Below are positions 1 to 64,000 of a stretch of 64,000 nt of DNA, in pieces. Positions within the stretch are counted from its first letter, which is position 1, and every line of letters starts with the position of its first letter. A program made the position numbers and the translations under genes. The notes beneath the pieces are model-generated. The model searched no databases. It saw nothing but the letters and a program-made list of their open reading frames with translations, and had not been told where the DNA came from. The stretch comes from Okamejei kenojei (Eukaryota), in assembly GCA_035221665.1 (NCBI GenBank), contig CM069155.1, forward strand, positions 26,970,001 through 27,034,000, read 5' to 3'.

Positions 1-336
1 GCCCTTAACAATCTTATATGTTTAAATGAGACCCCCTCTAATCCTTCTAAACTCCAGAGTGTACAAGCGCAGCTGTTCCATTCTCTCAGCATATGACAGT
101 CCCGCCATCCCGGGAATTAACCTTGTAAACCTACACTGCACTCCCTCAATAGCAAGAATGTCCTTCCTCAAATTAGGGGACCAAAACTGTACACAATACT
201 CCAGGTGTGGTCTCACTAGGGCTCTGTACAACTGCAGAAGGACCTCTTTGCTCCTATATTCGATTCCTCTTGTTATAAAGGCCAACATGCCATTCACTTT
301 CTTCACGGCCTGCTGTACCTGCATGCTTACTTTCAT
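1..336 (-). mobile_element. CR1-type LINE fragment (ORF2 C-terminal part)
   Basis: ORF 22..336 reads LYRALVRPHLEYCVQFWSP...LEFRRIRG, typical of CR1 ORF2. Confidence 0.9.
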
Positions 337-590
337 AGGTCATAGGAACAGAATTAGGCCATTCGGTCCATCGACTTTACTTCGCCATTTAATCATGGCT
401 GTTCTATATTTCCCTCTCAATCCCATTCTTCTGTCTTGTCCTCGTAACCTTCAACCCCTTTACTAATCTGTCAATCTCTGCTTTAAAATTACCCAAAGAC
501 TTGGCCTCCGCAGCTATCTATGGCAATGAATTCCATCGATTCATCTGTGGCAAAGAAAATCCTCATCATCTCCTTTCTGAAGGTATGTCC
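337..590 (-). mobile_element. CR1 3' tail fragment
   Basis: Reverse complement resembles the CR1 3' ends at 10800-10909 and 57200-57330. Confidence 0.65.
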
Positions 591-729
591 TGTTTGTGTG
601 TTTCCGTTTGTGTGTGCATCTCTGCCCGTGTGGATTTTTGTATGTGTTTGTGTCCTACCTCAGCCTGGCTGTTCATCCCCCCGCATTGAATGAAGCAGAT
701 GCCGGTTGATAAATCGCTTCGCCACTCAC

Positions 730-917
730 CGCATTGATGCCACACAGCTGCATTGCAACCGTCAGCATAATGTTGGTGATGAGTTGCCACCGCACCGAGC
801 GGTCCTGGAACAGCTCCCGGGCGGTCTTCAGTCGCTCGCCTTTTGTTGCAGCTTGTTCCGCCTCCATGTCCTGAACCTCCTCGCAGAAATCTCCCTGACC
901 CCATAGTCTTCTGAGCG
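730..917 (-). CDS. SLC2A11-like exon 7 (intracellular loop, TM7): ALRRLWG...MQLCGINA; gene continues below position 1
   Basis: 188-nt exon, GCAG| acceptor and |GTGAGT donor, with the QLCGINA TM7 motif. Confidence 0.95.
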
Positions 918-1429
918 CTGCGACGCAACACAACGATGGAGACACAAGTTTCATAAATCGGGACGGGGGAAAACTGAAAGCTGCAGCGGAAAATTCCATA
1001 CTGCCTCCCCCCCCCCCATAAGGCCCCCCCCCCCCCCCCCCCCCATAAGGCACTGCTTAACCCTATCTTTGGTCATCTGCCATAATATATCATTATATGT
1101 CTTGAGAGTAATTTTTAAAAATCTGATAATGGTCTTGTGAGTGACCTGCTCTGGTTCCTCAATAGGACGCGGGGTTGCCACGGAACCCGGAGGATGCAGC
1201 GCAGCCAATCACGGGGGGGGGGGGGGGGGGGTTCTAAACAAAAAGTGCCTTGGTTCAGAGTGGACTGGCCTTGTCTTAAGTTTCATTCTCTGGTCCTTGT
1301 GGGTGTATTGAGGTCAGCCGGTGGTCGCAGGAACGAACCTGCTGCCATCAGGACAATTGACTATTTTGGCAGCAGCAACGTGCAGAGCCCCCAGTCCCAA
1401 TAGAGAACAAACTCTCCGCCTCTACTCAC

Positions 1430-1578
1430 CGTCCATACACAAGTCTTTATTCCCCTTGTCGATCAGCAAGTACCGGGGGCTCTCTGGGAACCAGGGCAGG
1501 AGGATGAGCTGGATGAGAGCAGGGATTCCGCTGAAGGCCAACAACAATGGCCAAGCTGTCTCTGTGCCCAAAATCTCC
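1430..1578 (-). CDS. SLC2A11-like exon 6 (TM6): [13 protein letters not shown]...[15 protein letters not shown]
   Basis: 149-nt exon, CACAG| acceptor and |GTGAGT donor, with the PESPR sugar-porter motif. Confidence 0.95.
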
Positions 1579-1831
1579 CTGTGGAAGCAACAGACAAGAG
1601 ACGTCAATGGCAGTAACCAACATGGACCGGAGTCATCCAATCAGTATTACTGGAAGACATGGTCTTTGCAACATTAACTTATATTGAAAATGCAGTTAAT
1701 TATATTTCATTTACATCTAAATTTAACAAATATCTAACGCTAGTAAAGTAGAAAGTAACACTCTCCTAACAAATATTTTAAAAAACACACACAGCTTTCA
1801 ACTTATCTAATTTAGATGCAAGTTGAAGTTC

Positions 1832-2428
1832 CGGCGCATCAGTCAGAGTATTGATTATAGAAGTTGGGAGGTCATGTTGCAGTTGTATAAGACGCTGGTG
1901 AGTCCGCATTTAGAATATTGTGTTCAGTTCTGGGCACATTGTTATAGGAAAGATATTGTCAAGCTTGAAAGGGTTAGATGTTGCCAGGACTAGAGTATGT
2001 GAGCTATAGGAAGAGGTTTGGTAGGCTGGATCTCTATTCCACCGAGCGCAGGAGGATGAGGGGAAATCTTATAGAGGTGTACAAAACCATGATCGGGTAG
2101 ATGCACAGAGTCTCTTGCCCAGAGTAGGGGAATCGGGGACCAGAGGACATAGGTTCAAGGTGAAGAGGAAAAGATTTAATAGGAATCCGAGGGGTAAGGT
2201 TTTCCCACAAAGGCTGGTGGGTGTATGGAACAAGCTGCTAGAGAAGGTAGTTGAGGCTGGGACTAACCCATTGTTTAACAAACAGTTAGACAGGTACATG
2301 GACTGGACAGGTTTGGAGGGATGTGGACCAAGCTCAGGCAAGTGGGACTAGTGTAACTGGGACATTGTTGGCGGGGTGGATGAGTTGGGCCGAAGGGCCT
2401 GTTTCCACACTGTATCACTCTATGACTA
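1832..2428 (+). mobile_element. CR1 LINE 3' fragment
   Basis: RVGESGTRGHRFKV...FPQRLVGVWNKL, then the GGGCCGAAGGGCCTGTTTCC tail. Confidence 0.85.
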
Positions 2429-2831
2429 TCTGACTGTAAACCCATGTCCAGTTGTAATTCTCATGTGTGTAAGTTACTCGCCAAACTTTAGATTCTAATC
2501 AGACATGTGGGGGAGTCCCAGTTTGGCACGAACAGTTATGGAACAGTGAATGAGAGGGGAGGGTCTTATAGCCACAGAGGCGGTGGGGGGTGGGGGGGGG
2601 GGGGGGGGGGGGGGGGGGGTAGTTGGTGATTCGTGATATTGCGCAATTAGCACAGTCCTCTGAACCACAATATGCAGAATTTCTTCCACAGCCTCTCCAT
2701 CGATTTGTCCTCTTTAATGTTGCTCCATAGCGTCCACCTTTTGACCATTACCTAGACGTCTGTACTAACATTTATTTCTGTAGTGTGAGGTCAATGTTTT
2801 ATTATTTGTACTACCCCGACGTCTCTCAGGG

Positions 2832-3012
2832 TAGAAACATAGAAAATAGGAGCAGGAGGAGGCCATTGGGCCCTTCGAGCCAGCACCGCCATTCAATATG
2901 ATAATGAGCAAATCAGCAAAAAATCTGTACCCCATTCCTGCTTTCTCCCCATATCCCTTGATTCCGTTGGCCCTAAGAGCTGTATCTAACTCTATCTTGA
3001 ATAAATCAAAGG
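2832..3012 (-). mobile_element. CR1 3' tail fragment
   Basis: Reverse complement matches the CR1 tail (KGYGEKAG; GGCTCGAAGGGCC; TTTCTATGTTTCTA). Confidence 0.8.
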
Positions 3013-3241
3013 ATGCCACTTGCAGTTTGTACTATGTGGAGAATCTGCTCGCAAACATCAGACACCGTCAGGAGATCAAGGTGGTCATGGGCGCTGTGTC
3101 TACATTCAGTGCCTCACATAAAACCGTGGCTCACTCCCTCCGGGACCCCAGCAGCTGTCTGCCAACCATGGGTTTGCCTTGGTAGCAGGCAAAAGACAAA
3201 TGCTGATTGCGATTTGCGAGAACAAAAACGAAGAGATTTAC

Positions 3242-3372
3242 CTGAGTCCAATCACTTGTCCAATGAATTTACCGAAAGCAACGAACATTGCTCGGGTCAG
3301 GGACACGAGGCCCCGCAGCTCCTTCGGCGCACTTTCCCCGAGGTACATGCTGTGGACGTTGAGACCGAATGC
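3242..3372 (-). CDS. SLC2A11-like exon 5 (TM4-TM5): GLNVHSMYLGESAPKELRGLVSLTRAMFVAFGKFIGQVIGLR, with a +1 nt frame anomaly at its 5' end
   Basis: MYLGESAPKELRG motif and AG|GTAAAT donor. The proximal AG gives 131 nt instead of the frame-preserving 130 nt. Confidence 0.9.
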
Positions 3373-3544
3373 CTTCAAATAGCAGAAACATGTAATGATC
3401 AGGGCAAAGTCCCTCACTGCAGGGTCATCTCTACGAAGCATTCTCAAGCAATCCTTCTGTGAGTGTTGTCTAGCCACATTTTGTCTACTTTACTAATTGA
3501 AATTCAACCTTGATATATAGAGATCGCTGGAAGATCAAACTGTA

Positions 3545-4780
3545 AGGCCATCAATTACACCCACTAATCGGGAACACCGCTCAATAATCCATCAGTAACC
3601 CACCCAGTGCTACAGGCAATAATAACCCCCTAGATTTACATACCCAGCATCAGAAGCAATGATTAATAAACTCCTAACATGTCAGACGTCGACTACACAG
3701 CCAATGTTACTTCCATTGGCAACACTGTGTCATCAGTCACACACTCAATGTATTCCATTGGGATACATTGTAACCCATTCTCGGAGGTACTCCCATTATG
3801 AAGACCACGAGTGTCGCCGATACCACTGCTACCACCTGCATACAACATTACACCAAAGCTAATCCGCAAACATTAAATCCTCATTATTTCTCAGTACAAA
3901 GTTGCCTTCGGGAATACATCGAACATAAAATCAATCGTTAAGATATCCAATGTTACAACTACCCAATATCACAATCGCCAGTAACACACAAGGGATTAGA
4001 GCCAATAACAACACGAACTGTATTACAGTTACTGGGGATTCAACCGACGTGACACAATGAATAAAGAATTTGGCATTGCAGGCATCAGTAACCCAAACAA
4101 CATGAACACCTTCAGTCACACACCCAAAATTCCAGCCGGTTTGGTGTATTCCAACATGAATACACGAAACGCTGCCTGTTTCCGTACCATTACCGTCATG
4201 AATACCATACCTGGTATTCCTGTCATCCGTCTTCACATCCAATATTACAGCTTCTAATAACCTACACATCAGATCAGCCATGTGTAAAATTCACATAATT
4301 ATAGCCACAAATAACTCAACTGATATGACAGGGATCAATAACACGCTGAGTATCACACATATCCGTAGTGTACCCAACATTAAAGCCATCATTAATCAAA
4401 CTATCCACCGATGCATCCATCAGCAGCACACCCGGCATTGTTTCCAATTGAAACTGGCCCAGTGTTGTCGCCTGGAATAACCAACAGCACTGCAGCCATG
4501 CAACTCCAGTTACCCACCAACTTCAGAAACTCTATCTACATGTCAGCCATCATTATAGCAATACCGAGCAATGCTCTCATTAGTGACACATGTGACAACG
4601 CAGAAAACAAAACCCACACATTCGGCTCTCAGTAAAACTCACAACGTTCATTCCATGTGAGTGAACCAGTCAACATTAAAGTCATTAGTAAACCATACAA
4701 TATTATATCACCCAACGTTTCAGCAATTGGGAATACTTTTAACAATGACATACGCTCCATAAATGCAACGTTAAACCTGC
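3545..4780. repeat. Highly diverged 27-bp minisatellite in SLC2A11-like intron 4
   Basis: Consecutive 27-mers at 4081/4108/4135 and 4303/4330/4357/4384; consensus about GCCATCAGTAACACACCCAACATTACA. Confidence 0.65.
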
Positions 4781-5136
4781 CCAAAGTACAACTCGCGGCA
4801 TTAATGTGAACGCTACGACCAGCGGCGGTTCAGCACCACGGACAGCTGCGTGTGAAGCAAGTTGGACAAGGATCCAAAGTTTCGCAAACGCTCAGTTCCG
4901 ATGGTGTTGGTTGGTCAAACACTGCGGGTTGAGACTGGAGGCCGAACGCATCTTATTGTTTAGTTCAAAGAAACGCTGGAGCTCCATAACGTTGCTGGTT
5001 TCAGCGCCCAATAATTACTCGGGTTGAATGGACCAGCGTCTTTCACCATCCTCAGGGTGGTCGCCAACCTCAGGGTGAGAGGTGTGTTCAAAACCAACAA
5101 ACCACATCTTGAACCAAGGCAGAAGGGCTCAGGTAC

Positions 5137-5261
5137 CTGCATTGATCCCGTACAGGAGCCGCCCCACCAGAATCATTTCAAACGACTGCACCCTCTTGCT
5201 GAACATCATGATGATTGCAGCTGTGATGGCCACAATGTTGTTGAACAGCAGCGCGTTCTTC
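5137..5261 (-). CDS. SLC2A11-like exon 4 (TM3-TM4): KNALLFNNIVAITAAIIMMFSKRVQSFEMILVGRLLYGINA
   Basis: 125-nt exon, CCAG| acceptor and G|GTACCT donor, with the SFEMxxxGRxxxG motif. Confidence 0.95.
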
Positions 5262-5628
5262 CTGGAACACAAATGCATTGGTGCCACTAAATGGGGACAA
5301 CATCATATATTCATCTGCAGTTACTGGCGAGGATGGGATGATGTGTGCGCCTAGTCTACTGATAATGACCTGCCACGGAGGCTGCTACAAGTAAGAACGT
5401 CATTGTTCTGTTTGGGACATATGACAATAAAACACTTTTTGCTCTTGAACACCTGCCATGCAAGTTGCCCAATCCGTGCAGTTGTGGCCATTGGGGCACC
5501 TGGATTAAATCCCCGCCCACTAGCCTGCATCCCGGTGAGTAGCTCTGGGATAACAAATATCCTGGGTCAGGAAGACAGAAAAATAATGACATTATATTTA
5601 CTCACTATTTTCAACCAAACCTCCTTAC

Positions 5629-5789
5629 CTCCCATACTTGACAGAGAGATGGCCGGCGTTTAAGGCTCCAAGCAGTCCTCCGATTGGATAAATTGAGACG
5701 ATTACATACCAGAGCAGTTTCACTGTGGTTCCGTCCACAGATTTGTCAAAGCGTTGGAACCACGTCTCAGCGATGAATTCCTTAATGAA
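5629..5789 (-). CDS. SLC2A11-like exon 3 (loop 1, TM2): FIKEFIAETW...IVSIYPIGGLLGALNAGHLSVKYGR
   Basis: 161-nt exon with AG/GT boundaries and the sugar-porter GR motif at its end. Confidence 0.95.
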
Positions 5790-6417
5790 CTGCGTCACAA
5801 TTGTAATTAAATAAAACAACCTTGCATTAGCAATCTGGGCATAAAATAGCAGAGAAGAAGACGTGCATTTCTAAAGGGCCTTTCACAGCCCCAGGACCTC
5901 CCGATCACTTTCGAAGTTTAGCGGCTGCAGATCTGGGATGTTTTTTGTCCAGCATTTAATCCCAACCTTGAGAGCCCTCGAGGTGCTGGTGAGCCGCCTT
6001 CTTCAACACTGTAGAGGCAGAGAATCTGGTTCCCCTTCCCTCCCCTCTCCCTGTGCGGCGTCTCCTGGTAAAATATTAACACCAGGTTTCACCGGGGACA
6101 CTTTTCCCTCGCATCGCTCTGTCTGTGGTATTCTCGACCCCGTCTCCTGGGGGTATCAGCGGAATAAATCTCAGCTTTTGCTCTCCCGAGAGCATTCCCT
6201 GCACGGATGGGATGGGTAAAACTGTGGGAGTTGGCTGATTTTTTTGTCTTGCTCAGGGAAATATTGCAGATGCACGTGAAGAGGGGACAAGTTAATAATC
6301 CTACATTCATGGGGTCTCCTTCATGACTTGCGGTCCCCAAGCACTTTACAACAACCCTACCGCGAGTGGAGTCCTCTTGAATTGCAGCCACTGTTGTGGT
6401 GTTGGACCACTCTTCGA

Positions 6418-6520
6418 GAATCAGTCTGAAGCAGGGTCTCGGCCCGAAACGTCACCCATTCCTTCTCTCCAGAGACGCTGCCTGACCCGCTGAGTTACTC
6501 CGGCATTTTCTGTCAACCGT
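6418..6520 (+). mobile_element. Short Penelope-derived element with hammerhead-like core (6426-6453)
   Basis: Same sequence as the 3' end of the GIY-YIG-bearing fragment at 13150-13780 and as the copy at 60988-61082. Confidence 0.7.
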
Positions 6521-6778
6521 AAGGTTGTGCAGGTTGGTGCAAGAACCTGATAGTTGTAGGAATGTAGCCATTCCCAAACCTGGTGGTGTGGGACTTAAAG
6601 CTTCTGTATTCGATTACCCGGCCGCTTGGGCTGTTTGTTCTCCCTAGACTCCGCGTATGGAGGCGCTTTGTCTTAATCCACTGTCCCATTCAGATCCCTA
6701 ACGCCGTCCATGTGGTTCTCAGTGAAATCCCGACGATGTATTTAATCTGCTCATTGGCTACAAGCCGGAGCCACTTAC

Positions 6779-6877
6779 CGCTGAAGGCGCATTGATAGAT
6801 GACATGTTGAATCCATATTGGAAGCCTCCCCCAATGCCGGTCACCAGGATCAGTGCGAGAAGCATTCGGCCCTGAAG
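6779..6877 (-). CDS. SLC2A11-like exon 2 (TM1): LQGRMLLALILVTGIGGGFQYGFNMSSINAPSA
   Basis: 99-nt exon, CTGCAG| acceptor and |GTAAGT donor. GIGGxFQYGFN...INAP is the class II GLUT TM1 motif. Confidence 0.93.
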
Positions 6878-7429
6878 CTGCAGTGTGAACAGAATGGATG
6901 AGAGCTCTGACACAGATTCAACTCTTCTCACTGGCAGGGGGGAGGGGGGGAGGGGGGAGGGGGGAGGGGAGGGGGGAGGAAGGAGGGGAGGAGGGGTTAT
7001 CCTTCCGACCGAAAAAGGACGAAGTGTTTACTATATACTTATCGATACCTATCCTACCTATAAGTATCGTGTACATATAACGTATACCAAGATACGTATT
7101 ACTTATAATTCTAAGTATATAATTATAAGTAACTCATTATGTTAATTAATTATATTAATACAATTAATATTATTTATTAATTCTAATATAAGATATTGCT
7201 GATCTGAGAATTAGTCATCGTTGTTATTATTTCTACCAACAACAATTACAATGGATTTTTATTCCTTTGAATGATGATCTAAACGAGGGATTTGAAACGA
7301 CTTAAGTCAAAGTCAACTGTTTTCTGATTTGGAGATTTCCGAAATTAAAACTAAATCCGGCTAATTCAGAGCCGCTCTTGATTTCACTTAAACATGGAAG
7401 ATGCTTAGATTTCCGGGTAGCCGCTGAAA

Positions 7430-8030
7430 TATACTGTAAAGCACTTTGGGAAGGCAGGTTCTGATGGGACCTATGGAGTAAATGACAGGTACTTCAGGAA
7501 CGCTGATGTGCAGTGAGACTGTGGGTGCTAGTCCAAAGCTCCCTGAAAGTGGCGACACAGGCGGACAGGGTAATAAAAAAGGCATTAGGTTTACTTGCCT
7601 TTATAGGCCGAGGTATCGAGTGTAGGGGTCGGGATGTCAAGTTGATTTTACAAAACATTTGGTGCATTGTGTACCGTTCTGGTTGGCACACTAGAGGAAA
7701 GACAAGGTAACATTTGTGAGAGTTCAGAAGAGTTCGCGGGGCTGCTGTTTCCAACGGAGGGCTGTAGTTCTGAGATTTGGAGGATGTAGGTAATGTTATA
7801 GAGGTTTTTAAATTACAAATGGCATGGGTAGGATATATAGTTTCTCAGGGCAAGGGAATCTAGATCTAGAGGCCATAGGTTTAAGGTGAGCGGGGAAGAT
7901 TCAAAAGAGATTGATGGGTAAGTTCTTCCTACAGAGGATGGCGATTATCAGAAAAAAAAGCTGCCAGAGGAGGCCGGTGCAAATACAACGTTCAACGTAC
8001 GGCCGGACAGGTTTAGACAGGATAGGTAAT
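7430..8030 (+). mobile_element. Degraded CR1 fragment
   Basis: SLKVATQADRVIKKALGLLAFIGRGIECRGRDV is CR1 ORF2-like. Confidence 0.75.
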
Positions 8031-8492
8031 GCAAGGAAATAGGATTAACGTAGAAAGCCGCCACGAGGTGGTACATTATATTATTGTGCCCCGGTTTAGA
8101 GATCCCGCAAGTAGACATCCTCGTACAAAAGACACGTTTGTTTAGACTGAGGCTTGGAGACAACTCATCCCGTGTCGTTAAAAACGTCTTTTCAAAATTC
8201 TTCACCCCCGGAAGCCGAGCATGTTCTGGGAATGTTTATTCAACGTTGCATGCCTGGTTCCAGCATAAAGTATGATATTTAACAGAAGTAACCAACGCAC
8301 ATTTAGTTTATTCTGACATAATGATGGGTCGGAAGAGCATTGTGAAAATAATCAGGTTTAAGGTGCTGGAAATCTGTAATATAAACAGAAAACGCTGGGA
8401 AAAAAAATCAGCTGCTTGGTCAGCAAGAGAGAATATCGTATTTCTGATCACGCTTCGATTATTCGAATTATACGATATTGTTCAGGAATGGT

Positions 8493-8795
8493 TTTAGAGT
8501 TTAGAGATAAAGCTTGGAAACAGGTCCTTCGGCCCAACGAGTCCATACCCATCATTGATCACCCGTTCACACTAGTTATATGTTATTCCTCTTTCGCATC
8601 CAGTCCCTACACACTCGGGGCAATTTACAGAGGCCAATTCCTCAACAAGGCAACACGTCTTTGGGGTGTGGAAGGAAACCGGAGCCCCCGGATGAAACCC
8701 ACGTGCGCACTCCACACAGACAGCAGCCGGAGGGCAGAATCGAACCCGGGTTTCTGGCGCTGCGAGGCAGCAACTCCACCAAATGCGCCACTGTT
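8493..8795 (-). mobile_element. tRNA-derived SINE (HE1-like)
   Basis: Minus strand head GGCGCATTTGGTGGAGTTGCTGCCTCGCAGCGCCAGAAACCCGGGTTCGATTC with A/B-box-like motifs, and a CR1-like tail. Confidence 0.75.
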
Positions 8796-9602
8796 CCGCT
8801 CCACATTCAGCGCTGGGTGTCATTCAACAGTTGGTGTTCCAACCCCCATCTCCAGTAATATTGCCATTCACTCAGCTCGCAACTGGATGACGGGGCGATG
8901 GGTTTTATTGGGCAAGCGCCAGCGGTTGTTTGGCTGACCGGTCCAGGCGGCCACATGGTAACCCGGGCATCCAGCGACCCCACATCCTGGGCCGGGCACC
9001 GACTGCGGGCGTCAGGGCAGTGGGGCCGGGGGTTAAATCCTGGCGGCGGAGCTTGTTCCGAGAAAGCAGGTGGCTAACAGGAGTTATTCGGCCACACATT
9101 TCAGCACCAAACTTCCTTAACAGGCGTCGCCGAGGCTCTTTATCTGCAAACGTTTTGTCCTCTATGCGCTGAGTGTCTTGGCGAGCGACAATTGACAGCA
9201 GTCAGTGTCATCGAGAGGGATCTCAGAAGTCCACATCAACCAAACCGTTGTGAGTCAGACTGTTCCCCACTGCTGGCGCTGGTTTGTGTTCTGTACCCCT
9301 GTCCAACCCGACACAGATGGGCCACCTGCCTTTTACAGTGAATCTGTCGGAGCGGCGATCATTGCCCCACGCCAGCCCCAGTGAAGGTACGGCGCTGTGA
9401 ACAGCCGATAAACCTCACTCACTCTGACCTCACCCACCAAACACCCCCAACCATTCCACTCCATCTTAAACTCCCTGCTCGCAGGTCCTCGGATGACAAG
9501 CAGGAAGAGTTAGATTGTCTATAAAGCGCAGAGCTCTCTCCACACTCACCTGTCAACCACTCTCAGGGAAGATGCAGCGCGGGTTAGACTGCGGAGACAT
9601 AG

Positions 9603-9740
9603 GAGGGGTGGGGGTGTGTGGGGGGGGGGGGTGGAGGGGTGGGAGGGGTGGGGGTGTGTGTGGGAGGGGGGGGTGTGGAGGGGTGGGGGTGTGTTGGGGG
9701 TGTGTGGAGGGGTGGGAGTGTGTGGGGAGGGGGGTGGGAG
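9603..9740 (+). repeat. G/T-rich low-complexity tract (GGGGT/GGAGGG repeats) with G-quadruplex potential
   Basis: Many consecutive runs of three or more G. Confidence 0.8.
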
Positions 9741-9971
9741 CTCCATCCCATCAAACTTCCTCTGGGTCGGTGCAGCACGGGCTAGATACTTAGGACAAAT
9801 GCCACATTCGTAAGCACCAGGTATCTGGAGATCTCAGTGAAACCCTTCACGCGTTTCACCAACCACTACCCACGCATACCCGGGCTAGCAGAGCCAAGAG
9901 ATAGACGGAGCCGCCCAGCGAAGGGCCGGAGTAACAGCAGTGATCGTGTTGTATCCCCGGACGCAACATAC

Positions 9972-9986
9972 CAGTTTCTTCAGCAT
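9972..9986 (-). CDS. SLC2A11-like (GLUT11/SLC2A11B-like) coding exon 1, MLKKL
   Basis: Minus strand GCCACCGCC-ATG CTG AAG AAA CTG|GTATGT: Kozak-like ATG and phase-0 donor. Joins exon 2 as MLKKL-LQGRMLL, resembling human GLUT11 MRALRRL-IQGRILL. Confidence 0.75.
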
Positions 9987-10260
9987 GGCGGTGGCCTTTG
10001 GATGCGCCCAGCGAGCTCGCCGTGAGTCCGCCGGCTTTGACTGGGAGCTGGGCTTTTAAATGGGAAAGGTGGCATGAAGCAATCAACCACTGTTGCTTTT
10101 TAACTCGAGTCTAATTTATTAACTATCTTTTGCCATCCGGAAAATACCAGTGGTGCGCTTTCGCGGGCCATTAACCACCTCAACTTCGGTTGCTTTTTCA
10201 TCAGAATCTCTGCGTCATGAAAAATGGGGATAAAATTAAACTTTAAACCCGCGAGGGCTG
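9987..10260 (-). promoter_or_regulatory. Putative promoter and 5' UTR of the SLC2A11-like gene
   Basis: Local CpG enrichment and a TATA-like CATTTAAAAG on the minus strand near 10053-10062, about 70 nt upstream of the ATG. Confidence 0.45.
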
Positions 10261-10433
10261 TCAGCCAGGAACCACCGCCCTTTCAGTGCACTCTCCCTGG
10301 GAACGATCCTGTCCAGCCCCTCCCTGGTTCCACCCTGGCATCGCCTGCCTCTCGACTGCAGAGCGATGTAACTCGTTTACTGTTAACAAGAGCCTGACTT
10401 GGCGAGGCTGGATTTATTATATTCAGTGTTCTT

Positions 10434-10909
10434 ACTGGATAGACTCGGCTAGACTGGATAGACTCGGCTAGACTTGATAAACTCGGCTTGTACTCGCCAG
10501 AATTTAGAAGATTGAGGGGGGATCTTATAGAAACTTACAAAATTCTTAAGGGGTTGGACAGGCTAGATGCAGGAAGATTGTTCCCGATGTTGGGGAAGTC
10601 CAGAACAAGGGGTCACAGTTTAAGGCTAAGGGAGGAGTCTTTTAGGACCGAGATGAGAAAAACATTTTTCACACAGAGAGTGGTGAGTCTCTGGAATTCT
10701 CTGCCACAGAAGGTAGTTGAGGCCAGTTCATTGGCTATATTTAAGAGGGAGTTAGATGTGGCCCTTGTGGCTAAAGGGATCAGGGGGTGTGGAGAGAAGG
10801 CAGGTACGGGATACTGAGTTGGATGATCAGCCATGATCATATTGAATGGAGTTGCAGGCTCGAAGGGCCGAATGGCCTACTCCTGCACCTTTTTTCTATG
10901 TTTCTATGT
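10434..10909 (+). mobile_element. 5'-truncated CR1 LINE with intact 3' tail
   Basis: ORF 10488..10817 reads EFRRLRGDLIETYKIL...TRGHSLRL...FFTQRVVSLWNSLP; tail TTTCTATGTTTCTATG. Confidence 0.9.
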
Positions 10910-11839
10910 TGCCACTCACTCCCCGTGTTCGCCTCCCCTGAACCTATGCAACATTCCGCAGCAGATGGGTTATGCTGAGTGTGCAGGCGCCCCTGTTAAC
11001 AGGACGAACAGGGCCACCATTTGCAGGGAATATCCCATCACTTCAGGGCATGATAATGACCGCGTAAAGCTGGTTTCGTTTAGAGATGCAGCGCGGAAAC
11101 AGGCCCTTCGGCCCACCGAACATACGCCGACTAGCGATCCCTGCAGATCTCAGATCTCCTCTATACCTTGTATCCCTTACCATAAATCTATGTACTCTAA
11201 CTACGCACCTCTCCTACAGAAAAAAAGGATTTCTACCATCAATCCTATCTATGCCCCTCACAATGTTTTACTCCTTTATTGGGCTCCATCGCGCAGCCTT
11301 CTCGGCCCCAAGGAAACAAATACAGTCGTTACAGTCTCTCCTCATGGTTGCCACACTCTAACCCAGGTTGCATCTTAGTGAACCCCTCTTTCCCCTCTCC
11401 AGTGCATTCACATCCTACCAATGGTGTGGTGATCTGAACGATACCAAGCGCTCCACCCATGTTCTAACCAATGGTTTACAAAAATGTGCCATAACATCTT
11501 ATATTCTAAGTCATGGCTAATGAAGGCAAGTATCTCATATGCTTTCTACACCATCTTATCTAATTACCTGTTGCCATCATGGATCTTTGGAATTAAAGTT
11601 TGCCAACTTGCTTCTAACCTTTTGGACCAGTTATCCATGTGCAACCTTGTCAAAAACCTTACTGATACAAGGAAAACCACATCAATATTACTGCTCATTA
11701 GAATATATTTTGTTATCTTTTTGAAAAAATCAAAACATTTGTGTGTTATTCCCTTTATGGGCCTGTTTAACTGCAACAAGTAAGAGTTTCATTACTTCAT
11801 TGTTGGTACATGTGACAATTAAACACGGACTCTTGAATT

Positions 11840-12340
11840 CCCAGAGTATTTGCCAAGGGTGGGGGAATCAAGAACTAGAGGGCATATAAGATGAGGGGGA
11901 AAAAATTGGAATTTGAGGGGCAACTTTTTAACACAGAGGACGGTGGGTATAATGAACAAACTGCATGAAGTAGTGCATGGGAGCTACAATAACAACAATT
12001 AAAAGACATTATGTGTAGGAAGGAATTGCAGAAACTGGTTTACACCGAAGATGGAAACTAAATGCTGGGGCATCTCTCGAGGGAAGGACTGGGCGACATT
12101 TTGGGTCAATACCATTCTTCAGACTAAGAGACATAATTCGTTTCCCTCTCTCCTCTGTCTGAAGAAGGGTCTCGCCCCGAAACATCCCCCATTCTTTTAA
12201 CAGACATTACATGGATAGGCAAGATTTAGAGTGATACAGGCCAGGCACAGGCAAATGGGACTAACCTGGATGGGGCATTTTGGCTGGACTAGACAAGTTG
12301 GGCCGAAAAGTCTGTTTCCATGCATTATGAATATATTATC
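11840..12340 (+). mobile_element. CR1 3' fragment interrupted at about 12012-12197 by two inverted Penelope-derived short elements
   Basis: CR1 sequence resumes after the insert; AGACATTA is repeated on both sides; the insert contains TTCTTCAGAC...GTCTGAAGAA in inverted orientation. Confidence 0.65.
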
Positions 12341-13149
12341 CATGACACCATGATTTTACTATAACTTTGGTGTAAGTTGAATGTTATTGTGACATTGAGC
12401 AGGGCCACAAAGATGGGTGGGGACTCCACATAATCACACAGAAGCAGAGACCACTTCGTGGATCCCGAGTGGCGGGCTGCTGATTCAAAAGATGGGTTTA
12501 AAAATAAAATAATTTTCCTACCAGAATTGCCACTACAGCATTTTCTTTCTTAACTTTATGTTTCAACTGGATTAGATAATGATTGTTAAGTAATTGCATT
12601 AATATGCTTGTCATGATGTTTAACCATTAGCTTTAGCATCCATCAGGAGTCTCCGTCATATTACACAGCTGGTCGTGAGAAGGTTAGAAGATCAATGTCG
12701 ATTGTACAGGTCAATAATTAAACAAACCCCTGGTGGATCACTGAGCAGCTGTCTAATCATTGCTATCAATACAGAACCCCCTTTCGACACGCGTTATCCA
12801 CCCACCACATACTAAACACAATATTGGCCACTATCAAAAAAAAAGATGGCGAGTTGGTCACTAGCTTCGTCGGGAACAGATGCTGTATTGTTTGTGTCAG
12901 TGGAACTGAAAAGGTGGGGGTGTGAGGACGGGAGAAGGTAACACAACAAAATAATAGCTGGGGATTTAATAAGCTGCGGATTGTCTTACTTTAAATAACG
13001 TCATATAACAACATCATCCAAGCCGCTTCACAGAACCATAATTACACATTGTTGCAAGCCGTGCCACAGAGGCCAAATGTTAGGAATCACAGATCTTAGG
13101 ACCAATGCAGATGAAGGCATGTCCACCAGTAGAGTGTGGAGGATACACA

Positions 13150-13780
13150 AGAGCCCAGAGTTTTGTTGCAGGGTAGTAATGCAACTTGTTATGTCCACAA
13201 AGGGCATTAAGCACAAACTGGGCGATCATTTTGGTGAACACCTGTTTCAGTCCGTCTGCCAAACCTTCCGGTTGCCAAACACTTTAACTCCTGTTCCCAT
13301 ACTGACCTTTCTGCCCTGGGCATCCTCAATTGTTAGAGTGAAACCAAACGTAAATTGGAGGAACAGCACCTTATATGTCGCTTCGGCAGCTTACAACCCA
13401 GCAGTATGAATATAAATTTCTCTAACTTTAAGTTACCCTTGCATCCCCTCTCTCTATGTCCCTCCCCCACCCAACGTTGTTATATTAGTTTCACTGTCGT
13501 CCTGGTGAGTTTCATTGTCTGTATAGCCAACCCATTTTCACCTAGCCCCCAGCCAATAATGGAGGGTTTCCTAGATCATCGTTACTTTTTTGCATATCTT
13601 TCATTTCTTTGCTCTATATCTCTCGTTTCCTTTTTCCCTTACTCTCAGTCCAAAGAAGAGTCTTGACCTGAAACATCACCTCTTCCTTTCCTCCAGAGAT
13701 GCTGCCTGACCCGTTGAGTTATTCCAGTTCTTTGTGTCTATCTTTGGTTTAAACCAGCATCTGCAGTTCCTTCCTACACA
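13150..13780 (+). mobile_element. Penelope-like element fragment (GIY-YIG endonuclease C-terminus plus 3' repeat)
   Basis: KHKLGDHFGEHL...EEQHLICRFGSLQPSSMNINFSNFK is typical of the end of PLE GIY-YIG domains. Confidence 0.8.
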
Positions 13781-14026
13781 ACAGGTATTTTACGTTGGAG
13801 GAGTGGAAAGCAGAAGCCAATGGAAAGAGGTGCTAGAACCCAGAACATTAGAGAGGGGATTGTATTAAGATATTTCAGAGCAGTTATTACAATTAATATA
13901 AACATGTAGAGTTTGTGCAGCAGTAGGGTGGATGTACCAGGATCAGTATGCATAAAAACTGTGATAATCTGTCATGCAAGGAACCTTCATTGTGGTGGAC
14001 TTGCAGATTGCCCGGTCAATTGGATA

Positions 14027-15203
14027 TTTATATTACTAAAAGTCTGATCTTGATCACTTCCTGTTGTTCTGTATATTGATTTTAGAAAAAAAGGCTGCCA
14101 CTTAAGGCTGTGATTTTTGGCCAGTTCCCCTCCGCTGCGCAGGACAAGAGGATTTTTCCCATCGATGAAAAATAAAAGAGTTATTAGTGTTTAAAAAAGG
14201 TTGCGATTCTCTCTCCTGAAGGCCACGTCCCTTCCAGAGGGACTATAAAACCTGGAAGTGTTGTGTGCCTCAGTCAGTCTCTGCAAGATGGGAGAGCGAG
14301 AGGGTCACATCTCTCAGCCCGAGCTGTGAATAACACTGAACACATGTCTACTAAACTGTGAGTGATTTTACTGACCTGTCAGTGCCCTTAAGGTGGTTTG
14401 AAAATATGGTTTGGAAATGCTAAAGCTGTGTTGCCTAATTAAAGTTGCCTTGCCTTCTATAAATTAAAAGTCTAATTTTGACCACTTCCTGTTTGCGCTT
14501 TATATTGATTTTAGAAAAAACGCTACCACGTACGGCTGTGATTTTTGGCCATATTACTCGGAGTCCCCCTCCGCCCATCAGGTGCCGTGGATTTTTCCCA
14601 TCAATGAAAAATAAAATATTAGTGTTTTAAAAATGTTGAGTTCTCTCTCCTGTTAATCATGCCATGAAGGCCACGCCCCTTCTGGTGGGCTGGGGGGGAG
14701 GGACTATAAAACCCAGAAGTGTGGTCATGGCTCAGTCTCTGCAAGATGGAGGAGGGAGAGGTCACGACTGGCTGTCTTTAGTGGCTTTGCACCCTGCTTG
14801 AAATGGTATGAAACTGCACTTGAATTTGGCGGCCTTGCACCCTGCTTGAAGTGGTAAGAAACTGCACTTGAATTTGGTGGCCTTGCACCCTGCTTGAAAT
14901 GGAATTTCAAGAAATAGCTGTGTCAACTGCCAGCCCGCCAGCCGAGAGTGAGTGAGCTGCCAGCACAACAGGCTTGAGTGACTGAGCCGCCAGCCCTAGA
15001 ATCCATTTGGCCCACAATATTCATACTAGCCCTCTGGAAACCAGTCCCTTCAGCCCACAACACCCATACTAGCACTCCAGAAAGCCCCCCACCCCCACCC
15101 CCACCAGCCACCAGTAATGGAATTGGTGGAGAGGTGGAATATTGCGTTGGGGAACCAAGCCTCCCGTGTGATGCTGGGACCCAACGGGTCCCACTTAGTC
15201 TAA
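14027..15203 (+). mobile_element. Non-autonomous Helitron (composite, two 5' modules)
   Basis: Starts A^TTTATATTACTAAAAG; subterminal hairpin TGGGACCC-AAC-GGGTCCCA (15175-15193); ends CTAA^T (CTRR); no TSD; second TCTATAAATTAAAAG start at 14456. Confidence 0.7.
14781..14902. repeat. 48-bp tandem repeat (about 2.5 copies) inside the Helitron
   Basis: Units start at 14781, 14829 and 14877 (GGCCTTGCACCCTGCTTGAA...). Confidence 0.9.
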
Positions 15204-16689
15204 TAATGTCTATTAACACGTCAAAAAAATGTTTTAAAACTTTTTAGTCTGTTTAAAACAATTACTGTGTAATCAGGTAAATTTAAAGTGAGGGTGGGAA
15301 TTGGACTCTTGGGGTGGAAAGCATGCAGGGTAAGTGAAGACCCAGCCAGTGGGAAGTGAGGTCAAGAACCAGAGCCCTGGTTAGTGGGAAGGGAGCGCGT
15401 CAAATGTCCAACCAGTGTATTTTCGATTCCTGTATAATGGATAATCTGAGTTGTGCTGCAAATAATATTCATCCAATTAATTTGAGTGCTGTCCAGGTGA
15501 AACTATGAGATTCCATTGCATTCATTGAAAAGGGTTAATTGATATCTTGGCTAATAGACCACCATCAAGGCAGCTTAACTGGCTATTTGACTTCTTCTCA
15601 GTCTGAGAGACCTTCTTGTAGTCTGTTCATTGACATTTCACCAACAGTCAGTGCATGTGAAAGAGGATAGACCGCCCTGAAGATGCGAAAACTGATGTGT
15701 GGGGGGAGATTGTTACCAATGACATATGCAGTCATTGTAAGGTCCAATAAAGTTTTATTAATATAAAGGGAAACATTATGCTTCTCTGGGAAAATTTGCC
15801 ATGTGCTAAAACAATTAATTAAAGTATCTGATGGAAGGACATTGACAGGGATAGCTGGAATAATAAATAATATGCTTGAAATTATTTTGTCAATTATCAG
15901 AAAGTTGGCTTTGCTCCGATTACTAAATTTCATGTAACTCGTATAAATTATTACTGTACAATTTTTTTCCCAAATTATTTTTGAGAAATTAACAGAAATG
16001 GCTTGTAGAGTATGTACTGATGAGGGGAGGATAACTTTATGACTTACAGACTATGAGAACATTGCGTTTACATCCGAAACAAAGTGACGTGAGCATCAGT
16101 GACACCACGTATGAAATAAGATAATTGGCATCTATTCTTTCTAACCCTTAAATCAATTGGAAACCAAATCAAATTGCACTTGATCTGCGTCACTGGGAGC
16201 TAATATTTTATTTGCAGTTCAAATTTCACATCCAACAAAGGATATATTTGGAAGACTTTGTGTTTTTAATTGGACTTTTGCCCCATTTTGTGAGATGTTT
16301 GTGCTATGATTAGAAAGGGCCATTGGTACGCAACACGGTGAGCAATTGAACTCTTGGCCCAGTGCTCAGCTGCACCGTTAATATTTGACAAATGTTTCAA
16401 ATGCACTGGAATAAAAAAGGAGAGTGAGGATAGGAGGCGAAGATCGATGTGGAAATAACCCAGAGCTCTCACTTTGGAAATTAAAATTGGTCAGGTATTG
16501 TGGAATTGACGTAGTCATTTCATTTTACAATACGATCCCTGGAGGGAAATTGGTCACAACACACAACGTTCAGAAAAACTTGAATTTAAAATTAAAAACA
16601 AAAAAGAATAAAGACAAGCGACTGTTGGCTGACTGCCGTGTGCACAGCGCCTTCACTGGAACAAACAAACAAAACACAGACTTATTCCC

Positions 16690-17445
16690 TGGATTCTAAA
16701 CTAGAGTGCTCTCCCAGACCGGCTCCCCCTTTGTGCTCTCACCGTCCCTCACGGCCTTCCCCCACGCCGAGTCCCCATTGAAGATTCCGAACACCGAAAA
16801 TGACATCACAATGTGATCTCTGCTGCCAATACAGAAGCAATGAGAGTTGACGGAGCCGGGGATAGGAGGAGAAGAAATATTATTTAAACATTGTCTTTAG
16901 TGGGGAAGTGCGAAAGGGGAAAGATGAGGGAGGGAGTGACTGAGCGTAGGGAAAAGGAGGGAGAGGTGACAGAGAGACAATTGGATCAGCAGCTTCAAAG
17001 GGAGTAAGGAGAGAGACATAGATTTTTGCCCCACCCCCCACCCCCCACCACCATGTGGGAAGGATTGATTGCAATGGGGGAACGGGTTGCGTTGGGGAAA
17101 CAGGTGAGTGATGGGTTGGGGAAACGGGGCCCAATGGTTCATGCGGGTACTGAGGGTAGGGGAAAGGAGAGGGAGGAGAGGTGAAGGAGGGAGAGGAAGA
17201 ATGAGGGAGAGCAGGAGGGTGACGAGGAGGGGGAGGGGTGTTGGGGGCTATGGGCGAGTGGTGGAATATTGCGTTGGGCAAATGGGTTACGTTGGGGGGG
17301 ACGGGTGATGGGGATGATTGGCTCTGGGGGGGAGGGGGGCTGTATCTGGGGTGAGCGCCAACGCCGTGTTTGGGGACGCCGCCCCCCCCCCCCCCCCCAC
17401 CCCCGCATTGGGGGATGGAGCCCCAACGGGTCCCACTTGGTCCAG
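16690..17445 (+). mobile_element. Second Helitron-family element (5' boundary uncertain)
   Basis: Shares GTGGAATATTGCGTTGGG and the 3' end CCCAACGGGTCCCACTTGGTCCAG with the 14027-15203 element. Confidence 0.55.
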
Positions 17446-20400
17446 TGTACCTATAAATCAGATCTATGTACTTGTAAACTGGACTATTTTTATCTGGGCG
17501 GTGTTGAAATTAGTATAGGCAATTGAAGCAGGAGTGCAAAAGTGGTACACGAAGCAAGCCCACAGAGCATCGAGCACTTAGTTGCGAGCGATACAAATAC
17601 ATTTGATGTAGGCGATCCTCCAGACGTGGCCAAATCTAAATATGGTACATGGCCTTATGGTACATAAATCTAAATATGGTGCAAGGCAGCGCAACTACCT
17701 GGGTGGGAGAAAGAGGGAATTGTTCTGCCGAGATGAGCTTCTAGGTTGTGATCAGTGTAGGAGTGAATCAAATCATTAAGGTGACGGAGTATTTAACTAA
17801 CGCGGGAGGCTGCTTGGTTAGGGTCAAATTGACTTATATGAAGAAGATCAAGACGAGGAACAGGAGTGATGTGGATGAAATGGACAACGAGTTTGATAAT
17901 GACAACAGGGCTCCAGGAATGCAGATCACGAAAGATAAAATCATAAGAGACTGAAATATTAACGATTAAGTTTTAACAAGATGGACAACTCAGCAACAGA
18001 TGGAACTAAACTATATTGAACTGGTTTATTTTAGAGAAACAGTGCGGCAACGGGCCCTTCGCCCCACCGGGTCAATGCCGACCAGCGATCTCCGCACATT
18101 AACACCATCCTACACCCACTAGGGACATTTTTTTTTAAACATATACCAAGCCAAGTAACCTACAAACCTGTAGTTACTTCTTGAAATGGCTCAAGAGCGA
18201 CCACTGTTGGCGACCAAACATCGTGGAGATTTCAGCAAAATGGAAAAGACAAGGAGGGTAGCAGTGATGTTAATGCTGCTGCATCACACGCCCGGGGAAG
18301 GTGGTTCGCGCCTGACCTTGGGTGTTTTCAGTGTGTAGTTTGCACATCTATTCTGCCCCCTATTACTATCTGACCCATAACCCGAAGGAATGGTGGTAGA
18401 TTAATTACGTACAGGAAATGAACCCTTGGTGTCGGTTAACAGGAAAAATAATCCAAGTATTGTGGCTGGTCACGAGAGAAAATTAGTTCCAAATATATTC
18501 TAAATAAGGAGTGGTGAGGGATGGGATTAACGGTCTACTCCTGTGGGAGCTAGCATGGATTTAATGGGCTAAATAGCTCCTTTGTGTAAAGTCAGAAAAT
18601 CCAGATGTAAAGTCAGTACTTTTTTCCAAAAATAAACGTTATTCAGAATACAATATCAAACCAGAAACCTGTGCAAAAACTCTGTGCATTCCCAGTGTCT
18701 ATACATTCAATAGTGTTGTACTCAGCAGTGTTCGCACCTATCTTTAAACAAAACAAACTCGCAACTCACGTGGCTCGCTGAGGTGATAGTCCCTCCCTTG
18801 CTTGAGGAGTGTCCCCACCGGACGATTTTAAACAGAAGGGAATCGAGGGATATGGGAACAGGGTAGGAAAGTGGATACATTTAGAGTTTAGGCCATGATT
18901 TTACTGAACGGCGCTGCAGTTGTTATAGGGCTTAGGTCTTACTGTTGTTCTCTCTTTTGGAAATTGATTTTCCCCTTCCAGGATCTCTCCCTGCTCTTCT
19001 GCAAACCTCACGACTTCTTCCCTGACTTTTCTCACTACTCGCCTCACCTCTTTGTAGTAATTTTTTTTTTTTTTTTTAAATTGTAACCACAATTCATCCA
19101 CTGAACAAAATCCACATTCTCAATGGGAGACTCAAGCCTGGCGACAGGTTAAAGGAAACAGGACATATTGTGCTGTAAGTATTGTGTTTTAGGAATCAGT
19201 TTAGGGGCGTGGTTACAACAGATTCAACTTTAAATGAAAATCAAAAAAAAAATTAAGGTGCAGGAAAACTGAAATAATCTACCAGAGCTCTAAATAAAAC
19301 TTCTGCGAACATTTAACCGAAAATTACTATAAAATCGGAAATAAACAGAAATGTTAAAACTCTCAGCAGGTTGGGCAGCATTTGTGGATAGAGAAAAAGT
19401 TAACGTTTCAGATCAAAGAGCCCTTGTCAGAACCTATGGCCAATTCTGGCAAAAAAAAAATGGTGAACTCTAACATTGGCTCCTCTTTTCACACTCTCCA
19501 CAGATGCCGAGCAGTGATTCTGAGTAATTCTGTGCTAATTACTGATTTGATCATAATTTTCAGAGGAGAATGATATTTGAAAGGGCTATGTGGAGCAGCT
19601 GTCAGGTAACAGGATTACATCTCTCCAGCTAGCACATATACAGTGACGTATAGCTCATATGACCCCGTTTTGTACAGTACGAATCTACAAGTGGCCAGTG
19701 ATGCATTATCAACACAGGCTGCACACTGCTGCCAACAGCAATTTTCTGCAACCATGTTGTGACAGTTGATCCCAACTATAGAAGCCAGATTAATTCCTAG
19801 ACAAATTAATCCTACTATTCAGTGTACTAAGTTATGAGTCAGCCTATCACAGATGTCACCATTGCCCTTCATGTCTGGCTGTGACATTTTGAGGAACTTT
19901 CACACCATGAAGTTTACATTACACTTGCATTTCATCTTCAATAACTAGTGGGACGCAGCACCCCATTTCGCTCACTGACTGCCCCATGCATGCCCAACCA
20001 TTGCTGTCTCTTTCAGAATGCTGGTTCTTCTCACATTCTTCATGTATTTCCTCACATGTCAGCTGCTGTGTTATGAACACTCTGTGCCAGACCTCTGATG
20101 GCTCCTTCCCTTTCCTTGACATCTTGAATCTCTGTGGTAGTTTCCAGCAAGGTGAGAGCCATGCCGCTGCTTGGAAGCTTCTATACAGTAGAAATATTTT
20201 TTTCAAAAGAAGCTGGAAGTGCTGTGGAGGGAGAGAACAAATAAGCTGCTGTGAATCCAGGGTTCATGCAGTGTTATTGATGGCAGAAATGTAGAGGATA
20301 TCTGGGACAAGACAGCTATTAAGAAGGGAGGCAAGGATAATTGAAGGAAAGGAAACAAGGTCACGATGTTTGTGAGGCAATGATGACTATTTGAGGCAAA

Positions 20401-23400
20401 CTAGATTGAGACTAAGGGACACTGGATGCTGAGAGAACACTGGCAGAAACACTAGGATTGACTATGCGGAGGCTGTGGAACAGTGTGGACCAACCCCACA
20501 CTGCATGTATTGTCTTTCTCCCTCTAGCAACCCAACAGATTTCTCCCTCTAGCAACCCAACAGAGAAAAGACAGCAAACAAACTGGTGATTATTGAGAAC
20601 AGGGACAGAGGTAAAGCAGAAACATGATTAGAGTGCAGGGATTTGTGGAAGAAAAATGGCACAATTGTGCAGCACCAACTTTGTCCCATTGGGAGAATAA
20701 ATAAACACTTAGCATTTGTTCTAGACATTTATTAATAAGTCATATTACATCCATCCTGTAAGTACACAATACAGGGAATATAACTCGCTAGTACAAAAAA
20801 AACACATGCCTGTGGGACTGGTATGTACTCAGTCATTTTACAAAATGCAAAAAAAAAACACTTCTAATTTAGTAAGAGATGATCAGCATAACACTGCTAG
20901 TTTTAAAATCCAATTCAGAATGTCTGGAATATATGATACAAAAACAAACCTAGTCTAAACAGATTCTTGTATATAAACTGTACTCCAATCAACACTACAA
21001 GTATCCCATTGAAGGCACATGGTAACAGCTCTGTATCACTTATGTATTGTCGCCACATAATCATTGTTGTAGCTTCACAAAAGAGAAAGGAGGTACATTT
21101 TGCTTATGCAGAATTACAGTGCCTTCAGATTATTTCTACTCCTTATATATTTATGGCTAAAACACTCTTGCGGCCAGCTCTATTTCAGCAGACCAAGTTA
21201 TCAAACAAACCCAGAAAACGTGGGAGGCAGGAGAGAAAAAGGAAATTGCACAAATTTAATTTTCTCTGAACTGCTTGAGAAGCTATTCAATATCATCTTC
21301 TCGATCATTAATCATTGGCGTATCCATCTCTTAGGTGGCCCAAGGATTCTATCATGTCAACCCAGCAACAGCCCCATAAACTATAGGCTGTTTACTACTC
21401 CGTGTCTATCATATACTGGTGGCTTTGTGCTGTTTGAATATTGTGGCTTTGCTGTATGAAAGTGGGTGTTCTTGGTTGTGCCGTCCCTGGAAGGAGGGAA
21501 AATTGAACACTTTGCCCAGTTAGCATTAACTCAACATAAACTTAACAAATGACCTACAAGGCGTACACCTAACCAACGCACAAACAGACTGGGGTGATTT
21601 ATCACGGTAGATGGGCGATGCCAGCGGTCAAAGGATGGAATAGCAAACACAATAATCGTAGCATAATTTATCATACATGGATGCTCTGTCCTTATTTACC
21701 ATGGTCAATCAACAGGGAATATTATCACTGCAGCACCATAGTAAGCATTACAATGAAGAGATGATCAAAACATTATTGACCTAAATAAGGAACAGCTGCT
21801 ACTGCGTCTAAGCATTTAAGCACTGACTGGGACACTGCTGCTGATGGAGCCATCAGATTCCCTTTTCAAACCTTTTCCCCACTCCTTTAATGATCCCAAA
21901 AAACTGATTGAAATGATGATCTTTGATTAATTGAATTGCTACAAAATAGGGCAGTTCGATCAATTCTATTATCCTTCCAGCAACCAAGAAAATTCACAAT
22001 CCTCCGATGATGCTAACTGACATGAAGTACCCTTACCACGGGCCTCTGCCACAGAGTTACAGCACATGGAGCTTTCTGTCAGGGGAGTTGAAACGGCATA
22101 TGTGGAGAAGACTGGAGATACTCAATTGCTACAGAAATGCTTAGTTTAATGTGCTGCCAAAAAAAAGTTGTGTTGCAGTCTCCAGCAACTTAAACAGCGT
22201 TTGCAATTTATGATCTGTTGCTATGGAAAGCACAGTATACATGTTGTTACCCAGACAAATTAACCAGGGTTTTGCTATGGTACTGGAACAAGGGTTACAT
22301 ATCTAGGATGCAGGAAGATGGGAGAACCAAAGTGACTTGATTCTGAAGGTTACGCTCGAGTGGCATCTGCCCACGGGCCAAAGCGAGTAACTGCAAAACG
22401 TTGTGCCCTGCACCAGCCCTGACTGGGGGCTAGAACACAAGGTCACAAAGCCACCACCTACAAACACCTCCATCTCAACTACCACATAACCTCCAGTCCT
22501 GATAGGTCTATAGGATTTAGCAAGCACATTCCTCATAACAGACAACATAACATTTATCAAATACTTACAAAAGTGCCTGTGCACTCCTTAAACTGGCTAC
22601 TTGCTGTAACAGCATGGCCCACCTAGACTATGCAGGCTGCCCTAGAGTGTGACAAATTGCAATTCCTGGACACTGCCCAGCCTGAAAAAGGAAAATTCAG
22701 CGATTTGTATTGAGGGGTGCCTTCAGTATAAAGTGAAGAATTTCTACATGCCTCTTTATACTTTGCTGTCATCCTGACTAAAACACTGCACAGGGCCGAC
22801 AATTCAGTTGCGGACAGCAGCTGGAGTCAGTGGATCCAAAATGCAAAAATTACTAATAATCAATCATAGAAACTAAAATGCACTGTAGATACACACTGTC
22901 TAAAGGATAACTCATATTAATCAAACTAGAGGATCAATAGGCTATCCAAGTATGAGAGCTGCCAAATCTACAGTTGTGAAGGAGGGCTTCTGGACTGGTC
23001 TCATCTGTGGGATATACTAAATATTCCACTACTACAGCATTTTAAGACAGTTAAATAATTAAGACACAGACAATTATTAAGCATGTTTAAAAAGTTGCTT
23101 TTAATTACATGGAAACAAACTAAAGGTAATTTCCCAGGAGGTCATGAACACTACCATCTGACTTCAATGCTCTCCTTTTCCCCAACATCCACAGTATAAA
23201 AATATTGAACAGTTTACATTACATCATCTACTTCAGGTTTCTACTGTTTATAAGCCATTATAGACCAAAACAAAGGCTTGTCTCTCAAGTAGCTTTGCAA
23301 TCATCAGGGTCTGTACATAGTAGAATAACCCACAAAAGAGTTAATAAATTTCTAAGCAATCACATGATCAACATAACACATTTGTTTGCATGGAGACTTG

Positions 23401-24554
23401 AAGCACGCACCTGGGAGATTTACGAAGTTCTACTAAACCTGCACACATCACAAGTGGAGCCCAGGAAGAAAGCAGTTTAAGGTTTAACAAAGTGAAGGGT
23501 TCAGATATAGCATATAAAATGGTTCAAACATCTCGTACTCAAATGCCTGTGCCTTCCCATCCAACAACTAATTACTGTACATGTTAAGAATTAATGAGCT
23601 TTAGTGCATTAATGCACTTTTTCCTTTGTCAAAAGCATTTGAAGTAAAACACTCCCAGTTTACATAAGCAATGGGATTACTTTACCTTTTGGTACCAGAG
23701 CTATCCACCGCTCCTGCACTTTGCAGTATAGTAGCGTTCAAATATAGTTTTAATTATCTATTGTGATGTCCTGTAGCTTTGGTGACTGCCAAGTAGGTGT
23801 TCTCTTATCTCTCTCTGAGACGAGGCAAATCATTCTTGGAGCTTTTGGCTGTGAAGCATTTAAAGGTATCAGACTTAATGGAAGTAGTGACGTAGGACCC
23901 TAGACTATTATTTGCCTGCTCTGGTAAACTGTATGACATCAAAAGGACAATCCAACCCGCCACCCTGAAAGAGAAGGCGGGCTATTGAGGGGCAGAAAAT
24001 AAAGGGGCTGAGACAGAGTATCAAAAGAAAAATGAAATACTTGTGCTGAGCATGCAATCCATTCCCTTGCTTGTGAGGAGTGAATATTCCATTGGTGTAT
24101 CAGAAGAGATTTGTACCCTGCTCATTGTACAATGCTACCTCCAATGACATGCTTGCCATCAACATTTCCATTAGTGTTGCTGAGCACAGATACAGTCTCT
24201 TCTGGAGTACGCCAAGGTGCTGTTGACAGCCTCCTCGAAATAAACTTCCAACAGATTCAGAATTTCTTTTGTAGGTACCCTCAATGGTCGGCAGAGGACT
24301 TACAACACATATTTGTTGCACAGATTTCACCTTGGCATTGAGAGCAATCCACAGGAGAGTGGGAAACGTACACAAATTTGGCCATTTGTGCCAACAAGGA
24401 GAATTCAGCAGGTTGGAAACAGCCTTTAATGAACCTTATAATTCTAGTCATAAATGGAGCACATGCTCCTGGGTCATTCAATAAGACTTAGGCGGAGTGA
24501 TTCACATTCCCCAAGTAAAGTTTCTTGACACTTTTTATCCTACCGAGAAGATGC

Positions 24555-25025
24555 TACCAGGCCAAGCTGGTAACTGTGTACCAACCAATGATTTAAGTTG
24601 GTAATGGAAGACCAAACAATGATCCAGAATGAAGGAGATAGTTTGGGGCAAATCAATGAAACATACCAACCCATGAACTGGGCCAGTAATTTGGGTCCAC
24701 CCAATGATCCAATTTGTGCCAATTGTAACTGGCAATGAATAACAGAATACTAACCAGTGAAACAAGTCACAGCAATGCTGTATCAACAACGAACCAAACC
24801 AGTTGTGCAAGGTCATTTGATAAATGTAGTTGCCAATGTAGCACCAATATCCAATATGGTACCAAACAATGGACCAAGTTGGTACATCATATCAACGATA
24901 TCAAAGCTTTATCTCTATACCAGCTAATGATCCAAGAAATAACATTGTTTAAACCAATGGCCAAAGTGGATACTCTGGGTTCAATCGACAAACTAAGCAA
25001 GTCATGCAGTACCAACTAATGTAGT
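24555..25025. repeat. Diverged about 31-bp CCAAT-rich minisatellite
   Basis: Recurrent CCAAGTTGGTAA...TACCAA(C/A)CAATGA units. Confidence 0.55.
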
Positions 25026-25699
25026 ATCAGGCAACACATTTTCTGATGCTGTAGTAGCAGATAGGAAATTCAAGGGTAAAGGGAGGGAGAGGGAGTGAAG
25101 TGTTGGTGGCTGTGTTCAGTATATCTAAACTATTCTCCATGTAAGACTTTCATACAAATCTGGTTAGCTTTTTCAAAAAATTCTATCAAAAAAATCAATA
25201 TCTTTTTTTTCTGTAATACTATTTTATAATCGTCACTCTAATGGACATACATATTTGTTAAACAGCAGTTCTGAGTGACAAGGTAATTCTGAAAAACCCA
25301 TTGAACCTTGACCTGTGAACAACCTCCAGCCTACTAGCTTGGTTCTGACAAATTGAAGTCCCACAAAATTCTACTTTTAACAATAGACTTTATTAACTAT
25401 TTAATTCTAAATTAATTTATTTCTCTTTATATGCCACAGTAAATAAAGCAGTGCAGATTCGATGTGTTGCTAATTTTCACAGAATCTGTTGCAATATTGG
25501 TTTTCCCATTTTAGAAAAAAAATTAAAAACAATACTCATGTAAAATGGTTATGCAGTTATTAAGAGACTGTGATTGGCCCTATTCTTACCCCTTGGCCTT
25601 ACTTTTGTTATTTTGCATTGATTCAGCAAATCACACTACACATCATCTTGAAAGATATTAAAGCTGGTATCATCAAATACATTTGGAAACAACATGAAT

Positions 25700-26170
25700 T
25701 AAGCTGGAAAGAGTGCAGCAGAGATTTACAACGAAGTTGCCATGACTTGAGTGTTTGAGTTATAGGGAAAGATTAGGCAGGCTGAAACCTTATTCCTTGG
25801 AGTTTAGGAGATTGAGTAGTGACCTTATACAGCTTTAAAAATATCATGAGGGACAAAAATGGGGTGAAGGTACAGTCTTTTCACCAGGGTTGGTGAATCA
25901 AGACCTAGCGGGCATAGGTTTCAGGTGAGAGGGGAAAGCTTTAATAGAAAACAAATGGGGAGTTTTTTTCCACATTGAGGGCGGTACGCATGTTGAATAA
26001 GCTACTAGAGGAAGTGATTGAGGCAGGTACCTAGAAACATTTAGAAATACATTGGTACAAGGTACATGGATAGGATTGGTTTAAGAGGGATATGGGTCAA
26101 ACGCAGGCAAATGGGACTAATGTAGATGGGTATCTTAGTTGGCATGGATGAGTTGGGCCAAGGGATAGTT
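25700..26170 (+). mobile_element. Degraded CR1 3' fragment
   Basis: GGGCATAGGTTTCAGGTGAGAGGGG and the GGCATGGATGAGTTGGGCC tail. Confidence 0.75.
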
Positions 26171-29100
26171 TGGTAAAATGAAGTAACCCAGAACACAAGG
26201 AGGAAATACACTGTAAAACAACTTGAAAATGTTAACTAAAATGTTACAATTGTCCGACTGCCAAGTGTGCAAATGAAGCACCACAAATATCAACTGTGAA
26301 ATTTGCTGCTGCAACATTTCTGCATCTTCTACACCGGTACCAAAAGGAAGATGACAGGAACAGATTTTGAGCTAGTAACAAGATTGGGCGATCGATGGTA
26401 ATGTGCCAATATACCCACACAACGAACCAGTTATACAAAATAATCAGATCTCCTGCCAGAAACGGCAGGGAACAATAGCCCTTACAGTCAGTACCTATCC
26501 AGACCAAGTACTAGAGAGATCAAAACACCAGAAAGTCAGCCTGCTGATATGAATAGGGATCAGTATTCAGTCAGTTAGTTCCAGTACTAAATTGCGTGAG
26601 CTATTTTTCCAGTTGCTGATCACACAGGGTCACTTGGATAAGGAAGGACAGAGATAGTGTGAGTACCTCTGAATGCACTAAATCAGCTGATTAGTGATAG
26701 CTAACACAAACAGGAGGATTACCATTCTTAAACTCAGCCAAATAACTGATTTTTTAGGCAGAAACGGTAAGGCTTAATAAATAAAATTGCTACTTCAACT
26801 GACATATTTATTTCATATCTCATATCAGTCAAATGTCAAGTTAAGAGACAATCCTCACCGATGCAATGAGAAACTCTCTGCACAATATTACATTTATAAT
26901 AATGACCTGTACATCAGTATTGGACATAATTTCAAAGTTTTGAAAATCATACAAAGATTGAAAATATGGCAAACAATGAGAGGATTGCAAGAGTTCAGAA
27001 CACAGATCAACAAAGTGTAGTTATTTGACGCAGATAAGTGCAGTGACATGCTTTGAAAAGACGATCAAAACACAATTGAAGGCACAATCTGGACCGGTGT
27101 GCAGGAACGCAAGAATCTGGGATATTTGAAGGTGGCAGGATATTCCGGGAAGCCAAATTTTTTGCTGTCTATATTACGAATATAAAGTCATGCTAAACCT
27201 TTACAAACCACTCTGAGATCTCATGGAGCATCATATTAACTTCCTGTCACGGTCCTTTACGATTGTCTAGGCCTCAGTGAAAGTGTTGATGTGATTTATC
27301 ACAATGACAGCAAGAATGAGAGATTTTATTTCTGTGGAGGTGGTAGAGCTAGAATGGTTCCCCTTACAACCGAGAAAGGCGAGAACAGATGTGGCACAGA
27401 TATTCACAATCATTAAGGATTTGAAAACCTTGTTTTGATTTGATTTTGGACCAATTTGATTTTGCTGGACAATACAGGGGATCTTCTATGCTTTTGTGCA
27501 CAGTGATAACTATGTTATACTATAGAAGTATGGTGAAGAATGCAAATATGCTCTACTAAGCCTGGACATTCTGCAAGGGTCTGGACTACAGCTGATGAAC
27601 AGAAAGCACAATATTCCATACCCTCTTCTTGCACTAGTTATGCCTCTGCCTCAGAACTACAAAGTAGTTACCCCTGGAAGCTTACTCACTTTGGTGGTTG
27701 CATGTCCAGTAGGTTCTCATCTCTTTTGCCCATTCTGATTGTGCATTGGCTTCTCATATTCAGGCAAACACCAGATGGTGCTGCAGAGCAATGGATATTT
27801 ACTCGTTTTGTGTAACATAACGTGGTGTGTTGCAATATCCCATGAACACTCTTCAAAGCTTTCAGTGTGGAATGGAAGGGGCGAGGGGTGGAATGGAGAA
27901 ACTAGACAAACTAAATAACAAATGGGTACAACGTTGTCGAAATGCTCAGAAGTCTGGGGGAAAAAAACACTACAGATACTGGAAATCTAAAAGAGCAGAA
28001 AATGCTGGAAATAGTCAGCAGAGCTGGCCACATTTGTGGATCGGGTTCTCTTCCCACAGATGCAGCCTGACCTGCTGAATATTTCCAGCATTTTACGTTT
28101 TAGTTTGTGCTCATCTGGTCCGTCAGTATTTATGGCGAACAATTAACAACTTGAAAAGTGAACTGTTTCTCTCTTCACAGATATTGCTCACCCTGCTGAG
28201 TATTCCCAGCATTTTCTTTTTCCATACCTCATCTCCCATTCATACCAAATTTATGTAATTATTCTTGCTATCACATGCTATCTTTTACACAAAAAACACA
28301 ACCTCTCTAAATGTTTAAAGTCATCTCTTGGACTTCAATCAAGTGGTTATTCTTCACATTCAAGTCAGTTACTCAACCACAGAGGAGGAGGATATCTCTG
28401 CCAAGGACAACCCCATCCTCATCCATGTTCATGCACTGGCATTTCCTAACGCCAGACAGTGAGTGGGCAGTAAGTATGTGAAATCTGATTTCCTTCCTTC
28501 CTGGATTAAAGAAAGGAAACTGTGTTCAGCACTTCTACTGCATCTTTGTTTGAGATAACCCATCTTGCTATAGATCAGGCTGAAATCAAATGCAGAATCA
28601 ACCAGCTCCATGAAGCATCAAGTGACATCTTAAACCAATGAATTCATCATGGGCCCTGACCATGGCTTCTATAAAAAAAAACCAAATAAACAATATTGCA
28701 GGATTTAAAAGGGGGGGGGGGGGGGAGGTTTTCATTTTTACAAAGCCACAATTTATTGACTCAAGAGGTCAGACTCGTACCAATAAACCGTGGTCAACAC
28801 ATGCACTCCATGACTCCTTCTGTGGACTGAGTGAACAGGCAGAATCCTGATCAAAAAGGTCAGCCAAAGGTTTCTCCAATAGCCTTGGACTCCAAACTCC
28901 ACACAACTTCCAGATATTAGAAATATAAAGTGTGCACAGAAGAGCTACAAGAGGTGAAACTAAACTCCTACAATATCACTTATAGTAGCCACGCCCAGCT
29001 CCTGGGCAAACAGTATATGGAGGTACTGAACGGGGCAAAAAAAACAAAACATGTACATGGATGGTGCTAAATCTGGGAGGCCAATACTATCAAGACAAAC

Positions 29101-30589
29101 TGAAGAGACTGCTTGATTGTATTAAGAAAAATGCTGAGGGGTCAGCTTATCAGACTTTTAAGTATGAAACAGTGTATTCATTACGTACAGGAGCTATTTT
29201 TGCACACCAGGCAACATCAAAACATGAACTCTAGAGACATGATAGCCATTGGTAAATCTAACAATTTTCAGGAAAACCTCCTTTGCCCAACTTGCTATCA
29301 AGTTAGCTGTTGAGTGGAATAGCATAAAAGTACTTTGGAGAAAACAAAATACTTGAGGGGATGGGAATAGCTAATATTGTTGGATTTGATGAAGCAAGGC
29401 GACAGGAAGCTCACGTGGAATATTCACAGTCACAGACTCACTAGACCAAGTACCCATTTCACAGTGCTGCTAGTTCCATGTTGCAAACAAAATTTAAGAT
29501 TTCCCGAATTATAGACTAAAAAAAATCAATTCTAAAAGCAGAATTCCATTATGCTATGATGTCAAGTTTTCATACCATTGAAGCAGAGTTAAAATATTCC
29601 CATGGTCCGATTTCATTTGTTTTTGCAATGCCAACTTTATCCTTGCTTGCTGTCCATGCCCAATAAGTTGCTACAACCTACTAAGCTCCAGCCTAGGAGA
29701 GAGTCGTTGGCCAGTCACAAGTCGCTTGGCAAAGCTCAGGATCAAACTCAACTGACAGATGCTATAATCTGCTATTTTATTTTAGTCCAGAACAAAGCAC
29801 TGTCTACGAAGTCCTTATACAAAAGGGGATTAAAAAAGACAAAATTGTATAAAATCTTCAACATCCAACGTAAAGATTATTAATCCAGGGAAAGAAATCT
29901 GTACAAATAGCAGTATTTCACAATTAACACCCAATACTTCATTCTTTTAAAGGCAACTAAATGAGCAAAGCAAAACTTTGAAGTTACCTCAACTTTTCGT
30001 CAGCTACTTCCTCATTTGTGTCATTGTAGATGCTTAATTTGTAACCTTTTTAAATATCCAACTCGTGTCATTTAATGCTTTATAACTGATATAGCATCTG
30101 CAAATTGCCAGCTGCCAAATGCTTAATGGGAGGTGAGAAATTACCCCTTTGTACTATGCTGTATCTTAGATTCAGCAAAACCTAAATAACCTTCCATAAG
30201 ACTAGATCACAGCATGGGTTCACCATTAGTTTGGTAACATCAATGCTCATACAAAAGTACAATAAATGTTTAAGAAGGCTTTTCTGACTAAATGTATGAT
30301 TTATGTTATTCCTATCCATATATGTAACTTTTTCTGAGAAAATGTATAATACTGTTCATCTATGATTCATTATTTTTTGTTAACCTGGTATCTCCTTTAA
30401 CAAAAGGAATCTAATATAGTAATCATAATGTTAAAAAAATTACAGAACAAAAAACTGAAATAAAACCAGAAAATGCTGGAAATACTCAGCAAACTGAGCA
30501 GCATCTGTGGAAAGAGAAGCAGAAATAACGCTCTGGGCTGATAATCCTTTCTTTGGAATTTACTTTTCCTCCTATCCCATTATACTAAT

Positions 30590-30850
30590 GCCATCTGTAT
30601 GGAGTTTGCAATGTTCTCCCTGTGACCACATACGTTTTCTCCAGGTGCTCCAGTTTCCTTCCACATCCAAAAGACGTGCAAGTTTGTAGGTTCATTAGTC
30701 TCTGCAAAATTGCCCCTAATGTGTCAGGAGTGGATGAGAAAGTGGGATAATATAGTTCGTGTGAATGGGTGATCAATGTTTGGTGTGGACTAGGTGGGCT
30801 GAAGAGCCTGTTTCCATGCCGCATCTCCAAACTAAGCAAAACTAAAGCAA
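30590..30850 (+). mobile_element. HE1-like SINE (5'-truncated)
   Basis: GGAGTTTGCA..TTCTCCC core shared with 42078-42352, and a CTAAGCAAAA tail. Confidence 0.7.
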
Positions 30851-31111
30851 ATTCTTAAACAATATATACAATCCTCTGGCATGTTTCTGTTCACTGCTTT
30901 CATAACGGATCATGGTTTTTTCAGTCAGTGATTTTCCACTGCTCATGAAGGCACTGAGTTTTACGACAGTAATTCTCCAATACCTTAATTTTATCTATGT
31001 GAACCTATACAGCAAGTGGCAGCATTGATCTTAGCTGTGATAACAGCCAAACCTAATCCTGTGGCCACACAAGTGAATTAAAACAAATTCATTGCACAAC
31101 AATCAAGATAA

Positions 31112-31440
31112 TGGGCAGTAACCTGGTGTCAATGGTAGAGCCCCTGCCTCATGGCACTGGAGAGCCAGGAACAGTTCTGGTTTTGGGTGCTGCCTGTGAG
31201 GAATTTACATGTTCTGCATGACTGCAGACCTTTCCAGCAGGCCCTCTGGTTTCTTCCCACATCCCAGAGACCTGCAGGTTGGCAGATTATCTAGCCAGTA
31301 TAAATTTTCCCCCATGTGTAGGGTGCCTGGTAGAATCTAAGGGAAGTAGATGAGAACGAGGGGAGAACTTAAAAGGGGATTAGTGTAGTAAAACTGTAAA
31401 TGGATGATAGATTGGTTGTTTCAATACTGCTCTCTCTACA
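31112..31440 (+). mobile_element. Older tRNA-derived SINE
   Basis: Degenerate version of the same head and core. Confidence 0.55.
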
Positions 31441-32142
31441 ACATTAAAGGTCAGCAGGATATTAATCTATGTTGGGAGAGGAAATACAGTTCATCGTATT
31501 CCTTCCCATATTTAACAGCCCTAAGTATTTTCCAAAGGTCACTGAATAAATAATCAGGATCACAGCAAGGTAATTTATCTCACCTACAATGCCAATAGGT
31601 TGGGATATGCCTACCAGTTAACAAGCAACTTCAAACCTGGAATATGAACAAGTCTCATTCAAAACATGATAAAATAAACATACATAAACAATAAATTAGC
31701 CTTTGAAATGTAAACAGACTACATAAATCTCAATTTAAACTCAACATTTATTGGGAAACTATTTCCAGCTTTATGAAGATATCTTTAATCCAGTAACAAA
31801 TGAAGTATAACTTTTAAGTTTTGGACACAAAGAGGAAAGGCAATGAATCAGCTATGTGTGCCTTGCTTTTTTATCTCCAAGGCATGGCTTTAATAGATAT
31901 GAAGTTTATCTTTCCCAGCAGGATGTGAAGCTGAAAACTGAAAAATAATTTGATAACATCTCCAACTAGAGGTATTTCTGGATCACAATATAAGTTCTAC
32001 TCTAAAAGGTAGCTGACAAATAGGAAAAGGATGTATTGTTTAACACATTGTAGTGATATGTCTGATTGGAGGAAGAGTTCCAAACTCACGAGACATCCAA
32101 GTAGAAAATTCCTCAGTACAAAGCCTCAAGAAATATAAAAAT

Positions 32143-32148
<6 letters not shown>

Positions 32149-32199
<51 letters not shown>
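32149..32199. repeat. (CA)n microsatellite
   Basis: About 19 perfect AC units plus an imperfect extension. Confidence 0.95.
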
Positions 32200-33299
32200 T
32201 AAAACAGAAAGACAATACTGGATAGATAAGCACATATTACTAAACTATAATATTAATTTAAATGGGAAAGTAGAAATTAATACCTATAATATTAATTTAA
32301 ATGGGAAAGTAAAAATAGCAAAATAACTTTCATCCTATCTAAATATAATCACAGAAACATTCATGAAAAGGGTAAGATCGAGATTCAGCCATACCTGCAG
32401 TCAGATGGGAACTACATTTGGGCCTGGATTTCTTTAAGTATACAAGTAGTCTCCTGCATCGAAGCTCATTTGGCATCTCAACCATCTGTGAACCCTCTGC
32501 CCAATCAGTTTTCAAAATTGTTCGAGACTGAAAGACAGCTTAAGTATATTTGCAATGATCGATTTTGTAAACATTGTGTTTCTTTATTTTTTATCTCTTG
32601 ATTTCTCCTCACGAGCTACTTAAAGACCCCACTCCCTTATCCCCCCAGGATGGTTCACCGCCTTAAATCCTCCCTCTTTCAGGCGCTACAGCGTTTACTG
32701 TAACTGTTAGCTTCAAGGCTCCATATTTAGCCTAATGGAAACAGCACTTAATTATGGCAAACTATTCACATTTATTCCTTCCCCTTCTTGCCCATATACA
32801 TGAGCAACCAATCTAAACACAGCTGACAAGCAACTCCATAACGTAATGACACATCCTCTGTTTGGAACCATCAAACTGGATTTTAGAATGAATACCACCC
32901 AAAGAATTCAGTTTGTAGGTTAATTTTAAGGCAAGGCCAAATTTGTACTGTTAATACCATTTATTATTATTATACTGTCAAGAGAATGGATGGTCTCACA
33001 TTAGCCAAATAAACACCTAATTTTATCACGTTACTTAGTAACAGTCATTTCTTTGCACTGCATCTTTTAGCTCTGGTACACTCAAACAGGTGCCTCAGAG
33101 TTTAAACATAGTTTTTAGATAAACCATACAGGCTGAAGACATATTACAGAAGATTCAGGACAGAGGCATCAATTATATTCATTTCATTTTTCCTTTCTTA
33201 CCAAAGCATCACATTATTTCTATGAATCATTTAGCACAATTCCAACCCTTTGTCAATCAATAAATTATCAATGAACTCCTAAAGCTCCATTTGTCATAT

Positions 33300-34953
33300 C
33301 TGTGACAAAATGAAAATCTGGTGTAATTGTTCTCGAGGACTCTGAAGACTCACTTATGTTTATTGATCCTTTTTCCCTCTCAAACACTTTTATTCAATAC
33401 ATTTCAAAGTTTCCATTACCAAACGTCAGGCTTCCCATTACTGAGACAGAAAGCTCTAGTTTCCACCCTAGCTTCTTTTTTTAACCAATTACTTTAATTA
33501 TTATAACATTTCCAACAGAATGCTTTCATCCTCTCGAAATGCACAGTCATTCACTACTCTGAAGAGATGACTGGCAGCCTGTTGGTGTCTGGTATCAAAG
33601 GAGATCACCACAGTGGTAAAAATGCACAGGAAAATGATGCAAGAATAAAATCTCAGGTAACTTAAAACGGTTTCGTTAAAAACTGAATTAGAACGAAGAG
33701 ATTTTGTGTGTTAAAACGCTTCAGTGAAAATTTGCACATATGTTCAAAAGGGATTAAATTTCTAAAAGCCTGGACCTTAGATCACTGTAGCATGATGGTG
33801 AAAGACCACAAGTTCTCTCTGCCTCAGTAGTAATGACTATAATGACTGCTTTCATTTTGAAAACTTGAGAGCATATGCTGTAGTTAAGTCAGCATAATTC
33901 TGGCTTTTTGTGCGGATGCACTTGTAAATACATTTACAAATATTTTCTCTTATTATCTAAATACATTTTTCCACAACTTAGCCACAAATACCGAATTGGA
34001 TACAAATACGTGCCAATCTGTTGAAAACCCTGCCAGAGATGTTTGGATTTTGAGAATTATTTTTAAAATATAAAGAAACCGTAGTAGACTATCCTTAAGC
34101 AAAATACTGAAGATGTTGAAAATCTGAAATAAAAACAAGAAATAATGGAAACACTGAATGAATAAGGCAGTATCCATAAACACAGAAAAAAGAGTTAAAG
34201 CCTCCGGATAAATACCTTTTATCAGACCAAAACATTAACTTTTTTTTTCTCTGCACAAATGCTGCCCAATGTTGAGAATAAACTTGTAATAGACCATCTC
34301 TTACTATACAGGCTAATCCATGGCTGACTCTGATTTTTTACTCTCCAATGACTAGAGCATTCAAATAATTCTGCTTGTTGTGCATCTAAGTCTTTGCAAA
34401 GGGGGAAATTGCTTCAACGAGAGATGCTCCTTCTGGGATTTGAAATTACAATTACTTTTTTTAAATAATCAGTTTATTAGTAAAACTATTTAAAAACTTA
34501 TCTAATTCATTCCATAATGTCCTTTAAAAATTTAAAATATGATATTATTGTGTAATTAGCTTATTTTGAACAAATTTCATTGGACAGACACTTACTAGCT
34601 GGCATAGGAGTATATCACTGTAACTTTCTGATTAGAAGCAGTCAAATGGAAAATTCAGCTGCAGGAGCCAACCCCCAATTCACATATTGGATGTGGTTCA
34701 AATACACCTGCTGCGTCCAAGATTTGGGACAACTGATACCTACTGCGCAAGGAATCATCTTTTGCCGAAGGCAATGTTCTGAAGTATAAAATATCAGATG
34801 GCCCTGATGGTACAGACCACACTGCCTGCAAGTTTCATCCCACCCCAAACCACATTGTTTTGTTTTGGATGTCTTATTTAAAAAAAAAACTTGTGGTCAT
34901 TCCGATCACTGCCTCCCAGCTTTGACCATGTTTTGTACTTTGCGGAGCCTCCC
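33300..34953 (-). other. PATZ1: PATZ1 3' UTR (end uncertain)
   Basis: Follows the stop codon; repeat-free and AU-rich, with minus-strand AATAAA hexamers near 34473, 33388 and 33359. Confidence 0.5.
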
Positions 34954-35444
34954 CTAAACAAGATCTGACTTTTGGTCAGCGGAGATATCAGTGCTCTGCT
35001 TGGGTTCTTGATCTGGACCAGGACCAGGATCAGGATCAGGATCTACCAAAGTTGCGCCGAATGCATTCTGCACAATCTGAAATCCAAATGACTCCAAGAG
35101 AGACATGTTCTGATGGGGTGAAAAGGGTGAGCTTAGGCTAGTGGACAAGTCATTCAGTTGCCCCTCGCTGGGTTTGACATGGGCCTTCAACATATGCTTA
35201 TTCAGGTAGGACTTGGATTTAAACACAGAGCCGCAGTCTGGGCAAGTGTACTTCTTCGGTTCTGCATATAGTTCAGCGTTGGATTCGACTTTAACTTTTC
35301 CATTGTTAAGGTCACACTGAAAGGACTCATCCTGGTCATGTTTCAAGGGAGACTTGAGGTCACTGATATCTGAGAGATCTCCAAAGGAGTCGGAGTTATC
35401 CTGCGAGTCCTGATGCTGGCACTTCATCCCATCCATCTCACCAT
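34954..35444 (-). CDS. PATZ1: PATZ1 exon 5 (last coding exon): SDSFGDLSD..., C-terminal finger YTCPDCGSVFKSKSYLNKH, SPFSPHQNMSLLESFGFQIVQ, stop TAG
   Basis: TTTTTGCAG| acceptor, phase 1, conserved PATZ1 C-terminal motifs. Total CDS 2115 nt. Confidence 0.95.
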
Positions 35445-36477
35445 CTGCAAAAACAAGGAAAACAAAAATGTTACAGCTTGCCATGGTAGGAAATTCACAA
35501 ATAAATCAAATGCTCTACCACCACTTTGCACTATTACAATGCACTGACTTTTCTGATGTGACAATAGACTGAAAAGCATTCATTTCAAGCATTTTGTTTC
35601 CCAATCAAAGCCATTCCATTCATTTACACAAATTACCTGTTAACAAAGTATTTAAATCAAGTAAAGGAACTACAAGATATGAATTTGCTTGTAGGGTCAA
35701 AAATCCTGGAATAATAATTTTCTAGTACTTGTTTGTGATAGAACCCAGAAAGCTCTTGACAACTAGCCGGACTGGGCATCAACCCAGCACTCTCTGAAAA
35801 AGGAATAAGCAATTATGATGGCTGAATGTCTGGATACAGAATAGTGCACACAATTGGGCACTTCTAAGTTTCCAGTTTCACCCAGACACCAAAATAAGAT
35901 AAACGGCAGAGCCGCAAGGGGAGAGCAAAGCCAAAGACAAATCTGAGTGGACATTCACTCACATCTACTTAGTGCTTTTGGCAGAGCAACTCAGGAATCT
36001 ACAAGGATGGAAAATCTAATCAAAGTGAATATAATAGATTTCAGAATGCAGGAAACATGTTTCCTATATTCGCTCTCAAATGAAAATTGAAAATAGTAAA
36101 ATTTAAAGCAATTTTAATAAAATAGTTAAACTAAACAGAAAATGTGAATAAAACAAGGGAGTAACAGTTGTGAATGGATATCTTTTTGAAATATGATTCA
36201 CTGAATTGTCCAGTGTTTGTATCATAATGTCATCATTAAATAATGTTACTGAAGAATTGGTTCCAACATATTGTAAGAAGCCTTGGTGAGTCAACAACAT
36301 AACCTGACACAACCCAACTTAAATAAATATGATTTTTAGCACCAATAATAAAATGTAATAAAATAATTCCATTAAATTTCATCAGCAAAGGATAGTTTCG
36401 TAATTTTTAAGTTGCGGATTGGCTGGTCTGTTTAGATACTTCTTTCTTTCTTACAGAGTATTATGTTTATATATATG

Positions 36478-36598
36478 TGTAAGAAAGAACTGCAGTTGCT
36501 GGTTTAAATCGAAGGTAGACACAAAATGCTGGAGTAACTCAGCATCTCTGGAGAGAAGGAGTGGGCGACGTTTTGAAGAAGACCCTTCTTCAAAACGT
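36478..36598 (-). mobile_element. Short Penelope-derived element with TSD-like TGTTTATATATAT flanks
   Basis: Reverse complement matches 13680-13780; flank repeated at 36464 and 36598. Confidence 0.65.
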
Positions 36599-38404
36599 GT
36601 TTATATATATATGTTGTGCTACTGTGAGTAAGAATCTCAGAGTTCCATTTTAGAACAAATGACAATAAAACTCCTCCAGACTCTTGACTCTTAAATATAA
36701 TTGAACCATAGCAATGGTGATTAGACATTGTCTGGCATAAACATCTTGTTAATGAAATTTAGAAGAATTCAATTGTTGCTCTGAATGACAAATGTGAGTT
36801 CAAACTCTATGTCATGTTTCTAAAATGCGATTTTTCAATTTAACATTTTTTAAATTTATTTTTGTTTGTCAATTTTTTTTTAAACCAAACTTGAAAAACC
36901 TATCATACACATATCTATGGTAGTCAATATCGAGTTGAACTTATTCTTAGGAAACCCTTCTGCCTCCTGATTCGATGATGATTAACTCAGTAATTCACTG
37001 ATTTAAATCCAGTGATCTACAAATATGCCTGACAAAGTGTCATTTCTTCATCTAAACCTAATTTTATTCTGTTCACATTGCCTATTAGCCTCCCGCTCTA
37101 GAAGTATTACATTTATTTGGCACAAAGGTCACTGCTAAGTTCTTTTTCTAAATGCCATTTTAGAAGCTTAAAGAGGCTGATCCCCTCTGACAAATTAATG
37201 TGCGTTTCCCTTCTTCCAGAGAACAGTAAAAGATCATGAAAATGTTTGACCTGTAGTTGGTAAATAAGCACATGCTTAAACCCACCTCCACAATGCTAAT
37301 GCATCAGGGTGGCATAATTGAGAAGCGAATACAAAGTTATACGCATCCCGGACCTTAAATCTAAAAGTTGTGAAAAGTACTTTCATTGTCAACAAAATGC
37401 AACTACTGTCTGGAACTGGGAGAGGAGAACCAGGTTCTGAAGAACTTTTAGCTTCTTTGATTTTTCACAGGAAAGGGATTTAAATTATGCTTTGTTTTTA
37501 TTTAGTACATGACCAATATTGTACTAAAGAAATATTCTATCTTCTGCTGTTTTCTTCCATAATATTAATTCAAGTTATTTTTTTCACTCGCTCCAGATAC
37601 TGCTGTGTATTTTTCTTTTGGCTTCAGTTCTCTGCTATAGCTCCGAGCTGCATTTTAGAACTTTTAGAAGCCACTTTTGGATAAGTTTTTTTGTATAATT
37701 TCTCTCAATATAAATAGATAGCTTCATTAACACAGCAATATTGGCCTCATTCTATTAAAGATATTTCCTTTGGCTTATCCATCCCTCTCTCATACCTCTG
37801 CATTTTAGAATGTGTCGTCTCACTATTCCAGATCTGGTGAAGCGGTTTTGACCTGAAACACTAATTTTGTTTTTTTCTTCCAATGCAACCAGATTTGCTG
37901 TGTTTTCAGCATTTAGTTTTCATTTCATATTTTGAGCATCTGCAATTTTTTTGATTTCCAATAATTGAACTCTTTGTCTGAGCTCAGATAGCAATGTTTA
38001 TCCATTTCCTCTTCTTCCATCACCACACCCTGCTATTATGTTATACATTTTACATAATGAACCCTGCACATTCTTCCAAAATAAATGTAACACTAATAAA
38101 TTTTGAGTCATTTTTAACCATCTCTTTGTTTGTGCAGATTAACTCAACTTCAAAAGCTCTGACTAGTTGGGATTAGTTATGTCGACCTTTCAGAAGACAT
38201 CATGGTTACATGTCTGTGTATCGTCACAACAGAGGAAAAATCGGTTATTAATAATATGAAAATAAATTGATAACATCATCTCCTTCGACACTGTTATACC
38301 ACATCAGGTCAAATTAGGATTTACAACAGGGTTTCTGTCATACAACTACTTCTGCATGGTTCTGCCCACTCACACAATATAAAAAATGATGGCAGTTAGC
38401 TTGC

Positions 38405-38587
38405 CTTGTAACGAGCGTGTTCTGTCAAAGTGAAAAGCCATCTCCCCGCTCTGTGTTTGCTTGTGAATCATGATCTGAGTCTGGGGCTTGCACCGCCTGT
38501 CACAAGGGTCAGAAGTGTGCGAGGTGGGAAGAGGGACACCATGGTGGGTTTTAATATGGACCCTTAAGTAGGAAGCAGTAGAAAAAC
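38405..38587 (-). CDS. PATZ1: PATZ1 exon 4 (183 nt, phase 1-1): GFSTASYLRVHIKTHHGVPLP...AFHFDRTRSLQ
   Basis: TTTTTCCTCAG| acceptor; completes the finger begun in exon 3. 3' end placed at a GC donor, CAAG|GCAAGC (see findings). Confidence 0.85.
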
Positions 38588-39414
38588 CTGAGGAAAAAGA
38601 CAGAAGAGATTCTGTCACTCCATCAGATGAAATCTCAGCACCCCTGACTTCTGAACATCAGAGGTTAAAATATTCCAGAATTCCATTCTTAAAATATTTA
38701 TTTTCTAATGGGGATATTTTACATTCAATACATTTTCTTCTCAGCTGCTTATCCAAATATATACAATACTTGATGTTAGGCAGTCTCCTTCATCTGGAGG
38801 TGATGCAACTTTAATCAGTAGTTTTATATAACACATTAGTATCAGGGTATGTTATAGGAATAAAAACATACTTGCATCATTATACTTGTTTTGTGATTCT
38901 CATGTTCTCAAGCAGGTCCAGAGAATGTTGCCACAAGTAGGAGACCCATAACCAGTACAATTTCTGCAGTTCCAAATTTTCATATTGACAACTCGTTCAG
39001 AAGAACAGATTTGAAAACAGTAGAAGTATGTTCTTAAAACGATTGTCAAAATTCTACTTTCAATCGTAAACTCAGAACTGCAGGGCTGAGCTGTTTTCCA
39101 ATGCATCCACCTCAGTTCAGGCTTGCAGCCTTTATTCAATACTGTGTAGAAGCTAGGCCTTGGTTTGAAGCAGTGCTGATGCAGGGCCTTCATTTAGAAC
39201 TGGGATGCAGGATGGGGATAAATTAATGCTGAAACTACATGGTCCCAAAATAATATCAACCAAAAGGCATTCTTTCTTTACTTTGTTGAGCTAGATGAAT
39301 CAGTTTAACAGAGTCTGTGAAAAATACTGGCTGATCTGGCCTCTCCTGAAATAGGGTACAAAACATTAACAACTAGCTACTAAGGGGTTAAAAGGTACAG
39401 GTCAGGGGAAAAAA

Positions 39415-40010
39415 AGTCCCAGCCTATCCAGCCTCTCTTTATAACTCAAACCCTCCAGACCCAGTAACATCCCTGTACATTTTTATTTCACCCTTTCCAG
39501 TTTATTGACATCCGTCCTGTAGCAAGGCAACCAAAACGGTATTCAAAACTCCAAATGTGACTTTATCAATGCTTTGTAGAGATGCAATATGATGCCAGAA
39601 ATGTATACACAATACCCTGATGGATGAAGGCAAGCATGCCAAATGCCTTCCACTTCACCCTGTCTAACTGTGTCACCATATTCATGGAACTATGTACCTG
39701 CACCCTTAAACCTTCCCCAGGTCCATATTATTTATTGTGCAGGTACTGCTCTGGTTTGTCTTACCAAATACCTTTGTATTTGTTGGAATTAAACTCTTGT
39801 CACTCCTCGCCCCAGCGACCCACTTGATCAAGATACCATTGTGATATTCGATAATCGTCTTCATTATCTATTGCACCACCAATTTTAGTGTCATGCATAG
39901 ATTTACTAATCCCGTTACTTGCAATCTCATCCAAATCATTGATATAAATAACAAAAGGTAGATCGATCACAGATCCTCTTGGCAGAACATTTGTTCCAGA
40001 CGTCCTGTTC
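39415..40010 (-). mobile_element. Degraded CR1 RT fragment
   Basis: LPRGSVIDLPFVIYINDLD...SKSMHDTKIGG resembles the RT motif PQGSVLGP..FxIYINDLD..FADDTK. Confidence 0.8.
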
Positions 40011-40639
40011 AATAATAACTATACAACTGTAAAATCAAAAGATTGTGGGTTGTGACACAACCACCCACTTAGTTAACTGGTTTGGATCTTTGCAATGCAG
40101 TTGGTAAACAATTGATTACTATACAAATGCCATAATTGTGACTTCAAGAAGTGGATAAATCCAAATGGCATGGAGTTGTCTTCCTCAACTGTCTTCTCTG
40201 TTACTCTTTGAATCACAATGCGAGTTGTGTCGTAAATAAACAAACACAGAGAGTGGGAGAGGATAAGGGAAACCGTTATGATGGGAGAGCCAGGAGGCAT
40301 GGGAGGAGCAGCTGCCAGCTGGTGTGAGTGAGACTATTGAGCCCTCTCAGCTCTATTTGCTCAACTCAGTTAATTGTTGAAGCTTGGGGTTGGAATGGGG
40401 AGTAAAGGCATGTAAAAATGGCCCATTCCCTCCTGCATAAGATGTCTGTGGCCCCACAGCAGCTGTCAAATCCATCCTGTTAGTCTCCAAAACACACATT
40501 TGTATGTGTGGGCTGTCAATACATTGGATGTGCATAGGTGGGAGGAACTGCATCTTTCTCAAATTTGCATGCCCTCAGAAAATCGTCTCAATCTTAGGTC
40601 TCATACATGATGGCATGCAAGCCGCAATTTTAACCAAAC

Positions 40640-41430
40640 CTTGAGAGCAAGTATAAAGTAAGTGACCACTTTGCCAAGCACTTGCGCTCCATCCACCATG
40701 CCTCTTGGAGCTCCCCATTGCTAACCATTTGAATTCCTCTTCCCATTCCCACACTGACATTTCTGTCTTGTCTTTCCCTCTGCCATGGTTAGGCCAACCA
40801 CATACTAGAGAAACAGCGCCTTATATTCCACCTGGGTAGTCTACAACCTAACAGCTTGAATATTGAATTTTCCAATTTCAGGTCATCTTTATCCCCTCGT
40901 CCTCTTTTTCTCTCCAACGGACCTACCCAGGTCCTCTCACATACCCACATGCACATGTGCACACTCACACGCACCCTTTTTCCGACCAAGCCAACCCAGT
41001 TTCGTTCTCCTCCCCCACTTGTCAATCATACAAAATCCTCCTACCATGACCTTTATACCTTCTCCTACTGTTCCCATTGGCCCACCATCTCTCCTTTATT
41101 TGGTTCTTGTCAGATTCCATAATCTGCAAACCTTTGTCATCTCCACATCTCCTCCCAGCTCCTGTCACCATCTCCACCACTCCTACCTTACTCCATCTGC
41201 CAATCAATCTTTCCACATCTGAATGCACCTATTGCTTGCAGCTCATGCGTCACTTCTCCCTGCCACCTCTTTATACAGGCTATCTCTTTTCTACTCTTTC
41301 AATCCAGGTGAAGAATCATGACCAACAACGAGGGTCCATTTCCCTATTCGGATGCTGGCGGGGCTTTTGAGATTCTTTAGCAGTTTGTTTTTTGCTCCAA
41401 AGTCCAGCATCTGCAGGCTCTTATATATCC
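40640..41430 (+). mobile_element. Penelope-like element fragment (GIY-YIG C-terminus)
   Basis: LEKQRLIFHLGSLQPNSLNIEFSNFR followed by a pyrimidine-rich 3' region. Confidence 0.75.
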
Positions 41431-42077
41431 ACCTTTCAATGAACGCAACTGGAGCACGGTGAAAAACTCAGGCTTCCTTTTCTAAAGGATTTATTCGTTT
41501 CGGAACTGTAGTGAAGGTACACAAGAAGATTCCTGGGAGAGCATGTCTATCACACAAGGAGAGACTGTGCAGGCTAGCCCTCTACTCTCCATACCATGTT
41601 CTTCCATTAACATGTTCTTCCATCAATACTTATTGATTTCCTGATATTTAATTATCAGTCTATCTTGGTCTTGAAAATATGCAGTGACTGAGCGTCTAGC
41701 CCTTGTACGTACAGAATTCCAAGGATTTAGTACTCTTGTAGAGAAAGAATGTCTTCAAATCTTGGTCCCAAAAATGAACCCTTACTTTGAGACTATTCCA
41801 CTCATCCCAGCCAGGTGAAATAGCAACCCTGCATCACACTATCTGTAACACGTACTCAGCATTTCTCTCACCACAGATATTCAAGTATTCTATTTTAATT
41901 TAAGATTACTAGCAACTTCTCTTTTGCTAATTCAGCAGTTTTTTTTAAAATCTTACTGTGCTTATTCACTTCTACTGGTGCATCTTGAACTGAAGAGTAG
42001 TTCCAGTGCTTCTGTTTTTTTACTTCAGGCTTCTAGCAATCAGTTATTGTTTTTGATCTACCCTGTCAAGTCCTATA

Positions 42078-42352
42078 AGGTGGCACAGTGGCGCAGCAGT
42101 AACGTTGCTGCTTTACAGCGCCAGAGACCCTGGTTCCATCCTGACTACAGATGCTGTCTGTACAGAGTTTGCACGTTCTTCCTTTACCGTGTGGGTTTTC
42201 TGCAGGTGCTCTGTTTTCTTCCTACATTCCAAAGATGGTTTGTAGGTTAATTGGCTTCTGTAAATAGTGTGTGGAATAGGACAAGTGTACGGGTGATTGG
42301 TGGTTGGCGCGGATGCAGTGTCTGTTTCCACGCTGCATCTCAAAAACTAAAA
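42078..42352 (+). mobile_element. HE1-like tRNA-derived SINE
   Basis: GGCACAGTGGCGCAGCAG...GGTTCCATCCTG head with A/B-box-like motifs, conserved core, CTAAAA tail. Confidence 0.8.
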
Positions 42353-43864
42353 CCAAGTATTTTACATGTTTCAGCAAGATCATCTCTCCTGCAACCATTG
42401 TTGGTACATTTAGTGATTCATATACAAGGACAACTAGATCGTTTTAAACAACACTTTTCAACCCCTCATCATTTAGAAAATACTCCACTCTTTTTTTACC
42501 AGGGGACGGTTTCATATTTTCCCAGTTAATGTTCCATCCACGTCTTTGTCCATTCACTTGGACTTTCTATATTATCTTGAAATATTTCTATATTCTCTTC
42601 ATAATTCAGACTGCTATCCAGCTTTGCATTATTAGCAAATTTAGATATTATACACCATGCTCTGTTCCCTCGTCAAAATAATTGAAATAGACCACAAACA
42701 GCCAGGGCACATGCACTCATCCCTTGTTACCACATGCCAACCTAAAGATAACTTTTTATTAACTCTTACTGTTTTCTATCCATTAACAAAATCAACCCAT
42801 GCCAGTATCTTACTTCCAATCACATGTACTCTCAATTTATTTAACAATGTCTTATATTGCACCGCTAATCAATTACCTATACTTCTGATACCAGAAAACT
42901 GTAGATAAAACATACAGAATTATCCATGACAAGCAAAACAGAAACATCTTGTCTTCAATTAACAAATTGGGAACAACTAAAGATTTAGACTGAAATCATT
43001 GTTATCATTCTACATGCTACAAAGCTAAAATTATTTTCTGACTAAATAGATACTGGAGATTTAAACAAATTAAACCAGTGATCAAACAAGCCCGCTCATG
43101 TACATCCACTCCACAATCGCTATCCAAAAATAATCTGCACTTGGTAGTTGCTTCTTAAACGTTGATTAAACCTTTGCAAAGAAGAATTAAGATTAGGTCT
43201 TAATTTAGGAACAAGTTGCTATCACAACTAAAGCACGTAGACTAATGACAATGACTAAAGCATTGAAAGGACAGAATTATATATTCTCAACATAGCATTG
43301 TGATTGGTTTCCTGGAGCAGATTTATTGACCATTGACCCGACACAAGCTCAATTTGATCATGGCAACAGGGGAATTTAAACAATTATTTGTTTATAATTA
43401 AATACACCTTAATTTAAAGCTAGCTGCAGTAAAAGTAACTTTGAAGCAAACAAACTACCACAAAAACCCATCTGATTCACTTATGCATCTCAAGGCAAGA
43501 AGTACCACTGTGGACAATAAATACCATGTATAAATAAATAAAGCAAACCTTTCCTAACGCAACTCCAGGAAATATTTGGAGTTCATGTCCCAATTTGTCT
43601 GAAAGTACTAATCTGAAAGATTATATCCAGAGAAATAAATAAGAGCATGATAACTGATTAAAATGTGATAAAGTTAAAGATAGAGTGCAAAAGAAAAGTA
43701 GGTTCCCTACTCCTGATCACATCTGCTAAAGCTTATTTGAAATTTGCGGGCATGATGAACGTCATGCTAGGGCAAAGTTTATTGGCATTGCCTGAAAATA
43801 GTTTCCAAAATCAACTGACTATGCTCATTCACAGATAACATGTATCAAGTGTTTACCCGCATAA

Positions 43865-44098
43865 GGTCATAAGTGATACGAGTAGAATTAGGCCATTCGG
43901 ACCATCAAGTCTACGCTACCATTCAATCATGGCTGATCTATCTCTCCCTCTTAACCCCATTCTCCTGCCTTCTCCCCATGACCTCCGACACCTGTACTAA
44001 TCAAGAAAATATCTATCTCTGTCTTAAAAAATATCTACTGACATGGCCTCCACAGCCTTCTGTGGCAAAGAATTCCACAGATTCACCACCCTTTGACT
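43865..44098 (-). mobile_element. CR1 3' tail fragment
   Basis: Reverse complement of the CR1 3' end seen elsewhere in the window. Confidence 0.75.
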
Positions 44099-44810
44099 AA
44101 GCAGAGCCATAGTCCAGAAGAAATAGAGTTATTGGGTGAGGTGTGGTCATTGGGGAGAAAGATCTATGGCACCTGGAGATTGGAAAAAAAACTACCAGGG
44201 TAATCCTGCAATAATTACGTCAGTGAATATACATTTTTTCCTTGTATATACAAAATCCAATCAAAATATATTAAACATTTTAATTCCATAGCCACATATA
44301 TTTTCAGAATATATTTCCCATTCTTTTCCCCTTCCAATTATCAATTATTGACTGGAGGTTGCACTTTTCAGTGAGTTTCTACTCTTTGAGTCAATTATCC
44401 AACAAACTCTAAATACATAACTGACCATTTGGGTTTAAATGTGACAAATATGTTGCACATGTGAAAATCTGAAACATAACACGCATTTCTGAAACAATTT
44501 TGGATAATGGAACACAATCTATTTACATGAATGTTAACGATGACCTTTCAAGCACAAAAATATATACATTTTTAAAATCGTATTTTAAAATCAAGAATCA
44601 TTCACCATTTCTATCATATTGTAAATTCATGTGTTTATACTATCTTTTTAAGTAGTTAAGGTACAAAAATTCTCTAATCAGGTATCTCCGATCAAGATTA
44701 TTTGCATCTCTACAGCAATAACCTTCCGTGGAAGAAATTTGCACACCCATTTGTACTTCCATCTTTTAAATTAATCATTTGTTCGCTTTTAACTTTCATT
44801 ACAAAATTAC

Positions 44811-44982
44811 CTTTATTACAGATGTTGCAGATGTTATTTGGCCCTTCATTGTGCTTTTTGATATGGTCAGTCATGTAAGCCGCACGCAAGTATTTCCCGC
44901 ACACCTGACAGGGAACTTTCTCCTCATGACATGTCAAGTGAGAGCGCAGACGGTCTTTGGTAGCAAAGGAAGCTTCACAAGT
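44811..44982 (-). CDS. PATZ1: PATZ1 exon 3: TCEASFATKDRLRSHLTCH...NICNICNK
   Basis: 172-nt exon with canonical AG/GT sites, encoding C2H2 fingers. Confidence 0.96.
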
Positions 44983-45427
44983 CTGGAAAAATACATCAAT
45001 AACAAGGAAAATGTTCAAATAATTTAAACATCATTATCCAGTGAACAGTTTAATTACAAATCAACATTTAGAGATTAAGCAGGCATGATAATTTCCTTTC
45101 ATTCTGTTTGTAAATTCACTACCAACATGGACTGATCCAGGAAATGAAAGTGGCCCCAGCATTATACCAAGCTCCGAAAACAGTTACACCCGAGTTAAGG
45201 ACATTATTATTTGTTGGTGTATCTCCACCAAGCTTCTTTTCGGTATCTACCATAGAAAAATATGAATGTGAGGTTATTGGATGAAGATGGATATGACTTT
45301 CTGCAGAGATCTCCATAATAAAATCAAGCTGTAAGCTACATTGCTATACGCACAAAATATGCTTGGAGAAAAAAACCCTTAAATTACCATTTTTTGGACT
45401 TTGCAAGATGTTGAAGCACTAACTCAC

Positions 45428-45491
45428 CTGACATTTAAAGGGTCTCTCTGCAGTGTGCACTTGTTTGATGTGGCCATTCAAGTGATCAGGT
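45428..45491 (-). CDS. PATZ1: PATZ1 exon 2: PDHLNGHIKQVHTAERPFKCQ
   Basis: 64-nt exon, TTTTCCAG| acceptor and CAG|GTGAGT donor, in frame with exon 1. Confidence 0.96.
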
Positions 45492-46979
45492 CTGGAAAAG
45501 AAAATTGGCATCGGGTCGATACGGAACTGTAAGATCACATGCAGCCTCAAAAAATAGGCAACTCTGCTGCCGAATATCGTTTTTCTTTTTAGAAATGTTA
45601 TAATTATTTGGAATGTGAACACCACTGATAAGACCGGCATTTATTCCAAGTTGCATAAGAAGCTAGTGGTGAGACACTTCCTTGAACTGCTGCAGCCTGT
45701 ATGTGAAACTCTTCAAATCAATGCTGTTATTGTTACCGGGTGGGGAATTTCAAGATTTAACTCAACGATAAATACGGAATTGTAATACACATTCAATAAA
45801 GATGACAAGCACCATGCACTTGCTACCCTTGACATTTTGTTTGATTTAAACAGTTCTGCTTGAGAAGTCTTTACAACACCCACGATGATACCTTGGGGTG
45901 AATGATGAATTCAATATAATCCAACAGCAGAATAAGGGGAAAATACTTTAAATCCATAAAATACTCCATTGATAACACCATCAGCCAATAAATTAATGTC
46001 AAAATGCTTAATACTTTGAAGGGATGACTCTGGCTCAATTTTTTTTTAATTCATCACTTCAAAATGTTTTCCCCTAATGGCCACCATCCAAGCTAAATTT
46101 CCTTCAACATATGCAAAACTTTAGCAGAATAAACTAAATTGAATTATTAAAAAATGATATATTGTCTGCTAATTCTTTAGAATATCTATATCCCAATTTT
46201 CTTTCACGCAAACATCAGCAAAAAATAATGATTGTTGGCAATCTTGGTAAAACATCTAGAGATACTCATCACAACCATACTTTATTGACTGCCACTATTA
46301 GTTGAAGGTACATGTGCATATGGCAAGAAAGTTGACACGATTTTTCCCTTCTCTTTTCATCAGTCTTTTGAAGGGGCATTCATACCTTTGATTTCTAGGA
46401 CTTTATCCAAATTGATTTTTTTCTCTCCCTTTCAATATTGATAGCACAATTGTGTACAATAAACTCTTGTTAAAACAGACCATAGGGGGAGGAGAACGGT
46501 GTCCGTTTTTGCCGATCATCCACTATAACTGAGTAACGGATTAGCATTGTATGTAGTTGAAACAAAGAACTGCAGATGGCAGTTAATACACAAAAGCATC
46601 TTGTACGCATTTTCACAACTTCATCTTGCACCTTATTACTGTAAATTTGATTGGTCCAAATCTAATGCATGCCTATTCTTGCATCAGCACTCTATTATCC
46701 CTGTGGCAACTCTAATTTCATGAATGATGCTAAGGCCCAGTGTTACAACTATTTAGTGGCCTATCCATAACTCCAACCAATGTTTTCTACTCTTTGCTAA
46801 TTTCTTAACTCAACCTAAATTTATTCTATCCAGCCACAATCATTTTTTCATCTCCTTTATTATAGTATTATACTGTTCATATTTAGTTCCCAGCTTTGGA
46901 CACTCTGCAACCACGTTTCTGTAATGGCAATTAGATCACACCCGTATTGTTTAATTTGCGCCATTGATTCATTTATCTT

Positions 46980-47075
46980 GGGTACACAAAAAGCTGGAGA
47001 AACTCAGCGGGTGCGGCAGCATCTAAGGAGTGAAGGAGATGGGCAACGTTTCAGGCCGAAACCCTTCTTCAGACT
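46980..47075 (-). mobile_element. Short Penelope-derived element with hammerhead core (47045-47072)
   Basis: Close reverse-complement match to 60988-61082. Confidence 0.75.
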
Positions 47076-47079
47076 TAAA

Positions 47080-48165
47080 TTAAGTTTAATTAATCTAGTT
47101 GCAAATACTGCAAATAGAGATACTCCACTTTTAACTTGGTTAAAAGTATATAAAAATATATACCAAGATTACAGAATATAACGATAGACCCACTGGAAGA
47201 AGCAATGAATATTAAGGCGGACTCACAAAAATTAATATCATATCTATATAACAGTATTCTTAATAGAGAATTGCCTTCAACAGAGGCAATTAGAGAAGAC
47301 TGGGAAAAAGATTTAATGATAAAAATTTCTAAAGAAACATGGGAGAGGTATTTGATATATATACATAAATGTTCGATTAACTCTAGACATAATTTAATTC
47401 AATTTAAAATATTACACATACTATATTATTCAAAAGTTAGGTTGAATAAATTTTATTCAAATATCTCACCAATTTGTGATAAATGTCTTTCTCAAAATGC
47501 CAATCTTACACACTCTTTCGTTTCTTGCATAAAACTTCAAAGTTTTTGGTGTGATATATTTGATATATTCACTAGTTTAAGATAAAAATGAATCCTAGCA
47601 TGAAAATGATTATCTTTGGAGATGTAAATAAATTAAATATATCCCAAATCTCATTTTTTTAATTATGGTTTAATAATAGCAAAAAAACTCATACTTAAAT
47701 TTTGGAAAAAGGCTACTATACCAACACTCAAAATGTGGATTGGTAATATGTTGGAAACGGCACATTTGGAAGAAATGAGACTCCTCCTAATAGAAAAAAA
47801 ATACCAATTCTTAACGAGTTGGTCTCCATTTATTGACCTTGTGGAATCATGCGGTGTAATATCATCATAAAATTAAAAATTCTGGGTTTGACTGAAAATT
47901 GATTAAGAATATTAAAAAAAAACATCGACTGGTTTTGTGGGAGAATCTCCTTTCTGCTTTACTTTCTCACATTTCTTTCATCACTCTACACTCACTGGTC
48001 TATTCTTTACTCTTCACTACTTTTTTTCTCATTTCTTTCTAAAAAAAATGTTTTTAAAAAAAAGGAACTTGTACAAATAATGTTTCTGGGAACCTGTAAA
48101 AAGGTACCATTAAAATGTAATGTACTTCTAATAATTTTTTTTTAAATAAAAAAATAAATAAATAA
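47080..48165 (+). mobile_element. L1-clade LINE 3' fragment
   Basis: ORF 47205..47585 with IQFKILH...CDKC-x8-H-x4-C (ORF2 C-terminal CCHC motif); A-rich tail near 48145-48165. Confidence 0.85.
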
Positions 48166-48329
48166 CTTGGTTATTTTAACAATGTTTTGTAATTTCTTGC
48201 TCGACTTTCCTTAACTGCTTTTCTAGATTCCCTAAATTTGGTAGGACCTCATTTCATGACCATGAGGCGATTAAACCTTTCATGATGTTCTGAAACCACC
48301 CAGCAACATGCTTGACCCTAGCACAGGAG

Positions 48330-48570
48330 GGGCAACATCCATTGTGGTCACCTCTGCATTGGAGACACCAAACGCAAATTGGATGATCACTCTGCATTAT
48401 TGAGCTTCTCGTAACCTGCCACTTTAATTCTCATCCTAGTCCCACTCTGACCTATCTGTCTGTGGTCTCCTACACTGTTACAATGAGGCCTAATACAAGC
48501 TTGAGGAGCAACATCTCATCCTTTGTCTGGGCAAGCTGCACCCTTCTAATATCAAATACTCCAACTTGAT
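48330..48570 (+). mobile_element. Penelope-like GIY-YIG remnant
   Basis: ETPNANWM.../KLEEQHLILCLGKLHP is homologous to 13200-13430. Confidence 0.6.
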
Positions 48571-48789
48571 GTAATTCTCTCTGTCTGAACATGAACTGGC
48601 CATTTCTGTCAGTCACCCATTTGTGATTTTGCCTCAGATTTGCTCAGCCGGTCCTGCTCAGGCCTTGCTCAGCTGGTCCTGACATGAAATGCAGCATGTC
48701 ACTCAGCCCTACCATTAGCAACATATTTCATTGACAAAGAAGCATAATCTGACTCTAACTGCCACATTAGAAAGTGATTAGATTAGTGA

Positions 48790-49035
48790 GAAAAAACTTT
48801 TTACCCAGAGAGTTGTGAATTTATGGAATTCCCTGCCACAGAGGGCAGTGGAGGCCAAATCACTGGATGGTTTTAAGAGAGCGTTGGATAGAGCTCTAGG
48901 GGCTAGTGGAGTCAAGGGATATGGGGAGAAGGCAGGCACGGGTTATTGATAGCGGACGATCAGCCATGATCACAATGAATGGCGGTGCTGGCTCGAAGGG
49001 CCGAATGGCCTCCTCCTGCACCTATTTTTCTATGA
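48790..49035 (+). mobile_element. CR1 3' end
   Basis: FTQRVVNLWNSLPQRAVEA and the GGCTCGAAGGGCCGAATGG tail. Confidence 0.85.
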
Positions 49036-50669
49036 ATCCATTTGGGCTAACTCTAGCAGAGATACTCCTTTATCTTTACGATACAATAGCACTTTGTTTA
49101 TCCCCGGAGGGAAATTGGTCTGCCAACAGTCATAAAACACAACATGGCACATGAAACAAGAAATTAATGATAAATTAAAGTGACGAGTGGAAAGTCCAGG
49201 ATTCGGGATGTGCAAAGATTGGGAGGGGAGTCAGTCTACCCCATGGCAGAAGGGAGAGGTGTTGTACAGTTTGATAGCCACTAGGAAAAAGGATCTCCTG
49301 CAGCATTCTGTGCTGCATTTTGGTGGAACAAGTCTGTTGCTGAAGGTGCTTCCGAAATCAGAAATGCAGCCACCTGCAAAATATTTTAAATTAAAACAGG
49401 CCAACCAAAAGCAAGGCAGTTTAACTCAACCACTCAGATATTGCCATGGACTATGTTCGTACACGGCAGAAGATGCCTGCAGTTCACAGCAAACAGCAAA
49501 TCCATCCCGCCTGTCTCCCAAATGCTTGTTTGCTTGCATGTATGTGCTGCACATAAATTGATTGTTCTTATTCTGGAGAGCACCTGTAATTTGTTTTCTC
49601 TCTTCGCCATTCTGATGAGTCTCAGATCTAAAATGTTAAATCTTTCCAGATATGCTATCTGAGATAATCAATGTTTCCTCCATTTTCTGCTTTCATTTCA
49701 AGTGTCTTAATGTTTATCACAAGAAAACAGAATTCGGTTGTAGTAAAGAAATATTCAAAATTCACTGAATGCATCTTGGGAAATCAAAATCTACCAAACA
49801 GAACAGGTTTGTAAAGAAGTACAAGAGTTAAGTTGAGGGTACTTTAACAGTGATTAGTGGATACTAAATTAAAAAAAAATACATACCAATTGTTGGCAGT
49901 GGCAACAACTGAAATGACGAGTTGTAAGCAACAAATGGATTAAAATAAAGGATTTACAAGGAGGACAATATACCTGGCATTACAACAGGTATTAGTAACT
50001 ATCATGTACACTTAGGTTTAACAAAATAAGCAGATATGGAAAGGGGAGAAAAAAAAATTAAGGCAGTGTGGACTAAAATTGGCCATCATGAAAAACAGAT
50101 TTGATTCCTTCTCTAGACTAAATAAAGAATAATAAATGAAGTTGAATGTACAGTCCAGCCAACTTATTATCAAACTATCAAAAAGATAAAATGAGGAGAT
50201 TTTTCACAAGTTGAACTTGCCAACCGACACCTGGTCCTGGTTACAACTGTTGAAAACTAGTAGAATCAAAAGGTCAGCAATGTCTTTGAAGGTATAAACA
50301 AAGGATAACACAACACACCTGGGAACCCAATTAAATGGATTAGCAGCAAATGGCAATACAATAAACCAACTGTTGGAGAACATATCCAAGTCGTGGAAAG
50401 GGGAGAGAAGTGATCATAAAAGGAAAATGAGAGTTTCTGCACACAGCCATTCGTTTCCACCAACCAGCCCTCCCTCCAGTTTTAGGTTTCACTCCTCTTC
50501 CTTCCTGATGTTTCCCCATCTGCACCTTTTTGTCTCCATTTCACCTCTAGCCTTTGTTACCATCTCCACCCTTCTGCCACTCGCCCTCTTCACCAGAACC
50601 CACCAATTTCTGCTCCATCCCTTCCCCTCACCTCTCTTTAATAGCATTCTCCCTTCTATTCCATCAATT

Positions 50670-51330
50670 CGAGCAAGTGTGAGGTGTTGTACTTTGGCAG
50701 TTTGAATGTAAGGAGGAAATATACAATTAATGGCAAGATCCTTAATAGCAATAGTGTATAGAGAGATCTTGGGGTCCAAGTCCATAACACACTGAAACTA
50801 ACAACAAGTGGATAGTGATAATGAAGGCATATGGTGTGCATGCCTTCATTGGTCTAGGCATCGAATATAAGTCAGGAAGTCATGATGCAGCTTGATAGCA
50901 CTTTGGTTAGGCTACCTTTGGAGTACTGCATACAGTTCTAGTCGTCTCAATACAGGAAAGATGTGCAGAGTTTGGAAAGGGTGCAGAGGAGATTTACCAG
51001 AATGATTAGATTAGAGGGTATTAGATACAAAAGGAGGTTGGACAGATGTGGATTGTTTTCTCCAGGATGCTGAAGGTTGAGGGGAGACCTGATCGATGTA
51101 TGCAACATTATGAGAGGCTTACATAGGGTACTCAGAGAGAACCTTTTCCCCCAGGGTGGAAATATCAAATAAATTGAAATATTTAAAAATTTAAAAATCT
51201 AATTTTTTTTTACACCTTGAGTGGTGGGTGCCTGGAATACACTGCTGGCAATGTGGAGGCAGATACAATAGTGGCATTTAAGAGATTTTGGGATAGACAC
51301 ACTTGGTTACGTAGGAATATGGATTAATTG
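50670..51330 (+). mobile_element. Degraded CR1 fragment
   Basis: RDLGVQVH..LK and RLRGDLI motifs, with frameshifts. Confidence 0.75.
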
Positions 51331-52079
51331 AGCATTTGATGATGGACATTTTTGTTCACGTCATCAAAACATTCCAAATCTCCCATTTAATTAATTGAAA
51401 AACCACCTAGCTGTGTGGTATGATTTTAATGCGTTCTGACATTGTAAATTCAAACTTCTGGATTACTTATTAAATAACTTTCATATTCCTTTGTGATATG
51501 GGATTAAGATATCCGCAGACAGTGCAATCACTTTCTCCCATTTATTTATCAGTAGCCTTTTCTCGGTCATATTCCCATCTGTTCCACCGACTTTCCAATC
51601 AGACCTATTCTGGGAATAATAAACAATGGCTAACTACCCGCAACCTGCACATTTGGGAAGTGGGAGGATACTGCAGAAGTGTAAAATCCGCAAGATCGGT
51701 GAGAATTCACACACAGAACTAGTCTGCTTTGACTCCAGGTAAATGGAGCTGAGGCATTTTACCGACCTGCAATGCCACTACACCACCACACCTGGAATCA
51801 TCTCCTATTTATCATCTAAATATTCTAATTCAATTTCCATCTGTAGTCGTTGGAAAACCTTCCACATGGTCCATATAACAGGCTCGTCATTCCTCCTTTG
51901 CAGAATTCCTCTGCTCAGCCTGCAAGAGTGAGTCAGATCTTACAATCGCTGGTCATTTTAATTCTCTATCCCACTCAGAGTTTTCTCAGAGTTCACGGGT
52001 CTCGACACTGTGAGGCAGCAACTCTACCACCTATGCCAATGTGCCACCCAAGTTTAATAAATAAGATACCCAATATAGT

Positions 52080-53110
52080 GCAAGACAAAACAAAGCCCAA
52101 AGTCCCTAGTGCAATTAAGGCAGTTTGAAGTTTAGTTGGAATTGGTTGTGTTTAATGGTTGTGGGGAAGAGGTTGTTCCTGAATCTGGACACTACAGTTT
52201 TCAAACTCCTATACCTTCTTCCCAATAGCAGGAATTAAATGAGAGTGTGGCTAGGGTGGTGTGCGTCCTTGTTGATGCTGGCTGCCGTTTTGAGCCAGCA
52301 CCTCCAATAGATCACTTCAATGGTGAGGAGATCAGTACCTGTGATACACTGGGCACTGTTCACCACTTCTTCTCATCCCCGTTGTTCCGGGAATTTCGTG
52401 TCGACGAACCAGGCCATGATGCAACCTGTCAATATGATCTCTACTGACATACCAAATCCCCTCAATCTACTAAGGAAGTAGAGGTGCTGATGAACTTTCT
52501 TTACAATCGCATCAATGTGCTGGGTTCAGAACAAATCTTCAGACATGCACACCTAGGAACTTGAAATTGCTGATTCTCTCCACCACGAACCTGCCGGCCC
52601 CTTGGCCATCCTCTTCTAAAGTAATCAATCCATACTTTGGCTTTAGGGATGTTTGGAGCAAGGTTGCTGTTCTGACACTATTCAATCAAGATTCAATTTA
52701 ATTGTCACATGTACCAATTAAGGTACAGTGACATTTGAGTTGCCATACCGCCATACTAAGTAAAAAGCAAAAATACATCTCCGTCGAGGTAAGTGACTGA
52801 ACAAGGTTTCTCCCGATCCCCACACACCCCCCACATAAAACATACCAAGAGACATTAAAACAAACACTCAAGACATACTTAAAATAATAAAAACAGAGAA
52901 GGGACAAGACAGACTGCTGGCGACGCAGCCATTACAGGCACCACCTGGTGGTGAATCAGATAGTCAATCTACCTCCTATACTCTGACACATCATTGTCTG
53001 TAATTTGTTTAACAATGGTGATGTTGTCAGTAAATTTAAAGATGGAGTTGGAATTGTATCTGACTACACTTTTATAGATATAATGAGTAGAGCAGGGGAC
53101 GGAGCACACT
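52080..53110 (-). mobile_element. Rex1/Babar-like LINE fragment interrupted by a 265-bp insert (52689-52953)
   Basis: Minus strand VERISNFKFLGVH...TQHIDAIVKKVHQHLYFLSRL and FTDNITIVKQI (the FADD region of RT). Confidence 0.65.
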
Positions 53111-53600
53111 GTGAAGACGGTGCAGAAGTGGTTTACCAAAATGCTGTTTGAATTAAACAGTATGAGCTCCTAGGAAAGATTGGACAAACCTGGACAGCTT
53201 TCTCTAGAATGTCAGGGATTGAGAGGAGACCTGATAGAAGTATATAAATTCATGAGAGACATAGATAGAATAGACAGTGAAAACCTTTTCCCTCCAGAGT
53301 GGACATGTTAAAGACTATAGGGCATAGCTTTAAGATGAGAAGGGCAATGTTTAAAGAGGATGTGTGGGATCTTTTTTTCCCCAAACAGAGTGGTGAATGC
53401 CTGAAACATGCTGCCAGGGGTCAAAGTGGAGGCAAATACAATAGTGCCATTTAAACAATTTTTAGATAAGCATGTGGATTTGCATGGAATGGAGGAATAT
53501 GGATCACAGACAGACAGAGGAGATTAGTCTAACTTGACATTGTGTTCTAGCACAGACATTGTGGGCTAAGGGACTATGTCTGTGATGTACTGTTCTATGT
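53110..53600 (+). mobile_element. CR1 3' fragment
   Basis: LRGDLIEVYKFMR; GHSFKMR; tail TGTTCTATG. Confidence 0.8.
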
Positions 53601-55504
53601 TTTATTGCCATCTTTTCATAAGTCATAAGTTTTAATCAGTTGTATCAGTCACATTGAGCCAACAGAACATAATTTTGGAAGTGATTGCCCATGTAATACT
53701 AATGATAGATAATCAATGTCTTCCCCCATATCACAGTTATTTTCCAAGTAGCTGCCTCAGGAATGGATACTGAGCCAGGATTTACAGTCTGCATCAACGG
53801 ACCATGCAGTGATACAGTGTCTTCCATAATGTTTATTAAAATCTAATAATGTGCACTTTAACTACATGTGTTTTTTTCTATTACAAGTCTCAAATTGTGG
53901 AGTACAGACGCAAATAAATAAATGATGGGTCGTTGTCCCAAACATTATGGAAGGCATTGTATGCTGTGAAATTCTGGAATGCTGAGGGTGCACTTATGTG
54001 CAAGGAAAATTGTCAGTGTTTGAAGGAGTATTTTGCACCGAGTTGGGAGGAAATTCTTCAATATGGAGGGAGTGTTTCACACTGAAGGGTATGGAATTCT
54101 GGAATGCAAATCCAGTTACTCTTCTGTTGTTAGTGAAAAGTTAAGGGATCATTAACTTTAAGCAAAATACATTTTCCGATTTATGCAATGACGAACATCG
54201 TCATGGCTTCTTCCACTTCCTAGCACATTGTAAAGTCCTTTGTAGCCAGAAAATTACATTTTAATATTGATTCACTTTTATCTATTGTGATCAGTTTGTA
54301 TATACTACAATCAATAACAAGGTAAATAACTAGACAAATCTGTCTGGTTTAGTGAGCATAGTAGAACTTCCCACACCTCTAATAGACAAGACAGAACTTT
54401 ACTATTCGATTGTAAAGGCAGCATCCAATAACGCAGCTCTTCACAGAACACAAAAGTAATCTTTAGTCAAGATATTGACTAAAAATGCATTCACTATTTT
54501 CTGACCTACAGCCATTTCTGAGCAAAATCATTTATTCTTGTTTCTGCGGACCCTGTTCAGAAGCGAGGGTGGTAATATTAAGAGAGATCAGCCTACTTAC
54601 TACAAGTAGAAAGCAGCAGGATAGAGACGAATGGTGACTGATATATATTTCCCATTTCGCTTCCCACCCCATGCCCCTGTACTGTGGTGATCAAAAGTCA
54701 GAAAATTAAACACTCAGTTACAAAATCAAGCCATTAAATACAAAACCAATTGAAATCGGATGAGTTTATGTTAAAAAAAAACCCCAGGCCATGAGCCCAT
54801 TTTGAGTGTCCAATGTCCTGCATTTAAATTTCACTAGGTGCATAACCCCACGTTTTTGTGTAAAGGAAGATGATAAGCACAAAGTTATTAACACTTCAGG
54901 GCAGTACTTCTGTTCTGTAATTAATTGCAATCATATTTTTTTAAAGTTTATTACATTTAACTATTGTCAAAATATTATTACAAAAATCCCATTCTATAAT
55001 GCATATGCAACAGTGGCTCAGGAAATAATCTATTTTGGTTCGGGGCATCTCTTGACAAGAGATTTAGTGAAAAACCTATGGCTTTGTTGCAGAAATAACC
55101 AGGAACTGCAAGCAAATTTAAAGAAAATAATTTGAGGTTAAAACATTTGGGAAGAATTTGCAGTTTCAAGAGAAACAGTTACAGGATCAGAAGACGTAGT
55201 TCATGGACATTCAAATCATCCCAGTTCAGTCAAAATATATTATCTTTGTTAACTATATCATCCATCTACATCTTACATGTTGCTAGGACTTTTGTTCCAC
55301 CCAAAATTTTGCATCACTCTGAAGAGCTTACCGCAGCAGTTCTGAATTTGTTTACTTTCTACTAATGTATTAGGTTGTGACTCTACCCTTCTTCACACCA
55401 GGACCCCACCAACCTTGCAAACTACCAAGCTATTCTCCAGCTTCATTCTTATATTTAAAATCTTTGAATATGACGTTGCCTTACAAATCCTGTCATTTTC
55501 TTTG

Positions 55505-55815
55505 CTATCACATATCTGAATCTCTCCATCAGTCATACAGCGTGGAATCAGACCATTCTGCCCAACTTGCCTACACCGGCTAACATGCCTCATCTACACT
55601 AGTCCCACCTACCTGCATTTGGCCCATATCCCTCCAACCTGTCCTATCCATGTATCTGTCTAAATATTCCTTAAACATTGCGATAGTACCTGTCTCAACT
55701 ACCTCCTCTGGCAGCTCGTTTCATACACCTACCACCCTTTACATGATAAAGTTACTCCTCAGATTCCTATGAAATCTTTCCCCCCTCACCTTAAACCTAT
55801 GTCCCCCTCTGGTTC
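55505..55815 (-). mobile_element. CR1 3' fragment
   Basis: Reverse complement of the CR1 end at 2120-2428. Confidence 0.75.
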
Positions 55816-56592
55816 TCCACACCTGCTGCAGTACTAAAAGTTAGAATTAACATTCTTGGGGGACATTATTATGAAAAATAACGAAACCTTCCCATCCTCT
55901 GAGCTTGCTGAAAACAATTACATAACTCTTTTCCCGTTCTAATGAATGGTAATTCACTGGAAAGGTTAGATTGGCCTGTCTCTTTATAACTGTCATCTGA
56001 TCTTCCGAGTATTTTCCTTTTTGATTTTACGTTAGGATCTCATTTACGTGCATTTGACTCGGACAAGCAAACCGCCTTGCTACTCTTTTGTCAATTCACT
56101 ACTGTTTGGGTGGACCGTGCGATGCTAGGAAAAAGGAGAACCATCGTATTATATAAACATAGGAAATAGAAGCAGGAGGCTATTTAACTCTTTGAGCCTA
56201 TCTACACTAAAAAGTGATGATGAATAAATATTGAAATTCAGTAGCATGTTTGACCTTCTCCCCATATTACGTAAACCTTCCAAAAACTACATCTATTTTT
56301 TTCATCAATATATTTAATAATCTTCTTTCATCTCCTCTTCTGATTTGCTCCCAAGCCTGAGCGAGGAAGGGAAGTCAATCACCTAACACCCAAGTATCAT
56401 ATGGTGGCCATGTTTAATCTTCCTTCCCTGCACAATATCTCTCAGCTCAACTCGATGCCCTCCCAACTTTAGAACCACATGGTCTCAATCATCAAAAGGG
56501 AAGAACAGACAAACTCCATTTGATTGCTCACTCTACCATTAACTCCTTAGCTGCATCATCTTAGAGTCATTCAGCACTCTATTATCTGAATG

Positions 56593-57330
56593 CTGTCAGA
56601 TTAGGAAAGGGGGAGGTGCAATGAGACCTGGGTGTCCTTATATATCAGTCATTGAAAGTAAGCATGCACGTATAGCAGGCAATGAAGAAAGTTAATGGCA
56701 TTTTGGCCTTCATTGCGAGAGGATTTGAGTTTAGGAGCAAGGAGGTCCTACTGCAGTTGTACAGGGCCCTGCTGAGACCACAGCGGGAGTACTGTGTGCA
56801 GTTTTGGTCTCCTAATTTGAGCAAGGACATTCTTGCTATTGAGGGAGTGCAGCGTAGGTTCACCAGGTTCATTCCCAGGATGACGGGACTAACATATGAT
56901 GAAAGAATGGATCGACTGGGCTTGTATTCACTGGAATTTAGATGGATGAGAAACATATAAAATTCTTAAGGGATTGGACAGGCTGGATGCAGGAAAAATG
57001 TTCCCGATGTTGGGGGAGTCCAGAACCAGGGGTCACAGTTTAAGAATAAGGGGTAGGCCATTTAGGACTGAGATGAGGAAAAACATTTTCCAGCCAGAGA
57101 GGTACAAATCTGTGGAATTCTCTGCCACAGAAGGCAGTGGAGGCCAATTCACTGGATGTTTTCAAGAGAGAGTTAGATTTAGCTGTGAAGGCTAACGGAA
57201 TCAAGGGACATGGGGGGAAAAAAGGAACGGGGTACTGATTTTAGATGATCAGCCATGATCATATTGAATGGCGATGCTGGCTCGAAGGGTCGAATAGCTT
57301 ACTGCTGCACCTATTTTTTTAATGTTTCTA
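56593..57330 (+). mobile_element. CR1 LINE 3' fragment
   Basis: ORFs 56682..56960 and 56974..57195 encode the CR1 ORF2 C-terminus, close to the copy at 1-336. Confidence 0.9.
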
Positions 57331-59178
57331 TTATTTCTCTTTTGCACTGCTTGTTGTGCTCATGCACGGTATGATTGCACTGATGCATTGTGCGATCTGC
57401 CTGGACAGCATGCAAAACAAAGTTTTCACTGTATCACGGCACACGTGATGATAATAGTCCAATATCCCTAAAGATATGCAATATAGAAACTGGCACTACT
57501 ATCCATCATGTCCATGGCAATTACTTTGCCCATCTGAACTAACCCCAACTGCTTGCATTAGGGCTGCATCCCCTACGCCTTACCTATTTAGGCCCAAATT
57601 ATTCAAACATAGTTGTTGTTTCTGATTCCACCACCTCCTCTGGCAGCACATTCAGATATCAATTACTGTGTTGAAAACAATTACTATTATTTTCTTTGGC
57701 TATCTATAATATTGTACAGGTAGTTTTGCTATAATACATTTGCTGCATTCCTACAAAAAGGTAAATACAAAGTGTATGAATTAATTTTGTGTTTTTTCAC
57801 TGTTCCATAAGAAACTTTTGTTGAATCCATATGACATTGTTTCAATCGAAAACACAGATAAAAATATCAAGCCTAAGGACTAAAAGGTTGATGCACCAAG
57901 TCATAAAATAATCAGCTTTGCCACTAGAAACAGGTCCCCAAATTTATAATGCTAATCTCAGTTACTCAGGCCAGCCCCCTGGTATATTGAGTTAATAAGA
58001 GAGACTATAAGATGGACAATGCCCTGATTAGCCAACCAGTTTTATGGTGCCATTAGCTAAGCTTGGAAGGATACTGCACAGCACCTTACCCTGCTCCCTT
58101 CCCAAAGTCGTGCTGACAGAAATAACAAAAAACGCATCAGAGAAAATAATACAAATGTTATTGTCATGGTAATGAAAAATCAATCTAACGGTACAACATT
58201 AAGGTCAAGTTAGCAAAATATATAAATTTTGCTAAACCTCTAATGGAAAATTTGGAAAGTGAGACAAAGGCAAAATTCAGAAGTTGACTTAAAAAGTACT
58301 TTATCACGTGCTTCTGGGCATTAGTGCTTAACTGACAATCATATGCTTGTAAATAGTTTGCCTGCCAACGGTTTGATGATTTCATGCTGGGATGAGATAA
58401 AGGCAGAGAATCTTTGGAGTGAATTAAATTTGGTTAGCAAACAGCTGACAAAACAATGAAAACTGCACAGGAGTGTTAGTATAAGTATTAAAATAATTTT
58501 CCTCGGATCCTAAAATTCAATTCACATTCACAAATACAAACTTTTGTCACTGTTAAGCAATCAGAGCTTTTAAACGCTTGCTTGTTTAACAGAGCTGGCA
58601 TTTGTTATTTGGTAGTGCCAATATCCTGCACAACAATGCCTAGATTTTATATCGCATAATACTGAATATTTTCTTTTAGAAATTCAAAATCTATATCCAA
58701 GATCGAGAAAACAATTCTCTTTGTGCACATCACTGAAGCATATAACTTGATTTCCACAGCAGTACACTACATGTGTTTTGTAATGGTAAACAACAAAAAC
58801 GCTTCCTGACAACAATACCAGATGGGAACAATGTATTCAGAATGTATGTCATTTTTAAATACCAATTGCACTGAATGGCACAGTACTTCTTTTGGATCAT
58901 CAATTCTGATTACACATGAATCTAGTGCCTATCTAAAATGCACTCTCAAAACTATAATTACGTTATTAGGAGATTTTCCACATTTCAAGGGACAATATCA
59001 TGAACATTCATCATTCCAGAAATTGCAATTTTATTGATTACCACTGTATTTTCTGTTTTGTCTTCTAAACTTGCTCAATTCCAGTTCCATGCTGCTTAAC
59101 ACAGTACTTGCTACGTTAACCGATTTAACAGAGTTCCTCTATGGCACATTTATCTTTCCATTAACCCTCTCTACTTAC

Positions 59179-60383
59179 CTTGAAAAGCCCTTTCCGCAGC
59201 TGATGCAAATGTACGGTTTTCCCACTGCTCCGTCGTGAGACCGAATATGATAGGTCATCCGGTCCTTCCGTTTGAAACGCTGGTGACAGATGGGACATTC
59301 AAATGGTTTTTCCCCTGAATGCGAGAGCTTATGGCGATTCAAGTGGTAAACATCCCTAAAAGCTTTACCGCAGAGCTCACAGGCCACATTTTTCCTCATT
59401 CTGCCTCTCTTACGGGGACTGTCAAGGCTGCTCGAAGAGGCCAGCAGATTGTCCCCGAGTCCTGGAAGCTGGTTCTCCCCAGACCCCAGTTCCACGTTCA
59501 GCCCCGTGTGCTGCGCCTCATGGAGCAGGAGGCGGTTCGAATTCTTGAACACTTTCCCACAGAAGCTGCAGGGGTAAAAACCCTCATCCCTCATGGCTAA
59601 TGGTGCCGTGAGCAGTGGCAGGTCAAATAGAGGAGCCTTCCGAGGCCGTCCTCGCCCCCTCTTGATCAGCTTGCCATGGTCAGGGCCCATTGAGTTCACT
59701 GGAGCCTGGAATTGACCAGCCACCAGGGTCGGTGCTGCAGGCGAAGTCATCAAGCCATCCATCATAGGTAATGAACCCTGCAGGGGCGGAAGGGCAGGAG
59801 CTGGGGCGCCTGGGCTACCTACCTTGACATCACCAGCACCCTGCAGGTGTCCATTTTCCCCTATAAAGTTGCCATTGGCACAAGCAGCGGCAGCCAAGTC
59901 CAGGGCAAAGCTGAAGTCCACATTGGCAGGGCGGAATACCATCATGTCTCCCCTGGCTGGTGGCACCATGATCTGGACGTTGGACTGTTTGATTACCTCC
60001 TGGCAAATCTCGATGACCGACCTCATGAGCAGAAACTTGGCGGCCGTCATGAGCTCGGGGAAGCTCTCGAGTCTCACCACGATGCGGGAGGTGTAGGCGA
60101 AGTCCAGGATGTCCCTGAAGACCTTGGCGCTGATGGTGTGCATCTCCAGCTCGCGGCCTTGGGCCTCATCCACCATCGCGCCGAACACCGACTCGAAGTA
60201 GTCGCTGCAGGCGGCCAGCACGGCCTTGTGAGCCGGGAAGCTCTCGTCGCCCACCCGCAGCACCACATCGCAGAAGCGGCCGCCGTTCTTCCTCTGACCG
60301 TTGAGTTTCTTCAACATGTCGGCGCTGTGCTGGCTCACCTGGTAGGTGTAGCTGTTCCAGGACGGCTCGGCAGCCCTTTCCAT
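59179..60383 (-). CDS. PATZ1: PATZ1 exon 1: BTB/POZ domain, AT-hook (KRGRGRPRK), first C2H2 fingers
   Basis: MERAAEPSWNSYTYQVSQHS...GGRFCDVVLRVGDESFPAHKAVLAACS is the PATZ1 N-terminus. ATG in GGCGGCGATGG context; AG|GTAAGT donor. Confidence 0.97.
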
Positions 60384-60780
60384 CGCCGCCGCCGCCGACT
60401 CGGAGCCGCGACCGAGGGGGGTTGGGAAAAACCGGCCCCCCTCAAACTCCGCCACTGAACAACACGGTTTAAAACCAGGTGGATTTGAAAAGGAGCGCGC
60501 GGTGCAAAGCTCCGCCTGCCGCCGAGCCGAGCGAGGGAAGGCCGCGCAGCCAAGGCCGGGGTGCGCTCCGCGCTGCTTTTGTTCCCCTCACAGCCGCCGG
60601 GCCCTGGCGCCGCGGGAGGCTCGGCAACATGGCAGCGCGGCGCTTCCTGTCAACTGCGACCCCTCCCGGGGGCCTGGGGAGGCACTGGCTTAGGGTGGGA
60701 GACACTGGGGCGGGGGGGCTCTGGCTCGGGGTCGGAGTCGTTGGCTCGGAGCGAGAGGTCCCCGCATAAGGTTGGGAGAC
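60000..60780. promoter_or_regulatory. CpG island over the PATZ1 start and promoter
   Basis: High GC and CpG density, a GC box (GGGGCGGGG near 60707) and a YY1-like CAACATGGC near 60626. Confidence 0.8.
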
Positions 60781-61850
60781 GCTGGCTGATGGTGGGAAAC
60801 GTCCTTGCTCAGGTTGGGGGGGGGGGGAGGGGGGCACAGACAGTGTGGCAAATAGGTTTGGGGGGTGGAACACTAGCTGAGGGTGAGGGGGGCACTGGCA
60901 GACGGCAGGGAGGTGACGGCAGCCTCAGAATAGGGTGGTACTGGCTCAGGACAGGCGGCGGGACGATGCCGGTGCAAGGATGGAGCAGTCTGAAGAAGGG
61001 TCTCGGCCCGAAACGTCGCCAATCTCCTTCGCTCCTTAGATGCTGCTGCACCCGCTGAGTTTCTCCAGCTTTTTGTGTACCCGCAAGGATGGAGCATGCT
61101 AGCATAGGATAGAGAACAGTTGCTCATGAGAGGTTGTAGCCTCAGATTGGAGAACATTGGTTCAGGAGAGAGGATGCTTAGGGGGAATTGCTCAGAATGG
61201 CAGATACAGCTAGGACAAGATACACTGGCGCAGGGCAGGGAATTGGCTTGGGGTGGGAGGCACCAGCTGAAGATGGGTACACTGCCTGGGGACCACTTAC
61301 TGATGATGGGAGACATTGTTTCAGGACTGGTTCAAGGTAGGGAACATTGACAAAGGCCAGTAAACATAACATGGACATGCTGGTACAGGTTTACAGGATA
61401 CTAGCTGAGTACTGGGAGAGAACACTTGCTGAGTACTGATAATAGGTCCAGAGTGAGAACACTGGCTCATGGTGGGAGACATTGGCTCAGTAAGGGGGAT
61501 TCATTCAGGACAAGATACACTGGCTTAGGCAGAGTAAACTGGCTCAGAATTTGTGTTATTGGCTTGAAGTGGGCGATGTCAGCTGAAAATGGAGCACTGT
61601 GGATAATGATGGTGGCTGAGCAGGAGACACAGTGAGGATGTGGCTAAGGAAAGGGGATGCTGGCTCAGGGAACGGGTTGAGGGCACTACGTGTGCAATAC
61701 TAGCATTTGGAGGACAGTTTGAAAGGGGAGAAGGTCTGGTTCAAAGGGGCATTAAGTTTAAGGAAGCACACAGAAGACATTGGATGTCAGTCAGGAACAC
61801 TAGCTCTTGAGGACATTGACTGAGAGCTGGAGACCGTGGCCCAACATGTG
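60680..61850. repeat. Degenerate about 20-bp repeat array (GGGAGACACTGGCTCAG-like) upstream of PATZ1
   Basis: More than 20 variants of ACACTGGCTCAG, e.g. near 60682, 60940, 61460, 61480, 61517, 61538 and 61660. Confidence 0.55.
60988..61082 (+). mobile_element. 95-bp Penelope-derived element with intact hammerhead core and 14-bp TSD
   Basis: Flanked by GCAAGGATGGAGCA at 60974-60987 and 61083-61096. Confidence 0.85.
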
Positions 61851-61859
61851 CATGATGAA

Positions 61860-62960
61860 CTGGAAGCCTACAGATTTAGGAATGTCAGCAACTGGAGGAG
61901 TACAAAATCTGGGTTTTGGAACGAGTAACAACTAAGGTTGCTCAGATCCACTCGTGTCTGAATACATGCTTTAGAGAGAGTGCAGGTAATGGGTGATGAT
62001 CATTTGAGACAGGCAGTTCAGGAGATCTCTGAGGGCATCTTGGCCACTAACCATTATTTGGTTCTGAATACAGATGGGGAAGATTGTCTTCATGGGGATA
62101 AAGCCAAAGCTGAGACAATAGTGCCTTGGTTGGCTCAGCTGCACAGGGAGGGAAGAGAATGCTCAAGACAGCAATAGATACAGGAAATCTAATAGTCAGG
62201 GGAGCAAGCAGGTGTGATTCCAGGATATTATGTGGCTTCCAGAGTGCCAGGGTCAAGGAAATTACCATTTTACATTCTGGAGGGATAAGATTATTTGTCA
62301 GAGATTTTGGTCCTTATATGTGACTGCAACATAGGTAGAAAAAGAGTTGAAATATTGTAGCTCGGTTTTAAGAAATATTTATTTAAACTTTTTTATGATG
62401 CGGGTATGCCAGCAAGGGTAACCTTATTGCCCTTTAGGTGTGAGCCACCATTTTACCAGTGATCATTTTTTGGGATATGGGTGTGCTGACAAATATATTG
62501 TCCATCCTTAATTAACATTGAGAATATGTCACCTTGTTGAACCTGCTACCATTCTACTGGAGAAGGTAGCCCAAAGTACGAGTGGGAAAGGAAGTTGCAT
62601 GATTTGGGAAGGGACAGCAATGATGATATATATTTCCAATATAGGATTCTGTGTGACCTGAAGGAGATCCTGTGTTTTGTTTATCTATAGCCCATGACTT
62701 TCTTGAAGGAGGGTCTGGGAAGTGCTGTTGGATCTCAGTAGTATTAATCTCAGAATAACCCTAGGTGCCACACACCAGTGGGTGTAGAAACAAGATGACA
62801 GTAGAGGTGAATGCATGACAGAAGAGATGGTGTTAGATTCATGGGACACTGGAACCAGTTATGTGACCTCCACAGCTGGATTGGGCCCCTCTCAACAGGT
62901 CCACGGTCCATATTGGAGTGGTTTAAAACATAATTGGCCTTTTGAAGGGCCAACAAAGAG
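61860..62960 (+). mobile_element. Degraded CR1 ORF1 (SGNH-esterase-like) remnant
   Basis: KTAIDTGNLIVRG...DSRILCGFQSARVKEI resembles CR1 ORF1 AIVIGDSIVRG...SRMVCCLPGARVxDV. Confidence 0.55.
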
Positions 62961-64000
62961 TGTTTGTTGGTTAATTAAGTACCAAAAATTGGAGAATTCA
63001 ATGTTTAATATCGTTTGGTTGTAAGCTACCCAAACAATATTGGATCCAGAATTAACTTTGTTGTTGAGTTACTAATGGTAGATGAGAGTTTGTGAGAATA
63101 TAAATATATATTTATAAACATGACATTTGATAATTTGACCTAATGAATGTGATTTGAGAAACAAGTTTGCAGATAGCTACAGAGGTTTGGTCATGTGCTT
63201 GACGAAGGGAAAGTTTTTGGATCAGGAATATGAAATTTGGCAGATGAATCTTAGTGAGAATGTGAGGTTTACAATGGTGAAACGAGGCAATATGATATAT
63301 AATTCACGTAATAGGAAGGTTGTGATTGTGTGGAGTGCAGAGGAGATTCATCAGAATGTTGCAATGATTGGATGACTTGTTATGGGAGACACTGGATAGG
63401 CTGATTTTGTTTTATCTGGAATAAAGATGGCAGAGAAGTGACCTGATAGAAATATATAGGGTCATTTTCCCACGGTAGTGGTAGCAGAAAAAATAAGGCA
63501 TGGGTGAGGGGGTTTTTAAAGTGGATCTGAGATCTGAGTAGAGTGGATTTTTTAATGGTGGTGGTAGATATGAGGTGGTGGAATCAGATTTATTTACTAT
63601 GTTTAAGAGGCATTTTGACAAAAACAATAAGCAATTCATAGAAGGATACCTTCCCAGTGTGAGTAAATGGAATGAATGTAGCAAAGATCCTATAGGTGTA
63701 GGTGGGCAAAAAGGGTAGCATGGATGTGGTGGGCCAAATAGGCTGTTTCTGTGTCGTAAGTCTCTGTGATTGCCATGAGGGAACACAAGGAACTTGAAGT
63801 CTATGTCCACCGATGTTTAAAGGTATCCGAAAGGTAAACAAAGTGATTAAAAAGCTACACAGGGTGCTTTCTGTTAATAGCAAGCAGGTTATTGCTAGAG
63901 CCAAAGATACACGCTCTCACTGCTCCTGAGCTGGAATCACTGGTTCAGAAGCAGCAGTCACTGCTTCAGAAGCAGTGTGAACAGGGCAACAAGGAGGGGT

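Follow-up and report, generated by a model that had tools for sequence, protein, structure and literature searches.

As far as the covered parts of the sources go, the closest described counterparts of the motif analysed here are the minimal hammerheads (min-HHR) of metazoan Penelope-like elements (PLEs) (Cervera and De la Pena 2014, PMC4209133). These share with it the type I core with an extra base after A9, the G10.1-C11.1 pair, the palindromic 15.2-16.2 positions, and presence in both terminal repeats (pLTRs), and they likewise occur mostly as single motifs on truncated copies, with some close opposite-strand pairs. The present family differs in its helix I, which has 2 bp versus 4-5 bp in Schistosoma, and in a copy number far above the 4,000-9,000 of coelacanth and Xenopus. 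The covered parts of that paper describe no fixed 5' boundary, and the words "shark", "skate", and "callorhinchus" are absent from two of its three supplementary files.

At the level of the whole element, the EN+ PLEs of the Neptune clade (Craig et al. 2021, PMC8557442) show the same single ORF with an RT domain, a C-terminal GIY-YIG domain, and a CX2-5CXXC linker, the latter marking Neptune and Nematis elements. They also share 5' truncation, partial tandems, inverted 5' copies, an optional 30-40-bp tail, and a pLTR hammerhead, whereas the long proline-rich N-terminal region of the ORF described below sets it apart from them. PAc, a Poseidon element from Anolis carolinensis (Frangieh et al. 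2024, PMC11167929), has the same two adjacent 3' ends downstream of the hammerhead with the tail between them, and the uncut RNA is the apparent template, as here. In vitro, PAc initiates internally at two adjacent sites, with priming on both strands, and needs RNA downstream of the priming sites. These sites are demonstrated for PAc and are deduced here from genomic ends; moreover, the PAc ORF starts inside the hammerhead, whereas here the ATG lies downstream of it.

The Penelope promoter of D. virilis (Schostak et al. 2008, PMC2377424) is TATA-less, lies within the pLTR, and combines an initiator with an ACGT-containing downstream element; a similar, putative arrangement appears here, together with partial tandems that have a variably truncated upstream copy. 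In D. virilis, an intron separates the start site from the hammerhead, whereas only 3 nt lie between the putative start and the core here, with no sign of an intron. Non-LTR retrozymes (PMC7229834; 10.64898/2026.07.22.740005) are likewise non-coding, hammerhead-bearing, and related to PLE pLTRs. However, they form 150-450-bp head-to-tail tandems with mostly canonical hammerheads and circular RNA, whereas the copies studied here are solo or head-to-head and carry the minimal motif.

The insertion at 60988-61082 and its autonomous element

The window, meaning the whole analysed stretch of 64,000 nucleotides from Okamejei kenojei (GCA_035221665.1, contig CM069155.1, positions 26,970,001 to 27,034,000), carries a complete copy of the motif within a short insertion:

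60974..60987, + strand: left copy of a 14-bp target-site duplication (TSD), same sequence as 61083-61096
60988..61082, + strand: 95-bp insertion, terminal-repeat stub of a young, putatively Neptune-type PLE, without the optional ~33-nt tail
60990..61017, + strand: minimal type I hammerhead motif (28 nt), read from the sequence
61083..61096, + strand: right copy of the 14-bp TSD

The 28-nt motif is present letter for letter as originally predicted, with the core, the extra A, a 4-bp stem II that includes a U-G pair, the palindromic ACGU, and the GUC triplet; every core residue is in place, and helix I consists of 2 bp. The insertion is 97% identical (blastn) to the pLTR end of the full-length copy L186, and its 3' end is common to the whole family. 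It is a TSD-flanked pLTR stub of an autonomous PLE, with the hammerhead as a likely idle passenger. An Rfam scan of the window at E-values up to 10 matched no hammerhead family, and a loose core pattern found six matches in the window against 2.18 expected, a mild enrichment reached by 2 of 100 shuffles.

The exact 28-mer occurs 49,817 times in the 2.76-Gb genome (reversed control, 0), in keeping with the high copy number that had been predicted. Unselected DNA totalling 400 kb holds 138 copies, which extrapolates roughly to 0.9-1 million genome-wide; 129 of them were analysed, and nine near stretch ends were left out. The predicted size of roughly 100 nt corresponds to a discrete ~95-130-nt class that comprises about half of all copies. 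Another 29 best genomic matches were fetched, and all share the same 3' end while reaching from 93 to >1,500 bp upstream, with 10-30-bp TSD candidates in 18 of them.

By following long copies, seven full-length loci were reached, all with a hammerhead in both pLTRs and with the motif intact. In L186, the hammerhead precedes the ATG by 162 nt, the frame is open for 1,185 aa, and a second hammerhead lies 3,954 bp after the first. The L186 protein matches RVT_1 (E 4.5e-6) and GIY-YIG (E 0.004), both below the curated Pfam cut-off; the RVT_1 match of another copy, L031, is above it. A CX4CXXC linker lies between RT and EN. Judged from the sequence, the element would be a Neptune-type PLE; the linker also fits Nematis. 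The short copies have the same sequence as the pLTR of these intact elements with an RT/GIY-YIG ORF, and the proposed Penelope link holds. Between the N-terminal domain and RT, residues ~160-460 of the L186 ORF form a long proline- and serine-rich stretch.

Counting positions from C3 = 0, the family has two fixed 3' ends, one at +93 and the other at the tail end near +126. The ~33-nt tail is present in 20 of 64 young copies, a set partly selected by core and therefore not used for judging cut-site starts. Partial tandems, 5' truncation, inverted 5' copies, the optional tail, and TSDs are also found in the family, and among 21 head-to-head pairs, 16 carry one tail and none carries two. This architecture matches known PLE structure. 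As for the ribozyme, the motif class, the pLTR location, and the scattering of single copies are already published, and the family is ordinary in this respect.

The window holds further members of the family and of its relatives:

6422..6516, + strand: older-subfamily stub, core A9 -> C
12027..12192: decayed head-to-head pair with a possible 8-bp TSD; - arm with tail at 12027-12125, + arm at ~12138-12192
13209..13773, + strand: older 5'-truncated PLE copy with a GIY-YIG C-terminal fragment, 3' UTR, decayed hammerhead, and tail (blastn and tblastn against L186)
36481..36592, - strand: older stub with tail and internal deletions
37838..37863, + strand: very decayed core of an older related family, read from sequence, without a blastn match to L186
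46980..47075, - strand: 96-bp stub of the same family, sense within PATZ1 intron 1, without a clear TSD

The remaining copies of the original prediction (at 6426, 12159, 47045, 12095, 13650, and 37833) all exist, and each departs from the family sequence; the stub at 36481..36592 is new. At 6426-6453, the reported core substitution stands as A9 -> C, and the GAAT arm of the proposed helix I is mostly host flank, because element homology begins at ~6422. The AUC triplet noted at 12159-12186 arises by a change at the G16.2 CpG, which destroys the ACGU palindrome, and this copy also has a U-C mismatch within stem II. Its head-to-head partner on the - strand is the copy at 12095-12125, correctly described as degenerate. 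At 47045-47072 (- strand), the UUCG loop and GUU triplet were recovered together with a further C11.1 -> U change, and the copy does lie in the sense orientation of PATZ1, a - strand gene, within intron 1. The copy at 13650 indeed has a GIY-YIG fragment ahead of it, a C-terminal piece at 13259-13429 that is 64% identical to the intact ORF (E 3e-15), and the one at 37833 is degenerate, as stated, and an old relative of the family.

Decayed PLE fragments also lie at 40642-40906, 48428-48568, and 9606-9728, comprising two endonuclease C-terminal pieces and one ORF piece. A long imperfect hairpin at 27995-28098 looks like an old fold-back that belongs to a related PLE family; it gives a weak Rfam miRNA-model match on both strands, far under the gathering score.

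The host gene nearest to the 95-bp insertion lies outside the element:

59179..60795, - strand: exon 1 of a PATZ1-like gene with BTB and C2H2 zinc fingers (ORF and Pfam; spliced contigs from three runs of one study, presumed RNA)

The name PATZ1 follows the original prediction and is taken here as an assumption. The spliced contigs, presumed to be RNA, bridge the PATZ1 intron that contains the 47045 copy. The 60990 copy lies ~190 bp past the longest PATZ1 contig end, at the edge of a CpG island and on the opposite strand (upstream, antisense). Past the window end, a + strand gene that we presume from its motifs to be DRG1-like stands head-to-head with PATZ1 (L193 8,850-8,920 and L194 1,100-3,600); it has a separate CpG island, ~12 kb away from the promoter of PATZ1.

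Ribozyme state and the boundary ahead of the core

The window copy at 60990 and the full-length copies possess the core CUGANGA / GAAA / NUH, with one base inserted between positions 9 and 10.1, as well as stem II with the G10.1-C11.1 pair and the palindromic 15.2-16.2. A helix I of 3-5 bp is absent; there are 2 bp only, and -3/+3 are paired in 12% of 67 copies. The hammerhead descriptor is fitted by 15 of the 129 unselected copies, and G12 is changed in 27% of the 67 ungapped copies, with CpG sites overall at 24%. Copies show CpG-type decay after insertion. The excess of compensatory stem II changes, whose absence the original prediction had named as a refuting sign, did not appear within this family: one paired double change was found versus 1.7 expected in 67 copies, a comparison of low power in a young, neutrally decaying family. 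Recurrent stem II variants are loop or wobble-pair changes, except for G10.3 -> A in 8 of 67 copies. Non-CpG catalytic positions change less than non-catalytic ones (5.7% vs 11.1%, p 0.0005); this is not counted as selection on copies, given that the difference is exaggerated by loop variants of subfamilies and by the alignment filter.

Folding models also predict that the ribozyme fold is disfavoured. The hammerhead-compatible fold is placed 4.1-8.7 kcal/mol above the minimum, with the core going into an alternative hairpin; for the window copy, the difference is 5.1 kcal/mol and P(stem II) is 0.001, and this copy folds no better than shuffles (z 0.53). A folding switch, with upstream sequence releasing the hammerhead at the 5' end of the RNA, was considered and rejected, as stem II probability is at most 0.03 with or without the upstream sequence.

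While the 3' ends of the family are fixed, its 5' ends also cluster. The first mismatch upstream of the 49,817 exact cores falls at -1 in 4,953, at -2 in 3,815, at -3 in 7,064, and at -4 in 6,006, so that homology is lost within 4 nt before the core in 43.8% (8.5-17.7% per position). At -8, the figure is 333 of 16,003 (2.1%), counted in the young subfamily only. Of the 129 copies analysed in the unselected 400 kb, 63 have their start at -6..+3 and two at +25..+31. The boundary is sharp, lying at about -4 to +2, and is spread over ~6 nt.

A template of cut RNA would instead give starts at +28. No excess of starts was found at the cut site: a purine stands before the post-cleavage sequence in 294 cases vs 543 at a control three bases on. 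When 30 loci with apparent cut-site starts were inspected, 10 proved to be point variants with the core upstream, and several were fold-back centres or partial cores.

The boundary sequence is (C/T)CAGTC, which we take to match the initiator consensus, with ACGT at +27 from its A. This ACGT resembles the RGACGTGY downstream element of the Drosophila Penelope internal promoter, the matches being short and partial. G is in modest excess before the junction (39/100, p 0.006; 41 G vs 20 C, p 0.01), and an extra G occurs occasionally at TSD-defined junctions, many of which carry other filler. Cap copying would give such an excess; A-to-G changes and inverted partners can do so too. In the assembled contigs of RNA runs, no element start or end sites are visible.

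Copies that span the pLTR-ORF junction divide by length. An exact 33-mer of this junction marks 167 loci, of which 97 were examined (90 of the first 100 plus the 7 full-length ones). Sixty-one loci have their end no more than 1 kb from the core; 30 of them extend as far as the core itself, and 19 of these 30 start at -6..+3. The long class consists of 36 loci in which the ORF side continues through all of the fetched DNA (at least 1.5 kb), seven of them verified as full length; 31 reach the core, and only two start at -6..+3, whereas the remaining 29 extend from 12 to >2,800 nt upstream of it. The contrast between 19/30 and 2/31 is significant (Fisher p 2.4e-6), with some loci possibly non-independent. 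Since short copies that reach the ORF have the same boundary, it is a property of the RNA of the autonomous element itself. It affects copies primed near it, and long copies need a template that continues upstream, whether a circle, a transcript of several units, or one reached by a template jump. The literature searched, mostly open-access and with PMC4209133 and bioRxiv supplements covered incompletely, yielded no description of the boundary or of the short/long contrast.

Within single elements, the two pLTRs are near-identical in 6/7 full-length copies, and different elements are equally alike (0-1% between most copies). pLTR identity is therefore uninformative as a circle test in so young a family, and one of the copies is chimeric in addition. 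In that copy, the full-length L187 (G000:C6:854301-864300), the two pLTRs differ at 7 of 244 positions, which suggests a two-template switch and points to template switching rather than one circle.

Origin of the short copies

The stubs are probably run-off copies of a presumably capped RNA 5' end, made after internal priming, with long copies deriving from longer templates. In this model, an internal pLTR promoter would start the RNA ~3 nt before the core, making the boundary a start site. The element's RT would prime inside its own RNA, ~65 nt downstream of the hammerhead cut site, at +93 or +126, and would run off the probably capped 5' end just ahead of the core to leave a ~95-nt stub with an uncut hammerhead. 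Head-to-head pairs may come from two primings, one per start site, on both target strands, which would leave a single tail. Long copies would require templates longer than one unit, such as circles made by dimeric cleavage and ligation, multi-unit transcripts, or a template jump. The stubs, lacking the downstream protein-binding RNA, would not move further. Several points count against this proposal. The boundary is spread over ~6 nt, an extra G is only occasional at TSD-defined junctions, the promoter-motif matches are short and partial, the RNA contigs show no start sites, and L187 points to template switching. A linear capped RNA alone predicts that full-length copies also stop at -3, yet 29 of 31 pass it; therefore, a second template or a jump must be added. 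In addition, PAc, the source of the analogy, is a Poseidon rather than a Neptune element.

A more specific version, possible but rather doubtful, holds that there are two template pools, in which capped linear transcripts give only the 95-130-nt stubs and unit-length RNA circles give long or more-than-unit copies. The linear transcripts would start 3 nt ahead of the hammerhead and yield stubs akin to retroviral strong-stop DNA, and the circles would arise by dimeric hammerhead cleavage and ligation. If true, the motif would serve both as a core promoter, with initiator and ACGT downstream element, and as a circularising ribozyme, and the two pools would constitute a genomic footprint for the long-proposed role of PLE hammerheads. 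The family is in any case a very large natural record of PLE replication, and both the role of the hammerhead and the formation of partial tandems are questions posed in the literature. A boundary that is fixed in short copies and missing from long ones, together with the lack of cut-site starts, offers precise predictions around the intact, young L186.

Other origins of the short copies and of their boundary have to be weighed against run-off from a capped RNA. The ~95-130-nt copies might form an independent non-autonomous retrozyme- or SINE-like family with its own promoter, transcribed and moved in trans by the PLE protein; the original prediction had called the element non-autonomous and retrozyme-like. 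We consider this unlikely. The discrete size class that makes up about half of the copies would suit such a family, and a stub would include the putative internal promoter; L048 and L051, with different TSDs, share the same odd fold-back junction, with similar filler in RNA contigs, and non-LTR retrozymes have been proposed to derive from pLTRs (10.64898/2026.07.22.740005). However, the short copies consist of pLTR sequence shared with the autonomous element, grade into longer copies, and lie solo or head-to-head without tandem arrays; in the 400 kb, none of 14 same-strand neighbour pairs within 450 bp carries two intact motifs. The same 5' boundary appears in short copies that reach the ORF start (19/30), and a stem II variant is found in short (4/47) and long (2/37) copies alike, a comparison of low power that rests on one variant and 95 nt at 97-100% identity. 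A tail-less stub would also lack the partner strand of a predicted long helix, and PAc needs downstream RNA (PMC11167929). Distinctly unlikely as well is a boundary at which RT, close to where it primed on a long RNA, is paused or blocked by RNA structure or a bound protein, without any RNA end. The core is predicted to pair with a downstream pyrimidine tract or with the tail, closing a ~128-nt domain whose 5' edge is near the boundary, and a protein bound to this domain only at initiation could let long copies pass on a second encounter. Nevertheless, the ~128-nt fold is not significant (z -1.6), a sequence-intrinsic stop should also halt long copies (2/31), and an enzyme would stop after unwinding a structure, not before; a barrier also leaves the initiator-like match and the G excess unexplained. 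A 3' splice site at the boundary (CAG/TCTG after a pyrimidine tract), with stubs as copies of spliced RNA, is extremely improbable. The upstream sequence is acceptor-like and the Penelope intron of D. virilis ends at helix I (PMC4209133), but break points are scattered across several bases, and this reading was rejected when 80 junction loci revealed no common upstream exon, their shared flanks being inverted element arms, an intact upstream element, or duplicated loci.

A different proposal concerns the fate of the dispersed copies, which might be active as ribozymes and cleave host transcripts, for example PATZ1 pre-mRNA. No core residue is missing from the 60990 copy, the 47045 copy is sense and intronic, and the extrapolated 0.9-1 million copies could in principle pair in trans. 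Even so, this is very unlikely. Few copies still fit the descriptor (15/129), G12 decays at about the CpG rate (27% vs 24%), covariation is lacking, and helix I has 2 bp; spliced PATZ1 contigs bridge the intron with the 47045 copy. For published minimal hammerheads, monomers do not cleave and dimers cleave weakly (PMC4209133), and the PAc ribozyme requires its protein, its cleavage being dispensable for insertion in vitro (PMC11167929). Host RNA cleavage is unlikely because a lone copy needs a dimer partner and its fold is predicted to lie 4-9 kcal/mol above the minimum. Moreover, the closing pair of the 47045 copy has undergone a CpG-type change, and the 60990 copy is on the strand opposite to PATZ1 and beyond its RNA contigs. 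Single copies in decay are probably without effect on host RNA.

Fold-back insertions and minor ends

L048 and L051 (G000:C1 near 834,600 and 890,050) are head-to-head insertions with different TSDs and the same 8-nt filler between the arms, and a filler like theirs also occurs in RNA contigs of two runs. It is either a joining product that recurs or a sign of a fold-back subfamily that is mobile. Three loci with an identical fold-back junction were also considered as independent moves and discarded, as their common downstream flank makes them duplicates of one insertion. In L055, L201, and L206, a PLE fold-back insertion lies within another repeated sequence that was later duplicated; their common flank is GC-rich with tandem CRE-like motifs. 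Finally, rare short copies (L346-L435) run beyond the tail; most of them have their end within the ORF start, 180-310 nt after C3, which suggests minor downstream priming sites.
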